DNA from: an uncultured delta proteobacterium
Lineage (GTDB): Bacteria > Desulfobacterota > Binatia > Binatales > Binataceae
Reading direction: 5' to 3'
Length of the DNA stretch: 64,000 bases
Assembly (NCBI GenBank): GCA_963711565.1
Contig: CAVQEQ010000001.1
Span: 384,001-448,000 of the forward strand
Shown one piece after another: positions 1-64,000 of this stretch (position 1 is the stretch's first letter; each line of letters starts with the position of its first letter). The notes below the pieces were generated by a model. The model saw nothing but the letters and a program-made list of their open reading frames with translations. It did not search any database and was not told the origin of the DNA. The position numbers and the translations under genes were made by a program.

Positions 1-1049
1 AGCGCGCACGCATCGACAAGATGCTGTCGTCGCAGGAGTTGCGCATCCTGATTACGGCGCTCGGGATGGGAATCGGCAACGACAAAGATCTCACCAAGCT
101 GCGCTATCACACAATCGTGATCATGACCGACGCCGACGTTGACGGCTCGCACATCCGCACGCTGTTGCTGACGTTCTTCTTCCGCCAGTTCATCGAGATT
201 ATCGAGAACGGTCATCTTTACGTCGCGCAGCCGCCGCTGTTCCGCGCCAAGAAGGGCAAGACTGAGCGCTATCTCAAGGACGAGACGGCGCTCGAAGATT
301 ACCTGACTGATCTTGGCGCTGAGGCGGTGACGTTCGAGGCGGGAAAGGGCAAGGATGCGCGGGAGTTCAAGGGCGCGTCGTTGAAGACAATCGTGCGCAA
401 GGCGCTATTCTTCGAAAAAATGTTCGAGGCGCTCGAGCGGCGTTCGAAGGAGCGCTCGATCATCGCGTCGCTTGCCAAGCTGGCGGGCGACAAAACGATC
501 GGCGACGAGAATTTTGAATCCGAGAAAGCCGCGAAGCAGATGGCTGAAGCGATTCGCAAGGACTCGAAGAACGACAATCTCGTTTACAAGCTCGAAGCCG
601 ACGGCGAAGCGCATTGGCGCGCCGTGTTCAGCCATTCGCAAAACGGTGCGACTCCGCCGACGGTGGTCAACCTGACGCTGTTGCATAGTGGAGAACTGCG
701 CGAGATTCGGCGGCTCAATCCGGAATTCGACGCGATCAAGGCGCCGTACAAGCTGAAAATTGGCGAAGGCGAATCCACCGTCGATACGCTCAAGGCGGTG
801 GCGGAGGGCGTGCTCGCGGCGGGACAAAAGGGCGTCGACATCCAACGCTACAAGGGACTGGGCGAGATGAATCCGGGCCAGCTTTGGGAGACCACGATGA
901 ACCCGGAGACGCGCGCGATGCTGCGGGTACAGATTTCGTCGCGCGAGGAAGCCGAGGAAATCTTCGGCACGCTGATGGGCGACGTGGTCGAGCCGCGCCG
1001 CCTGTTCATCGAAGAAAACGCACTCAACGTGCGCAACCTCGACATCTGA
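1..1049 (+). CDS. gyrB: DNA gyrase subunit B, C-terminal part (gene begins upstream of window)
   Basis: TOPRIM motif IMTDADVDGSHIRTLLLTFF, QRYKGLGEMNP, terminal PRRLFIEENALNVRNLDI; long proteobacterial-type insert. Confidence 0.97.
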   Translation, partial: RARIDKMLSSQELRILITALGMGIGNDKDLTKLRYHTIVIMTDADVDGSHIRTLLLTFFFRQFIEIIENGHLYVAQPPLFRAKKGKTERYLKDETALEDYLTDLGAEAVTFEAGKGKDAREFKGASLKTIVRKALFFEKMFEALERRSKERSIIASLAKLAGDKTIGDENFESEKAAKQMAEAIRKDSKNDNLVYKLEADGEAHWRAVFSHSQNGATPPTVVNLTLLHSGELREIRRLNPEFDAIKAPYKLKIGEGESTVDTLKAVAEGVLAAGQKGVDIQRYKGLGEMNPGQLWETTMNPETRAMLRVQISSREEAEEIFGTLMGDVVEPRRLFIEENALNVRNLDI

Positions 1050-1090
1050 CGAGCCGCGCACGACGTTGATGCGAGGTCCGAACGCGTCGC

Positions 1091-1330
1091 ATGTCATCGA
1101 GGGAATCTTTGCACGAAGAAATCCGCATCATGGCGACGAACTGCGCCGTGTGCGAGCGTGACGCCCGCGACGCGGAACAAAATCTGGGCGTGGCGATCGG
1201 CCTCGACGGCATCGCGCACCCTGAAGATTCTTTCGCGTACGACCTGCTGCCGCATCGACGCGAATTCCATCGCGAAAAACTGCTGCGGAAAATTCAGGAG
1301 TGGGCGGCGCTCGAAGAACAATGCGGCTAA
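1091..1330 (+). CDS. 79-aa hypothetical protein with CxxC, between gyrB and gyrA
   Basis: ORF fills the gyrB-gyrA gap on the same strand; host-like codon use; CAVC motif; GAGG upstream. Confidence 0.6.
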   Translation: MSSRESLHEEIRIMATNCAVCERDARDAEQNLGVAIGLDGIAHPEDSFAYDLLPHRREFHREKLLRKIQEWAALEEQCG

Positions 1331-1381
1331 TCGAAATAAAAATTCGCGAGCGCTCGGAACTCGCGGGAGCTTCCAAGTTAA

Positions 1382-3925
1382 ATGGCTGAAACCAACGGCA
1401 ACGAACCGCATCGCAACGAACCCGCGCTGCTGAATATCGAAGACGACATGCGCCAGTCCTACCTGGACTACGCGATGTCGGTGAATATCGGACGCGCGTT
1501 GCCACAGATTCGCGACGGCCTCAAGCCGGTCCATCGACGCATCCTGTACGCGATGTTCCGCACGGGCCTGCTCTCGAATCGACGCTATACCAAGTGCGCC
1601 GCGGTCGTGGGCGAGGTGCTTGCGCGTTACCATCCGCATGGCGACATGGCGGTTTACGATTCGCTCGTGCGCATGGCGCAGCCGTTCAGCCTCCGCTACC
1701 TGCTCATCGACGGCCAGGGCAATTTTGGATCCGTCAACGGCGACCCGCCCGCCGCCTATCGCTACACCGAATGCAAGTTGACGCGGCTGGCCGAGCGGAT
1801 GCTCGCCGACATCGACAAGGACACTGTCGACTTCGTCCCCAACTTCGACGGCTCGCACATGGAGCCCGACATTCTGCCCGCGCAGTTTCCGAACCTGCTG
1901 GTTAACGGCTCCGACGGCATCGCGGTTGGGATGGCGACGAACATCCCGCCGCACAATCTCGGCGAGGTTTGCGACGCGCTGCTCGCGCTCATCAACAAAC
2001 CGAACATCACGCACGAAGAGATTCTCGACATTATACCCGGTCCCGATTTTCCGACCGGCGGGCAGTTACTCGGGCGTCAGGCGATTCGCCAGGCCTACCT
2101 CACCGGCCGCGGCACTCTCACCATGCGCGCTCTGGCAGCCATCGAGACCGACAAGCGCAGTTCGCGCGCCTCGATCATCATTCGCGAAATTCCCTACCAG
2201 GTGAACAAGGCGCGGATGATCGAGCGGGTGGCCGAGCTGGTCAACGACAAGCGCATCGAAGGCATCAGCGACATCCGCGACGAGTCGGATCGCGACGGCA
2301 TGCGCGTCGTCGTTGAGCTCAAGCGCGATGCCGAACCCCGCATCGTCCTCAACCAGCTCTACAAGCTCACCCAGATGCAGCAGGGCTACGGCATCATCCT
2401 GCTCGGCATCCACGAGGGCCGGCCCAAGGAGATGACGCTGCTGCAGATGCTCGTCGCGTTCCTCGAGCATCGCAAAATCGTCCTCACGCGGCGCACGCGT
2501 TTCGAGTTGAAGGAGGCCGAAGCGCGCCTCCATATCCTCGACGGTCTGCTTATCGCGCTGAAGAACCTCGACGCGGTGATCAAGTTGATTCGCGGATCGA
2601 AGGACGCCGAGACCGCCCGCTCAGGCCTGATGAAGCAATTCGGCCTGTCGCAGTTGCAGGCGCAGGCGATCCTCGATCTGACGCTGCGCCGTCTGACTTC
2701 GCTCGAGCGCGAAAAAATCGAAACCGAGCACAAGGAAACCGTCGCTCTCATCGCGCGCTACAAGAAAATACTCGCAGACGAAAAAGAATTGTTGAAGCTG
2801 ATCGCCGGCGAGCTCGACGAAATCAAAAAGGAGTTCGCCGATCCCCGCCGCACCCAGATCATCGAGGCCGAGGGCGAGTTCTCGGTTGAGGATCTGATTG
2901 TTGAAGAGGATCAGCTCGTCACGGTCACGCACGGCGGCTACATCAAGCGCACCCCGCTCTCGCTCTATCGTACACAGAAGCGCGGCGGCCGCGGCAAGAT
3001 TGGCGCGACGACCACTGAAGAGGATTTCGTCGAACATCTCGAGCGGGTCTCGACCCACGACCGCCTGATGTTCTTCACCAGCGCCGGCAAGGTTTACGAG
3101 CTGAAGGCCTACGAATTGCCCGAGGGCGGCCGCGCTGCCAAGGGACGCTCGATCGCAAACCTGCTCAGCCTCGCCAACGATGAGACGCTGTCCGCATTTA
3201 TTCCCGTACCGCGTGAAACCGCCGGCAAGTTCGTCTTTTTCGCGACCAGTCGCGGCCGCGTGAAGAAGACCGCGCTGGACGAATACGAAAATATTCGCTC
3301 GACCGGAATCATCGCGATCAACCTCGAAGACGGCGACACGCTGGTCGATGTGCGCATCACCGACGGCAATCAGCAAATCGTGCTCTCGACGCGCGAGGGC
3401 CAGGCGATTCGCTTCAAGGAAGAAGAAGCGCGCCCGATGGGCCGCGCCACCGGCGGCGTCGTCGGCATGGAACTCGAATCGCAAACCGTCAAGGAAGGCA
3501 AGACTGTCATCCTGATCGAGGACGAAGTCGTTTCGATGTCCACCGTGCGCGACGACGAGACCCTCCTCACCGTTTCCGAACTCGGCTACGGCAAACGCAC
3601 GCCCGCCTCCGATTACCGGCTCACGCATCGCGGCGGCAAGGGCGTCATCACGATGAACGTGACCGAGAAGACCGGCAAGGTGATCAGCGTCCGCCAGGTC
3701 GGCATCGACGACCAGGTGATGCTGATAACCGACGGCGGCAAAGTGATTCGGCTGGCGGTCAAGGGCGTGCGCATCACTGGCCGCAACGCGCAGGGCGTCC
3801 ACATGGTGCGGCTCGAGGGCAGCGAACGCGTTCGCGCGGTGGCCGGGATGGCCGAGCGCGACGACGACGAAGCCAACGGCAACGGATCGAACGGCAACGG
3901 GGATGGAGATGATTCGGCCGAGTAG
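1382..3925 (+). CDS. gyrA: DNA gyrase subunit A
   Basis: [23 protein letters not shown], catalytic RYTE, GyrA-box QKRGGRG, C-terminal beta-pinwheel repeats, acidic tail. Confidence 0.98.
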
Positions 3926-3930
3926 CTAAT

Positions 3931-3958
3931 CGACTGACTATTCGCTAATAGTCAGTCG
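3931..3958. terminator. Hairpin between convergent gyrA and GST (possible bidirectional terminator)
   Basis: Perfect 12-bp stem CGACTGACTATT-cgct-AATAGTCAGTCG; no clear U-tract. Confidence 0.5.
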
Positions 3959-3973
3959 TTAAATAGTCACTGA

Positions 3974-4582
3974 CTACGCTTTCGCACTCGGGCGCGAAGA
4001 CACTTTGCTGTACCATCGCGCCAGGTTCGTCTGTTCCGGCCGAATCCGGATATCGACCGTCTGCGCGAAATCGATCATGCACAGCGTCGTGATGTCCGCG
4101 ATCGAATACCGGTCGCCCGCGATGAATTCGCGATTTCCTAGCTCGGAATCCAGCCATGCGATGCGATCGATCGCAGAGCGTTTCTGAATCTCGCCGAATT
4201 CCGGTATCCGGCGACCGCGCCCTTCTGCAACCTTACTTAGATGCGACCACACGTGTCCCACCGGCGCGAAGATTTCGAGTTCGATTCTCCGATTCCACAT
4301 CTCGACTATCGCCTGCTCGCGCGCACCGACACCAAACAGCGGCAGCTCCGGTTGCATTTCGTCGAAGTAACGGCAGATCGCGACGCTCTCCGACAGACAA
4401 CTGCCGTCGTCGAGCTCGAGAATCGGCAGCGAGCCAAGCGGATTCTTCCTGTAGAACTCGGGCGTGCGGTTGGCGTTGCGCATGATATCGACTTGCACGA
4501 GCTCGAGGTCGATCCCCTTCTCCGCGAGGAAGATCCTCACGCGGCGCGGACTCGGCGCGAGCGTGAAATCGTACATCTTCAT
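3974..4582 (-). CDS. Glutathione S-transferase family protein (GTT2-like)
   Basis: APSPRRVRIFLAEKG, NPLGSLPILELDDG, ESVAICRY, FIAGDRYSIADI; ATGA overlap with the upstream aminotransferase. Confidence 0.92.
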   Translation of the reverse strand: MKMYDFTLAPSPRRVRIFLAEKGIDLELVQVDIMRNANRTPEFYRKNPLGSLPILELDDGSCLSESVAICRYFDEMQPELPLFGVGAREQAIVEMWNRRIELEIFAPVGHVWSHLSKVAEGRGRRIPEFGEIQKRSAIDRIAWLDSELGNREFIAGDRYSIADITTLCMIDFAQTVDIRIRPEQTNLARWYSKVSSRPSAKA

Positions 4583-5799
4583 GATGCTTCCACGGGCGGC
4601 TCTCCCGCTCCTGTCCCTTCCGCGCTGTACGCATCGTCGGCCGCGGTCAGCGCCCTTCCCCGCGCAATCTCGAATCCCATCGAGCCGAGAATCTCTTCGA
4701 GCGTGTTGAGCGCGAGCATCACGTTCTCACGACGCGAACCTTCGCCCATCAGGCCGACGCGCCAGATCTTGCCCTTGAGCGGTCCGAGTCCTGCCGCAAT
4801 TTCGATATTGAACAGCCGCAGCAATTCCGCGCGCACCTTGACGTCGTCGATTCCGGCTGGCACCGCGATCGTCGTGAGCTGCGGCAAGCGATGTCCTTCC
4901 TGCGCGGCAAGCTGCAGACCCATCGCGCGCACTCCGGCCTGGAACGCAGCCGCGTTGACACGATGCCTCTTCCATCGCGCTTCCAGCCCTTCCTCGACGA
5001 CGATCCGCAGCGCCTCGTAGAGCGCATAGTTCATCGTGATCGGCGCCGTATGGTGGTACAGCCGGTCGGGCCCCCAGTACTGCTCGATCAGAGCAACGTC
5101 GAAGTACCACGAGCGGCACTTCGTTTTGCGCGTGCGCACCGATTCCATCGCGCGCTCGCTGAACGTCACCGGCGACAGCCCCGGCGGCGCGCCGAGTCCC
5201 TTCTGCGTGCAGCTGTAACACGCGTCGATGTTCCACTTGTCGATCTCGACCGGCACGCAGGCGAGCGAGGTCACCGCGTCGATCGCAATCATCGCGCCGT
5301 GTCGATGCGCGAGCTCGGCAATTTCCTCGACCGGCTGATGTATCCCGGTCGAGGTCTCGGCGTGAACGACCGCGACGAGCTTCGGATTCTTCGCGGCCTT
5401 CAGCGCCGCCGCGACCTTTGCCGGCTCGACAATCGTTCCCCAATCCGCCTCGACCTTGCGAACCTTTGCGCCTAGCCGCGACGCGACTTCCGCCATCCGC
5501 GCGCCGAACGCGCCGTTGACACCGACCACGACCTCGTCGCCGTCTTCGATCAGATTCGCCATCACGGTTTCCATCCCCGCTGAACCAGTGCCCGAGACGG
5601 GAAACGTGATCTCATTCTTTGTGCGGAACACGATGCGCAGTAGCCGCTTGATGTTCTCCATCACCTTCAGAAAATCGGGATCGAGATGCCCGACGACCGG
5701 CGACGCCATCGCCTTCATCACACGCGGATTGACGTTCGATGGTCCCGGACCGAGCAGAATCCGCGCCGCAGGCCTGAGTTCCGGAAATGTATCCGCCAC
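4579..5799 (-). CDS. Alanine/serine-glyoxylate aminotransferase (class V PLP enzyme)
   Basis: LLGPGPSNV, VSGTGSAGME, VHAETSTG, DAVTSL, SCTQKGLGAPPGL (PLP Lys); GTG start at 5799 after GAAGGAG. Confidence 0.93.
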   Translation of the reverse strand: MADTFPELRPAARILLGPGPSNVNPRVMKAMASPVVGHLDPDFLKVMENIKRLLRIVFRTKNEITFPVSGTGSAGMETVMANLIEDGDEVVVGVNGAFGARMAEVASRLGAKVRKVEADWGTIVEPAKVAAALKAAKNPKLVAVVHAETSTGIHQPVEEIAELAHRHGAMIAIDAVTSLACVPVEIDKWNIDACYSCTQKGLGAPPGLSPVTFSERAMESVRTRKTKCRSWYFDVALIEQYWGPDRLYHHTAPITMNYALYEALRIVVEEGLEARWKRHRVNAAAFQAGVRAMGLQLAAQEGHRLPQLTTIAVPAGIDDVKVRAELLRLFNIEIAAGLGPLKGKIWRVGLMGEGSRRENVMLALNTLEEILGSMGFEIARGRALTAADDAYSAEGTGAGEPPVEAS

Positions 5800-5924
5800 G
5801 TGTGTTTCTCCTTCCACGATTACTGGCTGAAATCGAACCTTGCTATTATGACCGCGAAGGATCAACCGCAAAAGCGGCCGGCGTGGTAGAGTGCTGCGGA
5901 AGTGAACGCGCCGGCGCAACAACA

Positions 5925-7358
5925 ATGAGTACCATCGACCGCAACCTGCTCGACGAGCTTCACGAAATTCTGGGCGACGGCGGAATTGTCTCGCGCACCA
6001 CCGAGCTGAAGGTTTACGAGTGCGACGGATGGACCGTCGAAAAAAGCGCCCCCGACGTGCTGCTGCTCCCGCGCTCGACTTCGCAGTTGAGCGCCGTCCT
6101 CGCCGCGCTCCATCATCGCGGCATTGCCTTCGTACCGCGCGGCGCTGGCACGGGCCTCTCCGGCGGATGCCTGCCGCTGGACGCGCCCGCGATGATCTGC
6201 ACATCGAAGATGAACCGGATCGTCGAAATCGATCTCGACAATCGGCGCGTTGTCGCCGAAAGCGGCGTCGTCAACCTGCACGTCACCAACGCCGTCAAAT
6301 CGAAGGGATATTTCTACGCGCCCGATCCGTCATCGCAGGTCGCGTGCTCGATCGGCGGCAACATCGCCGAGAATTCCGGCGGTCCGCACACTTTGAAATA
6401 CGGCGTGACCACCAACCACGTGCTCGCGCTCGAACTCGTTCTGCCCGACGGCGAAGTCGTCGAACTCGGCGGACCCACCGAAGAGCGATGCGGTTACGAT
6501 TTGGTCGGCGCAGTCGTCGGCGCGGAGGGCACCACGGGAATTGTCGCGCGCGCAACGCTGAAGCTGATGCGCGAGCCGGAGAATCACCGCACGCTCCTCG
6601 CCGCATTTCCCGACGCCGACACCGCGACGCGAGCCGTGTCGATGATCATAGCGTCGGGAATCGTGCCGGCCGCTCTCAAGATGATGGACCAGCTCATCAT
6701 TCGCGCCGTCGAGGAGGCCTTCCGTGTCGGCCTCCCTCTCGACGCCGGCGCGGTGCTGATCATCGAGCTCGAAGGTCTCGAGGCCGGGCTGACAACGTAC
6801 GCCGACGAGGTCACCAGAATAGTGAGCACGGCCGGCGCGTCGAGCGTCAGGCTCGCGCGCGACGAAGCGGAGCGTACGCTGCTGTGGAAGGCGCGCAAAC
6901 GGGCTTTTGGAGCCGTCGGGCGCCTCGCGCCGAATTACGCGACTCAGGACGGAGTCGTGCCGCGAACCTGCCTGCCGCGAATTCTGCGCCTGATCGCCAA
7001 CGTCAGCCGTCGCTACGACTTGCGCATCGGCAACGTGTTCCACGCCGGCGACGGCAATTTGCATCCGATCATTCTCTACGACGAGCGCGAACCCGATCAG
7101 GTCCGCCGCGCAATCGACGCGGGCCGCGAAATTCTCAAAGCTTGCATCGAGATGGGCGGCAGCCTCACCGGCGAGCACGGAATCGGCGTCGAGAAAATCG
7201 GCGAGATGCCGCTGATGTTCTCGCCCGACGATCTTCGCGTCATGACCGAACTGCGCCACGTCTTCGATCCATTTGAGCGATCGAATCCTGGCAAGGTGAT
7301 CCCGCGGCCCGGTGCATGCGTCGAAGTCGCGACGCCGCGCCGCCAAGTGCCGATCTAA
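5925..7358 (+). CDS. glcD: Glycolate oxidase FAD-linked subunit GlcD
   Basis: PRGAGTGLSGG, PDPSSQ..CSIGGNIAENSGGPH, HAGDGNLHP, GEHGIGVEK. Confidence 0.9.
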   Translation: MSTIDRNLLDELHEILGDGGIVSRTTELKVYECDGWTVEKSAPDVLLLPRSTSQLSAVLAALHHRGIAFVPRGAGTGLSGGCLPLDAPAMICTSKMNRIVEIDLDNRRVVAESGVVNLHVTNAVKSKGYFYAPDPSSQVACSIGGNIAENSGGPHTLKYGVTTNHVLALELVLPDGEVVELGGPTEERCGYDLVGAVVGAEGTTGIVARATLKLMREPENHRTLLAAFPDADTATRAVSMIIASGIVPAALKMMDQLIIRAVEEAFRVGLPLDAGAVLIIELEGLEAGLTTYADEVTRIVSTAGASSVRLARDEAERTLLWKARKRAFGAVGRLAPNYATQDGVVPRTCLPRILRLIANVSRRYDLRIGNVFHAGDGNLHPIILYDEREPDQVRRAIDAGREILKACIEMGGSLTGEHGIGVEKIGEMPLMFSPDDLRVMTELRHVFDPFERSNPGKVIPRPGACVEVATPRRQVPI

Positions 7359-7366
7359 CGGCTATC

Positions 7367-8632
7367 GTGGCTGCGATTGCATCTTCAAATCTCGCGAATC
7401 GGCTCGAGTCGATCGTCGGCGCCGGCCGCGTTCGCGCGCCAATCAATTCTGAAGTGCGCGCTGCAAACATGGTCGTCGAGCCCGCCTCCGTCGAGGAAAT
7501 CTGCGAACTCGTCCGTATGTGCGAAGCGGAGCGGATCGCGCTGGCTCCCGTCGGCGCGGCACGCTCACTCGCGGGCATTCGACGCACGCCGGTCGCGCTC
7601 GGCATCTCGATGACGCGCCTTGCGCGGATCGTCGCCCACGAACCGCACGACATGACAGTTGTCGCGGAATCTGGAATCACCGTCGGCGCTCTGAATGATG
7701 CGATGGCTTCTGCGCGCCAACGACTTCCCGTCGATCCATGCAATCCAGCCATGACAACCCTCGGCTCGTTGGTTTGCGCCGCGCACTCCGGACCGCTGCG
7801 CCTCGCTGAAGGCACTTCGCGCGACTTGCTGATCGGAGTTCGCCTGGTCGGTCACGGCGGCAACGTCGTCCACGGTGGCGGCCGCGTGGTCAAAAACGTC
7901 GCCGGTTATGATTTGATGAAACTGATGGGCGGTTCCTTCGGCACACTTGGAATAGTAACTGAGGCGACGTTCAAAGTGCGTCCGATTCCACCTGAGTACT
8001 GTCTCGCGATAGTTCCTTTTGCGCTGGCCACCGACGCGTTCGCCGCAGTTTACATACTCAATGACGCTCTGCCACTGAGTAATCTGGAAATACTAAGTCC
8101 CGCGCTGACAACGCGCTTTAATTCTACAAGTCCATTTCTACTGCTCGCCGGTTTCTCCGGGGGTCCGCTCGAAATAGGCTACCAGGCCGAGCGAATTCGC
8201 GATCTGTTGATCGCGCGCGGCGAAATCCTCGACGGCGCCGCCGCATCCAAAAGTTACGAGCTGCTTCGCGACATAGACTTTTATTCGTATCCTCTGTCCG
8301 CACAAATCGCGGTTCCACCGGTGCATCTCGCGCGAGTGCTGGAAGCCTGCGGCGCCGATTTTCGTGCTCACGCCGGCACGGGAGTCGCCCAGGTTTTCTC
8401 CGCAGACGAGCAATCGTCCGAAGCCGCCGTCAAAACCGTCATGCGATGGCGCGAGGCCGCGCATTCGGCGCGCGGCAATCTTCGGTTGCTCGCCGCCGCG
8501 CCCGCCATTCGTGACTCGCTGGAATTCTTCGACATGCCCAACGACGGCGCGCTCACGCTCATGCGGCGGCTCAAGGCCGCCTTCGATCCGGCCGGGATCT
8601 TCAACCCCGGATGCTTTGTCGGAGGAATCTGA
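7367..8632 (+). CDS. glcE: Glycolate oxidase FAD-binding subunit GlcE
   Basis: GGRVVKNVAGYDLMKLMGGSFGTLG, C-terminal LKAAFDPAGIFNPG; lies between glcD and glcF; start approximate. Confidence 0.88.
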   Translation: MAAIASSNLANRLESIVGAGRVRAPINSEVRAANMVVEPASVEEICELVRMCEAERIALAPVGAARSLAGIRRTPVALGISMTRLARIVAHEPHDMTVVAESGITVGALNDAMASARQRLPVDPCNPAMTTLGSLVCAAHSGPLRLAEGTSRDLLIGVRLVGHGGNVVHGGGRVVKNVAGYDLMKLMGGSFGTLGIVTEATFKVRPIPPEYCLAIVPFALATDAFAAVYILNDALPLSNLEILSPALTTRFNSTSPFLLLAGFSGGPLEIGYQAERIRDLLIARGEILDGAAASKSYELLRDIDFYSYPLSAQIAVPPVHLARVLEACGADFRAHAGTGVAQVFSADEQSSEAAVKTVMRWREAAHSARGNLRLLAAAPAIRDSLEFFDMPNDGALTLMRRLKAAFDPAGIFNPGCFVGGI

Positions 8633-9908
8633 TGGCATCGCCGGCCGTCACATCATTCAGTCCGGTCCGCAACGTCTGCGACTACGAGCTGCTGTTCGAC
8701 TGCGTGCACTGCGGACTCTGCGCCGAGGCCTGTCCGACCTACATCGTGACGCGATGCGAGATGGACTCGCCGCGCGGCCGAATCTATCTGATGAAGTCGA
8801 TCGCCGAAGGCCGCATCGAGCTCGACGACGACGCCGCGCGCCACCTCGATTTGTGCCTCGGCTGCCGCGGATGCGAGACCGCCTGCCCTTCCGGCGTCCA
8901 CTATGGCCGCTTGATTGAAGGCGCGCGCTCATTCGTCGAGCGCAATCATCGCCGCAGTTTGGTCGATCGACTGAAGCGGCGCGCCGTCAGCGCGATTTTC
9001 CCCTACCCAAATCGTCTCCGCATGTTGCTCGCACCGTTGAAGCTCGTCGATCGCCTTGGTCTGACTGCCGCTCTGAGAACCATTGCGCCACGCACGATAC
9101 GCGACTGGCTCGATCTTCTTCCGTCGCTCGAAGGACGCGAACGCCCGCTCGCCAGCGAATCAACGGTCGCGCCACGCGCCGACGCACCCACAGTCGTCGT
9201 GCATCACGGATGCGTCGCGCAGGTGCTTGCGAATTCGGAAAACCTCAACAGCGAGCGCATTCTCGCCGCCGCCGGTTATCGCGTGGTCCAACTCGAACCG
9301 ACGGCATGCTGCGGTGCACTCGATCTGCATTCTGGGAACGCGGCGCGGGCGCGCGATTTCGCCCGTGCGAATGTTCGCGCGCTGAAGAAGTCTGGCGCCG
9401 ATGCGATCGTGTCGGCCGCATCTGGGTGCTCGGTCGCGATCGAGGAATACGCTGATCTTCTCAAAGACGAACCGGATTTCGTCGAAGACGCGCGCGCGAT
9501 TTCCTCGAGGGTCCGCGATTTGAGTTCCCTGCTGCTCGACGCGCCGGCAAATCCGAAACGCGAATTTCGAGGCCGTGTAACGTATCACGACGCTTGTCAC
9601 CTCGTGCACGGACTCGGCGTGCGCGACGCGCCGCGCAAGTTACTCGCTTCGATTCCGGGCGTGACGATCGTCGAGATGACCGAGTCCGACCTTTGTTGCG
9701 GCTCGGCCGGCTCTACAATTTGACCGAGCCTGCAATGGCGCGCGAACTGGCGCGGCGCAAAGCCGACAATATCGTCGCGACCGGCGCCGACTACGTCGTG
9801 CTTGCAAATCCCGGATGCGAGTTTCAGATCGCCGCTGAGCTTCGCCGGCGCGGTTCGAATATCAAGGTCGTTCACCTCGCCGACTTCCTCGCGATGGCAT
9901 CCCGGTGA
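8632..9908 (+). CDS. glcF: Glycolate oxidase Fe-S subunit GlcF with apparent 1-nt deletion near 9713
   Basis: CVHCGLCAEACP, CLGCRGCETACP, two CCG domains; CCGSAG continues as YNLTEP...ANPGC in another frame (ORF 9594-9908). Confidence 0.88.
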
Positions 9909-10504
9909 CCCTTCACGAAATCAAACTTTACTTCGCATACACGAGTCCGTACTCGTACCTCGCGATGCAACCCGCCTACGACCTCGAACAGTCTCACAGC
10001 GTGCGCCTACGTTTCATCCCGTACGGCGTGAACATCAGAAAGGTTTATGGCCCGCTCGATCGCGAGGACGCCGACCGGCGCAAGGTCCGGTACCTGTATA
10101 TCGACGCGCGCCGAATCGCGAAGGAGCGCGGGCTCGTCATCTATCCGCCGAAAAAGATTTTCAGCGCGCGACTCGCGTTCTACGGCGGTCTTTACGCGGA
10201 GAGATATCGACTCTTCCGGCCTTACTCGAGTCGCGTGTTCGAGCGATTCTGGAAACAGGAACTCGATGTGGAAAGCCGCGACGCAATCGCGGCGATCGTT
10301 GCCGAAGTCGGTCTAGATCCCGCCGAATTTCTTCGCTACGCCGACACTGATGCGCGCGCCGACCTCGACGCATGCTTTGCCGAAGCCGATCGCGACAAGA
10401 TTTTCGGCGTGCCGACCTTTATCGTGGACGGCGAACCGTTTTGGGGCGAGGATCGAATCGAGTGGGTGATTCGCAAGCTCGACGCGATGGGCCTTCGCCG
10501 CTGA
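9905..10504 (+). CDS. DsbA-like / 2-hydroxychromene-2-carboxylate isomerase (kappa GST) family protein
   Basis: YFAYTSPYSYLA and IFGVPTFIVDGEPFWGEDR motifs. Confidence 0.88.
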   Translation: MTLHEIKLYFAYTSPYSYLAMQPAYDLEQSHSVRLRFIPYGVNIRKVYGPLDREDADRRKVRYLYIDARRIAKERGLVIYPPKKIFSARLAFYGGLYAERYRLFRPYSSRVFERFWKQELDVESRDAIAAIVAEVGLDPAEFLRYADTDARADLDACFAEADRDKIFGVPTFIVDGEPFWGEDRIEWVIRKLDAMGLRR

Positions 10505-10508
10505 CGCT

Positions 10509-11117
10509 TCAGCGCTTGGTGATCGGAATGTGCCGAGGCTGCGATTTCACACGCTCGAGCCAAGCGCGAATCGCCGGATAGCCTGCCAAATCGAACCCAC
10601 CTTCATCCGCGACATGCGTGTAGGCATAGAGCGCGATGTCGGCGACGGAGTAACGTTCGCCGACGAACCACTCGCGCGCCTTCAGATGGTCTTCCATCAC
10701 GCCGAGCGCGTCGTAACCTCGCGGCCGCATCATCGTGTCCAGAATAGTGCGGCGCGGATCGGAAACATCGCGGTGAATCACCAGGTAGCGAACGCTCGCG
10801 ATATACGGCTCGTGGCTGTACTGCTCGAAGAACAACCACTGAAGAACCTGCGCGCGCTGGAAACGATCGGCCGGCATGAAGGACGTGCCTTCCGCAAAGT
10901 ACGAGATGATCGCGTTCGACTCGAACAGCAGTTTGCCGTCGTCGAATTCGATGGCAGGGATGCGGCCGTTCGGAAATTTGCGGAGAAATTCCGGCGTGCG
11001 CGTTTCGCCCTTGATGATGTTGATTTCGATTCGCTCGAAGGGAATTGCAAGCTGCGTCAGCAGCAGGCGAACCTTGTAGCCGTTGCCCGATGGCAGATAG
11101 TCGTACAGGCGAATCAT
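10509..11117 (-). CDS. Glutathione S-transferase family protein
   Basis: SGNGYKVRLLL, NGRIPAI, FESNAII, WLFFEQYSHEP, YSVADIALYAYTH. Confidence 0.92.
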   Translation of the reverse strand: MIRLYDYLPSGNGYKVRLLLTQLAIPFERIEINIIKGETRTPEFLRKFPNGRIPAIEFDDGKLLFESNAIISYFAEGTSFMPADRFQRAQVLQWLFFEQYSHEPYIASVRYLVIHRDVSDPRRTILDTMMRPRGYDALGVMEDHLKAREWFVGERYSVADIALYAYTHVADEGGFDLAGYPAIRAWLERVKSQPRHIPITKR

Positions 11118-11146
11118 CGTCGCCTCCTCTCACAGTTATGCAAAGA

Positions 11147-12592
11147 TCAGAGTTCGGGACTCGACGGCAGGAAGGTCTCGCCCATCAGGTACGCGTCAAC
11201 CGCGCGCGCGGCTTCGCGCCCTTCCCATATCGCCCACACCACCAGCGATTGTCCGCGACGGGTGTCTCCGGCCGCGAAGACCCCCGGCACACTCGACATG
11301 TAGTTCTCACATTGCACGTTGCTCCGCGGGTCGAGCTTGAGGCCGAGCTCCGAGATTATGCCGTCGGGCTCGGGGCCGAGAAATCCGAGCGCGAGCAGCA
11401 CCAGGTCGCACTCAATCTCGAAGTCGGTGCCCGGAATCTGCTCCATCACCATCCGCCCGTTGTCGTTCTTCCAGTTGAGCCGCAGCCCATGAAGTTTTTT
11501 CACCGCGCCGTTCTCGCCGGTGAACCTGCTCGTGTTCACACTCCAGTCGCGCTGCACGCCCTCTTCGTGCGAGCTCGAGGTGCGCATGATCATCGGCCAT
11601 TCGGGCCATGGCATTTCGTCGGTACGCTTGTCCGGCGGCATCGGCAGCAGCTCGAACTGATGCACGACGATCGCGCCCTGGCGATTCGAGGTGCCCAGGC
11701 AATCGGAACCGGTATCGCCCCCGCCTAGAATTACCACCCGCTTTCCGTTCGCGGTAATCCCGGCGGCCGGATCGAGCGCATCGCCGAAGTTGCGCTTGTT
11801 TTGCTGCGGCAGGAATTCCATCGCGAAATGAATTCCCTTGAGATCGCGTCCCGGGATCGGCAGGTCGCGCGGCTTGGTCGCGCCCATCGTCAGCACGATC
11901 GCGTCGTACTTCGATCGCATCTCGTCGGCGTGAATGTCGACGCCGACGCGGCAGTTGGTGACGATCTCAAGGCCCTCGGCCGTCATCTGCTCGACGCGGC
12001 GGTTGACGATCCATTTTTCCAGCTTGAAGTCCGGGATGCCGTAGGTGAGCAATCCGCCTACGCGATCCGAGCGTTCGTAGAGCGTCACCGCATGTCCCGC
12101 GCGAGTGAGTTGCTGCGCACACGCCAGCCCGGCCGGCCCTGAGCCGACGACCGCGACGTGCTTGCCCGATTTGCGCGCGGCCGGCAGCGGCGCGATCCAT
12201 TTTTCCGCCCACGCGTGATCGATGATGTTCTTCTCGATCAGTTTGATCGTGACGGGATCGTTGTTGATGTTGAGTACGCAGGCTTCCTCGCACGGCGCGG
12301 GACAAATCCTGCCGGTGAACTCAGGAAAATTGTTGGTCGCGTGCAGCCGGTCGATCGCCTCGCGCCACCTGCCGCGGTAGATGAGATCGTTCCAATCCGG
12401 GATGATGTTGCCGAGCGGGCAACCCTTGTGGCAGAAGGGAATTCCGCAATCCATGCAGCGGGCGCCCTGCGCGCGCAGCTTGTCTTCGGGCATCTTGAGA
12501 TCGAATTCGCGCCAATCCTTCAGGCGTTCGCCGACCGGACGCCGCGAAGGAGTCTCGCGCTGAATCTCCATGAAGCCCGTGATCTTTCCCAT
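11147..12592 (-). CDS. gltD: Glutamate synthase small subunit
   Basis: RCMDCGIPFCH, NNFPEFTGRICPAPCE, GSGPAG, GGGDTGSDC, GDTRRGQSLVVWAI. Confidence 0.97.
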   Translation of the reverse strand: MGKITGFMEIQRETPSRRPVGERLKDWREFDLKMPEDKLRAQGARCMDCGIPFCHKGCPLGNIIPDWNDLIYRGRWREAIDRLHATNNFPEFTGRICPAPCEEACVLNINNDPVTIKLIEKNIIDHAWAEKWIAPLPAARKSGKHVAVVGSGPAGLACAQQLTRAGHAVTLYERSDRVGGLLTYGIPDFKLEKWIVNRRVEQMTAEGLEIVTNCRVGVDIHADEMRSKYDAIVLTMGATKPRDLPIPGRDLKGIHFAMEFLPQQNKRNFGDALDPAAGITANGKRVVILGGGDTGSDCLGTSNRQGAIVVHQFELLPMPPDKRTDEMPWPEWPMIMRTSSSHEEGVQRDWSVNTSRFTGENGAVKKLHGLRLNWKNDNGRMVMEQIPGTDFEIECDLVLLALGFLGPEPDGIISELGLKLDPRSNVQCENYMSSVPGVFAAGDTRRGQSLVVWAIWEGREAARAVDAYLMGETFLPSSPEL

Positions 12593-12644
12593 CGAAACCG
12601 CGATCTCCAGTCAATCCTGATTAGTCAGTCGATTACTCACTCGG

Positions 12645-17200
<4,556 letters not shown>

Positions 17201-17204
<4 letters not shown>

Positions 17205-17764
17205 GACACCCGCCTTGGATCCGGGGGCACAGATTTCGCGGCGGCGTGACGATGGCGCCGGCCGTTGGTCGGCTCGCTCGTGTCGCCATTGGTGTGCGGC
17301 GAAATCAAGCCGCGCTCGGTATGCGTCGACAGCACCACCATCGTCTCCGTCCGCGCCACTCCCTCGATCGAGCGGATCGCACTGATGAGCCGCTCGAGCG
17401 ACGAAGTGTTCTCGGTTTTGACTTTCATCATCAGAGTGTGCTGACCGGTCACGTGATGGCATTCGAGCACGTCGTCAAGCAGTGCGACGGATTCCTCGAA
17501 CAGCGAAATTGTTTTCGGATGCGCAATCGACACGCCGATGAACGCGGTGACGTCCTTGCCGAGACGCGTCGCATCGACGGTCGCGTGATAGCCGATGATG
17601 ACGCCGCCGTCTTCGAGTTTCTTGACGCGCTCGTTGACCGAAGGCGCCGAGAGCCCGACCTGCTCTCCGAGCTTGACGAGCGGAATCCTGCCGTGTTCCT
17701 GCAGCAGGCCGATAATCTGCAGGTCAATAGCATCGAGTTCGGGGGAATCTCCGCCGAATTTCAT
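17201..17764 (-). CDS. Lrp/AsnC family transcriptional regulator
   Basis: [48 protein letters not shown]-terminal RAM domain. Confidence 0.93.
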
Positions 17765-17790
17765 AAGGTTATCCTCGTCGCGAGTCGATG

Positions 17791-17819
17791 AACTTAGAAG
17801 GACTGCAAAGTTGTGTCAA
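17791..17819 (-). promoter_or_regulatory. Sigma70-type promoter for lrp-gltBD
   Basis: Minus-strand TTGACA-N17-TAAGTT, about 27 nt upstream of the lrp start. Confidence 0.65.
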
Positions 17820-18083
17820 GTGTTTATAAGGTGCGAAAAGAATAGAACATTGGTTTGATAAGGTCAAGGGGGCGTATGCCGACGAAATTTAGGTTAAATT
17901 CGGTAGCGCAATCATATTTACTGGGCGTCTGCGCGATGTAAGCCTAACTACTTAGGCAATACGGCAGTTTCACCGAAACTGATGCTCGAGCCGCATTGTT
18001 CGCCTGAGCGCTCGCAGGTCGACTCCGATCCGCTTGCACGATTAAATTATCGGTCACTTGCCGCTTCGAAAGTGTGCACAATC

Positions 18084-19190
18084 ATGGCGCGTTTCATTCC
18101 TGGCCTTGAGCTTAACCGGATGTACTATCGCGAGGCGGTCGCGCCGATCCTCGCGGCAGAATCTCCGCGGCTGAAATATTCGGCTGCGCTAATCGGATAC
18201 GGCTCCGACGTTCTGGGCTACGACTCGGAACGATCGACCGATCATGAATGGGGTCCGCGCCTCCTGCTCTTCCTTCCCGACGAGGACCACGATGCGCTCG
18301 CGCCTCAACTCAACGGCGCGTTGGCGAAGCAACTGCCGACAACGTTTCATGGCTACTCGACGAGCTTCGCCAAGGCCGACGAGAACGGCGTGCGCTGGAT
18401 GGTACCCGGCGAGCCGGGCCATATCGATCACCATGTGTATACTCACACGGTTTCCGGCTTCGTTCGCGCGATGCTCAATATCGAGCCCGGACAAAGGCTC
18501 GATTCCGTCAACTGGCTGTTGATGTCGCAGCAGAAACTGCTCGAAATCACCAGCGGCGAGGTCTTCCACGACGGACTTGGCGAACTCGTTCCGCTGCGCG
18601 AGAAGCTCGCCTGGTATCCGCGTGATGTCTGGCTATTCATGATGGCGGCGGGCTGGTACCGAATCGCGCAGGATGAGCATTTCGTGGGCCGCTGCGGCGA
18701 AGAGGGTGAGGACCTCGGCTCGAGGCTCGTCTGCGGACGGCTGGTGCGCGACCTGATGCGCTTGTGCCTCCTGATGGAGCGCCGCTATGCACCGTACAGC
18801 AAGTGGCTGGGCACCGCGTTTTCGCGCCTCGCGTACGCGACCGAACTCAGCCCGCTCCTCCGCGCCGCGATGGCTGCAACTTCCTGGCAGGATCGCGAAC
18901 AACATCTGTGCGCCGCGTACGAGGCCGTCGCGCGGATGCATAACGCGCTCGGAGTCACCGGATCGCTTGAGACCTCGATAATGCAATTTCACGGGCGCCC
19001 CTACCACGTGCTCGGCGCGGGACGATATGCGAAGGCGGTCAGCGACGCGATCGCCGACGACGAATTGAAAAACATTTACATCGCCGCGAACGGAATTGGT
19101 GCGGTCGATCAGTTCGTCGATAGCACCAACCTTTTGGGGCGCGCGGACTTATGCATGCGCCTGCGCGTCCTGTTCAAGCCGGCAACCTGA
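18084..19190 (+). CDS. DUF4037-type nucleotidyltransferase-fold protein
   Basis: GYGSDVLGYDSERSTDHEWGPR, GEVFHDGLG, LAWYPRDVW, YAPYSKWLG. Confidence 0.75.
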   Translation: MARFIPGLELNRMYYREAVAPILAAESPRLKYSAALIGYGSDVLGYDSERSTDHEWGPRLLLFLPDEDHDALAPQLNGALAKQLPTTFHGYSTSFAKADENGVRWMVPGEPGHIDHHVYTHTVSGFVRAMLNIEPGQRLDSVNWLLMSQQKLLEITSGEVFHDGLGELVPLREKLAWYPRDVWLFMMAAGWYRIAQDEHFVGRCGEEGEDLGSRLVCGRLVRDLMRLCLLMERRYAPYSKWLGTAFSRLAYATELSPLLRAAMAATSWQDREQHLCAAYEAVARMHNALGVTGSLETSIMQFHGRPYHVLGAGRYAKAVSDAIADDELKNIYIAANGIGAVDQFVDSTNLLGRADLCMRLRVLFKPAT

Positions 19191-19293
19191 ACATCCTGAG
19201 CTTCAATCAGTTGGCAGCAAGGAACCTTCATCGCGCGACGACCGCCTGCTTGTCCGAGATTGCGGGCTCACGGTAAGCTTGACGTTCGCACTC

Positions 19294-20720
19294 GTGAAAC
19301 CGTTCTACATTTTCAATTCGCTGAACCGCGCGGTCGAAGAGTTCCAGCCGCTCGATCCGCCTGAGGTGACGCTGTATTCATGCGGGCCGACGGTCTATCT
19401 GCCGCAACACCTCGGCAACTTGCGCGCGTACGTGTTCGTCAACAGCCTGCGCCGGGCACTCGAGTTCAACGGCTACAAAGTGCGACACGTGATGAACGTG
19501 ACGGACGTCGGGCACATGACTGGCAACGTTGACGACGGCGAGGACAAAGTCGAGAAAACCGCACGCGCGCAGGGTAAATCGCCACTCGAAGTCGCGAACT
19601 ACTACCTCGAGCAGTTCCAGCGCGATTGCGCGGCGCTCCATCTCGAGCCGCCGAATGTGTGGTCGCGCGCGACCGATCATATCGGCGATATGATCGCGCT
19701 TACGAAAAGGATCATCGACGCTGGAGTCGCGTACGTCACCAGGAGCGGCGTGTACTTCAACGTTGAGAAATATCGCGGTGAGAATCGTCTCGGCCGCCTA
19801 TCGCGCCAGAGCCTCGACGAGCAGAACGCCGCGCAGCGCCTCGAGCATTCTGCCGACAAGCATAGCCCGCACGATTTCACGCTGTGGGTGCTCGGCCAGC
19901 CCGATCATTTGATGCAATGGGACAGCCCGTGGGGACGCGGTTATCCGGGATGGCATATCGAGTGTTCCGCGATGGCGATGAAGTACCTCGGCGACACCAT
20001 CGATATCCACACCGGCGGCATCGATCACATCCCGGTGCATCACGAGAACGAAATTGCGCAATCGGAAAGCGCGACCCACAAGCCGTTCGCGCGGTATTTC
20101 GTACACAACGCGTTCCTGGTCGGCAAGGAGGGAACCAAGATCAGCAAGAGCGCGGGCAAGTTCCCGCTGCTGAGCGATCTCGGCAGGCGGGAATCGACCC
20201 GCTGGCCTTCCGGATTTTCTGTTACGGCGCAAAATACCGCTCCGAGATTGCGTTCAACGATGACGCGATCCGCGCGTCGCAGAGCAATCTGGATTATTTT
20301 CGCGAGTTCGCGCGCAGCGTGCCGGACGACGCGGCAGCCGACGGCGTCGAGGCGGCGGGCTGGGCGGCGGAGTACTACGAGCGCTTTCACGACGCAATCA
20401 ACAACGATTTGAACACGCCGCAGGCGATTGCAGCGGCTCTGGAACTAATCGCGGAAGCGTACCGGCGCAAGGATTTCCGCGCATGGCCGACGTTGCGAGC
20501 GCTCGACGCGGTGCTCGGACTTGATTTGCAAAAACATCGCGCGTCGGCGCGCATGAGTTCGATCGAAGCCGACGTGCAGCAATTGATCGACAATCGGGCG
20601 GCGGCCCGCAAGGCAAAGGACTTCACGCTCGCCGATGAGCTGCGCAAGGAAATCGAGCGCCGCGGCTACGAGGTCAAGGACCATCGCGACGGCACGGCTA
20701 GCTATCAACGCCGCGCCTGA
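19294..20720 (+). CDS. cysS: Cysteinyl-tRNA synthetase with apparent 1-nt deletion near 20183
   Basis: [37 protein letters not shown]; C-terminal part (DLNTP, ARKAKDF.LADELR) is in ORF 19884-20720. Confidence 0.9.
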
Positions 20721-20809
20721 CGCTTTTCGGCTCGCAGATTTGCCTTGAATGGTTGCGCGGAAGTCTCTTAGAATCGCGGCTTGACGAATCGGATCGCCAG
20801 AAGGAAACG

Positions 20810-21676
20810 ATGGGGATTGAGTTAAAAAAATTCGACACCAGGCTGCAGGCCGAAGGACCCGAGGTTAAACATCTCGATCCAGCCGCAGCGCCGTTTTACC
20901 TGCCGATTGGCGACGAAGTGGAAATCTTCACCGCCGCCTACAAGGCGCGCCTGCCCTTGCTACTCAAGGGGCCGACGGGATGCGGCAAGACGCGCTTCGT
21001 CGAGCACATGGCGCATCAACTGTCGTCGCTCGCCAACGGCCCCAACGAACTGATCACTGTTGCGTGCCATGAAGATCTTACCGGCAGCGATCTCGTCGGC
21101 CGCTTTCTGATTCAGGCCGACGAGACGGTGTGGGTTGACGGTCCGCTGACGCAGGCGGTACGGCGCGGCGCGATTTGCTATCTCGACGAAGTGGTCGAGG
21201 CGCGCAAGGACACGACGGTGCTGATTCATCCGCTGTCGGATCATCGCCGGATTCTGCCGATCGAAAAGCGTGGCGAGACGATCGAGGCGCACGAGGGATT
21301 TCTGCTGGTGATTTCGTACAATCCCGGCTACCAGAGCATCCAGAAAAATTTGAAACACTCGACGCGCCAGCGCTTCGTGACGATCGAGTTCACCTATCCC
21401 CCCGCCGACAAGGAAGTCGAGATTATCGCGCACGAGGCGGGCGTCGAGCAGGATATCGCGCTGCAACTCGCGGTGCTGGGCGAGAAGGTGCGCCATCTTA
21501 AGGCGTCGGGATTGGAAGAAGGCGTCTCGACGCGCCTGCTGATTTACGCCGGCGAACTGATCCGACAGGGAATTGCGCCACGGCGGGCGGCGACAGTCGC
21601 GGTCACGTGGTCGCTGACCGACGAAGCGGACAGCAAGCGCGCGATCGACGAAGTGGTGAAAGCGATCTTTCCATAA
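20810..21676 (+). CDS. CbbQ/NirQ/NorQ family AAA+ ATPase
   Basis: [59 protein letters not shown]; AAGGA RBS before ATG 20810. Confidence 0.92.
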
Positions 21677-21736
21677 GTTGCGGCAAGATTCGTGAAGCGA
21701 CGCGAATAACACCTACAATTCAGCGAGGTCGCGTAA

Positions 21737-22774
21737 ATGAGAGTCTTCGCAAACTTCAAAGTGATTCTGGCTTCGACGGCGGCGCTCTCGATGCTCGCCG
21801 TCGGTTCCTCCGCAATGGCGCAGGACTTGACCACTGGGGTTCAGGCGCAATCGGGGCCGCGGCTGGATTTCCCGGCGGGACTCGCGACTGACGGCCGCGC
21901 GATTTACGTTGCGAACAGCCGCAACAATACGGTCGAGGCCATCGACGCGGCGACCCGCTCTCTGCGAATCGTCGCCGGCAAGCTTTTCCAGGAGGGCAGC
22001 AACGACGGCACCGGCGATTCGGCCCGCTTCAACAGCCCCGATGGCATGACGATCGTCGGACAGAATCTCTATCTCTGCGACACCAACAATTCCGACATTC
22101 GCCAAATCAGTATCAGCGGCACCGTCACCACCGTTGCGGGACAGGCGAATATCTCGGGCAGTGACGACGGCAGCGGCCCCAGCGCGCACTTCAACCTGCC
22201 CACCCAGATCGCCACCGACGGCACCTCACTCTACGTCGCTGACAGCGGCAACAGCACCGTCCGGCGCATCACGCTCGCCGATTTCAAGGTCAAGACGATC
22301 GGGGGACAGGCGGGCACGTCGGGCAAGACCGAAGGCGGCCCGGACAAGTCCGTGTTCAGCGGCCCGCGCGGAGTCGCGGTCGACAAGAAAGCGATCTATG
22401 TCGCGGATACTGGCAACGATGTGATCCGCATGATCGATCTCAACACGCTCGAGACCAGCACGCTCGCGGGCACCGGCGAGGAAGGTGATAAGGACGGCGC
22501 CGCGGCGCAGGCGCAGTTCAACAACCCCGGCGCGATATGCACCGACGGCACGTTTCTGTACGTGCTCGACGCTGACAATCATTCAATCCGCAAGATCGAT
22601 CTCAACGCCAAAACCGTCACCAAGCTGACGCTCGTCAACGGCCATATCGGCTCGGGATGCGCGCTCACCAGCGACGGCAAGCAGCTCTATTTTTCCGACA
22701 CCACCGAAAACGCGGTCGAAGTCGTCGATACGACCAGCGGCAACTTCACCACGCTCTATCCGCCGGGGCAGTAG
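21737..22774 (+). CDS. Secreted NHL-repeat beta-propeller protein
   Basis: Signal peptide ending AMA-Q; repeats of F(N/S)xPxG(I/V)A.D...LYVADxGN..IR.I. Confidence 0.85.
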   Translation: MRVFANFKVILASTAALSMLAVGSSAMAQDLTTGVQAQSGPRLDFPAGLATDGRAIYVANSRNNTVEAIDAATRSLRIVAGKLFQEGSNDGTGDSARFNSPDGMTIVGQNLYLCDTNNSDIRQISISGTVTTVAGQANISGSDDGSGPSAHFNLPTQIATDGTSLYVADSGNSTVRRITLADFKVKTIGGQAGTSGKTEGGPDKSVFSGPRGVAVDKKAIYVADTGNDVIRMIDLNTLETSTLAGTGEEGDKDGAAAQAQFNNPGAICTDGTFLYVLDADNHSIRKIDLNAKTVTKLTLVNGHIGSGCALTSDGKQLYFSDTTENAVEVVDTTSGNFTTLYPPGQ

Positions 22775-22799
22775 GCCTCGCGCGAACGGGCATCGCGTC

Positions 22800-23846
22800 T
22801 TGATCGATCTGCGCAGCGACACCGTAACGTTGCCGACGCCCGAAATGCGCGAGGCGATCGCGCGCGCCGAGCTGGGTGACGACGTTTACGGCGAAGACCC
22901 GAGCGTGAACCGGCTCGAGGCGATGGCGGCGTCGGTCATGGGCAAGGACGCGGCGCTGCTGGTGCCGAGCGGCACGATGGGCAACCTCGCGGCGATGCTG
23001 ACGCATTGCGCGCGCGGCACCAAGGCGATCGTGGGATCGCAGTCGCACACCAATCTTTACGAGGCTGGCGGCGCATCGGCTCTGGGAGGCATCGTGCTCA
23101 CGGCGATTGCCAACACCGACGACGGTGAACTCGACACGGACGACCTCGCGCGCGAGCTCGGGACGCCCGCCGACGATCATTTCGCGCAGCCGTCGCTGGT
23201 GGTTATCGAGAATACGCACAATCGATGCGGCGGCGCGCCGATCAAGCTCTCGCACATGGCGGAGGTTTCCGCGGCGGCGCGACGCAGAAAAATTCCGCTG
23301 CATCTCGACGGCGCGCGAATCTTCAACGCGGCAGTCGCACTCGAGACGACCGCGAAGGAAATCGCGAGGCACGCCGATACCGTGTCGTTCTGCCTGTCGA
23401 AAGGACTCGGATGCCCGGTCGGCTCGCTTCTGTGCGGAAGCCGCGAATTTATCGCGCGCGCGCTTCGGACGCGCAAAGTACTCGGCGGTGGAATGCGGCA
23501 GGCGGGAATAATCGCGGCGGCGGGAATCGTCGCGCTGACCACGATGGTCGATCGCCTGGCCGAGGATCATCAGAACGCGCGCGCGCTGGCACAGGGACTC
23601 GCGCTGGTCGCAGGACTGAACGTGCGGCCGGTCGCGAATCGCACCAACATGGTCGTGTTCGACGTCGACGGCGACGCGGAAGCGTCGCGGCGTTTCGCAG
23701 CGGCGATGAAGGAACGGGACGTGCTGATTTCACCGCGCGAGGCGACCTCGTTCCGCGCCGTGACCCATCATGGAATTTCGCGCGCCGACATCGACCGGGC
23801 AGTCGCAGCCGCTGCACAAGCCGCCGGCGAAGTTTTCGGCGACTGA
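22800..23846 (+). CDS. ltaE: Low-specificity L-threonine aldolase
   Basis: IDLRSDTVT, GDDVYGEDP, SGTMGN, HLDGARIFNA, CLSKGLG, GGGMRQAG. Confidence 0.95.
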   Translation: MIDLRSDTVTLPTPEMREAIARAELGDDVYGEDPSVNRLEAMAASVMGKDAALLVPSGTMGNLAAMLTHCARGTKAIVGSQSHTNLYEAGGASALGGIVLTAIANTDDGELDTDDLARELGTPADDHFAQPSLVVIENTHNRCGGAPIKLSHMAEVSAAARRRKIPLHLDGARIFNAAVALETTAKEIARHADTVSFCLSKGLGCPVGSLLCGSREFIARALRTRKVLGGGMRQAGIIAAAGIVALTTMVDRLAEDHQNARALAQGLALVAGLNVRPVANRTNMVVFDVDGDAEASRRFAAAMKERDVLISPREATSFRAVTHHGISRADIDRAVAAAAQAAGEVFGD

Positions 23847-24628
23847 TGGACTCCCTCGAATCGCTGTTCTCTCTGCGCGGGCATCGCGGACTGGTAACCG
23901 GCGCGTCATCGGGGCTGGGCGTCGAATGCGCGAAGGCGCTGGCAATTGCGGGCGCAGATGTTGCGCTCGTCGCGCGGCGGATAGACCGTGCCACAAAATT
24001 TGCGGCCGAGTTGGCCCGCGCTCATGGCGTCAAGACGATCGGAATCGGCGCGGACGTGACCCGCGAGCCCGACCTCGATCGCGTGATGGCCGAGGCGACG
24101 GCCGCGATCGGCGACGTCGATATCCTGGTGAACAACGCCGGCGTGTCGCCGACCGGGCGCGCCGAGAATTTCAAGCGCGAGGCGTGGGACGAGGCAATCG
24201 CGGTGAATCTCACCGCGCCGATGATGCTCGCGCAGCGCGTCGCGCGCCGGCTCATCGAGACCGGGAAGCCGGGCCGCATCATCAACATGGTTTCGATCTA
24301 CGCGTCGGTGGCGAGTTCGGTGTACCGGCTGTCGGCATACGCGGCGACCAAGGCTGCCTTGGCGAATCTGACACGTCAGCTCGCGGTCGAATGGGCCGGC
24401 TACGGAATTTTGGTCAACGCAATCGCGCCGGGATGGATTCCCACCGAGGCGACCGAAGGCGGTATCGCGAAGCCCGCGAACAAAGAGCGGATGGAGGCCT
24501 TCACGCCGATGAAACGTCTCGGACTCGCGCACGAAATTCGCGGCGCCGTGATCTTCCTTGCCAGTCCGGCTTCAAGCTACGTTACGGGGTCGGTAATTTC
24601 GGTGGATGGCGGATACCAGGCGTGGTGA
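23846..24628 (+). CDS. Short-chain dehydrogenase/reductase
   Basis: TGASSGLG, NNAG, YAATK, VNAIAPG, VDGG; ATG overlaps the ltaE stop. Confidence 0.92.
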   Translation: MDSLESLFSLRGHRGLVTGASSGLGVECAKALAIAGADVALVARRIDRATKFAAELARAHGVKTIGIGADVTREPDLDRVMAEATAAIGDVDILVNNAGVSPTGRAENFKREAWDEAIAVNLTAPMMLAQRVARRLIETGKPGRIINMVSIYASVASSVYRLSAYAATKAALANLTRQLAVEWAGYGILVNAIAPGWIPTEATEGGIAKPANKERMEAFTPMKRLGLAHEIRGAVIFLASPASSYVTGSVISVDGGYQAW

Positions 24629-24650
24629 AAGCGACGCGAAGGAAGTGCGG

Positions 24651-26093
24651 ATGAGCGACACCGGGCTTAGATCGCAACTGTTCCGGCGCAAGCCGGCTGC
24701 CGCGCTGATGGCGGAGGCGGAGTCACGCTCAGGCGGCCTCAAGCGGGCTCTGGGAGCGCTCGATCTCACGCTGCTCGGAATCGGCGCGATCGTCGGTGCG
24801 GGAATTTTCGTGCTGACCGGCGTCGCCGCGGCAAGATACGCCGGGCCCGCGATCGTGCTCTCATTCGTCGTGTCTGGATTTGCGTGTGCGATGGCGGCGC
24901 TGTGCTATGCCGAGTTCGCCGCGATGATCCCGGTCGCCGGCAGCGCGTATTCATATTCGTACGCGACGATGGGCGAGTTGGTCGGCTGGATCATCGGATG
25001 GGACCTCGTGCTCGAATACGCGGTCGGAGCGGCCGCAGTCGCCGTGGGATGGTCCGGCTATTTGACGGTCATCCTGCACGGCATCGGGATTCACTTGCCG
25101 GTCGCGATAACCAACGCGCCGGGGTCGGTGCCCGGCGCGCTCATCAATCTGCCCGCGCTGCTGATTGTGATGCTGATCACCTACGTCCTGTACATCGGAA
25201 TTTCGGAGAGCGCGCGACTCAACTCGGTCATCGTAGGAATTAAGCTCGTCGTGATTGCCGCCGTGATCGTCATCGGCGCGTTCTTCATCCGGCCGGCGAA
25301 CTGGAGTCCGTTCGCGCCGATGGGGTGGTCGGGGGTGATGAAGGGCGCGGCGGTGATCTTCTTTGCGTACATCGGATTCGACGCGGTGTTGACGGCGGCG
25401 GAAGAAGTCGTCGATCCAAATCGCGACCTGCCGCTCGGCATCCTCGGCTCGCTATTCGTCTGCACCTTGCTCTACATCCTGGTCGCGGGCGTATTGACTG
25501 GGATGGTGCCTGCGCACCTGATCGACGTGAACGCACCGCTGGCGTCGGCGTTCGTGCTGCGCGGGATGCAAGCGTTGTCTGGATTTATCTCACTCGGCGC
25601 GGTCGCGGGGCTGACGTTTGTGCTGCTGGTGCTGATGCTCGGCCAGTCGCGCGTATTTTTCGCCGTCTCGCGCGACGGACTGCTGCCGCCTGCCTTCAGC
25701 CGGATACATCCGAAGTATCGCACACCATATATCCCCACGACGCTGACCGGCTTCGCCGTAGGAATCACAGCGGCGTTGTTGCCGATCCAGGAAATCGCGG
25801 AGCTGACGAATATCGGCACCTTGTTCGCCTTCGTGCTGGTTTGCCTCGGCGTGTGGATCTTGCGCCGCGTCGAGCCCGACATGAAGCGCCCGTTCCGCAC
25901 GCCGCTGGTGCCGCTGGTGCCGATTCTCGGCGTCGTGTTTTGCGTTTACCTGATGGCGAGTCTGCCGGTCGTAACGTGGATTCGTTTTTTCGTGTGGCTG
26001 GTGATCGGACTGGTCATCTATTTCAGTTACGGCCGCTTCCACAGCAAGGTGCAGCACGACGTGGTCGATCAAGCAGCCGCGTCTGGAAGATAG
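24651..26093 (+). CDS. APC family (cationic amino acid type) permease
   Basis: GIGAIVGAGIF, AGSAYSY, FFAYIGFD, RDGLLP, IGTLFAF; about 12 TM segments. Confidence 0.93.
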   Translation: MSDTGLRSQLFRRKPAAALMAEAESRSGGLKRALGALDLTLLGIGAIVGAGIFVLTGVAAARYAGPAIVLSFVVSGFACAMAALCYAEFAAMIPVAGSAYSYSYATMGELVGWIIGWDLVLEYAVGAAAVAVGWSGYLTVILHGIGIHLPVAITNAPGSVPGALINLPALLIVMLITYVLYIGISESARLNSVIVGIKLVVIAAVIVIGAFFIRPANWSPFAPMGWSGVMKGAAVIFFAYIGFDAVLTAAEEVVDPNRDLPLGILGSLFVCTLLYILVAGVLTGMVPAHLIDVNAPLASAFVLRGMQALSGFISLGAVAGLTFVLLVLMLGQSRVFFAVSRDGLLPPAFSRIHPKYRTPYIPTTLTGFAVGITAALLPIQEIAELTNIGTLFAFVLVCLGVWILRRVEPDMKRPFRTPLVPLVPILGVVFCVYLMASLPVVTWIRFFVWLVIGLVIYFSYGRFHSKVQHDVVDQAAASGR

Positions 26094-26100
26094 ATCCTAA

Positions 26101-26157
26101 CCTCTCCTTGTCCGAGGAGAGGTCGGCGTAAGCCGCGCAGCGGTGTCGCCGGGAGAG
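26101..26157 (+). repeat. Palindromic repeat family B copy
   Basis: CCTCTCCT-tgtccg-AGGAGAGG, second hairpin, GGGAGAG tail; same layout at 51238, 51393 and 62795. Confidence 0.7.
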
Positions 26158-26178
26158 ATGCAACGCCGGACAGCGCAT

Positions 26179-27120
26179 TCACCCGCTGAGTTCGACTCGT
26201 CGTTTGTAGAGCGGCGGCAGCAGCAATGTAAGTGCATCGCTTACTATCTCGACGGAGCCGGGAAGATGGCCCGCGTATTCGCCATCTACTTGCACGTAGA
26301 TGCGAGTATCAAGGACCGGAGAGAAGTGGAGCTTATGAGCGCGCAGGATATGCAACCCTTGCATGCCTTGCAGGCGGTTCATGACTACTCCGACGAAGTA
26401 CCGCAGGTAGCGCAGCGAACTGTGCCCCTGGAACAGCACCACCTCGAACTGGTCATCGAACAGCGAAGTATCGCGCGCGATCTTCAGATCGCCGCCATAG
26501 TTCCGCACCTTGCTGACGAGCGCGAACGAGCAGCGGTAGTCGTGGTCGTCAATTGTTACCGAGAACTCTTCCAGGCGGCGGCCCATGAGGCTGAACGCAG
26601 CTATCCAGTAGGCGATCTTTCCCAGATTGGTCTTCAGTCGCGCGCTGAGGTTGTAGATTATGCGGGCGTCGAGGCCTACACCCGTCATCAGAAGGAAATG
26701 CCGCGTGTCTGGCGCGCCGTTGTTGAAATGTAGGCGGCCCACCGAAATCCGTTCCGGTGTGTATCTGAGGAGATCGCGCGCTGCGGCTTCCAGGTTGGAA
26801 CTCATACCGGTTTCCGTGGCGAGCACGTTGGCTGTACCGGCGGGCAGAATTCCGAGAGGCACCGCAGAGTGCAGCATTCCTTCGGCGACTTCGTTGATAG
26901 TGCCGTCTCCACCCGCGGCCACGATCAAACCGACACCATTGGCGGTCCAGGCGTGCGCCAAGGCGACGGCGTCGCCCGGACCGGAAGTAGGGACCAGAGT
27001 GGTTTCGTAGCCTGCCTCTGTGAGAATACGCCTGGCGCGCTCGAGCCGGTCAGGGCCTCTGCGCTTCAGTTTCCCTGCAAGGGGATTGTAGATGATGACG
27101 CAGGTTTTCCTGGAGCTGAT
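26179..27120 (-). CDS. Diacylglycerol kinase family (YegS/BmrU-like) lipid kinase; start codon non-canonical or uncertain
   Basis: AGGDGTINEV, LPAGTANVLA, GVGLDA, QVDGE; reading frame stays open upstream of 26961 through the IIYNPLAG motif. Confidence 0.85.
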   Translation of the reverse strand: MSSRKTCVIIYNPLAGKLKRRGPDRLERARRILTEAGYETTLVPTSGPGDAVALAHAWTANGVGLIVAAGGDGTINEVAEGMLHSAVPLGILPAGTANVLATETGMSSNLEAAARDLLRYTPERISVGRLHFNNGAPDTRHFLLMTGVGLDARIIYNLSARLKTNLGKIAYWIAAFSLMGRRLEEFSVTIDDHDYRCSFALVSKVRNYGGDLKIARDTSLFDDQFEVVLFQGHSSLRYLRYFVGVVMNRLQGMQGLHILRAHKLHFSPVLDTRIYVQVDGEYAGHLPGSVEIVSDALTLLLPPLYKRRVELSG

Positions 27121-27125
27121 GACTG

Positions 27126-27707
27126 CTACTGCCCGGCGCGGTCGGCCGCCCTCTGCGCGGCTGCGGCCGCTGCTGCCGCGGCGGCGTGGGTCTCAGCCGA
27201 TTTTTCCATCGTGGCCTGGCGCTGCTCGCCGCGCGCGAGATTCTTTCTCATTTGCGCGGCGCCCGCCGCGCCGAGGTTCTGCGTTTCCCACTTGGGCTTG
27301 GTGACAGAGACCCACTGGCCATTCTCAAGCGCATAGGTGAAGACGAGATACTTGAGGTTGCCGGTCGCGAGGCCCTTGGTCGTCCCCGGTTTCACGGGAT
27401 TGTACTCGACCCCGCCGAGCTTGCAGCTCACGACCAGGTGATTGTGCGGGCCGTAGGTGGGCAGGTACTCGAATTTCTGCAGGAGGTCTATGTACACCTG
27501 ACCCTTGGCTTTTTTTTCATCCTGCTCGTCAAAGTAGGGGCCTGACACATCGGAGAGTTTGTCCTGGAGCGACTGCTGTAGCGCCGGCGTGAGATCCTTT
27601 TGCGCGCGCGCGTGCTGCAAATCCATCGTCTGCGCGCGCGAGAAACACGGCGGAAAAAAGAACGCGGCCGCAAGGGCGACCGCGCTGAGTATCTTCAGAT
27701 TTTTCAT
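27126..27707 (-). CDS. Secreted/periplasmic hypothetical protein
   Basis: Signal peptide MKNLKILSAVALAAAFF...SRA-Q; poly-Ala C-terminus; co-directional with the exbBD-vWA cluster. Confidence 0.75.
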   Translation of the reverse strand: MKNLKILSAVALAAAFFFPPCFSRAQTMDLQHARAQKDLTPALQQSLQDKLSDVSGPYFDEQDEKKAKGQVYIDLLQKFEYLPTYGPHNHLVVSCKLGGVEYNPVKPGTTKGLATGNLKYLVFTYALENGQWVSVTKPKWETQNLGAAGAAQMRKNLARGEQRQATMEKSAETHAAAAAAAAAAQRAADRAGQ

Positions 27708-27754
27708 GACGTCCCGGTCACCATCATAATAGACGATTGGCCGGACGCAAATAT

Positions 27755-28975
27755 TTACGGGCTCGCGCTGCTCTGGTTCAGCCCACGCCCGAAAGCGGAG
27801 ACCTGCGACTGCCACTGGTCGCCGAAGGCGAGGATTAGCACCTGCTGGTTGATGTGCGCGTCCTTGCTCAACGACTTCATCGAGCCGCCGCCCGCCGTCG
27901 CGAGCACTTTGTACGCGGCCTGAGTCTGCCGATAGAATGCCGGCAACGGCGAGATCTTCGGCGGCTCCTCGCGATGCACCTTGAGCCAGAATTCGCGCTC
28001 GAATCGCTCATGCTCTTCCGCCGCCACGTCCACCGTGTTGAACGTCCCGTTGTTGGTCCTGAACTGCCGGATCAGCGCCAGCAGCGGCGCGAAGTCTTCC
28101 GTGCGCGGCGGCGAGTCGCCCACCAGCACGACCACCTTCTTGGCGTATGGCTTCCAATCCATCTTGTTGATGCCGGTCTCGACCGCGCCGAGCGTGTCCT
28201 CTTCCCATTCGCCGCCACCCATCGCCTGGATGGTGTTCAGAAAGTCGCTCAGCTTTTGCGGTGACAGGGTCAACGGCTGGATTCTCATCGGCTCGCCCTT
28301 GCCGCCGAACACGATTATTCCGATGCGTGCGATTGGCACCAGTCGATGAATCGACTGGACAAGTTGCTGCATCTTGGCCTTTACGTCGTCGATGATGAGT
28401 CGCATCGAGCCGGTGCCGTCGATCACGAGCACCACGTCCAGTCCTTTGCGTCTCAGCTCGCCGATGAACCCGCCGAAGCCTGAGCCGATGCCGTGGCCGT
28501 AGCCTGAGCCCATGCCGCCGCCGCGACCGATGCCGATACCGCCGCCGCCGGCTGCGCGCACGTAGTCACTGGCGAGACCCACGGCTTGCGACGTGTCAAC
28601 CGCGGTCGGCTGCTCCATCTGTTGCGGCGCCGTGTCGGGCATCGGCACTTCCGGCATGTCGAGATCCTGCATCTCGTTGCCGCCACCGCCACCGCCGCCC
28701 GCCTCGAGGTTCACCATGATCAATTCGCGCCCACGCTGCTCATGCACCGTGATGATCAGGAACAGCAGGCCGAGTACGTGAAGCGCGACCGATAGAGGAA
28801 ACGGCCCGATCAGCAGACCGAGCGCATCTTTCATTTTCTGAAGGCGGGTCGCGTCTGCTTCGTCGTCTTCCCGGTTCGCTTCGGCTTCGAGCTCTCTCTT
28901 GCCGAGTATCCGATAGAAGATGAAAGCGACGACGAACGTCGAGAGGACAAGCAAGATAATGATTACTGCGATCAT
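27755..28975 (-). CDS. Membrane-anchored vWA-domain protein with TonB/TolA-like transmembrane helix
   Basis: TM1 at aa 1-23; TM2 with S62-x3-H66; Pro/Gly-rich linker; MIDAS-like VIDGTGSM ... VLVGDSPP. Confidence 0.8.
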   Translation of the reverse strand: MIAVIIILLVLSTFVVAFIFYRILGKRELEAEANREDDEADATRLQKMKDALGLLIGPFPLSVALHVLGLLFLIITVHEQRGRELIMVNLEAGGGGGGGNEMQDLDMPEVPMPDTAPQQMEQPTAVDTSQAVGLASDYVRAAGGGGIGIGRGGGMGSGYGHGIGSGFGGFIGELRRKGLDVVLVIDGTGSMRLIIDDVKAKMQQLVQSIHRLVPIARIGIIVFGGKGEPMRIQPLTLSPQKLSDFLNTIQAMGGGEWEEDTLGAVETGINKMDWKPYAKKVVVLVGDSPPRTEDFAPLLALIRQFRTNNGTFNTVDVAAEEHERFEREFWLKVHREEPPKISPLPAFYRQTQAAYKVLATAGGGSMKSLSKDAHINQQVLILAFGDQWQSQVSAFGRGLNQSSASP

Positions 28976-28984
28976 ATTAAAATC

Positions 28985-29452
28985 CTACGCTCCGCCCCCC
29001 GGCGCCGGAGCACCAGCACCGCCTGGGGGTAGCGAAGATACTGCTATAGCTATCGCCTCGGCACCCGCCGACTTGGCCACGTCCAGGATACGAACCATAT
29101 CACCTAGTATAACCTTTGGGTCGCCCTGGAAAATCACGATTTTGTCGGTCGAATTCTGAAGCGCGTCATGAAGCTGAGGCATCAGCTCCGGCTCGGTGAC
29201 CTGCTTGTCGTTCAGGTAGATGAGATGGTCGGCGGTATACGTTACGATAATTCCCTTGGGCTTGTCGGTTGGCGAGGACGCGGCTTCGGCCTTGGGCAAA
29301 TCGACGTGCGCCGCGGACTCGATCGTCACTGCCGTCGTCACCATGAAGATAATCAGCAGGACGAGAAAGATATCGGTCAACGGGGTGATGTTGATGTCGG
29401 AAAACACCCCGCCGCCCTTGTTTTTGCTCATTTTTCCTTTTGCCATGCGCAA
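28985..29452 (-). CDS. ExbD/TolR family protein (copy 2)
   Basis: DINITPLTDIFLVLLIIFM with the conserved TM Asp; VDLP; FQGD. Confidence 0.93.
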   Translation of the reverse strand: MRMAKGKMSKNKGGGVFSDINITPLTDIFLVLLIIFMVTTAVTIESAAHVDLPKAEAASSPTDKPKGIIVTYTADHLIYLNDKQVTEPELMPQLHDALQNSTDKIVIFQGDPKVILGDMVRILDVAKSAGAEAIAIAVSSLPPGGAGAPAPGGGA

Positions 29453-29458
29453 GTACCT

Positions 29459-29917
29459 CTACGGGCTCCCCCCACCCGAGGGGTTGTTTTCCATTTGCGC
29501 ACCAGTAACCCGCTTGGCCGCGATGGCAATTTGTTCGGCACCTGCCGCCTTGGCGATATTCAGTATCCGCACCATGTCGCCGAGCAGCACTTTACGATCG
29601 CCCTGGAACACAACGATCTTCTGATCGACCTTACCCAGCGCGTCGCTCAGGGCGGAACGGAGCTCACGCTCGGGCACGTCTTTGGAGTTGACGAACAGCT
29701 CGTGCTGCGCGGTGTAGGTGACGATCACGCCCTTGTTCTCGGGCGCGGTGTTGGTTGCGTTGGGCAGATCGACGTGCGCGGCGGACTCGATGGTGACGGA
29801 GGTCGTCACCATGAAGATGATCAGCAGAACCAGAAAAATATCTGTCAGCGGCGTGATATTGATGTCGGAGAAAACTCCGCCACCTTCACCGCCCTGATGT
29901 GGTCCGCTAATTGCCAC
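29459..29917 (-). CDS. ExbD/TolR family protein (copy 1)
   Basis: DINITPLTDIFLVLLIIFM with the conserved TM Asp; VDLP; FQGD. Confidence 0.93.
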   Translation of the reverse strand: MAISGPHQGGEGGGVFSDINITPLTDIFLVLLIIFMVTTSVTIESAAHVDLPNATNTAPENKGVIVTYTAQHELFVNSKDVPERELRSALSDALGKVDQKIVVFQGDRKVLLGDMVRILNIAKAAGAEQIAIAAKRVTGAQMENNPSGGGSP

Positions 29918-30548
29918 GCGCTTGTCTCCCCTGGAGGGCAGCGTCGATCAGGCGGTCGTCGTTGATGTGCTGGATGGCGCTGATGTTCTCGACCTTGACG
30001 GAGAAATAGTTGAAGAAGATAACCGCGACGATCGCGACGGCCAGTCCAAGCGCGGTGGAAATCAACGCTTCCGAAATACCGGCCGCGACGACCGAGAATC
30101 CGCCGGTGCCCATGATTGCCATCGACTGGAACGCGACGAGAATACCGACGACCGTGCCGAACAGCCCGATAAACGGCGCCGACGCGCCCGCCGTCGCCAG
30201 CACCCAGATGTAGCGCTTGAACTCGAGCCCTTCCTGGTAGCGGCGCTCATCGTCGAGCTCGAGCAGATGATCGCGGTCCATCGTCTGCGCGCCCGAAATC
30301 AGCGTATGGAAAATACGCTCGGCCGCCGTCGCGCGAGCTTGAGTGGCCTGCAGCGCTTCGTTGAACTTGCCGGTCCGCAGATTCGGAATCAGCGAGTCAG
30401 CCAGCTTGGCCGTCCTGGGCCCAACGCCCCACAGTGCCCACACGCGCTCAAAAATGATCGCGAGACAAACGACCGAAATGAACAGCAGGGGATACGTTGC
30501 GTAGTAGCCCTGCTGGATCATCGACAAAATTCCAAAACTGCTTTGCAT
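29907..30548 (-). CDS. MotA/TolQ/ExbB proton channel protein
   Basis: APFIGLFGTVVGI and GISEALISTALGL; three TM helices; GAGAGGA RBS. Confidence 0.94.
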   Translation of the reverse strand: MQSSFGILSMIQQGYYATYPLLFISVVCLAIIFERVWALWGVGPRTAKLADSLIPNLRTGKFNEALQATQARATAAERIFHTLISGAQTMDRDHLLELDDERRYQEGLEFKRYIWVLATAGASAPFIGLFGTVVGILVAFQSMAIMGTGGFSVVAAGISEALISTALGLAVAIVAVIFFNYFSVKVENISAIQHINDDRLIDAALQGRQARGN

Positions 30549-31091
30549 CTCTTATCCTCTCGAGATTGATATAGATTGAGCGGCGAAATTTTGGCCCCGC
30601 CCGAACCATTGCAATAACTGCCCCAAACTGCCTCAGCGGTTCTCCCCTGAACCGGTTGTCAGCCCAAAGTAAATAGACTGGGCTCCCACCAGCCGGTCAA
30701 AGTGTCCGTCATGGCGCGGAAAGTCTGAATGCAACAATGGCAAGTATTTGTCAAGAGTCGCCGCGCGGAAGCAAAATTTGCAGACTGCGTCGTCCACGAT
30801 TGCGAATGGGCAGCGGCGGCTTCCTGCGCCGCGCCACGTCGCGCAATCTTTGCACCCCGCTCGACTATCGAGTCGGTGCATCACTTAGTCTAGACCCTTG
30901 GTCATGCTGCCGACTACCTCAAAATCGGTCGCCGACGGCACTGCGGACACCTCCGATCGCCTTGACTTCTTGGCCCCTCACGTCTATCCAGAAGCTTGCC
31001 ACAGCATGCCGCAGGTTGACCGCGATGCGGTCTTTGTTTTTTTGGGCGATTGACGCTTTTGAGAAATCTTGACCCACTACTTATTAAGACG

Positions 31092-31661
31092 GTGAATCGG
31101 CTCGGTCTGTTCAAGTTGGCCGCGCTGTCCGCCGCCTGCATGCTCGTATCCGCAGCCTGCAAATCAGCGCCGGTCGCCGCTCCAGTTGCCCCGCCGGTGG
31201 TTACCGCGACGGGCCCGACCGACGAGCCCAGCAACGCGCTACCTTCGGACTTGTACAAGGCGATGCCCATATATCCGGGCGCCAAGATCGAGCACGTCCG
31301 AAAACCCAAAGGTGCGATGCGCGAAATCCTGTTCAGCTCCGACGCCCAGATGCAGCAGATGCTGGCCTACTACAAGGAGCAGCTGAAGCAGAATGACTTT
31401 CACATAACGTCGTCGCTGATCATGCCCGCGCGCAAGACTTGGTCGTGCGATTTCAACTACCAGGGGCAGCCGGGCAGCATCATGCTCTACCCGAGCGATC
31501 AGGATAAGGCGAAGATGACAATCGATCTCATTTACGAGTTACCTGCGCACCTGGACCCATCTCTGATAGAACCCAAAGAAGATTTCGACGTAGAAGGACC
31601 GGGCGAAATCGCCCAACAAGCACCGAATCCAAATCCAACCGAAAAAGCGAAGAGGAATTAG
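31092..31661 (+). CDS. Hypothetical lipoprotein
   Basis: Lipobox-like VSAAC after a hydrophobic stretch; MPIYPGAK motif; start approximate. Confidence 0.7.
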   Translation: MNRLGLFKLAALSAACMLVSAACKSAPVAAPVAPPVVTATGPTDEPSNALPSDLYKAMPIYPGAKIEHVRKPKGAMREILFSSDAQMQQMLAYYKEQLKQNDFHITSSLIMPARKTWSCDFNYQGQPGSIMLYPSDQDKAKMTIDLIYELPAHLDPSLIEPKEDFDVEGPGEIAQQAPNPNPTEKAKRN

Positions 31662-31665
31662 CGAA

Positions 31666-32598
31666 ATGGCACTACTGACAGGTAAAGTTGCGGTAATAAC
31701 TGGCGCCGGCCGCGGCATCGGGCGCGAAGAGGCGTTGCTGCTGGCCAAGCATGGCGCCAAGGTGGTCGTCAACGACCTCGGCGGTCACTTCGACGGGACC
31801 GGGCAGTCGCGCTCGCCGGCCGAGGATGTGGTCAAGGAAATCCGCTCCGCCGGTGGCGAGGCCGTCGCCAACTTCGAGAGCGTGACCGACTTCAAGGCCG
31901 CCAAGCGGATCATCGACTGCGCGATCGACAACTTCGGCAAGCTCAACATCGTCGTCAACAACGCCGGCATCCTGCGCGACCGCATGATCTTCAACATGAG
32001 CGAAGAGGATTGGGACGCAGTCGTCACCGTCCATCTGAAGGGGTCATTCAACGTCGCCCGCCACGCGGCCGCCTATTGGCGCGAGCAGCACAAGGCCGGC
32101 AACGTGCTCAACGGCCGGCTCATCAACACCAGCTCGGACTCGGGCATTTTGGGCAACGCGGGGCAGAGCAACTACGGCTCCGCAAAAGCGGCAGTGGCCG
32201 CGATGGCGATAATCGTCGATCGCGAGATGAGCCGCTACGGCGTCACCGCCAATGCGATCGCGCCGGTCGCGCGCACGCGCCTGACCGTCAACGCGACTCC
32301 GCAGACCGCCGGCGGCATGGCGCAGAAAGAGGGCCAGTGGGACGCATTCACGCCCGCGCACGTCGCGCCGCTGGTTGCGTGGCTCGGGAGTGACGACGCC
32401 AAAGACGTTCACGGCGAAGTGTTCCGCGTCGGCATGGGCAATGTGTGGCTGATGCGCGGATGGCACACGGGCGCCAAGGTTTCGAAGAAGGGCTCGATGT
32501 GGAAGCCGGCGGAACTCGGCGCCAAGCTCAAGGAAGAGCTGGCCAAGGGCGTGACCAAGAAAGAGAGCATGGGCGAGGTGATGGGCGGGGGCGTGTAG
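31666..32598 (+). CDS. SDR family oxidoreductase (3-hydroxyacyl-CoA dehydrogenase-like)
   Basis: TGAGRGIG, VVVNDLG, NNAGILRD, NYGSAK. Confidence 0.93.
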   Translation: MALLTGKVAVITGAGRGIGREEALLLAKHGAKVVVNDLGGHFDGTGQSRSPAEDVVKEIRSAGGEAVANFESVTDFKAAKRIIDCAIDNFGKLNIVVNNAGILRDRMIFNMSEEDWDAVVTVHLKGSFNVARHAAAYWREQHKAGNVLNGRLINTSSDSGILGNAGQSNYGSAKAAVAAMAIIVDREMSRYGVTANAIAPVARTRLTVNATPQTAGGMAQKEGQWDAFTPAHVAPLVAWLGSDDAKDVHGEVFRVGMGNVWLMRGWHTGAKVSKKGSMWKPAELGAKLKEELAKGVTKKESMGEVMGGGV

Positions 32599-32602
32599 AT
32601 TT

Positions 32603-33124
32603 TTGACGGTCGAGAAGAAACCTAAAAGCGCGGCTCCTCGTGAGCCGCGCTTTCGTTCCATCCTGTTCATTTGCGCCGCCAACACCGCGCGCAGCGTGAT
32701 GGCCGAGCATATCCTGCGCCGCGAACTCGACGCGCTAGGCTTCGATCACAATATTACGATCACCTCGGCGGGTATCGCGCCGTATGCGCGCGACGGCGCG
32801 CTGGTCTCGCTCGACACGCGGATGGCGCTGCGCGAAGTCGGCATCGACATCGGCGACGAAGCAACATCCACCGACCTCAAGCGCCATCCCGAGATGCTCG
32901 AGCAAACCGACCTCATCATCGCGATGACCGAGCAGCAGGCGCGCGAACTGGTCGAGCGATTTCCCGGCGCAAAAGAGCGGCCGGTGTTCACGCTGCGTTC
33001 GTTCGCGGGCGAAGCTGGCGATATCGATGACCCCTACGAAAAGGGCGACCTCGTATTCGCCGAATGCCGCGAAGAAATCCATCGGCTCGTCCCGACGATC
33101 ATCGATCGCCTTTTTCATCCCTAG
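32603..33124 (+). CDS. Low-molecular-weight protein tyrosine/arginine phosphatase family
   Basis: P-loop CAANTARS (CX5R), SAG, DLIIAM, general acid DPY. Confidence 0.88.
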   Translation: MTVEKKPKSAAPREPRFRSILFICAANTARSVMAEHILRRELDALGFDHNITITSAGIAPYARDGALVSLDTRMALREVGIDIGDEATSTDLKRHPEMLEQTDLIIAMTEQQARELVERFPGAKERPVFTLRSFAGEAGDIDDPYEKGDLVFAECREEIHRLVPTIIDRLFHP

Positions 33125-33128
33125 TCCG

Positions 33129-33563
33129 ATGACAACGGAATTCCAAAATCCGAGTGATACTGAGATTCGCGCGATTCTATCGAAGCCGGCAACGGTCGCA
33201 GTCATCGGATGCTCCGACAATCCTGCGCGCGACTCACTTAAGATCGCGAAATTGTTAAAGAGCCACGGCTTCAAGGTGATCCCGGTCAATCCCCAGCTCA
33301 ACGCCGACGCGCTCCGCAGCGCCCTCGGAGAGAAGTGCTACCCCGACCTGGCATCGATTCCCGAGCTGGTCGAGATAGTGGACGTATTCCGCCGCTCAGA
33401 GTTCGTCCCGCAAATTGTCGAAGACGCAATCGCAAAAGGCGCGCGCATCCTCTGGTGCCAGCTCGGCGTGATCCACCTCGACGCCGCCCGCCGCGCGCAA
33501 AAGGCCGGGATGACGGTCGTCATGGACCGATGCCCGGCAATCGAATACGCACGCTTGTTCTAG
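33129..33563 (+). CDS. CoA-binding protein (YccU-like)
   Basis: VAVIGCSDNPAR.S, VIPVNP, IVDVFR, WCQLGV, VVMDRC. Confidence 0.92.
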   Translation: MTTEFQNPSDTEIRAILSKPATVAVIGCSDNPARDSLKIAKLLKSHGFKVIPVNPQLNADALRSALGEKCYPDLASIPELVEIVDVFRRSEFVPQIVEDAIAKGARILWCQLGVIHLDAARRAQKAGMTVVMDRCPAIEYARLF

Positions 33564-33574
33564 CGGAGACCCCT

Positions 33575-33901
33575 GTGGCGCGCTGGGAGAGCCGAACCTT
33601 CTTCGTGTACATCATGGGCAGTAAGTTCGGTGTTCTCTATATTGGGGTCACGAACAATTTAGAACGGCGCGTGAAGGAGCATCGCGAAGGACTGATTCCA
33701 GGGTTTACGAAGAAGTATCGCGTGCGGAGGCTCTTATATTTCGAACAGTTCGAGAGAGCGGCAGAGGCAATCGCTCGTGAGAAACAAATCAAGGGATGGA
33801 AGCGGGCAAGGAAGCTCGATCTGATTCATACGATGAATCTTGAGATGGCAGATCTTGGCGCGCGCAGGAGCACGCGAGATTCTTCGCCGCGCTCAGAATG
33901 A
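33575..33901 (+). CDS. Small stand-alone GIY-YIG nuclease (UPF0213-like, 108 aa)
   Basis: FVYIM...LYIGVTNNLERRVKEH, FTKKY, AIAREKQIKGWKR; GGAGA RBS before GTG 33575; stop TGA lies inside a repeat. Confidence 0.92.
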   Translation: MARWESRTFFVYIMGSKFGVLYIGVTNNLERRVKEHREGLIPGFTKKYRVRRLLYFEQFERAAEAIAREKQIKGWKRARKLDLIHTMNLEMADLGARRSTRDSSPRSE

Positions 33902-33989
33902 CGGAAGTTATGATGTTCTGCGCACTTTCTTTTGTCCGTCTTTTTTTCATCCGTCATCCTGAGCGCAGTCTGCGCAGCGAAGGATCTCG
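33875..33989. repeat. Palindromic repeat family A, inverted pair at the 3' end of the GIY-YIG gene
   Basis: CGAGATTCTTCGCCGCGCTCAGAATGACGGA (33875-33905) and TCCGTCATCCTGAGCGCAGTCTGCGCAGCGAAGGATCTCG (33950-33989). Confidence 0.85.
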
Positions 33990-34022
33990 TCCGCCGCGAA
34001 GCGGTGGCACCATATTCTCCCG

Positions 34023-34589
34023 ATGAAGCCGCGCAAGTGGAAGACGCTCAGGAGCAACGTCGCGTACAGCACGCCGATCTTCGATTTGCATCGACGCCAC
34101 TCGACGCATCCGCGGCGCGGCGAGCGCGACTTCTTCATTCTCGAAGCGCCCAACTGGGTGAATATCATTCCGCTCGCGAAGAACGGCGATGTGGTGATGA
34201 TTCGTTTATGGCGTCACGGCATCTCCGACTTCACGCTCGAGGTGCCGGGCGGAATGGTCGATCCCGAGGATCCGTCGCCGATGCACGCGGCGCGCCGCGA
34301 GATGATCGAAGAGATCGGCTTCGATTCCGACGCGATCGTCGAACTCGGCAAGGTGCATCCGAATCCTGCAATCCAGGGCAACATCTGTTTTTCGTTCCTC
34401 GCCGAGAATGTGCGACACGTCGAAAGGGCGGTCTCGCCCGGCGACGAAGAGACCGAAGTCGTGCTAGTCCCGATGCGCGAAATCCGCGGCCTGATCGCGT
34501 CGGGGAAAATCATGCACGCGCTGACGATCGCCGCATTTTCGTTCCTGCACGTGTACAACCCGCCGCCGAAGCGTAAGCGCAAAAAGTAA
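34023..34589 (+). CDS. NUDIX hydrolase (ADP-ribose pyrophosphatase-like)
   Basis: Nudix box EVPGGMVDPED...AARREMIEEIG; HPNPA. Confidence 0.9.
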   Translation: MKPRKWKTLRSNVAYSTPIFDLHRRHSTHPRRGERDFFILEAPNWVNIIPLAKNGDVVMIRLWRHGISDFTLEVPGGMVDPEDPSPMHAARREMIEEIGFDSDAIVELGKVHPNPAIQGNICFSFLAENVRHVERAVSPGDEETEVVLVPMREIRGLIASGKIMHALTIAAFSFLHVYNPPPKRKRKK

Positions 34590-34845
34590 AAGATCCTTGC
34601 AAGAAAATTCGATGCGCGCGTTCAAAGAGTCGAGAGGGACGACTCGATGGACGCATTCAGCTCCAAGCTCAAGCGCTGGACCGGCTCATTTGGCGACCGC
34701 CGCCTGTTCCAGATCTAACGGGATGGAACCTCGAAGACGTAATCAAGAAGACCGGGCTGCCGCCCGACTCCCAGCCAAAGCCGCGATGGCAAGGCATCTG
34801 GGGCTCGTGGCGCGCTGGTCGCGACGGTACGCGCGAGGTTGTCTT

Positions 34846-34951
34846 GTTTTCAGTGGGGCGGGCCGCCGTGCCCGCCATCGACGCGCCGGGGCTCGGTGCG
34901 GGCCGCGACCTTGAGCAGAGGGCGGGCACGGCGGCCCGCCCCACTGAAAAC
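34846..34951. repeat. REP-doublet (REPIN-like) perfect inverted repeat
   Basis: 31-bp GTTTTCAGTGGGGCGGGCCGCCGTGCCCGCC at 34846-34876 and its exact reverse complement at 34921-34951. Confidence 0.85.
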
Positions 34952-35029
34952 CACAAGCTCCTAACTATAGTAGGGATAATCTGTGGCTCGTCTGCGCTTA
35001 GGATTTGACTGGCCTGCGCGCAGATAGCT

Positions 35030-35227
35030 TCACCGCTTGTCGAGGATCCTGATCAACTTCTCCGTATACGCGACCAGATCGCGGCAATTCGAGCACTTGA
35101 TGCTCTGAACTCCGTTCTCCTCGATGTAAACGAGCATCGTTTTCCCGCCGCATTTGGCACAAGTCAAAACGTCATCCGCAGGATCGATCTGATTTCGCCT
35201 TATCCATCGAATGAACCGATTCCTCAC
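35030..35227 (-). CDS. 65-aa zinc-ribbon protein
   Basis: CAKC ... CSNC pairs; AGGAGG RBS directly upstream of the GTG. Confidence 0.65.
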   Translation of the reverse strand: MRNRFIRWIRRNQIDPADDVLTCAKCGGKTMLVYIEENGVQSIKCSNCRDLVAYTEKLIRILDKR

Positions 35228-35287
35228 GAAGTCCTCCTGTTCGTCGCCGCTTCCGCGATGCCATCAGTCTAATGTAATACCGAGCGC

Positions 35288-35593
35288 ATGAGGCTCCGCC
35301 ACGCCGACGCGCTCGTGCTTGTGGGCTGGTATCTACTGATGCCGCCGTGGATCGGTCCCACATTGGACTTAAGGACGCCGCTATCAAAATGGGTGAATCA
35401 AGGCTCATTCGACTCGGACGAACAATGTGAAAATGCGAGGGCTGATCTCATAAACGGCTTCAAAGGCGATCTCGACACGGCGGAAGGCAAAGCACCAGAC
35501 TCCGAAGATGTGGCGATGTTGCAAATGGCCGACGAAGTGGAAGAGGAGTCAGAGTGCGTCGCGACTGACGATCCGCGTCTCAAACCGAAATAA
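35288..35593 (+). CDS. 101-aa membrane-anchored/secreted hypothetical protein
   Basis: Hydrophobic ALVLVGWYLLMPP, PLSKW, two Cys, C-terminal CVATDDPRLK. Confidence 0.7.
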   Translation: MRLRHADALVLVGWYLLMPPWIGPTLDLRTPLSKWVNQGSFDSDEQCENARADLINGFKGDLDTAEGKAPDSEDVAMLQMADEVEEESECVATDDPRLKPK

Positions 35594-35659
35594 GAGATTC
35601 TCATCTTCAAACTCAGCCGCCCAGAGACCGAGCTGAGGCAGCACCCGGCCGCCGCCGCA

Positions 35660-35688
35660 TTGACAGCCGCCGAAGCGTGCCCTAGCCT
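35660..35688 (+). promoter_or_regulatory. Sigma70-type promoter for the ffh-rpsP cluster
   Basis: TTGACA (35660-35665)-N17-TAGCCT (35683-35688). Confidence 0.55.
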
Positions 35689-35768
35689 TGACGGTTTGCT
35701 ATATTATTTTACTCACCAGCTTGGGCCGGAGCTTGTTACCTCGACCCGCCGCAACCGAGTTTTTACCC

Positions 35769-37109
<1,341 letters not shown>

Positions 37110-37129
37110 AATAGTAACAGGAGAATCGC

Positions 37130-37384
37130 ATGGGACTTGTAATCCGGCTGCGCCGCCATGGAGCGCGCAAGAAACCTTTTTACCGCATCGTGGTGGCTGA
37201 CTCGCGATCGCCGCGCGACGGGCGCTTCGTCGCCCAGGTCGGGACCTATGATCCCGCGTTCGATCCGCCGCGCGTCACGATCAAAAAGGACGTCGCGGAC
37301 CAATGGCTCAAGGCGGGGGCGAAGCCAAGCGACACGGTAAGGAAGTTAATCAAACGGGCCGAAACAGCAACGGTCTCCGCCTGA
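37130..37384 (+). CDS. rpsP: 30S ribosomal protein S16
   Basis: [29 protein letters not shown]; AGGAG RBS. Confidence 0.97.
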
Positions 37385-37411
37385 TGCGACCCGCTGCAAC
37401 GGAGCCATCCT

Positions 37412-37648
37412 ATGAAGGAGCTCGTTCAGTTTCTCGCGCAACAACTGGTAAACGACCCTAGCGCGGTGGACGTGAAGGAGACGCAGGGCGATACCGCCTC
37501 GGTGCTCGAGCTGCGCGTGGCGAAGGAAGATTTGGGCCGCGTGATCGGCAAGCAGGGGCGGACCGCGAAGTCGATCCGCACGATCCTGAACGCGGTCGCC
37601 TCACGCACCAATCGCAAGGTCGTGCTCGAGATCGTCGAGGACCGGTGA
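37412..37648 (+). CDS. khpA: KH-domain RNA-binding protein (KhpA/UPF0109)
   Basis: DLGRVIGKQGRTAKSIR; conserved position between rpsP and rimM. Confidence 0.93.
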   Translation: MKELVQFLAQQLVNDPSAVDVKETQGDTASVLELRVAKEDLGRVIGKQGRTAKSIRTILNAVASRTNRKVVLEIVEDR

Positions 37649-37697
37649 CCGCACCAGTCGTTGCGATATCTTTCGTGAAGCTGGTCGTACCGGCACG

Positions 37698-38213
37698 GTG
37701 ATGCCGGGATCGACGCTGCACGTCGGCCGCATCACCGGCGCCCACGGGCTGAAGGGCGCTCTCCGATTCCGGCCCGACAATCCCGACTCCGACACATTGG
37801 AACAGGTCAAGCGTGTTTTCCTCGAACGCGACGGCGCATCGCGCGAGTTCCGGCTGACCACGATAACGCCGCTCAACGCGAGAACGTGGCGAATCACGCT
37901 CGAGGGCGTCGCGGACATCGACGCGGCCGAGGCGCTCAAGGGCGCGGTCGTCATGCTCGCGGCGGAGGACGTGCCGCCAGCGAAGCCGGGCGAGTTCTAC
38001 TACTACGAAGCGATCGGGTGCCAGGTATTTCTGACCGACGGCAGCCGCCTCGGCGCGATCGAAGAAGTCTTCTCGAACGGCGCGCAAGACATCTGGGTCG
38101 TGCGCGACGGCGAGCGCGAAGTGCTGGTCCCGGTGATCGAAGACGTCGTCAAAACGATGGACCTCGCGGGACGGCGCGTCACGATCGAGCCGATTCCCGG
38201 CCTGCTCGACTGA
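37698..38213 (+). CDS. rimM: Ribosome maturation factor RimM
   Basis: VGRITGAHGLKG, GEFYYYEAIG, GAQDIWVV, IPGLLD. Confidence 0.95.
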   Translation: MMPGSTLHVGRITGAHGLKGALRFRPDNPDSDTLEQVKRVFLERDGASREFRLTTITPLNARTWRITLEGVADIDAAEALKGAVVMLAAEDVPPAKPGEFYYYEAIGCQVFLTDGSRLGAIEEVFSNGAQDIWVVRDGEREVLVPVIEDVVKTMDLAGRRVTIEPIPGLLD

Positions 38214-38248
38214 GCATCCGGCAGCCGGATAGATTTAGATTCGTCGCG

Positions 38249-38935
38249 ATGGAATTTCACGTAATCACACTGTTCCCCGAGATGTTCGAGTCGCCGTTTC
38301 GCGGCGGCATGATCGGACGCGCCGTCGAGCAGGGACTGATTGCGATCAAGGCACATCCGCTGCGCGAGCATGGCCTCGGCAACTATCGGCAAGTCGATGA
38401 CGCACCGTACGGCGGCGGCAGCGGAATGGTGATGCGGCCCGAGCCGATTGCCGCCGCGATCGACGCAGTGAATGCGGAGCGGCCGGGTCTGTGGCGCATC
38501 CTGATGACGCCGCAGGGCGAAGTGTTCGACAACTCGATGGCGCGCGACCTCGCCAAGCGCGCGCCCGGCTTGATGATCGTCGCGGGGCGCTACGAAGGAA
38601 TCGACGAGCGCGTGCGCACGCTGGTCGACCAGGAAATTTCCATCGGCGACTACGTGCTAAGTGGCGGCGAAATCCCGGCGATGGCGGTGATCGAGGCAGT
38701 CGGCAGGATGATACCGGGCGTGCTCGGCAATCCCGAATCGCTCGACGAGGAATCGTTCGCGGCGGGGATGCTTGAGTATCCGCAATACACGCGGCCGGAG
38801 GAGTTTCGCGGGATGACGGTGCCTGAAATCCTGCTCAGCGGCGACCACGCCAAGATTCGCGCGTGGCGCGAGGCCGAAGCGAAACGGCGCACGGCGCGGC
38901 GGCGCCCCGATCTGTTGGAGCGGCGCAAGTTCTGA
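38249..38935 (+). CDS. trmD: tRNA (guanine37-N1)-methyltransferase
   Basis: TLFPEMF, VDDAPYGGG.GM, GRYEGIDERV, SIGDYVLSGGE, EYPQYTRP. Confidence 0.97.
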   Translation: MEFHVITLFPEMFESPFRGGMIGRAVEQGLIAIKAHPLREHGLGNYRQVDDAPYGGGSGMVMRPEPIAAAIDAVNAERPGLWRILMTPQGEVFDNSMARDLAKRAPGLMIVAGRYEGIDERVRTLVDQEISIGDYVLSGGEIPAMAVIEAVGRMIPGVLGNPESLDEESFAAGMLEYPQYTRPEEFRGMTVPEILLSGDHAKIRAWREAEAKRRTARRRPDLLERRKF

Positions 38936-38937
38936 GC

Positions 38938-39495
38938 GTGTCCGATTTATTCGTAGCGCTGATTCATCATCCGGTCGTCAATCGGAACGCCGAGACCGTC
39001 ACGTCGGCGATCACCAGCCTCGACATTCACGACATCGCGCGCGCGTCGCGAACCTACGACGTTCGCGGCGTGTTCATCGTTCATCCGATTCCCGAGCAGC
39101 GGAAATTCGCGGCGAGCGTGATCGATCATTGGCGCTTCGACTTCGGCCGCGCGCACGATTCGCGCCGTCGCGAGGCGCTCGAGCGCGTGCAAATTGTCGC
39201 GGAGCTCGACGACGCGATCGCGGAGGCATCGCGAATCTCCGGCGCCCGCCCGCTAATCGTGCATACGTCGGCTCGCACAGAAGGCGGCACCAGTTACGCC
39301 GATTTGCGCGCGCGGCTGGATACTCTCGACGCGCCGCCGATGATGATCCTGTTCGGAACAGGATTTGGAATGTCGCCCGAGGTGGCAGCGCGCGCCGACA
39401 TCGTACTCGCGCCAATCGTAGGTCCCGGCGATTACAATCACCTGTCAGTGCGCTCCGCTGCTGGAATTATTTTAGATCGTCTCCGCGGCAAGTGA
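38938..39495 (+). CDS. SPOUT-type SAM-dependent RNA methyltransferase (DUF2168-like)
   Basis: ALIHHPVV, TSAIT.LDIHDIAR..RTY, FGTGFG, YNHLSVRSA; follows trmD. Confidence 0.88.
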   Translation: MSDLFVALIHHPVVNRNAETVTSAITSLDIHDIARASRTYDVRGVFIVHPIPEQRKFAASVIDHWRFDFGRAHDSRRREALERVQIVAELDDAIAEASRISGARPLIVHTSARTEGGTSYADLRARLDTLDAPPMMILFGTGFGMSPEVAARADIVLAPIVGPGDYNHLSVRSAAGIILDRLRGK

Positions 39496-39515
39496 TCCTC
39501 TGTCGCCCCATTTTT

Positions 39516-39695
39516 GTGTCATTCAGAGCCGCTGCGGCGAAGAATCCCGGACTCGCCGGTCCGAGGAGCGTTCGAGACTCGGACCTTGGCACAGCCTCTC
39601 CGAAACGTGTCCAAGCGCCGCCGAGGTCCGTGGATCGAATGAATCTCGGCATTCGCGCGTCCGAGATTCTTCGCCGCGGCGGCTCTGAATGACAC
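39516..39695. mobile_element. MITE/REPIN-like element bounded by family A repeats
   Basis: 36-bp terminal inverted repeats (39516-39551 and 39660-39695) with 2 mismatches; no coding capacity. Confidence 0.75.
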
Positions 39696-39726
39696 GGGAG
39701 ATGCGAAGCTGGATTGTCTCGATGGA

Positions 39727-40281
39727 TCAGGCCGCGGGTAGCGCGCGCAGCTTCTCCACGAAGCGTCGCATATGCGGGTCGGACCGCTCGAACGGAATCT
39801 CATCGAAGCTGAACCATCGCACGCTGTGAAACTCGCCGCGATCGAATTCAATCACCCGCGTGCTGTCGCCGCGGAGCAAATACCAGAGCGATACATCGGT
39901 ATGCGTACCATGGCCCGCGGTCAGCGTTGCCGTGATGAACAAGGGATCGGGACGCACGAAATCCGCCGCGAGGTTCAGCTCTTCCACTAGCTCTCTATCC
40001 ACGGTTGCACGCGGATGCTCATCGGGCTCGACGTGGCCGCCGCTCGGCAGCCACAATCCTGCGAGCTTGTGATCGACGAGCAAGAGCTTCCCGCGATCTT
40101 CATCGACGAGAGCGAAGTAACTCACCAGATGCTTGGGCGGGATGTCCGGCTTCTGAATCCGGAAGATAGGCGCACCCGAACGAATCCATTCGAGCGTCGA
40201 GGCGCGATGCGCCCGCTCGAGCTCGTCGAGCGGCTCAATTGCCTCAACTATTTCGGCGATTTTATCGCGCACGGAATGCAC
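39727..40281 (-). CDS. NUDIX hydrolase (start uncertain)
   Basis: HLVSYF, WLPSGGHVEPDEHPRATVDRELVEEL, HTDVSLWY, DPHMRRF. Confidence 0.85.
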   Translation of the reverse strand: MHSVRDKIAEIVEAIEPLDELERAHRASTLEWIRSGAPIFRIQKPDIPPKHLVSYFALVDEDRGKLLLVDHKLAGLWLPSGGHVEPDEHPRATVDRELVEELNLAADFVRPDPLFITATLTAGHGTHTDVSLWYLLRGDSTRVIEFDRGEFHSVRWFSFDEIPFERSDPHMRRFVEKLRALPAA

Positions 40282-40383
40282 AACCCGCGAGAATACCGCC
40301 CCTGAAATCTGCGCACCACCACCCATTGAGTGCGCGCGCGCATTTGGGTAGGTTTAGGGGCTCGACTCGAGGTCTTTCTTCCC

Positions 40384-40728
40384 ATGAATACCGTTATCCA
40401 GAAGCTCGAAGAGCGGGGCCTGCGCAAGGACCTGCCCGAATTCCGCGTCGGCGACTCGGTTCGCGTTCACGTCAAGGTCGTCGAAGGCGAGAAGGAGCGC
40501 ATCCAGTCCTTCGAAGGCATCGTGATCAAGATCAACCGGGGCGCCAGCCGCGCGACATTTACCGTCCGCAAGATTTCCTACGGCGTCGGCGTCGAGCGAA
40601 TCTTCCCGATGCATTCGCCGCGAATCGACCGCATGCAGGTTCTGACGCGCAATCGCGTGCGCCGCGCGCGCCTGTACTATCTGCGCAATCTGTCGGGCAA
40701 AGCGGCGCGCCTCAACGTCGCGACCTGA
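40384..40728 (+). CDS. rplS: 50S ribosomal protein L19
   Basis: [46 protein letters not shown]. Confidence 0.97.
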
Positions 40729-40744
40729 GCGCCGGCCTTCCCGA

Positions 40745-41143
40745 TCAGCGGTCGTTGGACGCGGTCTTCTCGTCGGAGAATCGCGTCATGCGTATGTTGC
40801 CGTCCAGGTAGGCGCCTTCGGATATCGTCAGGTTGCGCGTCTCGATATTTCCGAAAACTTTGGCGCGCGGGCCGAGCACCACGCGATCGCATCCGACCAG
40901 GTCTCCACGCAGCTCACCCATTATCAGCAGCCGCGGCGCGAAGACTTTGCCCTCGATCATTCCCTCTTCGCCGACCACGACCAGCTCGACCGAGCGCACC
41001 TCGCCGCGGAAACGGCCCTCGATTCTCACCGGTTCGTGAAAGATCAGTTTGCCCGACACGTTGACGTTGCGGCCGACCGCGACGCGCGTCCGCGCCTCCG
41101 CCCATGCCGCTCCTGCATCCTGCGGTATCTGTGTTGATTCCAT
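40745..41143 (-). CDS. Bactofilin (polymer-forming cytoskeletal) family protein
   Basis: Beta-helix pattern VRIEGRFRGEV...VGEEGMIEG...G.L.G...AKVFGNI....L.I.EGA.LDG. Confidence 0.85.
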   Translation of the reverse strand: MESTQIPQDAGAAWAEARTRVAVGRNVNVSGKLIFHEPVRIEGRFRGEVRSVELVVVGEEGMIEGKVFAPRLLIMGELRGDLVGCDRVVLGPRAKVFGNIETRNLTISEGAYLDGNIRMTRFSDEKTASNDR

Positions 41144-42143
41144 ACATCACGGGGCCGGAAAAACGTGACAAGCCACCGCGTGGCCGCCGCGCCCCGGTTC
41201 CAATTTGGGTTCGACGTTACTGCACACATCTTTCGCATAAGGGCATCTTGGATGGAAGGCGCAGCCGGGCGGCGGGTTCATCGGACTCGGCATTTCGCCG
41301 GGCAGCTTGACGCGCTCGGGCTTGTGCGCGGCATCGATCGTCGGAATCGCGGAGAGCAGCGCGCGCGTGTAAGGATGCCGCGGGTTCAGGTAAATCTCGT
41401 CGCGCGACGCGATTTCGACAATCTTGCCGAGATACATGATCGCCACGCGATTGCTGATGTGTTCGACCACGCGCAAGTCGTGCGCGATGAACAGGTAAGT
41501 GAGTTTCAGCTTCTCCTGCAGGTCCTGCAGCAGGTTGATAATCTGCGCCTGGATCGAAACGTCGAGCGCTGAGACCGGCTCGTCGAGCACCAGGAAGCGC
41601 GGATTCACCGCGAGCGCCCGCGCAATACCGATTCGCTGGCGCTGCCCGCCCGAAAATTCGTGCGGCAGGCGATCCATCGCGTCGGCGCTCATCCCGACCA
41701 TCGCGAGCAGCTCGACGATTCGCTCTTCCTTTTCGCGGCCGTGCGCGAGTTTGTGAATCTCGATCCCTTCGCCGACGATCGATCGCACGCGCATCCGCGG
41801 ATTCAACGACGCGTACGGGTCCTGGAACACGAGCTGCATCTGCTGGCGCAGCGAGCGGAGTTCCGCGCGCCCGATCGTCGCGAGATCGCGGCCGTCGAAA
41901 TACACGGCACCTTCGGTCGGCTCGAGCAGCTTCAGAATCAGCCGCCCCAGCGTCGATTTGCCGGAGCCCGACTCGCCGACCAGTCCCAGTGTCTCGCCGG
42001 GCTGAATTTCCAGGTTGACGCCGGCGACCGCTTTTATCGACAGCGCTTTTCCGCCGATGATTCCCGTCGATCCCGCGGGGAACTCCTTGCTGAGATGCTC
42101 GACACGAACCAGCGGCGCGCCGGACGCGGTGGTCGAGATCGGA

Positions 42144-43106
<963 letters not shown>

Positions 43107-43126
43107 GTGAGGTTCAGAGTATCAGA

Positions 43127-44209
43127 TCACGCGGCGGTGGCGGGATCGAGGCGGTCGCGCAGATGGTCGCCTAGAAAATTGAAGGACATTACGGCGAGGA
43201 AAATGAAGATGCCGGGGATCAGTATCCACGGGTAGCGGGCGAGGTTCTGGACGTCCTGCGCTTGCGCCAGCAGGTTGCCCCAGCTTGCGGCCGGTTCCTG
43301 GATGCCGAGGCCGAGCAGCGACAACGCGCTTTCGCCGAGGATGAAGCCCGGGATCGACAGCGTGGCGGCGACGATCGCGTAGCCCATCACCGACGGGATG
43401 ATGTGGCGCGTGATGATGCGCCATCGCGACGCGCCCAGCGCGCGCGCCGCCTCGACGTACGGCCGCGAGCGCACCGATGAGGCCATCCCGCGGATGATTC
43501 GCGCGAAGCCGGCCCAGCTGATGAAGCTCATGATCGCCACGATCATGAAAAACGTCGTGACCGTGCTCAAGCCCGACGGAATCACCGCCGCCAGCGCGAG
43601 CAGAAAATAAAAGGACGGCAGCGACATCTCGATTTCGGACCATCTCATGATCAGGAAATCGACCGTCCCGCCGAGGTAGCCCGACAGCGCGCCGATCGTG
43701 ATGCCGAGCGAGAAGGTGATCAGCACGCCGATCAAGCCGACGCACATGCTCACCCGCGAGCCGTACACGATGCGCGAGTAGAGGTCGCGCCCGAGGCCGT
43801 CGCTGCCGAGCATGAAGTACGGCTCGCTCTCGCTGTCGGTGGTGAACAGGTGGCCGTGCGAGAACAGGTGGATGTCGAGCCGTTGAGAAGTGTCGGCAGC
43901 GAACGTGCGCGCGGTCGCGTCCTGCATGTGCATCGGATGGCTGTAGAAGATCGAGCGCGACCATTCGGACGGCGCGCTCAGGTGCAGCGACATCGGCGGG
44001 CAATCGGGCATCTCGCGGTTCTGATAAGCCGGATCGTAGCTCGCGAAGAACGGCGACGCCGCGGCGAGCAGGTAGAATAGCGCCAGGCAGAACGCGGAAA
44101 AGCGGACCGTCCACGATGCGAGGCGCCACTCGCGCGCCACGCTCGCGCTCTTTCGCGCGGACACCGCGGCGGCCTGGAGATTCGCCGGCATCGTGGCTTC
44201 GGCGTTCAT
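43127..44209 (-). CDS. Peptide ABC transporter permease (OppC)
   Basis: LGSDGLGRDLYSRIVYGSR, EAA motif YVEAARALGA, ESALS.LGLG, FNFLGD.LRD. Confidence 0.94.
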   Translation of the reverse strand: MNAEATMPANLQAAAVSARKSASVAREWRLASWTVRFSAFCLALFYLLAAASPFFASYDPAYQNREMPDCPPMSLHLSAPSEWSRSIFYSHPMHMQDATARTFAADTSQRLDIHLFSHGHLFTTDSESEPYFMLGSDGLGRDLYSRIVYGSRVSMCVGLIGVLITFSLGITIGALSGYLGGTVDFLIMRWSEIEMSLPSFYFLLALAAVIPSGLSTVTTFFMIVAIMSFISWAGFARIIRGMASSVRSRPYVEAARALGASRWRIITRHIIPSVMGYAIVAATLSIPGFILGESALSLLGLGIQEPAASWGNLLAQAQDVQNLARYPWILIPGIFIFLAVMSFNFLGDHLRDRLDPATAA

Positions 44210-44210
44210 C

Positions 44211-45191
44211 TCACTCGGCCGCCACCGACGAAAAATCGACCCGCGGATCGACCGCGACCAGCGCGATGTCGGCGATCAGGTTGCCGACCAGCAACAGGAT
44301 CGTGCCCATCAGCACCGAGCCCATCACGAGGTAGATGTCGAGCGAGCGCACTGCGTCGAGCATCAGCAGGCCGAGCCCTTGCAGGTTCATTACGGCCTCG
44401 ACCAAGGCGGCGCCGCCGAGCAGGTCGCCCAGCGAATATCCCGCCATCGTGACGAACGGATTCATCGCGTTGCGCAGCACGTGCTTGTAGATGACGACGC
44501 GCTCGGACAGTCCCTTGGCGCGCGCCGTCCGCACGAATTCAGAATTTTTGATTTCGAGAATTTGTGAGCGCATCAGGCGCATCAGGCCCGCGGTGCCGGA
44601 GATGCCGAGCACGAAAACCGGCAGGATGAGATGGTTGATGCGATCGGCAACCTGGTTCAGGGGACTGAGCGTCGCGTAGTCGGGCGAGTAGGTGCCGCCA
44701 ATCGGGAACCATCCGGTTTTGAGCGCGAGGTACATCATGAGGAAGGCGAGAAAAAAGCTCGGCACCGACATCCCGAAGAACGCCATGAACGAAAGGAAGC
44801 GATCCCAGATCGAGTTCTGATTCACGGCGACGATGATGCCGATCGGAATCGCGATCACCCATGAGAGAAGCATGCTGCTCGCCGCCAGGATGATCGTGTT
44901 GAAGGCGCGCGACGCGATCAGGCCGGTGACGCTCACGCGGTACTGGAGCGAGAAACCAAAATTCAGGTGCAGAACGCCCCACAGCCACTTGAAGTAGCGC
45001 ACCATCAACGGTTGATCGAGGCCGAACTGCGCCTCGAGCTGATGAATCACTTCGGGCGTAATGGTCGGGTTGAGCTTGAGATTCGAGACGAAGTCGCCCG
45101 GCACCAGCGACATCGCGAGAAACGAAATGAAGGTGATCCCGAGGATGAGCGGGATCATGTTGAGCAGGCGACGGATCAGAAAGCGGGTCAT
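44211..45191 (-). CDS. Peptide ABC transporter permease (OppB)
   Basis: FLIRRLL, FGLDQP, HLILP, FVRTARAKGL, KHVLRNA, DPRV. Confidence 0.94.
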   Translation of the reverse strand: MTRFLIRRLLNMIPLILGITFISFLAMSLVPGDFVSNLKLNPTITPEVIHQLEAQFGLDQPLMVRYFKWLWGVLHLNFGFSLQYRVSVTGLIASRAFNTIILAASSMLLSWVIAIPIGIIVAVNQNSIWDRFLSFMAFFGMSVPSFFLAFLMMYLALKTGWFPIGGTYSPDYATLSPLNQVADRINHLILPVFVLGISGTAGLMRLMRSQILEIKNSEFVRTARAKGLSERVVIYKHVLRNAMNPFVTMAGYSLGDLLGGAALVEAVMNLQGLGLLMLDAVRSLDIYLVMGSVLMGTILLLVGNLIADIALVAVDPRVDFSSVAAE

Positions 45192-45236
45192 CGTGTCATC
45201 GGCCTGATATTTCGACGTGCGCGCCGCGCCGGATGT

Positions 45237-46964
45237 TCAGTCGGCCTTGAATTCCATCCACTCCGATTTGTACAGGCCCCACACCTTGGGTTGATAGTAT
45301 TCGAGCGAGTTTTTCCACGACGCATAGCGCTGCTGGCGCACCGTTTCGAGTATCGGCAGCTGGTCGTGCAGGATTTGCTGGATTTTCCAGTAGTACGGCG
45401 GGCGCTTGGTGATATCCATCTCGGACGCGCCCTCGTCCAGCAGCGTGTCGATCTCCGCCTCCCACGGCGTGGCGGGCGTGGGCTGATTCGGATCCCAGAT
45501 ATGCAGGTTGCCCGACGAGCGATAAAAGTTCTGGCCGTCGTTCGGCTCGATGCCGCCGGTGAATCCGATCAGCACGCAATCCCAGTCGAACGACGAATCG
45601 AGCTTGTCGACCAGCGTCGTGAACTCGAGCGGCCGATAGTTCACCTTGATGCCGAGGCTCTCGACGTCCTGCTTGAAGATGGTGCACATCTGGTCGCGCT
45701 CGGGCGAGCCGGTGTTGGTAGTGAGATCGAATTCGAGCCGATTGCCTTTCGGATCGGTTCGCACGCCCGGTTTGACGAGATGATAGCCGGCCGCCTCGAG
45801 CATGTCCGCAGCCAGTTTCGGATCGTAGTCGTAATCCTTGAGATCCGGATTGTAGAAGATTTTGTTCTCGGGCGAGATATCCGAGACGGCGGACTCCGCG
45901 AGCTGGTGAAAGACCAGCTCGATGATCGATTTCTTGTCGATCATGTGCGCCATCGCCTGCAGGAACTTCAGATCGGTGAACCAGTTGAGTTTCGGATTGG
46001 TCACACCGTTTTTGACGAAGTGGCGCGGGTTGCGATTGAAGCTGAAGAACAGCGAGCCGGTGTCGATACCAATTTTATCGACCGTGATGTCGAGTTCGTG
46101 GTTCTTCACCTTGTCCTGCAGCGGCGAAACCTCCTCGGTGCGCGGACCGTATACGTCGATCTGCCCCGACAGGTAGCGCAGGTAGGCGGCGTTCTGATCC
46201 TGCACGACCGTCACGCTCTTCCCGTGCAGGCGCGGCAACTGGCCGCCATGCTCGTCCTTCATCCAATAGTCGTCGTTGCGATCGTAGTTGACCACCTGGC
46301 TCTGCGCGTAACGCATCATCTTGTACGCGCCGTCGCCGATGATTTTCTCCGGCGGAGTGTCGATGCCCCAGGTATGATTGAAGTTTCCGGCCTTCCACAC
46401 CGGTTCGAGAATGTGCGCCGGCATCACCTGGATGCCGAGCGAATAGAGCAGCGGCGCGAACGGCTTGGGCAGGTGCATGACGACGGTGTAATCGTCGGGC
46501 GCCTCGGCTGCGATGCGCTGATGGTCGATAGTGATCGCGGGACGGATGCTGTTCGGCACTTTCGGATCGTAGATGACGTCGAGCGTGAACAGGACGTCGT
46601 GCGCTGTCACCGGCTGGCCGTCAAACCATTTCGCGTCGTGACGGAGATGAAACGTGATCGATTTGTTGTCGGGCGCGATCTCCCATTTCTCGGCCAGCCC
46701 GGCCTCCGGCAACGTCGTGACGGGGTTGATGCGGAGCAGGCTCTCGAACAAATCGCCGGTGAGCTCGCCCGAGGTCGCGTCGGTGATCAGAATCGGATTG
46801 AAGGTGCGCGGATCGCTGGCGACGGCAGTGTACAGGATTTGATTCTTCGCGTGATCGCTGTCGGGCCGGCTCACGTGGCATCCGGCGAGAATCGCGAGCG
46901 CCGACAGAGCGATCGCGCTGGTGATCGTCCGTAAAATCCGGTTGCTCGGGCTTTTAGCTTTCAT
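45237..46964 (-). CDS. Peptide ABC transporter substrate-binding lipoprotein (family 5)
   Basis: Lipobox LAGC, DPRTFNP, LAEKWE, W.DGQPVTA.DV.FT; start approximate. Confidence 0.93.
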   Translation of the reverse strand: MKAKSPSNRILRTITSAIALSALAILAGCHVSRPDSDHAKNQILYTAVASDPRTFNPILITDATSGELTGDLFESLLRINPVTTLPEAGLAEKWEIAPDNKSITFHLRHDAKWFDGQPVTAHDVLFTLDVIYDPKVPNSIRPAITIDHQRIAAEAPDDYTVVMHLPKPFAPLLYSLGIQVMPAHILEPVWKAGNFNHTWGIDTPPEKIIGDGAYKMMRYAQSQVVNYDRNDDYWMKDEHGGQLPRLHGKSVTVVQDQNAAYLRYLSGQIDVYGPRTEEVSPLQDKVKNHELDITVDKIGIDTGSLFFSFNRNPRHFVKNGVTNPKLNWFTDLKFLQAMAHMIDKKSIIELVFHQLAESAVSDISPENKIFYNPDLKDYDYDPKLAADMLEAAGYHLVKPGVRTDPKGNRLEFDLTTNTGSPERDQMCTIFKQDVESLGIKVNYRPLEFTTLVDKLDSSFDWDCVLIGFTGGIEPNDGQNFYRSSGNLHIWDPNQPTPATPWEAEIDTLLDEGASEMDITKRPPYYWKIQQILHDQLPILETVRQQRYASWKNSLEYYQPKVWGLYKSEWMEFKAD

Positions 46965-47844
46965 TCGGGAACGCGCCGCCATCGTCAAGGCTCAAGTTCA
47001 TCAGAGTGGCTCCTGGAGCCGGCGTCAACACAAACGTCGAATCGGGGATGACTCCATTGACGATCGGCCGGAGATAGCGAAACGTGACGTGGCTGCCGGC
47101 CGCAGGAAAGCTCGCATCGACGACGTACGGAAACATCACTCCGCCGATATCGTGATAGTCGCTGTATCGCACCTCGTACTTGACGCTGCCGTCGCTGCCG
47201 GTATCCCGCACCATCGCGAGGTTGCCGTCGGTAAATCCAAGCGCGCGAGTCCCCGACGCGGCGTCGCCGAACGACGCGACCAGCATGGCGCCGTCAGTCG
47301 AAACCGAAGCCGCGGTGCCATTGAGGACGAACTCGGGCGGCGCGAGTCCCATCAGCAGGCCCACCGCGTCCGTCGGCGCCATCGGGATTCGCACGTATCG
47401 ATAAAGCGTGTCGGCGTTCGCCTGTCCGCGCATGAAGCGATTCTGACCCGGCTCGAAGATCGCCAGGTCCGAGCCTTGCGCCGCGAGCAGCAAGGCGACG
47501 CCGAACGGCGACATCGCCTCGACGCGCAAATTGCCGGGCCGCTTGGCGACGATATCCTCTTTCGCCTTCACATGCTGCGCGCCAGCCGTGTATTCCATCA
47601 CCGCCGGAGTCTGCACGCAGGCGAGCCTGCGGTCACGTTCCGCAAGCGCCTCGATCATCTTCTCGGCCTGATATTTGTTCTCGCTCCAGCCCGGAATTGG
47701 CGTCGGGGCCTCCGGCACGGCCGGCGTGTGTATGATTATGCAGGCGGAAGTCTCGATCATCACCGGCAGCAGCATCGATGCGACCGCCGCGAGCCAGAAT
47801 GTTTTTCGGCGCCGACTGCGTTCAGTGGCCCGCGCTGGCGGCAT
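46954..47844 (-). CDS. LolB-like / DUF4292-like lipoprotein
   Basis: Lipobox-like TSAC; RPGNLRVEAMSPFG; YSDY...FPY; follows the TPR gene; start uncertain. Confidence 0.6.
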   Translation of the reverse strand: MPPARATERSRRRKTFWLAAVASMLLPVMIETSACIIIHTPAVPEAPTPIPGWSENKYQAEKMIEALAERDRRLACVQTPAVMEYTAGAQHVKAKEDIVAKRPGNLRVEAMSPFGVALLLAAQGSDLAIFEPGQNRFMRGQANADTLYRYVRIPMAPTDAVGLLMGLAPPEFVLNGTAASVSTDGAMLVASFGDAASGTRALGFTDGNLAMVRDTGSDGSVKYEVRYSDYHDIGGVMFPYVVDASFPAAGSHVTFRYLRPIVNGVIPDSTFVLTPAPGATLMNLSLDDGGAFPNES

Positions 47845-49591
47845 TCTGCAGGACCTGGATTTTATCCTTGAGGCGGGCGACCTGGTCGGTTTCCTGCGAC
47901 TTCTTCAGCGCGTCGTTGTATTCGTTGCTCGCTTCCTTGGTTTTGCCCAGCTTGCGATACGCGTCGCCAAGATGCTCGGTGATCGTGGGATCGCTGCCGG
48001 TCAGGTTGACCGCTTTCTCCAACTGCTCGACCGCCTTCTGGTAGTCGCCCTTCTGATAGTAAACCCAGCCGAGGCTGTCGACGTAAAATCCGTCTTCGGG
48101 TTCGATATCGAGCGCGCGCTTGATCAGCTTTTCGGCCTCGGCCAGGTTGGTGCCCTGCTCCGCGTAACTGTAGCCGAGGTAGTTCAGCGCCTGCGCGTTG
48201 GCGGGATTCAGCTCGATCGCTTTCTTCATCTCGGCCATGCCTTCGTCGCGCTGCTTGTTCTGATCGAGCGCCGCGCCGAGCGTGAAGTGGAACTTGTCAT
48301 TCTTGGGATCGGCCGCGACCATCTTGCGCGCCAGCTCGATCGCCGCCGGGTAATCCTTCTTTTCCTGGTACACGCCGACCATGAAGCCGGTGATCTCGGG
48401 GTCGTCGGGCTTCTTGGCGAGCGCGTCCTTCAGCGCGCCCAGCGCCTGGTCGTACTTGTTGTCCTTGTCGTACAGGTACGCGAGCTGCAGGCGCGATTCG
48501 ACGTAATGTTCGTTGTCGGCGGGAATCTTGTTGAACTCCGCGATCGCCTTGTCGTTCTCGGAAAGCTCGGAGTACACCGAGCCCAGGTAGTAGTGGACGC
48601 GGTAGTTGTCCGGCTCTGAGCCGAGCACCAGGTTGAACTCGGTCGCCGCGTCGTCAAAATTGTTCTGCTCGACGTACAGCAGCCCGATCTTGGTGCGCGT
48701 GTCCGCGGGATTGGTCTCGACCTGCTCGGCGCGTTTCAGCTCGTCGAGCGCCTCGTTGTATTTCTTCTGACCGACGAGGATCTCCGCCTTGCGCTTTCGC
48801 ACCAGCTCGTTGTTCGGATTGATTTGCGTGATCTTGTTGTAATAAACCAGCGCGTCCTGCGGGCGGTCCTGCCGCTCGCGCAACAGCGCGAAATCAAGCA
48901 GCACCAGCTCCGACGTAGGATTAAGGTCGAGCGCCTTCTGAAAATATTTTTCGGCGGCCGGGTAATTCTTCGAGGCCACCATCACCTTGCCGGCGTAGTA
49001 GTAGCCAAGGAATGAATCCGGATCGAGCGTGATCAGATCCTTGAAGGTCTTCTCGGCCGCGTCGTAGTCGCCGCGCTTGGCGTAAAGCGTGCCGAGGTAC
49101 AAATACGCTTCCTGGTTTTTCGGATTGAGGCGCAGCACCTCGCGGTAATCTTTCTCCGCGGTCGGGTCGTCGCCGAGCGCCGAGCTGATACCCGCGCCGA
49201 GCAGCCGCGCGTCCGCCGAGTCCGGATCGATCGCCAGCGCCTGGTTTATCTCCACCAGCGCGTCCTTGAGACGCCCGTCGCGGACGTAGAGAGTGGCGAG
49301 GCGAACCTTCAGCGCCGCGTTGTTGGGATCGTACTGGACCGCATCCGCGTAGTCCTTGAGCGCCTCTTCGCGGTCGCCATCGTTCATAGCGACTTCGGCC
49401 CTCAGGAACGCGCTCATCGCCCGCGCATCGGACGGCACGTCCACCGCCGGCGCGCCGCCGAACGGATTATCCTCGCCGACGCTGGCGCTGCGGAGCAGCT
49501 CGGGCTTCGCACTCGTGATTTGAGTGCAGCCCAGAAACGCGATCGACGCGGCGCCGATCGCGATAATCGCGCGTGTGCTGAAACCTATCAT
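47822..49591 (-). CDS. TPR-repeat lipoprotein
   Basis: Lipobox FLGC; many TPR units; ALNYLGYSYA, YVDSLGWVYY, EHLGDAY. Confidence 0.9.
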   Translation of the reverse strand: MIGFSTRAIIAIGAASIAFLGCTQITSAKPELLRSASVGEDNPFGGAPAVDVPSDARAMSAFLRAEVAMNDGDREEALKDYADAVQYDPNNAALKVRLATLYVRDGRLKDALVEINQALAIDPDSADARLLGAGISSALGDDPTAEKDYREVLRLNPKNQEAYLYLGTLYAKRGDYDAAEKTFKDLITLDPDSFLGYYYAGKVMVASKNYPAAEKYFQKALDLNPTSELVLLDFALLRERQDRPQDALVYYNKITQINPNNELVRKRKAEILVGQKKYNEALDELKRAEQVETNPADTRTKIGLLYVEQNNFDDAATEFNLVLGSEPDNYRVHYYLGSVYSELSENDKAIAEFNKIPADNEHYVESRLQLAYLYDKDNKYDQALGALKDALAKKPDDPEITGFMVGVYQEKKDYPAAIELARKMVAADPKNDKFHFTLGAALDQNKQRDEGMAEMKKAIELNPANAQALNYLGYSYAEQGTNLAEAEKLIKRALDIEPEDGFYVDSLGWVYYQKGDYQKAVEQLEKAVNLTGSDPTITEHLGDAYRKLGKTKEASNEYNDALKKSQETDQVARLKDKIQVLQNAASAGH

Positions 49592-49761
49592 TGCCAAAAC
49601 AAATTCCCGGGAGAGCTTCTCAATTACCCTAACACCACGCTCTTCGATCTAATACGCGAGGTGTGCCGCGACGTTACATCCGCCCGCGGACCTTTGCGCA
49701 CCCTTTACATTATAAGAAATCCGCCATCAGATGCGACCGTGCAACCCCCTTTTGATAGCCC

Positions 49762-51222
49762 ATGGTCGATCTGTTGCCTGCTTGCCACCGCGCATCGCCT
49801 CGGCTAGGCAGGGGAGCCGGAGCCGCCCCGCAATTGCCGCACGTCACCGAGGAAGATAACGCCGCCCAGCTCGCGCGCACCCTTCGCACGCCGCGCAAGC
49901 TCGGCCTGATCCCGCTCGTCTGCGTGATGTACCTCGTCGTCAGCGGCGGCGCCTACGGCCTCGAAGACGCTGTCCGGATGGCGGGGCCGCGCCTGACGCT
50001 CCTGCTGTGCCTTCTGGTGCCGCTCACGCTCAGCCTGCCGACGGCCCTGATGGCGGCGGAGCTGACCGCGCTGATGCCGGTGGAGGGCGGCTTCTATTTC
50101 TGGGTCAAGGAAGCGCTCGGCCCGTTCGCCGGTTTCGCCGAGGCGTACCTGACAATTCTTTACACTGCCGTCAACATGGCGATTTATCCGGTGCTGTTCG
50201 CCGGCTATCTTTCGTTCATCCTGCCGCTCGGCCCGGCGGCCCAAATCGCGATTGGCGTCGCGCTGGTATGGATGGCGGGCGGACTTAATTTTCTCGGCGT
50301 CAGGCCGGTCGGGATGGCGTCGATCGTGCTCGCCGCGATCCTCGTCTCGCCGTTCGCCGTGCTGGTGATTATCGGCCTGCCTCGACTGATCCACTTCACG
50401 ATGCCGACGCCGCCGTTGTTCGGTGCGGATGCGTGGGGCGCGCTCGGAGCCGGGCTGACGGTCGTCATCTGGAATTTCGGCGGATGGGAAAACCTGAGCG
50501 TGGTGTCCGCGGAAATCGAAAATCCGCGCCGCAACTATTTGCGCGCGATTTTGATCGCGCTGCCGGTAATCGTCGCAGGCTACGTGCTCCCGCTCGCCGT
50601 CTCCGTGTCCGGCGCGACCACCGCCGCCGATTGGGGCACCGGCTCGTTCTCGCACGTGGGTTATGAAATCGGCGGCCGCGCACTCGGCGGCGCACTGGCG
50701 CTCGGCGGCGCCGTGATGTCGTTCGCGGTATTCGAGGCCGCGATGCTCTGGGTCTCGCGCATGCCGTTCGTGCTCGCGCGCGAGCGCTACCTGTCGCCGC
50801 CGCTCGCCGAGCTCTGGTCCGCGACCGCGACGCCCGGGAAGTCGATCCTGCTCTGCTGCGTCGTCTTCACGCTGCTGGTCCCGGTCGGCTTCGTCGCGCT
50901 GGTGGTGCTCAACGTCTTCTTCTACATGGCGGCGCTGGCGCTCGAACTCTTCGCCTTGATGCGCCTGCGCAAGCTGATGCCGGATCGCACCGGGATGTTC
51001 ACAATCGGCGGCGGCCGCATCGGCCTCGCACTGGTCCTGATTCTCCCAATCCTGACGTGGGCCGCAACCTTCGGTCTTGCAATCTCAGCCGGAGTCGCCA
51101 AGCGAGACTTCATCCTCGCAATCGCCCTGGGCGTATGCGTCTGGCCGGCCTACGCAATCTGCCGCCGCCGCTACGGCGGTCCCCCCGCCATCGATCCCCC
51201 GCCCACCAGCATCACCGCTTGA
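49762..51222 (+). CDS. APC family amino acid/polyamine permease (start uncertain)
   Basis: VSGGAYGLED, AELTALMPVEGGFYFWV, WNFGGWE; about 12 TM segments. Confidence 0.88.
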   Translation: MVDLLPACHRASPRLGRGAGAAPQLPHVTEEDNAAQLARTLRTPRKLGLIPLVCVMYLVVSGGAYGLEDAVRMAGPRLTLLLCLLVPLTLSLPTALMAAELTALMPVEGGFYFWVKEALGPFAGFAEAYLTILYTAVNMAIYPVLFAGYLSFILPLGPAAQIAIGVALVWMAGGLNFLGVRPVGMASIVLAAILVSPFAVLVIIGLPRLIHFTMPTPPLFGADAWGALGAGLTVVIWNFGGWENLSVVSAEIENPRRNYLRAILIALPVIVAGYVLPLAVSVSGATTAADWGTGSFSHVGYEIGGRALGGALALGGAVMSFAVFEAAMLWVSRMPFVLARERYLSPPLAELWSATATPGKSILLCCVVFTLLVPVGFVALVVLNVFFYMAALALELFALMRLRKLMPDRTGMFTIGGGRIGLALVLILPILTWAATFGLAISAGVAKRDFILAIALGVCVWPAYAICRRRYGGPPAIDPPPTSITA

Positions 51223-51237
51223 AGATACTTTTCAGTC

Positions 51238-51507
51238 TCCTCGCCCTGTTAGGGCGAGGATGAAGGTGAGGGTCGAAATACAGCGCGCGATGTTTTTCGC
51301 GCGCGATTCAGGATTCTTTCTCTTCTCTCTGAGTCTCGCTTCTCGTCCGCCCTACTCTGTCATCCCGAGCGAAGCCGAGGAACCCCAGATCCGGCCTCGC
51401 CCGCTCGTGGGGAGAGGCCGCCGCGCGTCCTCGTGCGGCGGGAGAGGGACGTTATTTTCTGGATGGATTCCAGCGGTTCGCGTTCGCATGCGTCGCTCGA
51501 AAATGAC
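51238..51507. repeat. Mosaic of palindromic repeats (family B at 51238-51272 and 51393-51448; family A at 51357-51386 with a degenerate partner ending near 51507)
   Basis: TCCTCGCCCT-gtt-AGGGCGAGGA..GGTGAGGG; CTGTCATCCCGAGCGAAGCCGAGGAACCCC; GGCCTCGCCC..GGGAGAGGCC..GGGAGAGGG; CGCTCGAAAATGAC. Confidence 0.72.
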
Positions 51508-51559
51508 TTCGACTGGGAGACGCAGTTCAAGTCCGACATGACGGTGACTCACGGGAGCA

Positions 51560-52117
51560 CTAGTTCGTAGAGCGATCCCAATTGTCGAACGAGGTAGGTT
51601 TATTGGACAAGGAGTTCGGGTTTGCAGTCGCTGGTATGCTCGGCGAGTTTGCCGCAGCTGGAGCGTTTGAATCCACCACATTACTCGATGGCGGAACGCT
51701 GCTAGTAGCCGCTGGCCCTTGATTCGCGCTTGTGGCTGCAACGCGAGCGGGGTATGCAACAGCCGCCGCAGTCTGAGGGGCATTTGAAGACGAAGGGGAA
51801 CCTAGGCACTGAAAGTTCTTAGTCACGATCCAACTTAGGCAGTTTCCGTAACCGCCAAATGCCTCGCACTTTCTCATTCCGCCGCCAAACGGTTCCGATC
51901 CGGTATAACCCCATGCAGCGCATCTGGAAGCAGCGAGTTCCACTCCCTGTGCATCGTCAACTTCCGGTTTCTCAAACTCCCCATATTCGTATTCTAGTTG
52001 AACGGTTCCATCGGCGCGGCTCCCGCCGGTGTCTGCCCACTGCTTCTGAGCCGCGCACCCGCTTAGATAAGCGATGCTCATCAGACTGCACAGGATCGTC
52101 GCTACAGTAGATTTCAA
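51560..52117 (-). CDS. YecR-like lipoprotein with low-complexity tail
   Basis: Lipobox LSGC; GGSRADGTV.L.YEYG.FE, RC.AWGY..EPFGG; lower GC than its neighbours. Confidence 0.82.
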   Translation of the reverse strand: MKSTVATILCSLMSIAYLSGCAAQKQWADTGGSRADGTVQLEYEYGEFEKPEVDDAQGVELAASRCAAWGYTGSEPFGGGMRKCEAFGGYGNCLSWIVTKNFQCLGSPSSSNAPQTAAAVAYPARVAATSANQGPAATSSVPPSSNVVDSNAPAAANSPSIPATANPNSLSNKPTSFDNWDRSTN

Positions 52118-52202
52118 GTTAACCCCCTGTTGACTGGCTGCGGCACGATATAACGCGACACAGCGATTATCAACGCCCCTGTCGTGCCTATTCCGCCGCT
52201 AA

Positions 52203-53975
52203 CTAGCGCGCAGTCAGCCGATAGACCGCGACCGCGTCGTTCTGTGACACCGCTTCAATCGCGAACTTCCTCTGCAACTGATCGAGTTCGCTCTTCAACA
52301 CGTCCGCGTAATCCTGCGACTCGGGCGCGGCGATCAGCAGAAAGACCGGCGTCTTCGCGTCAATCGCCGATGCGAGCGAGTCCGCTGCTGCCGGTGACAT
52401 CTGATCGCCGTCGAACACTACCGGCGGCACCGGCCCGTTCCATCCCGCCGCGCGCTTCTCGTAGAGGCGATGCAGATGGTAGTCGGTGAAGCGCTCGCCG
52501 GGGTCGAGCGAGTTCAATCCCACCAAGCGGCGCTCTTCGCCCAGGTACAGGTCGAGAAATTGCAGCGAGACGTTGCTAACGATGGTCGCGTCGCGCGGCA
52601 CTGCGGAATCCAGCGACCCCAGCGCTTCAACCATCGCGGAGGACGCGGGCTGGGCGCTCAATCGCACGGCCGCTTCCGAAGCCAGCGACACGATCAGCAG
52701 CAGATCCAGTACGATCACTCCAGCCGCTGCGGCCAACCTACCGGCGCTTCGATTTTGGTCACGCAGCACGTCGCGCATCCATCGATTCGCGATCGCACCC
52801 CCCGCACCCGCCGCAATGAACAGCACAAACGCGCCGGGCAATATGAACGCCACGTCGGTGAACAGGTAAAAGCAGTAGAGCCCGGTCAGCGCGGCGAGGT
52901 ATCCGAGCCCGAACCACATCAGGCGCCGCGCCGCTGTTCTACCGGGCGTGCGAAGGATCGCGATGAACCCGAGAATCGCGAATAGCGCGGCCGCGAACGG
53001 GTAGAGGAAGTAGCGGGGGTTGCCGCGGTCGCCGAGCATCCCATCGAGCCCGAGCAGCGTCGTGAGATACACGATCACATTGCCGTGCGGATTTCGCGGC
53101 ATCGTAGGACCGAACAGGTACGCGATGCTGAATGTCCTCCCGCCCGCGCCATATACTTCGGGAACCCACCACGCGTAACCGCTTGCAAACGCGCTGCCGA
53201 GGTTGATCGAGTTCTGATGCAACTGCCAGATGACCGGGATCGCAAAACCGATTGCTATTGCGATTGCCGCTTTGAGCAGGCTGGAGAGATCGCGCTTCTC
53301 CAGCGGTACCATCAGTATGCACACTGCTAGGCCACCAAGGATGACGGCGTTGGTCGGGCGCATGATCGTCGAGAACCCGGCGAACAGACCGAAGATCAAC
53401 CATGCCAGCGCCCCTTTAGCGATCGTTAATTTGGGCTCTTTGCTTGAAGCCGCTTCTCGTAGTGCCCACGCGGCATAAATCGTGACGCAGAACGTGGGTA
53501 CATCGCTCATCACGAGCGATGAGTACGTGAGGAATACGGGCGAGAGCGCGACCAAAAGCGCTGCAATCAGGCCGGCTGCGCGCCCGAAGAGGCCTCGAGC
53601 CAGCCAGAACACGCCGAAGACCGAGACCATTCCGAGAGCCGTCGATAGCAAGAAGGGTGGATCTCGTGTGACAGAGCCATGACGCAAGAATTCCAGAATC
53701 AGCGGGTAGCCGGCGGTATAGCGCGACGGGTAAGTATATCCACCGAAATGCAGCACCGCACCGCGACCAGCCGCAAGGTTCACCGCCGACGCGGCGTACT
53801 CGAGTCCGTCGGGCCACGGCATCAACTCGAGTCCGCGTTGCGAGCCGCCAGATCTAACCATCGCCATCACGAGCGACTCGATAGCGATGAGGATCACCCA
53901 TTCGACGATGCTCGGTATCTCGGTAACGCCCGAAGGGAACGCGGGGGGCGCCTTCGATGACTTCGCGCGGCTCAT
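52203..53975 (-). CDS. GT-C (ArnT/PMT-like) membrane glycosyltransferase
   Basis: PDGLEY, SRYTAGYP, ALLVALSP, VMSD, RPTN; many TM helices. Confidence 0.72.
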   Translation of the reverse strand: MSRAKSSKAPPAFPSGVTEIPSIVEWVILIAIESLVMAMVRSGGSQRGLELMPWPDGLEYAASAVNLAAGRGAVLHFGGYTYPSRYTAGYPLILEFLRHGSVTRDPPFLLSTALGMVSVFGVFWLARGLFGRAAGLIAALLVALSPVFLTYSSLVMSDVPTFCVTIYAAWALREAASSKEPKLTIAKGALAWLIFGLFAGFSTIMRPTNAVILGGLAVCILMVPLEKRDLSSLLKAAIAIAIGFAIPVIWQLHQNSINLGSAFASGYAWWVPEVYGAGGRTFSIAYLFGPTMPRNPHGNVIVYLTTLLGLDGMLGDRGNPRYFLYPFAAALFAILGFIAILRTPGRTAARRLMWFGLGYLAALTGLYCFYLFTDVAFILPGAFVLFIAAGAGGAIANRWMRDVLRDQNRSAGRLAAAAGVIVLDLLLIVSLASEAAVRLSAQPASSAMVEALGSLDSAVPRDATIVSNVSLQFLDLYLGEERRLVGLNSLDPGERFTDYHLHRLYEKRAAGWNGPVPPVVFDGDQMSPAAADSLASAIDAKTPVFLLIAAPESQDYADVLKSELDQLQRKFAIEAVSQNDAVAVYRLTAR

Positions 53976-55540
53976 CGCGGCGCGTCTCCGCTAGCGCTGC
54001 CAGCACTGACGCCGCGCGCATTGGCGCGTGGCTCGTCGTCGTGCTGCTTATCCCACGCGTCGTGCGGATGCTCTATCCGGAAGTGTGGCTCGAGGATGAT
54101 TTCTACCTCGAGAGCGCCTGGCTGGTGAGCGTCGGGATGCGCCCGTATGTGGATTTCGTTCAACCGCATATGCCGCTGCTCGAATGGATCGCGGCAGGTT
54201 ACCTCAAGTTGTTCGGCGCAAGCTATCTGTCGATCGAAATTCTGAACGAGGCCGCGATTTTCGCGACCAGCCTCCTCACTTACTCTCTCGCGCGCCGCGT
54301 CGCCGGCCGTCCCGCCGCCATCGCCGCGTCGATTCCATACGCATACAGCTCGATCGTCTTTCGCTACCACGCCTACGAGCGCGAATGCTTCGTCGCGCCG
54401 CTGCTCGTCCTCGGCGCGATCGTCACGCTCGACGACACGATGCCCGCGATGCGCCAGGCCGCGATCCTTGCGGGCATCTTCTTCGTCGCGTGCGCAATCA
54501 AGCTGACCGCGGTGATCGGGTTCCCCGCGATGCTGATTTTCATCGCCGTCGCATACCGCCGAATCTCTGCTGCTATCGTCTCGGGCGTAATCTTCTTACT
54601 CGCACTCGCCGCGTTCAGCGCGTTTCTTTATCGGCTCTACGGCGACGAGTTCCTCTTCCAGACCTTCGTCTTTCATTTTCTGAAAGGGCAGGACGCCGCC
54701 GGCGACAGCGCGACCTATCCGCGCATGATTCTCGACCTGCTCGTGCCGCTGTTCTTCCTGGGATGCTGGCGAATCTTCGCCGACCGCGCCTTCAGCCGCG
54801 GCGTGATTCTCGTGCTCGCGGTCGTCGCTGTCGAGTACGCATTCTACGGCCTGCTGAGTCCAACCGCCTGGGCGCACAACTATCTGGAGGCTCTGCCGTT
54901 CATTGCGATCGTCGCGGGACTCGGCGCGATCGCTCTCATCGAAGCGACTCGTAACGCGGCCCAACAATGGCAATTCCTCGCCGGCGGTGCGGCGCTGATC
55001 CTGATTTGTCTGAGCTGGATCGCGCCGCTCGTCAACGAGAACTGGCTGAATGGCGCCGTCTATGGATTCGGCTTCGTGCCGCGTGCGGAGATCTCGCAGC
55101 TCGCCGACGCGTTGCGCGCCGCCGGCAAACCGGAAGACGACGTAATCGCGCCGTCGTTCATCTGCTTCGAGGCCAACCGCCGCGAATTGATCCGCTATCC
55201 CGAAACCTACGGCGTCTATCGCGAAGCGAAGGCCGAGTACGAGCATGACGGCTTCTTCGCCGCGCGCCGCCGTCTCGGCGCGATCGACTTTTTGCAGTTA
55301 ATCGCCGACACGCGCCACTTCTGGACCGACCAGATGCGCGACGCGATCGCCGGCGGAAAAGTCTCGGCCGTCATCAGCGACTCGCCGATTCAATTGCCGC
55401 CGCTGGTGCTGGTTCCCGAAGACTTCCTGTCCAGCAACGGCTTCCGCCCCACGCTGACGACCGACCACTTCACGCTCTGGACGCGAACCCGGCGCCGGCA
55501 ACGAACGCCCAGCCAAAGCTCCCCCAATGACGCTAACTGA
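53957..55540 (+). CDS. GT-C-like polytopic membrane protein (putative glycosyltransferase)
   Basis: Acidic EDDFY after TM1, PYVDF.QPHMP, many TM helices, periplasmic C-terminal domain. Confidence 0.65.
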   Translation: MTSRGSSRRVSASAASTDAARIGAWLVVVLLIPRVVRMLYPEVWLEDDFYLESAWLVSVGMRPYVDFVQPHMPLLEWIAAGYLKLFGASYLSIEILNEAAIFATSLLTYSLARRVAGRPAAIAASIPYAYSSIVFRYHAYERECFVAPLLVLGAIVTLDDTMPAMRQAAILAGIFFVACAIKLTAVIGFPAMLIFIAVAYRRISAAIVSGVIFLLALAAFSAFLYRLYGDEFLFQTFVFHFLKGQDAAGDSATYPRMILDLLVPLFFLGCWRIFADRAFSRGVILVLAVVAVEYAFYGLLSPTAWAHNYLEALPFIAIVAGLGAIALIEATRNAAQQWQFLAGGAALILICLSWIAPLVNENWLNGAVYGFGFVPRAEISQLADALRAAGKPEDDVIAPSFICFEANRRELIRYPETYGVYREAKAEYEHDGFFAARRRLGAIDFLQLIADTRHFWTDQMRDAIAGGKVSAVISDSPIQLPPLVLVPEDFLSSNGFRPTLTTDHFTLWTRTRRRQRTPSQSSPNDAN

Positions 55541-56546
55541 GAAGACTGCGCGGTCGATCGAACGCGTGCTGGTAATCTTTCCCGGCGCGCTTGGCGATCT
55601 CTTGTGCCTGATGCCGGCGCTGGCGGTGATTGCGCAACGTCATCCGGGCGCGTCGATCGAGCTGATGGCGCGATTCGAGCTGGCGCGGCTCGCCGCTGGG
55701 AGGACCGTCGTCGCGCGCGCGCACTCGATCGATGCTCGCGAAGTGGGTGCGTTGTTCTCCGACGACCCTTCAGATGGCGCGCGCCGATTCTTCGCGGAGT
55801 TCGATCGTATCTACTCGTTCTTCGCGTCGGACGACGCGCGGTTTCGCGCGCGATTGGCGGCGGCGACCGATGCCGTCGTCTCGTTTCATCCGTTCCGTCC
55901 GGGCGGCGACGGCCACGTGTCGGCGGGGTACTTGAGGACGGTTGACGCGGACGCTTCGCAGGTGGTTACGCGGCTCGAACCGACCGCCGATGACCTTGCG
56001 GCGGCCTCGCGGGTGCTGGCGGAAGCGAAATGCGATGCGGCCGGGCTGGTCGTCATTTTTCCCGGCAGTGGAAGTCCCGCCAAGAATTGGCAGGCGCATA
56101 AATTCGCGGAGCTTGCGGCGATGCTGGCGAAAGGATCCGGGATTCTTCGCTCCGCAGACTCCGCTCTGAATGACAAAGAGGATGGTCAGAAGGACAAAGA
56201 ATATTCATGCGTGGTCGCGCTTGGGCCGGCTGAAGCGGCGATCGAACCTGTCTTTCGCGAGGCCAGCATCCCCGTCCTGAAGGATCTCGATTTGCCGACC
56301 GTCGCCGCCGTCGCGCGCCTGGCGTCGGCCTTCGTCGGCAATGATTCGGGCGTGGCGCATCTTGCAGCGGCGGTCGGCACGCCCGGCGTGGCGATCTTCG
56401 GGCCTACCGATCCCGCGCGATGGCGTCCGCTTGGCCCGGGCGGGGGCGCACAGATAACCATTCTCAGGCGCGATCTCATCGATTCTATCGAGCCGCGCGA
56501 GGTCGCCGGCGCTCTGTCGAAATTTGTGGAGCGGCGTCAAAGATAA
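55527..56546 (+). CDS. Glycosyltransferase family 9 (heptosyltransferase-like)
   Basis: GALGDLL, FPGSGSPAKNW, FVGNDSGVAHLAAAVGTP, FGPTDPARWRP. Confidence 0.9.
   Translation: MTLTEKTARSIERVLVIFPGALGDLLCLMPALAVIAQRHPGASIELMARFELARLAAGRTVVARAHSIDAREVGALFSDDPSDGARRFFAEFDRIYSFFASDDARFRARLAAATDAVVSFHPFRPGGDGHVSAGYLRTVDADASQVVTRLEPTADDLAAASRVLAEAKCDAAGLVVIFPGSGSPAKNWQAHKFAELAAMLAKGSGILRSADSALNDKEDGQKDKEYSCVVALGPAEAAIEPVFREASIPVLKDLDLPTVAAVARLASAFVGNDSGVAHLAAAVGTPGVAIFGPTDPARWRPLGPGGGAQITILRRDLIDSIEPREVAGALSKFVERRQR
56136..56175 (-). repeat. Family A repeat embedded in frame in the GT9 gene
   Basis: Reverse complement TGTCATTCAGAGCGGAGTCTGCGGAGCGAAGAATCCCGGA matches the copies at 33950 and 39516. 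Confidence 0.82.
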
Positions 56547-56609
56547 TAGACTGTAGGCCGTGAATCGTCGGACAACATCCGTAAGTCGCGCGCGAACGAA
56601 AAGAGGACT

Positions 56610-57470
56610 ATGAGCTTCTTCAAAACGACGCTGCTGCTGGGGTTGATGACGGTGCTGTTGATGCTGATCGGCGGGCTGCTTGGAGGCCGGCACGGCGTCG
56701 CGATCTTTTTCGTGATCGCCGCGGTGATTAACTTCTTCAGCTACTGGTTCTCCGACAAGATCGTCCTCAAGGCATACGGCGCCCAGGAACTCGACGCGTC
56801 GTCCGCACCCGAGCTCTACTCGATCGTCAACGAACTTGCGCATTCGGCGGGAATCCCGATGCCGCGCCTCTACCTAATCGATTCCGACACGCCCAACGCC
56901 TTTGCGACCGGCCGCAACACGCATCATGCCGCAGTCGCCGTGACGAAAGGCATCATGCGAATCTGTACGCGCGAGGAGTTGAAGGGCGTCATCGGCCATG
57001 AACTCTCGCACGTTACCAATCACGATATTCTGACCAGCTCGATCGCGGCCACGCTCGCGAGCGCGGTGATGATGATCGGCACGATGATTCGATGGGGCGC
57101 GATTTTCGGGCTTGGCGGCCGCGACGACGAGGGTGAAGGCGGCATCGCGGGACTGCTGATCGCGGGCATCCTCGCGCCGATCGCGGCGACGCTCATTCAG
57201 CTCGCGATCTCGCGCACGCGCGAGTACCAGGCCGACGCGAGCGGCGCCAAGCTGACGCATAATCCCATGTACCTGGCCAGCGCACTGCGCAAGCTCGAAG
57301 CCGCCAACGAGCGGATGCCGCTGGACGCCAGCCCGGCGACGGCGCACATGTTTATCGTGAACCCGCTGAGCGCGGCAGGAATCTCGCGGCTGTTCTCGAC
57401 GCATCCGCCAATCGAGGAACGAATCCATCGCCTCGAACAGATGCAAGCCGGGCAGATTGGACAAGGATGA
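56610..57470 (+). CDS. htpX: Zinc metalloprotease HtpX
   Basis: PNAFATGR, HELSH, ISRTREY.AD, FSTHPP; GAGGA RBS. Confidence 0.96.
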   Translation: MSFFKTTLLLGLMTVLLMLIGGLLGGRHGVAIFFVIAAVINFFSYWFSDKIVLKAYGAQELDASSAPELYSIVNELAHSAGIPMPRLYLIDSDTPNAFATGRNTHHAAVAVTKGIMRICTREELKGVIGHELSHVTNHDILTSSIAATLASAVMMIGTMIRWGAIFGLGGRDDEGEGGIAGLLIAGILAPIAATLIQLAISRTREYQADASGAKLTHNPMYLASALRKLEAANERMPLDASPATAHMFIVNPLSAAGISRLFSTHPPIEERIHRLEQMQAGQIGQG

Positions 57471-57949
57471 CGGTGGCATCGATGGAAGAACAGGACGACA
57501 AGCGCGGATTCAAAGTTCAGGACCGCCGGCGCTTTTCCGCCGAAGGCGAGACCAAGGAAGGCGGCGACGCTCCTTCGGAGAGCAGTGAGCCGCTCAAGAT
57601 AAAGTCCAAACCCGCCGCGCCCGCGCCGGAGGCGACAAAGCCGCAAGCGTCCGCCGAGCATCCCGCGGCGAGCCATCAATCCAGCGAGCCGCCGCCCGAG
57701 CTGACCTTTGCGGCATTTCTATGGAGCCTGTCGGAGCAGGCGCTGGCGGCACTCGGCGAAGTGCCCGACCCGATGAGCGGCAAGTCGATGCGCGATCTGA
57801 CGATGGCGCAGCAGATGATCGATATCATCATAATGTTGCGCGACAAGACGCGCGGCAATCTCGACGCGCAGGAGCAGGCGATGCTGAAGGAGATTCTTTC
57901 CGGCCTGCAAATGAAGTACGTTGAATTGGCGAGGCAGCCGGCACGTTGA
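57467..57949 (+). CDS. DUF1844-like protein
   Basis: FKVQDRRRF, ALGEVPDP, AQQMID...L.DKTRGNL...E, LQMKYV. Confidence 0.8.
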   Translation: MTVASMEEQDDKRGFKVQDRRRFSAEGETKEGGDAPSESSEPLKIKSKPAAPAPEATKPQASAEHPAASHQSSEPPPELTFAAFLWSLSEQALAALGEVPDPMSGKSMRDLTMAQQMIDIIIMLRDKTRGNLDAQEQAMLKEILSGLQMKYVELARQPAR

Positions 57950-57973
57950 ACGGCCGTCTTTGTTTAATCACAC

Positions 57974-59464
57974 ATGACGAATAAGTGGTTTCGACCTATC
58001 GCCTTTGCGGGCGTCGCGATCTTCGCGGCGACCCTCATTCTGACGACCTCTCGAATTCAGGCCCGTGCGGCGGATTCCGCGCCCGCTCGCTTCTGGAGCG
58101 AACTGCCCGACGGCGCACAGGCCGCGAAAGCCCAGTCGATGCCGGACTTCGTCGATCTTGCCGCGAAGCTCAGCCCGGCTGTGGTGAACATCTCGACCGA
58201 TGAGGCCGACGAGCCAGCGGAAGGCGCCGAGCCACCCGAAGATGCTCCGAATCCTCTCGACCCGCACTCGCAAGGCCCACTGGAACAGTTCGGCGTCGAG
58301 CCCCATTCCAAGGCGCTCGGCTCCGGCTTTATCATCACCAAAGACGGCTACATCTTGACCAACCAGCACGTCGTCGATAGTCCGGGCAAAGTTACGGTGA
58401 CCACGCAGGACGGCCACAATTACACCGCGAAGATCATCGGACACGACGAAAAGAGCGACATCGCGCTGCTGAAGATCGACGCGAAGCATGACCTGGCAGT
58501 CGCGCCGCTGGGCGACTCGAGCGACTTGAGGGTCGGCGAGTGGGTGATGGCAATTGGCAATCCGTTCGGCTTCGATCATACGGTGACGGCCGGAATCGTC
58601 AGCGCCAAGGGACGCTTCATCCCCGGCAACTACGAGGACTTCATTCAGACTGACGCGTCGATCAATCCCGGCAACTCGGGCGGACCGTTGATCGATTTGC
58701 GCGGCAACGTGATCGGCGTCAATTGCGCGATCTACACGCATACCGGGCAGAGCATGGGAATCGGCTTTGCAGTACCGATCGACCTGGTCAAGGAAGAGCT
58801 GCCGCAACTCAAGACCTCAGGCAAAGTCGTGCGCGGATGGCTTGGCGTGTACATCCAGAAGGTTACGCCCGAGCTGGCGGATTCGCTCGGCCTGGCGGAC
58901 TCGCGTGGTGCGCTGGTTGCCAAGGTGCTCGACGATGGGCCGGCCAAGGCGGCGGGCGTCAAGCGCGGCGACGTAATCGTCGCGTTCGACAAGCAACCGG
59001 TCGATGACTCGCGCGAATTGCCGCTGCTGGTGGGCCGCAGCGACCTTGGGCATAAAGGCGTGCTCACTGTGATTCGCGACAAACAGACGATCGAACTGCC
59101 CGTCACGATCACACAGTCGCGCGAGCCCGAGATAGTAGCGGCTGAGGAAAAATCGGAGAAGCCCGACCCCGGCGCCGTCTCGCCGTTCGGCCTTCACGTC
59201 AAGGATCTGAGTCCCGACCTCGCCAAGGAACTGGGCCTCGACACACCCGGCGGCGTCGAGATTGCCTTGGTGCAGCCCGGCAGCGCCGGCGACGAGGCGG
59301 GGCTGCGCTCGCGCGACGTGATCCTCGAAGTCAATCGCGCGGCCGTCAAGGATGTGGACGCATATCAAGCCGCGCTGAAGAAGAGCGCCAAGGGCAAGAT
59401 AGTCCTGCTGTTGGTCAAGCGCGGCGAGAATACGATCTATGTCACCGTCAAGCCGGAGGCCTGA
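57974..59464 (+). CDS. DegP/HtrA (Do) serine protease with two PDZ domains
   Basis: GSGFII, TNQHVV, SDIALLK, IGNPFG, QTDASINPGNSGGP. Confidence 0.95.
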   Translation: MTNKWFRPIAFAGVAIFAATLILTTSRIQARAADSAPARFWSELPDGAQAAKAQSMPDFVDLAAKLSPAVVNISTDEADEPAEGAEPPEDAPNPLDPHSQGPLEQFGVEPHSKALGSGFIITKDGYILTNQHVVDSPGKVTVTTQDGHNYTAKIIGHDEKSDIALLKIDAKHDLAVAPLGDSSDLRVGEWVMAIGNPFGFDHTVTAGIVSAKGRFIPGNYEDFIQTDASINPGNSGGPLIDLRGNVIGVNCAIYTHTGQSMGIGFAVPIDLVKEELPQLKTSGKVVRGWLGVYIQKVTPELADSLGLADSRGALVAKVLDDGPAKAAGVKRGDVIVAFDKQPVDDSRELPLLVGRSDLGHKGVLTVIRDKQTIELPVTITQSREPEIVAAEEKSEKPDPGAVSPFGLHVKDLSPDLAKELGLDTPGGVEIALVQPGSAGDEAGLRSRDVILEVNRAAVKDVDAYQAALKKSAKGKIVLLLVKRGENTIYVTVKPEA

Positions 59465-59482
59465 GCAGGGGACGTACTCCCG

Positions 59483-61849
59483 ATGTCCCCACGACGAATT
59501 CTGAAATTCGCGCTGATCGGCGTCGGCGCGCTGATCCTGTTCGCCGTGCCGCCGACTTTGTGGCTGTTCTCCAGCTACTACCATCAGCTCGAAAATGAAG
59601 TGGTCGCGCGCTTCTCGGGCAAGCGCTGGAACATTCCGTCGCGCATTTACTCCGACTCGGTGCTCATCTACCCAGGCCAGGATCTGAACGACCTCGGGTT
59701 TTTCGAGCGTCTCGCGCGCCTGAATTACCATCCCGTCGATCCGGGCAAAATTGCCAGCCGCGGGGAGTATAGCTACGACAAGAAGCGCGGCAAGCTCGAA
59801 ATCTTTCTGCACAGCTTCGCGTATCCGTACGGCAACTTCGGCGGCGAATTCGTCGAGTTGAATCTCAAGGGAGATACGATCGATTCGATGAGCGATCCGG
59901 TGACGCATAAACCGATCTTTTCGATCGAGCTCGAGCCCGAACTCATCAGCGGCATCTTCGAGGGCGAATGGGAGCAGCGCCGGCTAGTGCGTCTCAGCCA
60001 GATTCCGCCCACGATGATCAACGCGATCCTGGCCGCCGAGGATCACCGCTTCTACGAGCATCACGGCGTCAACATAGTCCGCACCATCAAGGCGGCATAC
60101 ATCGATTTCACCTCTGGACACGTGCGCCAGGGCGGCTCGACTCTCACCCAGCAGCTGATGAAGAATTTTTTTCTGACGCGCGAGCGCAGTTACAAGCGCA
60201 AGCTCAAGGAAGCGATGATGGCATACATCGCGGAGCGCGATTACTCGAAGGACGAGATCCTCGAGAACTATATTAACGATATCTACCTTGGCCAGCGTGG
60301 AGAGGAAGGCATATACGGCGTCTGGGAAGCGAGTGAGTACTACTTCTCGAAGGAGCCGCGCGATCTGACTATTGGCGAAATGGCTACCATCGCCGGGCTG
60401 ATCAGTTCGCCCAACCGGCTCAATCCGCTACATCATCCCGACGCCGCGCGTCCGCGACGCGACGAGGTGCTCGCGTCGATGCTCGAGGACGGCTACATCG
60501 ACAAGAGCGCTTACGACGCCGCCGTGAGCGAGCCGCTACACGCGCGGGAAGTCTATGCCGAGGGCAACGACGCGCCCTACTTCGTCAACTACGTCAAGAA
60601 GGAACTGGCGGAGCGTTACCCGGCGCAAGTGCTGAGCGGCGAAGGTTTGCGCATCTTCACCTCGCTCGACGTGCACCTGGAAAAGCTCGCCGAAGCGTCG
60701 ATCGATCACAATCTCGCGGAGCTCGAAGCCAAGCATCCGAAACTGGCGCGTCGCGAGGCGAGCGAACGCCTCGAGTCATGCCTGGTTGCGCTTGAGCCGC
60801 AGAGCGGCAAGATTCGCGCGATGGCCGGTGGGCGCGATTACCGCTCGAGCCAGTTCAATCGCGTTACTCAGTCCAAACGTCAGCCCGGTTCGGTGTTCAA
60901 GCCGGTTACATACCTGGCGGCTTTCGATGAAACTCTATCGGGTGGCGCGGAGAAGTTTCTGCCGACTACCTATATCGAAGATGCGCCGTTCACCTGGCAG
61001 TACGGCGACATGAGCTGGACGCCGAATAACTATCGCGACAAATTCTTCGGACACGTCACCCTCGAGTTCGCGCTCGGCGAGTCGCTCAACTCCGCGACGG
61101 CGCGGCTCGCGAACAGCGTCGGCCTCGATCGAATCCGCGCGATGGCGTCGAAGCTCGGCTTTGGCGACTTGCCGGCGTATCCGTCGATCGTGCTCGGCGG
61201 AATCGAAGTGTCGCCGATGCAGGTCGCTCGAGCCTATGCAGTGATTGCCAACGACGGAATGGAAATCCAGCCGTATGCGGTGACGGCGGTAGTCGATGAA
61301 AACAACAAAGTGATCGAGGGCCACGAACTCAAGGCGGAACAGGTAATCTCGCCCGAGCTCGCATACATGATGCAGTTCATGCTCGAGAACGTGATCAATC
61401 ACGGTACCGGAGCGGGCGCGCGCACGATGGGTTTCACACGCCCGGCGGCCGGCAAGACGGGAACCACCAACGATGAAAAGGACGCGTGGTTCGCGGGCTT
61501 TACTCCCAATCTGCTTACGGTAGTGTGGACGGGTTTCGATCAAAAGGAAGTGCTGGGGCTGACCGGCGCGCAAGCTTCGCTGCCGGCGTGGACGTCTTTC
61601 ATGAAAGCGGCGACGGCGTCGCGGCCGCCATTGGACTTCACCGCTCCGCCGGGAATCGTCGAGGAAAATGTCGATCCTACGACCGGCTACAAGGCGACGC
61701 CCTACTGCCCGGTGCAGATGATGGGTGTGTACCCCGAAGGGATGGCGCCAACTCAGGACTGCCCGTATCATACTTCACCGACGTCGTTGACGGCCGTGGA
61801 CCACAAGGTACCCGAGGAGCCGAATCCGGTGGCCGACCCCAACGACTAG
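59483..61849 (+). CDS. mrcB: Class A penicillin-binding protein (PBP1b-type)
   Basis: AEDHRFYEH, GGSTLTQQL, RKLKEA, GSVFKP (SxxK), SLN, KTGT; UB2H-like insert after the TM. Confidence 0.88.
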   Translation: MSPRRILKFALIGVGALILFAVPPTLWLFSSYYHQLENEVVARFSGKRWNIPSRIYSDSVLIYPGQDLNDLGFFERLARLNYHPVDPGKIASRGEYSYDKKRGKLEIFLHSFAYPYGNFGGEFVELNLKGDTIDSMSDPVTHKPIFSIELEPELISGIFEGEWEQRRLVRLSQIPPTMINAILAAEDHRFYEHHGVNIVRTIKAAYIDFTSGHVRQGGSTLTQQLMKNFFLTRERSYKRKLKEAMMAYIAERDYSKDEILENYINDIYLGQRGEEGIYGVWEASEYYFSKEPRDLTIGEMATIAGLISSPNRLNPLHHPDAARPRRDEVLASMLEDGYIDKSAYDAAVSEPLHAREVYAEGNDAPYFVNYVKKELAERYPAQVLSGEGLRIFTSLDVHLEKLAEASIDHNLAELEAKHPKLARREASERLESCLVALEPQSGKIRAMAGGRDYRSSQFNRVTQSKRQPGSVFKPVTYLAAFDETLSGGAEKFLPTTYIEDAPFTWQYGDMSWTPNNYRDKFFGHVTLEFALGESLNSATARLANSVGLDRIRAMASKLGFGDLPAYPSIVLGGIEVSPMQVARAYAVIANDGMEIQPYAVTAVVDENNKVIEGHELKAEQVISPELAYMMQFMLENVINHGTGAGARTMGFTRPAAGKTGTTNDEKDAWFAGFTPNLLTVVWTGFDQKEVLGLTGAQASLPAWTSFMKAATASRPPLDFTAPPGIVEENVDPTTGYKATPYCPVQMMGVYPEGMAPTQDCPYHTSPTSLTAVDHKVPEEPNPVADPND

Positions 61850-61858
61850 GTCGCGACG

Positions 61859-62782
61859 ATGCGATTGGGTCCATTTGCGTTAGCCATACTTCTGTTGATG
61901 CTGCCGATCTCCGCGGGCGCGTCGCGTGCGGATAGTCGTCCGATAGTCGTGGCCGAGCTGCAGGAGGAGTCGATTCCGGCGCAGGATCTCGCGGCGCCGA
62001 GTCCGGGCGCCGCAATGAGTCCCGCCGCGGCACCATCCCAAGCCGACGACACCGGTCCCGACACGAATTCCAATCCCGAAGATTGGCAGGCCCTTCCTCC
62101 CGGACAAGCGCCGCCCGCCGAGCGCGAGGAGCCGGCAGCGGATTCAACTCCTGCCGCGCCGGCCCCAGCGACGCCCGCGGAGATCACGCCAGCAATCAAC
62201 GTCGGCTCGATCGCGACGACGCCGCAAATCAGCGACTCGTCGCTCGCGCCGCTGATCGATTCCGCGCCGACTCCCGCGCGCGCCGCGTCTCTGAGAATCA
62301 CCGAGCAGCAGCGCATCGAGCTCGAGCGCGGGCATACTGACGACGCGATTCGCGAGCTGGCGCATGCGATTTCGATCGATCCGAGCAACTCGTACGCCTA
62401 CTTTTATTTGGGCAGCGCATACGTCGCGCGCAAGGACTACGGGCAGGCGGAGACGTTTTTCAAGCGCGCGGAAATCGGAGTCGCGGCGAATTCGGCGTGG
62501 CTCGGCGAGACCTACGCCTTCGAGGGGGTCTGCCTCGAGCAGGCCGGCAAAACAGCTGAGGCGGCCGCCGCCTATCAGAAGGCGCTCGCGGCGAGTCCGG
62601 GCAACCTGACTGCGCGCGTCGGCGCGACGCGGCTGTCGGCCTTCATGCCCGTCTCCGCAACCGCATCCGCACCCGCCGCAGATGTCGATCAACCGGCGCC
62701 GGCGGAGCCCGACGCTCCGCCGCCGCCCGACGAAGCTCCGGCCCCGCCGCCACCCGCATCCGCGCCACCCCCGTCAGACTGA
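61859..62782 (+). CDS. Secreted TPR protein with Pro/Ala-rich disordered ends
   Basis: Signal peptide ending SRA-D; TPR units AISIDPSNSYAYFYLG, AAYQKAL. Confidence 0.8.
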   Translation: MRLGPFALAILLLMLPISAGASRADSRPIVVAELQEESIPAQDLAAPSPGAAMSPAAAPSQADDTGPDTNSNPEDWQALPPGQAPPAEREEPAADSTPAAPAPATPAEITPAINVGSIATTPQISDSSLAPLIDSAPTPARAASLRITEQQRIELERGHTDDAIRELAHAISIDPSNSYAYFYLGSAYVARKDYGQAETFFKRAEIGVAANSAWLGETYAFEGVCLEQAGKTAEAAAAYQKALAASPGNLTARVGATRLSAFMPVSATASAPAADVDQPAPAEPDAPPPPDEAPAPPPPASAPPPSD

Positions 62783-62794
62783 GCACGACTCTTA

Positions 62795-62851
62795 CCTCGC
62801 CCGTTCTTTTACGGGAGAGGCGGCTGGCCGCGACGCGGCCAGCGGTGAGGG
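62795..62851 (+). repeat. Palindromic repeat family B copy
   Basis: CCTCGCCCGT-tctttt-ACGGGAGAGG, GCTGGCCGCG-a-CGCGGCCAGC, GGTGAGGG. Confidence 0.75.
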
Positions 62852-62930
62852 TTCCGGGCCGCAGCGGAAAAGCCAGGTTTCTAACTTTTTTGTGTCGCGC
62901 CCTTTTTGTGTCATCCTGATCACGCCTGCG

Positions 62931-63935
62931 ATGCTGATACTCGGAATTGAATCTTCATGCGACGATGCGGCCGCCGCGGTGCTCGAAACCACCGTGCCGG
63001 GCATCGCTGAAATTCGTTCGAGCACTGTCGCGAATCAGGACGACATCCATCGCGCCTACGGCGGCATCGTGCCGGAACTCGCGTCGCGGAATCACGTCGT
63101 CACGATCGCGCCGGTTATCGAGCGCGCGCTGGACACCGCCGGATGCCGGCTCGCGGACATCGAAGGCATTGCAGTCACGCGCGGTCCCGGCCTGGTGGGC
63201 TCGTTGCTGGTCGGCCTGATGTTTGCGAAGGGACTCGCGCAGGCGAGCGGCGTCGCGATGGTCGGCGTGAATCATATCGAGGGTCATCTGCTGGCGCCCC
63301 TGCTCGAACATCGAATCGCGATGCCGTACCTCGCGCTGGTCGTGTCGGGCGGTCACACCGCGCTGTTCGCGGTCGAGGATTTCGGACGCTACCGGCGAAT
63401 CGGTCGTACGCGCGACGACGCTGCCGGCGAGGCGTTTGACAAAGTCGCGAAGCTGATGGGGCTCGGCTACCCGGGCGGACGAGCGATCGACGAGATGTCG
63501 CGGCGCGGCAATCGCAAGCGCGTGCGAATCCCGCGCGCTCATGTGAAAGGCGCGCCGATGGATTTCAGTTTCAGCGGCGTGAAGACGGCGGTCGCGACGA
63601 TCCTGGCAACCGAGAACGGCCGCGCGGAACGCCCCGAGGATCTCGCGGCGAGCTTTCAGGAGGCAGTCGTCGAGATGCTGGTGAAGCCGACGATCGCGGC
63701 CGCGCGCGAACTGGGCGCCGACACGATCGCGCTGACAGGCGGGGTCGCGGCAAATTCGCGATTGCGCGACAGCCTGGCCGAGGCGGCCGCTGCCGACGGC
63801 CGCCGGCTGGTCGCACCAGCCTTGAAATACTGCACCGACAACGCGGCGATGATCGCGCTCGCGGGCAGCTACCGGCTGATGCGGGGCGCGCGCGACGCGT
63901 TGAGCATCGATGCGGAAGCTAACCTGTCCTTATAG
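62931..63935 (+). CDS. tsaD: tRNA N6-adenosine threonylcarbamoyltransferase
   Basis: LGIESSCDD, YGGIVPELASRNH, NHIEGH, VSGGHT, DDAAGEAFDK, FSFSG.KT, CTDNAAMI. Confidence 0.97.
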   Translation: MLILGIESSCDDAAAAVLETTVPGIAEIRSSTVANQDDIHRAYGGIVPELASRNHVVTIAPVIERALDTAGCRLADIEGIAVTRGPGLVGSLLVGLMFAKGLAQASGVAMVGVNHIEGHLLAPLLEHRIAMPYLALVVSGGHTALFAVEDFGRYRRIGRTRDDAAGEAFDKVAKLMGLGYPGGRAIDEMSRRGNRKRVRIPRAHVKGAPMDFSFSGVKTAVATILATENGRAERPEDLAASFQEAVVEMLVKPTIAAARELGADTIALTGGVAANSRLRDSLAEAAAADGRRLVAPALKYCTDNAAMIALAGSYRLMRGARDALSIDAEANLSL

Positions 63936-64000
63936 ATGACGATCGCACGAAAATCGCGCGTAGTTGACACACCGTCGCGTCCCGCACCGGCGCTCGCGCG

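Follow-up and report, generated by a model that had tools for sequence, protein, structure and literature searches.

Five open reading frames on the minus strand of the window (the whole 64-kb stretch of DNA analyzed here) form a co-directional cluster, exbB-exbD-exbD-orf406-orf193, as described in the first-pass annotation. The leading gene (29907..30548) encodes a 213-residue ExbB/TolQ-like motor subunit with three predicted membrane helices, which matches the Pfam family MotA_ExbB (7e-26), scores below the NCBIfam cut-offs for tolQ and exbB, and keeps the motifs GLFGTV and GISEALISTA. It is followed by exbD1 (29459..29917; 152 residues; Pfam ExbD, 1.8e-23) and exbD2 (28985..29452; about 153-155 residues; Pfam ExbD, 2.1e-24), both of which keep the membrane aspartate (within ITPLTD in exbD1); the proton-path residues are retained in ExbB and in both ExbD proteins. 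The last two genes are orf406 (27755..28975), which encodes a vWA-headed, TonB/TolA-like arm, and orf193 (27126..27707), whose product is likely secreted, with a signal peptide judged by eye. The exbB and exbD1 frames overlap by 11 nt, and the remaining intergenic gaps measure 6, 9 and 47 nt. Upstream of exbB, at 30574..30607 on the same strand, lies a conserved leader element with a possible small pseudoknot in which 98% of cells pair; its covariation is not above that of shuffles (73/500), and it matches no Rfam family. A promoter scan returned no promoter on the operon’s strand. In a comparison made without a silent control, exbB, exbD and orf406 are partly covered by contigs from three metatranscriptomes, and orf193 is covered little.

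The orf406 protein contains two hydrophobic helices, as judged by hydropathy. The first (TM1, residues 2-22; 28910..28972, minus strand) is an extra helix of the Binataceae copies that is absent from the listed proteins of other Binatia, and its charge bias predicts an N-out/C-in orientation, with a mean of 0.02 Lys and Arg residues before it and 4.2 after it (n=111 proteins). The second (TM2; 28745..28804, minus strand) is the predicted motor-docking helix and carries S62-x3-H66-x6-L73, in which the SVALH sequence (residues 62-66; Ser-to-His codons 28778-28792) is the TonB/TolA-type signature recognized earlier. S62, H66 and L73 are invariant in 74/74 Binataceae copies (31 of copy A, the orf406 type, together with 28 of copy B, described below, and 15 of copy C), and the neighboring residues vary. 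The S-x3-H motif is present in 119/120 close homologues and in 67 of the 78 cluster representatives that have a long N-terminus, which are mostly 25-40% identical, and this frequency indicates that the motif is more than a chance occurrence. At TM2, Lys and Arg are more numerous before the helix than after it in 30/31 proteins, a test that is weak for the anti-sigma copies (6/21). As the first-pass annotation had proposed from the charges after TM1, the vWA head is thus predicted to be periplasmic.

Beyond TM2 lies a candidate motor box, ELIMVNLE (residues 84-91; 28703..28726, minus strand), with alternating hydrophobic residues I86, V88 and L90; among the A copies, the first of these positions is Ile in 30/31, the second Val or Ile in 31/31 and the third Leu or Phe in 31/31. 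The I-x-V-x-L pattern is conserved 24-28 residues past S62 and resembles the TonB D-box peptide in position and pattern (PMC10907165), and the AlphaFold2 model depicts it as low-confidence coil (pLDDT <50) with no strand. The linker that follows (residues 92-172; 28460..28702, minus strand; pLDDT <50) is predicted to be disordered. It had been described as Pro-rich and then Gly-rich; the glycine-rich part stands (26 Gly in 81 residues), and the proline content is only modest (5 of 81). The distance from the helix end to the vWA domain is about 95 residues. The domain itself (residues 173-398; 27782..28459, minus strand; Pfam VWA_2, 2e-11) has a variant MIDAS composed of D186-x-T188-x-S190, E259 and D287, of which the first three lie in DGTGS (residues 186-190). 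Across 73 aligned homologues, D186 is conserved in 72, T188, S190 and E259 in 70 each, and the second MIDAS aspartate, D287, in 62, being substituted in the other 11. The AlphaFold2 model of orf406 has a vWA fold, with Foldseek matches to BatB, integrin I domains and Rpn10 (E 4e-9 to 5e-7); a sequence search of the PDB returned glycine-run matches only. The protein matches neither PF03544 nor PF13103 in Pfam; VWA is present and TonB_C absent, as anticipated, and it has no similarity to the genome’s own TolA. These features support a reading of orf406 as an arm tied to this motor, anchored in the manner of TonB or TolA and carrying its vWA head in the periplasm.

The source is a soil bacterium with a Binataceae-type genome (G000), in which Tol-Pal and Ton each have a locus of their own. 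Its genome contains three MotA/ExbB genes, and the operon encodes its third ExbB/ExbD-type proton-motor gene set. The other two motors, encoded in a tolQRAB-pal-cpoB locus and a receptor-exbB-exbD-tonB locus, each have their own partner arm, TolA and TonB, respectively. No TonB-dependent receptor, TonB_C domain or second MotA/ExbB gene was found in the 64-kb window, in agreement with the earlier reading that it lacks a receptor, tolB and pal; the five receptors of the genome all lie outside it, the tolB and pal genes found lie in the tol operon ~59 kb away, and the genome’s three TonB_C matches are all away from orf406. A myxo_SS_tail match at C1:369.3 kb was rejected as an unrelated protein. 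The association of the arm with its motor extends across the class. All 30 close loci carry the exbD pair, the vWA gene and orf193, and the vWA gene is motor-linked in 18/20 loci of the wider Binataceae, where each of the two exceptions is an additional copy whose genome has a motor-linked vWA gene as well. In a wider survey based on a single-protein query and genome searches within class Binatia, motor genes adjoin the vWA gene in 18/18 and 19/20 loci of other families (two samples).

A candidate target of the vWA head is an 807-residue TPR protein with a signal peptide, whose gene in G000 (C3:1106105-1108528, minus strand) lies outside the operon and is unlinked to it, as a single orthologue. 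In other Binatia, a TPR homologue occurs in 16/18 vWA loci, in 15 of them immediately behind the vWA gene, and within the Binataceae the two genes are unlinked in every genome compared. The TPR and vWA genes are nonetheless co-present or co-absent in 98 of 101 Binatia genomes sampled across the class (72 with both, 26 with neither, 3 discordant) and in 39 of 41 Binataceae genomes (34 with both, 5 with neither, 2 with TPR only and none with vWA only), counts in which related genomes are not independent. Outside the Binataceae the two genes sit in one operon, which makes the co-occurrence profile there partly trivial. That the TPR and vWA genes are lost together places them in one pathway and does not establish that their products touch. 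No outer-membrane partner was found.

The genome also encodes a second protein built on the same arm. Copy B (C1:592.1-593.5 kb), located behind an ECF sigma factor gene, joins a zinc finger to the helix, box, linker and vWA domain found in orf406 (copy A), to which it is 93% identical from the anchor helix onward. Its zf-HC2 match is weak (E 0.004, below cut-off), and a Cys...H-x3-C-x2-C zinc site precedes the membrane helix, with all four ligands present in 83/88 B-type protein clusters; the zinc finger and S-x3-H-x6-L occur together in 85/88 clusters, and the motor box is kept in 88/88. An ECF sigma gene is upstream in 28/28 loci with downstream sequence. The sigma factor of copy B is nearest to TIGR03001, below cut-off; the sigma factors paired with copy B form one clade (support 100/100), and the anti-sigma factor of the sister sigma combines a YCF48-like head with an ordinary helix. 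This type of sigma factor is present in 31/121 genomes and absent from two near-complete ones (G009 and G023), a patchy distribution that marks the sigma/B locus as dispensable. The locus gave a signal in the metatranscriptome comparison, and another locus considered as a B copy (L053) was rejected. Housekeeping-like hexamers are found upstream of the sigma and TPR genes, and inspection by eye of the regions preceding the sigma, exbB and TPR genes revealed no shared ECF-type promoter.

Copies A and B evolve in concert, homogenized within lineages. In trees of the two copies (a quick protein tree and a DNA tree of 12/18 genomes with 3 outgroup rows), 111/111 A/B quartets between genera cluster by genome (AU p=5e-10), unlike the ExbD pair, which served as a control and groups by locus. 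Within genera the amino-acid patterns are even (229 vs 224), and in genus g4 A and B stay separate. In G000, the two copies disagree at 29% of four-fold sites, a divergence close to that of the nearest orthologues, and in G033 and G045 the A/B pairs are near-identical. Repeated gene conversion likely keeps the copies alike, a process that alone can homogenize duplicates without any benefit. Synonymous differences between A and B amount to 0.39 per codon in the helix and about 0.20 elsewhere; because the helix is less converted and yet keeps S/H/L, these residues look selected in copy B.

On balance, we favor as probable a model in which a motor-docked arm pulls on the unlinked TPR protein, and an anti-sigma twin of that arm converts the state of the machine into sigma release. 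By analogy to TonB and TolA, an ExbB pentamer with ExbD1 and ExbD2 would bind TM2 of orf406 at S62 and H66, and ELIMVNLE would be captured on the periplasmic domains of the ExbD proteins. As gene neighborhood and shared loss suggest, the vWA head may then grip the 807-residue TPR protein, probably via its metal site, in a manner likened to the GltG-GltD interaction as modeled, and the resulting force would act on the outer envelope, remodeling or releasing some component there. Copy B would stay matched to copy A in order to engage the motor and target that copy A engages, and either load on the grip or its loss may trigger sigma-factor cleavage or release. Docking, pulling and signaling are each steps that we infer. 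A stronger version, in which copy B is a mechanosensing anti-sigma factor tugged directly by the motor, transcription is set by the resistance that the vWA-TPR grip meets, with no separate receptor relay, and recurrent conversion matches the two copies, is a tentative possibility that we hold with clearly less confidence.

Of the alternatives, the one that fares best is that the arm docks without pulling and acts as a scaffold or sensor that positions the motor or the TPR protein, copy B being an ordinary anti-sigma factor with a borrowed, ligand-binding vWA head, whose likeness to copy A is a by-product of conversion. We consider this unlikely. It would fit the existence of ECF289, described as a vWA-bearing anti-sigma factor with no motor link in the available account (PMC7826278), the Gly-rich linker with few prolines, the location of copies B and C away from motor genes and the lack of a visible shared promoter. 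Against it, B and C keep S/H/L, the box is intact in every B-type cluster despite the less-converted helix, and the motor subunits keep their proton path.

The first-pass annotation had instead suggested that the same motor and arm grip orf193. The position of orf193 behind the vWA gene in 30/30 close loci would favor this, as would genus g8, where orf193 accompanies the vWA copy that left the motor (L066, L068). However, orf193 was not found in seven vWA-bearing genera (g2, 0/10; g5, 0/4; g18, 0/4; g26, 0/3; g6, g21 and g29), nor near the vWA gene in other Binatia, and a paralogue sits behind a plain tonB without a vWA gene in 14/21 loci, with a cobalamin riboswitch at 4/4 of such tonB loci. 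The placement of this paralogue suggests a link with the anchor or linker common to both arms and not with the head. The protein has no Pfam or NCBIfam family; its model (pLDDT 84) has a weakly NTF2/cystatin-like fold with a long C-terminal helix, whose best structural match (Z 7.3, rmsd 5.0, 95 aligned) is within the range of common folds, and Foldseek gave no match below E 0.001, with Atlas matches all <0.9. As far as gene distribution can indicate, orf193 is likelier to accompany S-x3-H arms as an optional accessory than to be a specific vWA ligand, and a grip on it seems improbable. The TPR protein, which tracks the vWA gene far better across genomes, is the likelier target.

A gliding or adhesion motor of the Myxococcus Agl-Glt kind, with the vWA domain acting like CglB, is very improbable. 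The layout of one TolQ-like and two TolR-like subunits recalls AglRQS, there are a TPR partner and FHA-fused relatives, and cytoplasmic signaling domains fused to the arm in relatives are a further parallel with the Agl-Glt system, whose inner-membrane arm GltG has been modeled gripping the periplasmic TPR protein GltD (as given in PMC11761067). The likeness to AglRQS drawn earlier did not hold: the two ExbD proteins are 63-67% identical, exbD1 forms its own clade across the Binataceae, and 12/12 loci outside the family have a single exbD, so that on phylogenetic grounds the pair is a recent, Binataceae-level duplication and not AglQ/AglS. Moreover, the vWA domain is anchored in the inner membrane and is no surface lipoprotein, whereas in the published descriptions (PMC11761067, PMC9946355) GltG has a TonB-like end, with CglB a lipoprotein of its own in the outer membrane. 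The GltE and GltG models gave no match over the curated cut-off in the G000 genome, and the CglB model gave none, but its control matched nowhere. Finally, a Bat/MoxR-type vWA module lying beside the motor by chance, possibly with a CbbQ/NirQ-type ATPase, is scarcely credible: BatB ranks at the top of the structural matches of orf406 with a few others and a CbbQ/NirQ-type AAA gene lies 6 kb from the operon (window 20753-21676), but orf406 has no BatA domain, the BatA genes of this genome lie on a different contig, ORF listings of related loci, judged by eye, showed no MoxR- or DUF58-like neighbor of the vWA gene, and the motor linkage is class-wide with a vWA domain predicted to be periplasmic.

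The favored model of a motor-docked arm pulling the TPR protein, with an anti-sigma twin, is best viewed beside known systems. Of the first-pass annotation, the anchor, the periplasmic vWA domain and the motor tie are supported, and the orf193 ligand and the AglRQS likeness are not. The basic design of the operon is not new; it matches the vWA force transducers, a class proposed computationally in 2025 (Williams-Jones et al., Mol Biol Evol, PMC12204202, section 8), for which the available text gives no target, phenotype or function. Binatota are named neither in the text nor in the searchable supplement of that paper, whose structure files may list further taxa. Shared with the class, as described there, are an S-x3-H helix (modeled in that paper as binding the motor edge through its His), a disordered linker (about 100 residues in the class), a C-terminal vWA head in place of TonB_C, adjacent tolQ-like and paired tolR-like genes, and a TPR gene, compared by co-occurrence with those of the PVC bacteria in that paper. 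The predicted motor box of the class has a candidate counterpart in ELIMVNLE. The extra N-terminal helix, the unlinked TPR gene, the recent ExbD duplicate, orf193 and the anti-sigma twin under concerted evolution set the present system apart from those described. What is added here is the unlinked but co-distributed TPR gene, the anti-sigma twin evolving in concert, the level of the ExbD duplication and the accessory role of orf193. The TPR protein, co-distributed after leaving the operon, is a testable target for the class, and the regulon of an ECF sigma factor with an arm-twin anti-sigma should reveal the role of the machine.

The arm resembles TonB-ExbBD and TolA-TolQR in its motor type, the S/H/L of SHLS, a candidate motor box and its three-part architecture, but unlike them it has no TonB_C, V77, next to T76, stands where SHLS has its last Ser, and no receptor, tolB or pal is near orf406. 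Copy B resembles ECF289, a DUF3520-vWA anti-sigma family (in the portion of PMC7826278 available), in being a vWA-headed anti-sigma factor, and differs from it in having no DUF3520 match. Concerted evolution of a motor arm and a sensor, which would be an unusual way to keep a sensor tuned to its machine, was not found in print in a search that covered few subscription journals and returned as relevant only PMC12204202 and gliding papers. In Fec (FecR/FecI) cell-surface signaling, motor force triggers sigma release, and, in the account given in PMC12036975, the anti-sigma factor is a protein distinct from TonB that is contacted through the receptor, whereas here the anti-sigma factor is built on the predicted motor-docking arm itself.

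The operon occupies positions 27126..30548 and comprises five closely spaced genes on the minus strand (exbB-exbD1-exbD2-orf406-orf193), which Pfam assigns to ExbB, ExbD (twice) and a vWA protein; the likely secreted orf193 product, encoded last, has no family match in Pfam or NCBIfam. Source labels of homologues point to Candidatus Binatus or Binataceae. A genome search found three MotA/ExbB genes: one heads tolQ-tolR-tolA-tolB-pal-cpoB, another lies within a receptor-exbB-exbD-tonB locus, and the third belongs to the orf406 operon. As both other loci have their own tolA or tonB, orf406 does not fill in for an absent TonB or TolA. Upstream of exbB, a leader element (30574-30607, minus strand) is kept in 22 aligned loci and is compatible with a 4+6 bp pseudoknot; it occurs once in the genome, matches no Rfam family, and shows no significant covariation. 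A divergent 203-aa ORF without a family (31050-31661), possibly a lipoprotein, is retained upstream of exbB in several genera. A CbbQ/NirQ/NorQ-type AAA ATPase (20753-21676) lies 6 kb from the operon, with no tie to it seen.

The orf406 protein begins with TM1 (residues 2-22, from hydropathy) and a predicted cytoplasmic loop, followed by TM2, which carries the motif S62-x3-H66-x6-L73. Residues 84-91 form a candidate D-box-like motor box (conserved pattern I86-x-V88-x-L90), placed comparably to the TonB D-box quoted in PMC10907165; the structure model renders it as low-confidence coil. A linker, disordered in the structure model and Gly-rich in composition, leads to the C-terminal vWA domain identified by Pfam, the structure model and a fold search. 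The S-x3-H signature, read in the first-pass annotation as a TonB/TolA-type anchor, is conserved in 119/120 close homologues and in 67 of the 78 cluster representatives whose N-terminus is long. The periplasmic placement predicted for the vWA domain is also supported: charge bias in the homologues places it outside, in agreement with relatives in which a zinc finger or FHA domain precedes the same helix, because these N-terminal domains are cytoplasmic. In some distant database relatives the S-x3-H helix and vWA are preceded by an FHA domain (P0216, P0231 and others like them) or by what may be a zinc ribbon (P0243), N-terminal fusions that resemble those of GltG/GltJ. The metal site is a variant MIDAS: among 73 aligned proteins, 70-72 retain D186, T188, S190 and E259, and 62 retain D287.

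The vWA gene was found in 108/121 genomes of the order and 74/101 of the class. Its predicted linkage to exbBD was borne out, as it adjoins motor genes in 30/30 close and 18/20 wider Binataceae loci and accompanies them in 18/18 and 19/20 loci in two samples of other Binatia. The likeness of the two-TolR-like layout to AglRQS was not supported: outside Binataceae, Binatia operons have a single exbD and an 800-aa TPR gene, and within the family ExbD1 and ExbD2 each form one clade. These clades are mutually sister, so the phylogeny identifies the pair as a Binataceae-level duplication, unlike the divergent AglQ/AglS pair. At one locus (L020, genome G059) three exbD-like ORFs precede the vWA gene. 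Genus g8 (L066/L067, L068/L069) has a motor-linked vWA gene without orf193 and a separate vWA-orf193 pair elsewhere.

The genome has two further copies, B and C, of the orf406 arm (copy A). Copy B (contig C1:592.1-593.5 kb) is 93% identical to orf406 from residue 54 onward but carries a zinc finger (Cys...H-x3-C-x2-C) at its N-terminus, and its gene follows an ECF sigma gene of a type found, among the matches listed, in 31/121 genomes. Twenty-nine of the 31 loci were fetched, one of which stops at a contig edge, and the finger-arm fusion stands behind the sigma gene in 28/28 assessable loci. In the protein database, zinc finger and S-x3-H-x6-L occur together in 85/88 B-type clusters and the box in 88/88; all source labels but one read Binatus/Binataceae. 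The B-locus sigmas form one clade (support 100/100, 27 rows), and the anti-sigma of the sister sigma group combines a plain helix with a YCF48-like head; copy B therefore likely arose once, by grafting of the motor arm onto an anti-sigma. Sister loci, with a zinc-finger anti-sigma ending in the YCF48-like domain (L085, L087-L095), often lie 30-45 kb from the motor operon; this sigma was not found in the genome under study. In one database protein (P0131) an ECF sigma runs straight into vWA, with finger and helix both absent, which may reflect a deletion or an assembly error. In the genus of the present genome, housekeeping-like promoter hexamers (locus L001, ~5235-5270) end a few bases before the sigma start codon, suggesting a leaderless transcript. 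Copy C (C1:600.7-601.9 kb; L001:14681-15865) is more diverged (51% identical), keeps S/H/L and the DGT motif and is not homogenised. In this genome about 7 kb of other genes separate it from copy B; in 16/19 loci a C copy lies within 3 kb after B.

Sequence comparison indicates that A and B evolve in concert. Among 18 genomes holding both copies, more sites group by genome than by locus in 111/111 between-genus quartets (3668 versus 60 amino-acid sites; 3927 versus 497 synonymous sites). Within genera, the synonymous count favours genome grouping in 34/42 pairs and amino-acid sites are even (229 versus 224). A DNA tree of 12 genomes makes A and B sisters in nine and rejects a single B clade (AU p 5e-10); the adjacent ExbD pair, used as a control, sorts by locus. 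A-B four-fold divergence ranges from 1% to 49% (29% here), the 1% case being genome G033 with a 744-nt identical tract. Assembly collapse could inflate such near-identical cases; it could not account for derived changes shared within pairs whose four-fold divergence is 30-40%. In a DNA run from another study, depth was 270-530 over the A/B shared region versus 135-180 beside it, and at the helix there was a loose end of the B type. Similarity ends just ahead of the helix. Within the helix, synonymous differences per codon are 0.39 versus about 0.20 elsewhere; S, H and L are retained in 28/28 B copies although the helix is less homogenised.

The likely target of the vWA arm is an 807-aa TPR protein, the orthologue of the one encoded in the operons of other Binatia; its gene (C3:1106105-1108528, minus strand) is unlinked to the operon and encodes a signal peptide, as judged by eye. 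Across 41 Binataceae genomes, 34 have TPR and vWA, five (four genera) neither, two TPR only and none vWA only. A class sample gave 72 with both, 26 with neither and three discordant, a figure that is partly trivial because the two genes share an operon outside Binataceae. The earlier candidate ligand, orf193, fits less well: present in 86/121 genomes, it was found in no genome of g2, g5, g6, g18, g21, g26 or g29, though these genera carry vWA, and a paralogue follows an ordinary tonB here and in 13/20 relatives examined. In this genome (C4:277.0-278.6 kb; L004:4976-6618) that tonB has no adjoining motor genes; a cobalamin riboswitch precedes the pair in 4/4 cases. In orf193's favour, in g8 it still accompanies the vWA copy no longer linked to the motor. 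From its gene neighbourhoods, orf193 appears to be a general accessory of S-x3-H arms.

We infer every binding, force and signalling step of the model that follows. By analogy with TonB/TolA, the motor would bind TM2 and the box of orf406 and then reel in the linker. The vWA head would hold the TPR protein much as GltG is modelled as holding GltD (excerpt of PMC11761067), and force passed through vWA-TPR may do work on some outer-envelope partner. Copy B would engage that motor and target too, letting go of its sigma in a certain state of load; this would be a shortcut version of Fec signalling, in which TonB force sets off anti-sigma cleavage (excerpt of PMC12036975). Against the signalling step, the sigma/B locus is dispensable, gene conversion requires no benefit, and no shared promoter was seen by eye upstream of the sigma, exbB and TPR genes.

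A match to a characterised Agl/Glt or Bat-type locus, which would have spoken against the original reading, was not found. The operon probably belongs to none of the TonB, TolA, Agl-Glt and Bat systems: orf406 has no TonB_C, TolA or BatA domain, none of the genome's five receptors lies in the window, the GltE and GltG models gave nothing over cut-off in this genome, and the CglB model matched nothing, its control included. The operon has four of the six features listed for the vWA force transducers that section 8 of PMC12204202 proposes, a 2025 computational study that reports no phenotype and, in its text and searchable supplement, does not name Binatota. The operon is a variant of this proposed kind, itself computational. 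ECF289 provides a documented case of an anti-sigma with a vWA head; it contains DUF3520, with no motor link described in the excerpted account. Our literature search returned nothing published on an anti-sigma made from a motor arm, nor on its concerted evolution.

Follow-up and report, generated by a model that had tools for sequence, protein, structure and literature searches.

Hairpins with a tandem G·A mismatch accompany a separate branch of the Ssn nucleases among the bacteria sampled, and one member of this branch lies, together with its hairpins, in the window (the whole 64,000-nucleotide stretch of an uncultured delta proteobacterium that was analysed). A system of nuclease plus hairpin is already published, including the parallel with RAYT/REP, in the account of the Ssn family and its NTS/SRM hairpins (Chenal et al., 2025, Nat Commun 16:2388, PMC11893778). 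What is new here is the G·A-mismatch hairpin class and its match to one enzyme branch. The class is set apart from the published consensus sequences by descriptions, and we found no account of it, or of its link to an enzyme branch, in the literature searched, most subscription journals lying outside that scope. It seems probable that, in a second major branch of the Ssn family, hairpins are recognised by way of a tandem G·A step that is not Watson-Crick paired.

The window protein and its branch of the Ssn family

The ssn gene (33575..33901, + strand) has a GTG start and a TGA stop at 33899-33901, with a CoA-binding gene on one side and a NUDIX gene on the other. Its product of 108 residues falls within the Ssn size range, a single GIY-YIG domain of <150 aa; PF01541 (E 1e-15) was its sole Pfam domain in a profile search, and NCBIfam profiles gave no match. 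Pairwise blastp against SsnA of Neisseria gonorrhoeae, the orthologue located via the published ssnA primer and used in place of the N. meningitidis protein, aligned 85/94 residues, of which 41/85 were identical (48%, E 2e-25). In the whole-genome search the E-value was 1.8e-18. Under the published homology threshold (E < 1e-10 across at least 75% of SsnA; PMC11893778) the window protein counts as an Ssn homologue. In the alignment the catalytic residues Y6, Y17 and E64 of SsnA correspond to Y12, Y22 and E69, all kept, as are R32 and H36, while the position of W74 is occupied by R79. Values of dN/dS against 10 orthologues ranged from 0.04 to 0.30 (10 pairs, one orthologue with indels being left out). 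The gene thus has intact catalytic residues and is under purifying selection. The predicted structure has a GIY-YIG fold (pLDDT 84.9), and among solved structures it comes closest to UPF0213 proteins and Slx1, which are 18-30% identical to the window protein; no Ssn-type chain was among the matches in this search. The initial annotation had spoken of a small Slx1-like enzyme, a description that does not hold when these identities are set against the 48% to SsnA: judged by sequence, the protein is a member of the Ssn family and not Slx1-like.

To follow the hairpins beyond the genus, we used an outside sample of 109 loci, comprising the best 80 of 593 metagenome loci and 29 loci from a phylum sample. 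Hairpins were of the G·A type at 40 loci and perfect-stemmed at 31, and 38 loci had no hairpin call. A hairpin was found near 62/89 loci with full flanks compared with 7/62 far-flank controls, so the enrichment beside GIY-YIG homologues that the initial annotation had proposed to look for is present. When the 109 loci were sorted by the residue at SsnA position 74, G·A hairpins adjoined 60/70 enzymes with K or R, 0/37 with W and 2/2 with another residue. Conversely, the residue is W in 31/31 perfect-stem enzymes and K/R in 46/48 G·A enzymes. The window protein, which belongs to the K/R branch, lacks the RNG loop and has a shorter first loop.

In a tree of 81 proteins, the label G·A or perfect-stem required 1 change, compared with at least 20 in 200 shuffles, and the split received an SH-aLRT of 97; this tree left out the 38 loci with no hairpin call, included one locus relabelled by eye, rested on an alignment of 91 columns, and left many forks unresolved. 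Adding an outgroup and the unlabelled rows did not alter the count of one label change (SH-aLRT 95). The split between enzymes and hairpins is thus a single evolutionary event, which points to two subfamilies and not to repeated co-evolution. Plasmids of Planktothrix agardhii and Spirosoma oryzicola carry K-type enzymes with G·A hairpins, and a Rhizobium plasmid carries a W-type enzyme with perfect-stem hairpins. In the published table S. oryzicola is cd10448-positive with an SRM enrichment of 0.6, that is, no enrichment (PMC11893778). The ssn gene of the P. agardhii plasmid (NZ_LR882964.1), of the G·A class and with stacked hairpins, sits inside a defence locus, flanked by an MmeI-type methyltransferase gene and by DISARM drmA. 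No Ssn loci were found in annotated phages, and 3 loci matched in viral contigs.

Anatomy and distribution of the G·A hairpins

The repeat consists of GTC, a 5-bp stem, a tandem G·A/A·G mismatch, an upper stem, a loop and a closing C. Around the invariant GA/GA step the letters of the stem change in compensating fashion (pair 3 is T-A in 65 cases, C-G in 60 and G-C in 10), and the first pair above the step, which was not used in selection, is Watson-Crick in 127/142. A pairing-blind scan that fixed only GTC, both GA steps and C gave 206 heads with at least 4/5 pairs in 51 kb near genes, as against 25 in 110 kb far away. In the commonest type, A (40 or 41 copies), the position below the GA step is occupied by an A·A mismatch. 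Folding with ViennaRNA DNA parameters gave weak energies of -3 to -7.5 kcal/mol, and for the copies at 33878 and 56174 the minimum-energy fold differs from the proposed stem. Pattern-based detection, used for the results given here, replaced a folding-energy detector that overlooked many copies. The published SRM string matched 0/56 copies in the genome, where it occurs 30 times in total compared with 31-47 in the null; outside the genome it matched 0/40 G·A loci and 22/31 perfect-stem loci. By its letters, the window repeat is a variant and not an SRM in the published sense.

It had been noticed earlier that the TGA of ssn lies inside a palindrome ending GAATGAC. This is indeed the case: a reverse-strand type B1 hairpin (33878..33902, −; GTC-ATTCT-GA-GC..GC-GA-AGAAT-C) provides the last codons and the stop, and it is found at the same position, the gene end, in 12/12 orthologues. 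The last codons of the window gene (33850-33902) differ from those of the orthologues and resemble the tail of the dispersed B1 repeat read in reverse; this 3' end may have arisen by gene conversion from a repeat copy. The inverted copy reported downstream also exists, at a distance of 50 nt and not 44, as a type B2 hairpin (33953..33986, +; GTC-ATCCT-GA-GC..GC-GA-AGGAT-C) with a T-rich 5' leader, the heads-inward partner of the B1 copy. The B2 pattern matched in 10/12 orthologues; one more has a variant, and in one the contig ends.

Copies assigned to the same family at 39516/39660 and 56136 proved to be real, with a difference in type. A 246-nt segment (39496..39741) between convergent RNA methyltransferase and NUDIX genes (Pfam) contains a heads-outward pair of type A hairpins, the left member at 39518-39546 (+) and the right at 39665-39693 (−), and a single type A hairpin with the two-arm pattern lies at 56141..56174 (−). 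These three (39518, 39693, 56174) are of the CAGAGC (A) type, whereas the type attached to the window ssn is CTGAGC (B). The A type flanks a second Ssn paralogue in the same genome (C1:78228-78584), and by hairpin type most window copies match this paralogue elsewhere in the genome. The AGTCTGCG loop is, as had been pointed out, common to the 33953 and 56174 hairpins, and the divergent copy placed near 51357 is a type C G·A hairpin at 51359..51385 (+; GTCATCCCGAGC..CGAGGAACC); no clade C nuclease was found in the source genome. The suspected stub at 62910 (62910..62919, +) has the head GTCATCCTGA but no partner arm, and is doubtful, a stub at best. A loose 12-mer search of the window with 2 mismatches returned 36 matches against 28 expected, which is chance level; only the two-arm hairpin pattern is informative for window copies. 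Elsewhere in the window, a small ORF (35288-35593) with no Pfam match has distant copies at several variable junctions in relatives, and 126 nt after the NUDIX gene (34586-34711), which look like a gene remnant, are replaced by 158 other letters in the near-identical strains X1 and X5.

Counting the repeat genome-wide, as the initial annotation had suggested, gave numbers far above the null: the strict two-arm pattern has 56 copies in the 4.84-Mb genome and 0 in each of 5 Markov-1 null genomes, and wider type patterns give 85 heads, distributed among types A (40), F (18), B2 (10), B1 (8), A2 (6) and C (3). With a rough in-house gene caller, 84/85 heads lie outside predicted genes. The type F double-hairpin repeat (18 copies, for example at C1:195504 and C1:1007919) has the same anatomy of GTC, five pairs and GA/GA, and no Ssn clade with type F repeats on both sides was found in the genus. 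Truncated heads are stacked upstream of full hairpins for 74/361 heads in the fetched loci and 7/84 in the source genome (chance about 6%), and their shared leader lengths do not fix a cut position.

The genome also contains a second, unrelated repeat with a GTAG-like head, present in 52 copies, an inverted pair of which lies at 34852-34945 of the window. Copies of this repeat stand on either side of a RAYT-like Y1 HUH gene (C1:341110-341711), and the two together probably represent a true RAYT/REPIN system in the same genome. The earlier statement that no transposase is present stands for the window, with Y1_Tnp genes located elsewhere; the genome as a whole has this RAYT-like HUH gene, associated with the other repeat.

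Nuclease clades, turnover and rival explanations

In the genus, Ssn matches occur in 33/47 genomes, in 1-4 copies each, many with stops. A tree of these proteins, which took in 61/65 fetched sequences with four short ones dropped, shows four supported clades, one of which holds both the D and E hairpin groups, and a few unplaced rows. Each genus group has its own hairpin type, so that hairpin type follows nuclease clade, the co-variation that had been proposed as a check. A hairpin lies within about 260 nt of the gene in 59/61 loci compared with 0.8% of random segments, the patterns for this count having been written after the flanks had been seen. Considering homology, enrichment and the clade match at sequence level, the window protein is very likely a cognate hairpin-recognising nuclease. 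To this extent the suggestion that the enzyme maintains or spreads the repeats as their cognate nuclease is supported in its cognate part; the spreading is considered below.

The window clade (12 genes) occupies the same neighbourhood in 12/12 cases, and an upstream hairpin is absent in 12/12. The CoA-binding/NUDIX junction is empty in at least 10 of 40 fetched loci, and the ssn-filled genome G005, in which a CGGCGGAGTTT repeat bounds the cassette, is sister to the empty G061; junctions at species level are too diverged for a target-duplication test. On an ffh tree of 41 genomes, presence of the clade requires 9 changes, as would be expected of an old resident that has been lost repeatedly. 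Other clades look mobile. Clade C has inverted heads-outward hairpins on both sides in 13/13 genes, at no fewer than 7 sites, and at one site, flanked by one and the same pair of neighbours, its cassette faces opposite ways from genome to genome (L076, L090, L097), consistent with inversion between its inverted hairpins. Clade A occupies at least 7 sites and clade D 6, and the source genome is without a cassette at 4 of the sites occupied in relatives. The second paralogue (cassette C1:78177-78714) has inverted type A hairpins on both sides and its stop inside a hairpin; downstream are tandem copies and a direct duplicate of the hairpin plus gene start. In relatives this junction is filled, empty or hairpin-only, and the single hairpin is consistent with what deletion between direct copies would leave.

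Such distributions could be explained if hairpin-ssn-hairpin cassettes were mobile elements in their own right, from which non-autonomous hairpin pairs derive, with Ssn moving them as RAYTs move REPINs. The number of sites, the two orientations and the decayed extra copies of ssn all favour this explanation, as does the existence of CGTC-tagged REP families described without a dedicated transposase (Di Nocera et al., 2013, PMC3733652). Raw repeat counts also rise with the matching clade (medians 21.5 vs 1, 11.5 vs 4 and 17 vs 6; p 0.0005, 0.009 and 0.04), with one control pairing of repeat and clade nominally significant as well. However, independent-pair tests on the host tree, which control for kinship and have low power, lent no support (median p 1, 0.63 and 1), 10/35 genomes without the window clade hold at least 10 type B copies, and the window ssn's own clade has not moved. 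Furthermore, GIY-YIG enzymes hydrolyse DNA and leave no covalent intermediate for rejoining. The search for empty sites called for by the initial annotation produced one precise empty allele. Near-identical strains from three studies, in runs that do carry ssn, are without the segment 39496-39741, whose spacer and flanks are unique in the genome; the joints are 39495>39742 in runs X1 and X5 and 39495>39745 in X7. This clean absence indicates recent turnover. The ends of the segment are 22 and 48 nt beyond the two GTC heads, a long way from where cutting is predicted, and no target duplication is present. At a second stretch with 4 copies, strain contigs break at the repeats and provide no usable empty site. 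We consider the mobile-cassette explanation doubtful. Spread of the repeats by the window ssn itself, as first supposed, is not supported: most copies in the genome belong by type to the other paralogue, relatives rich in repeats are often without the matching clade, and the precise empty allele ends away from the predicted cut sites. It is equally doubtful that a G·A-reading Ssn branch, with host repair, drives the spread of its own cassettes and of GTC-headed repeats as a transposase-free class of mobile element; if true, Ssn-driven spread would provide the missing mobiliser of the CGTC REPs.

A reading of the hairpins as RNA elements of the REP kind at gene ends, with Ssn genes gathering at junction hot spots without specific recognition, is very unlikely. 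The preference of heads for convergent gaps (26/84 vs 343/2573), their tendency to lie on the transcribed strand (30 to 16, p 0.054) and the several unrelated repeat types found at the methyltransferase/NUDIX junction in different genomes would agree with this, but the hairpin class tracks the enzyme clade (60/70 vs 0/37 loci), and other nuclease genes are not so accompanied: no family hairpin lies within 5 kb of the more distant GIY-YIG gene in the genome, none accompanies one of the HUH genes, and the nearest to the other is 3.3 kb off. Moreover, the T-run is on the 5' side of the stem and so misplaced for an intrinsic terminator, the hairpins have no match in Rfam, and RNA is not bound by SsnA (PMC11893778). 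Likewise very unlikely is a structure-specific repair nuclease of the Slx1/UPF0213 kind that trims any hairpin or cruciform. Although these proteins are the nearest solved structures, the closer identity is to SsnA, the gene is patchy even when any Ssn match is counted, and SsnA needs sequence, not shape alone (PMC11893778).

Proposed activity and relation to known systems

By analogy with SsnA, we prefer to read the window protein as a nuclease active on ssDNA, one that recognises the G·A hairpin on a single strand and cleaves immediately 5' of GTC, and we consider this quite likely. Ssn would bind the hairpin when DNA is single-stranded, either incoming or transiently unpaired, and would cut a few bases 5' of the GTC head on the one strand predicted to form the hairpin. 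A tandem G·A step is stable in DNA as sheared pairs; our literature search on sheared G·A chemistry returned no supporting paper. The step in these hairpins presumably forms such pairs, and the opposite strand (TC/TC) would for that reason fold poorly. K or R at position 79 and the shorter first loop may adapt the enzyme to the G·A stem. The window ssn itself would be a long-resident, partly eroded cassette whose upstream hairpin has been lost and which passes to descendants at the same site, with frequent deletion. At gene ends, hairpins would be gained, lost and replaced, probably by cut-provoked recombination and repair, and probably without a cut-and-paste step like that of a transposase. 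A ComEC gene is present in the genome, and competence is putative.

To our knowledge, no site-specific endonuclease of ssDNA has been described outside the Ssn family. Should G·A hairpins be what the K/R branch recognises, a large part of the family would have targets invisible to the published pattern; enzymes and targets of new specificity could then be listed in pairs at once, one residue would predict the class of target, and a protein that reads a non-canonical DNA pair would be at hand.

For Neisseria, binding of SsnA to the NTS hairpin is described as restricted to ssDNA, its cleavage as site-specific, confined to one strand and upstream of the hairpin, and its effect on transforming DNA that carries the hairpin as a lower rate of integration; the oligonucleotides used for the four assayed Ssn enzymes were all perfect-stemmed, and the discussion proposes an IS and REP/RAYT analogy without testing it (PMC11893778). 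The CDD family of the published Ssn nucleases is cd10448. The window system resembles Ssn/SRM in its small single-domain GIY-YIG protein with Y6, Y17 and E64 kept, and in its GTC-headed, oriented hairpin with a closing C, found beside the gene and dispersed, with inverted flanking in paralogues. It differs in the tandem G·A/A·G step that follows five pairs of the stem, and in an enzyme on a separate branch from SsnA, with K/R for W74 and no RNG loop. Hairpins on both gene sides occur in 42% of Ssn homologues and are not required (PMC11893778); the C1:78228 paralogue has them, whereas the window ssn has no upstream hairpin and has its stop codon inside the downstream one. With UPF0213 and Slx1 the protein shares the GIY-YIG fold, at the low identity given above.

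The likeness to RAYT/REP systems lies in a small nuclease gene flanked by cognate imperfect palindromes that are also dispersed as singlets and pairs. The enzyme of RAYTs (TnpA-REP, with GTAG REP/REPIN repeats) is an HUH tyrosine enzyme, whereas here it is a GIY-YIG hydrolase with no HUH (Y1) transposase domain, and the RAYT-like gene of this genome is associated with another repeat. With the CGTC REPs the G·A hairpins share the CGTC/TGTC head, A-T pairs at stem positions 1-2, a short tail, an intergenic location, dimers, a bias to convergent gaps and the lack of a flanking RAYT; as characterised in that source, CGTC REPs have stems of 8-9 bp and loops of 4-5 nt, with no G·A step in the description (PMC3733652). 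The G·A hairpins may overlap with the CGTC-2 or CGTC-3 family of that study. With five nuclease groups and five hairpin types in one genus, the question of what spreads CGTC repeats becomes directly testable.
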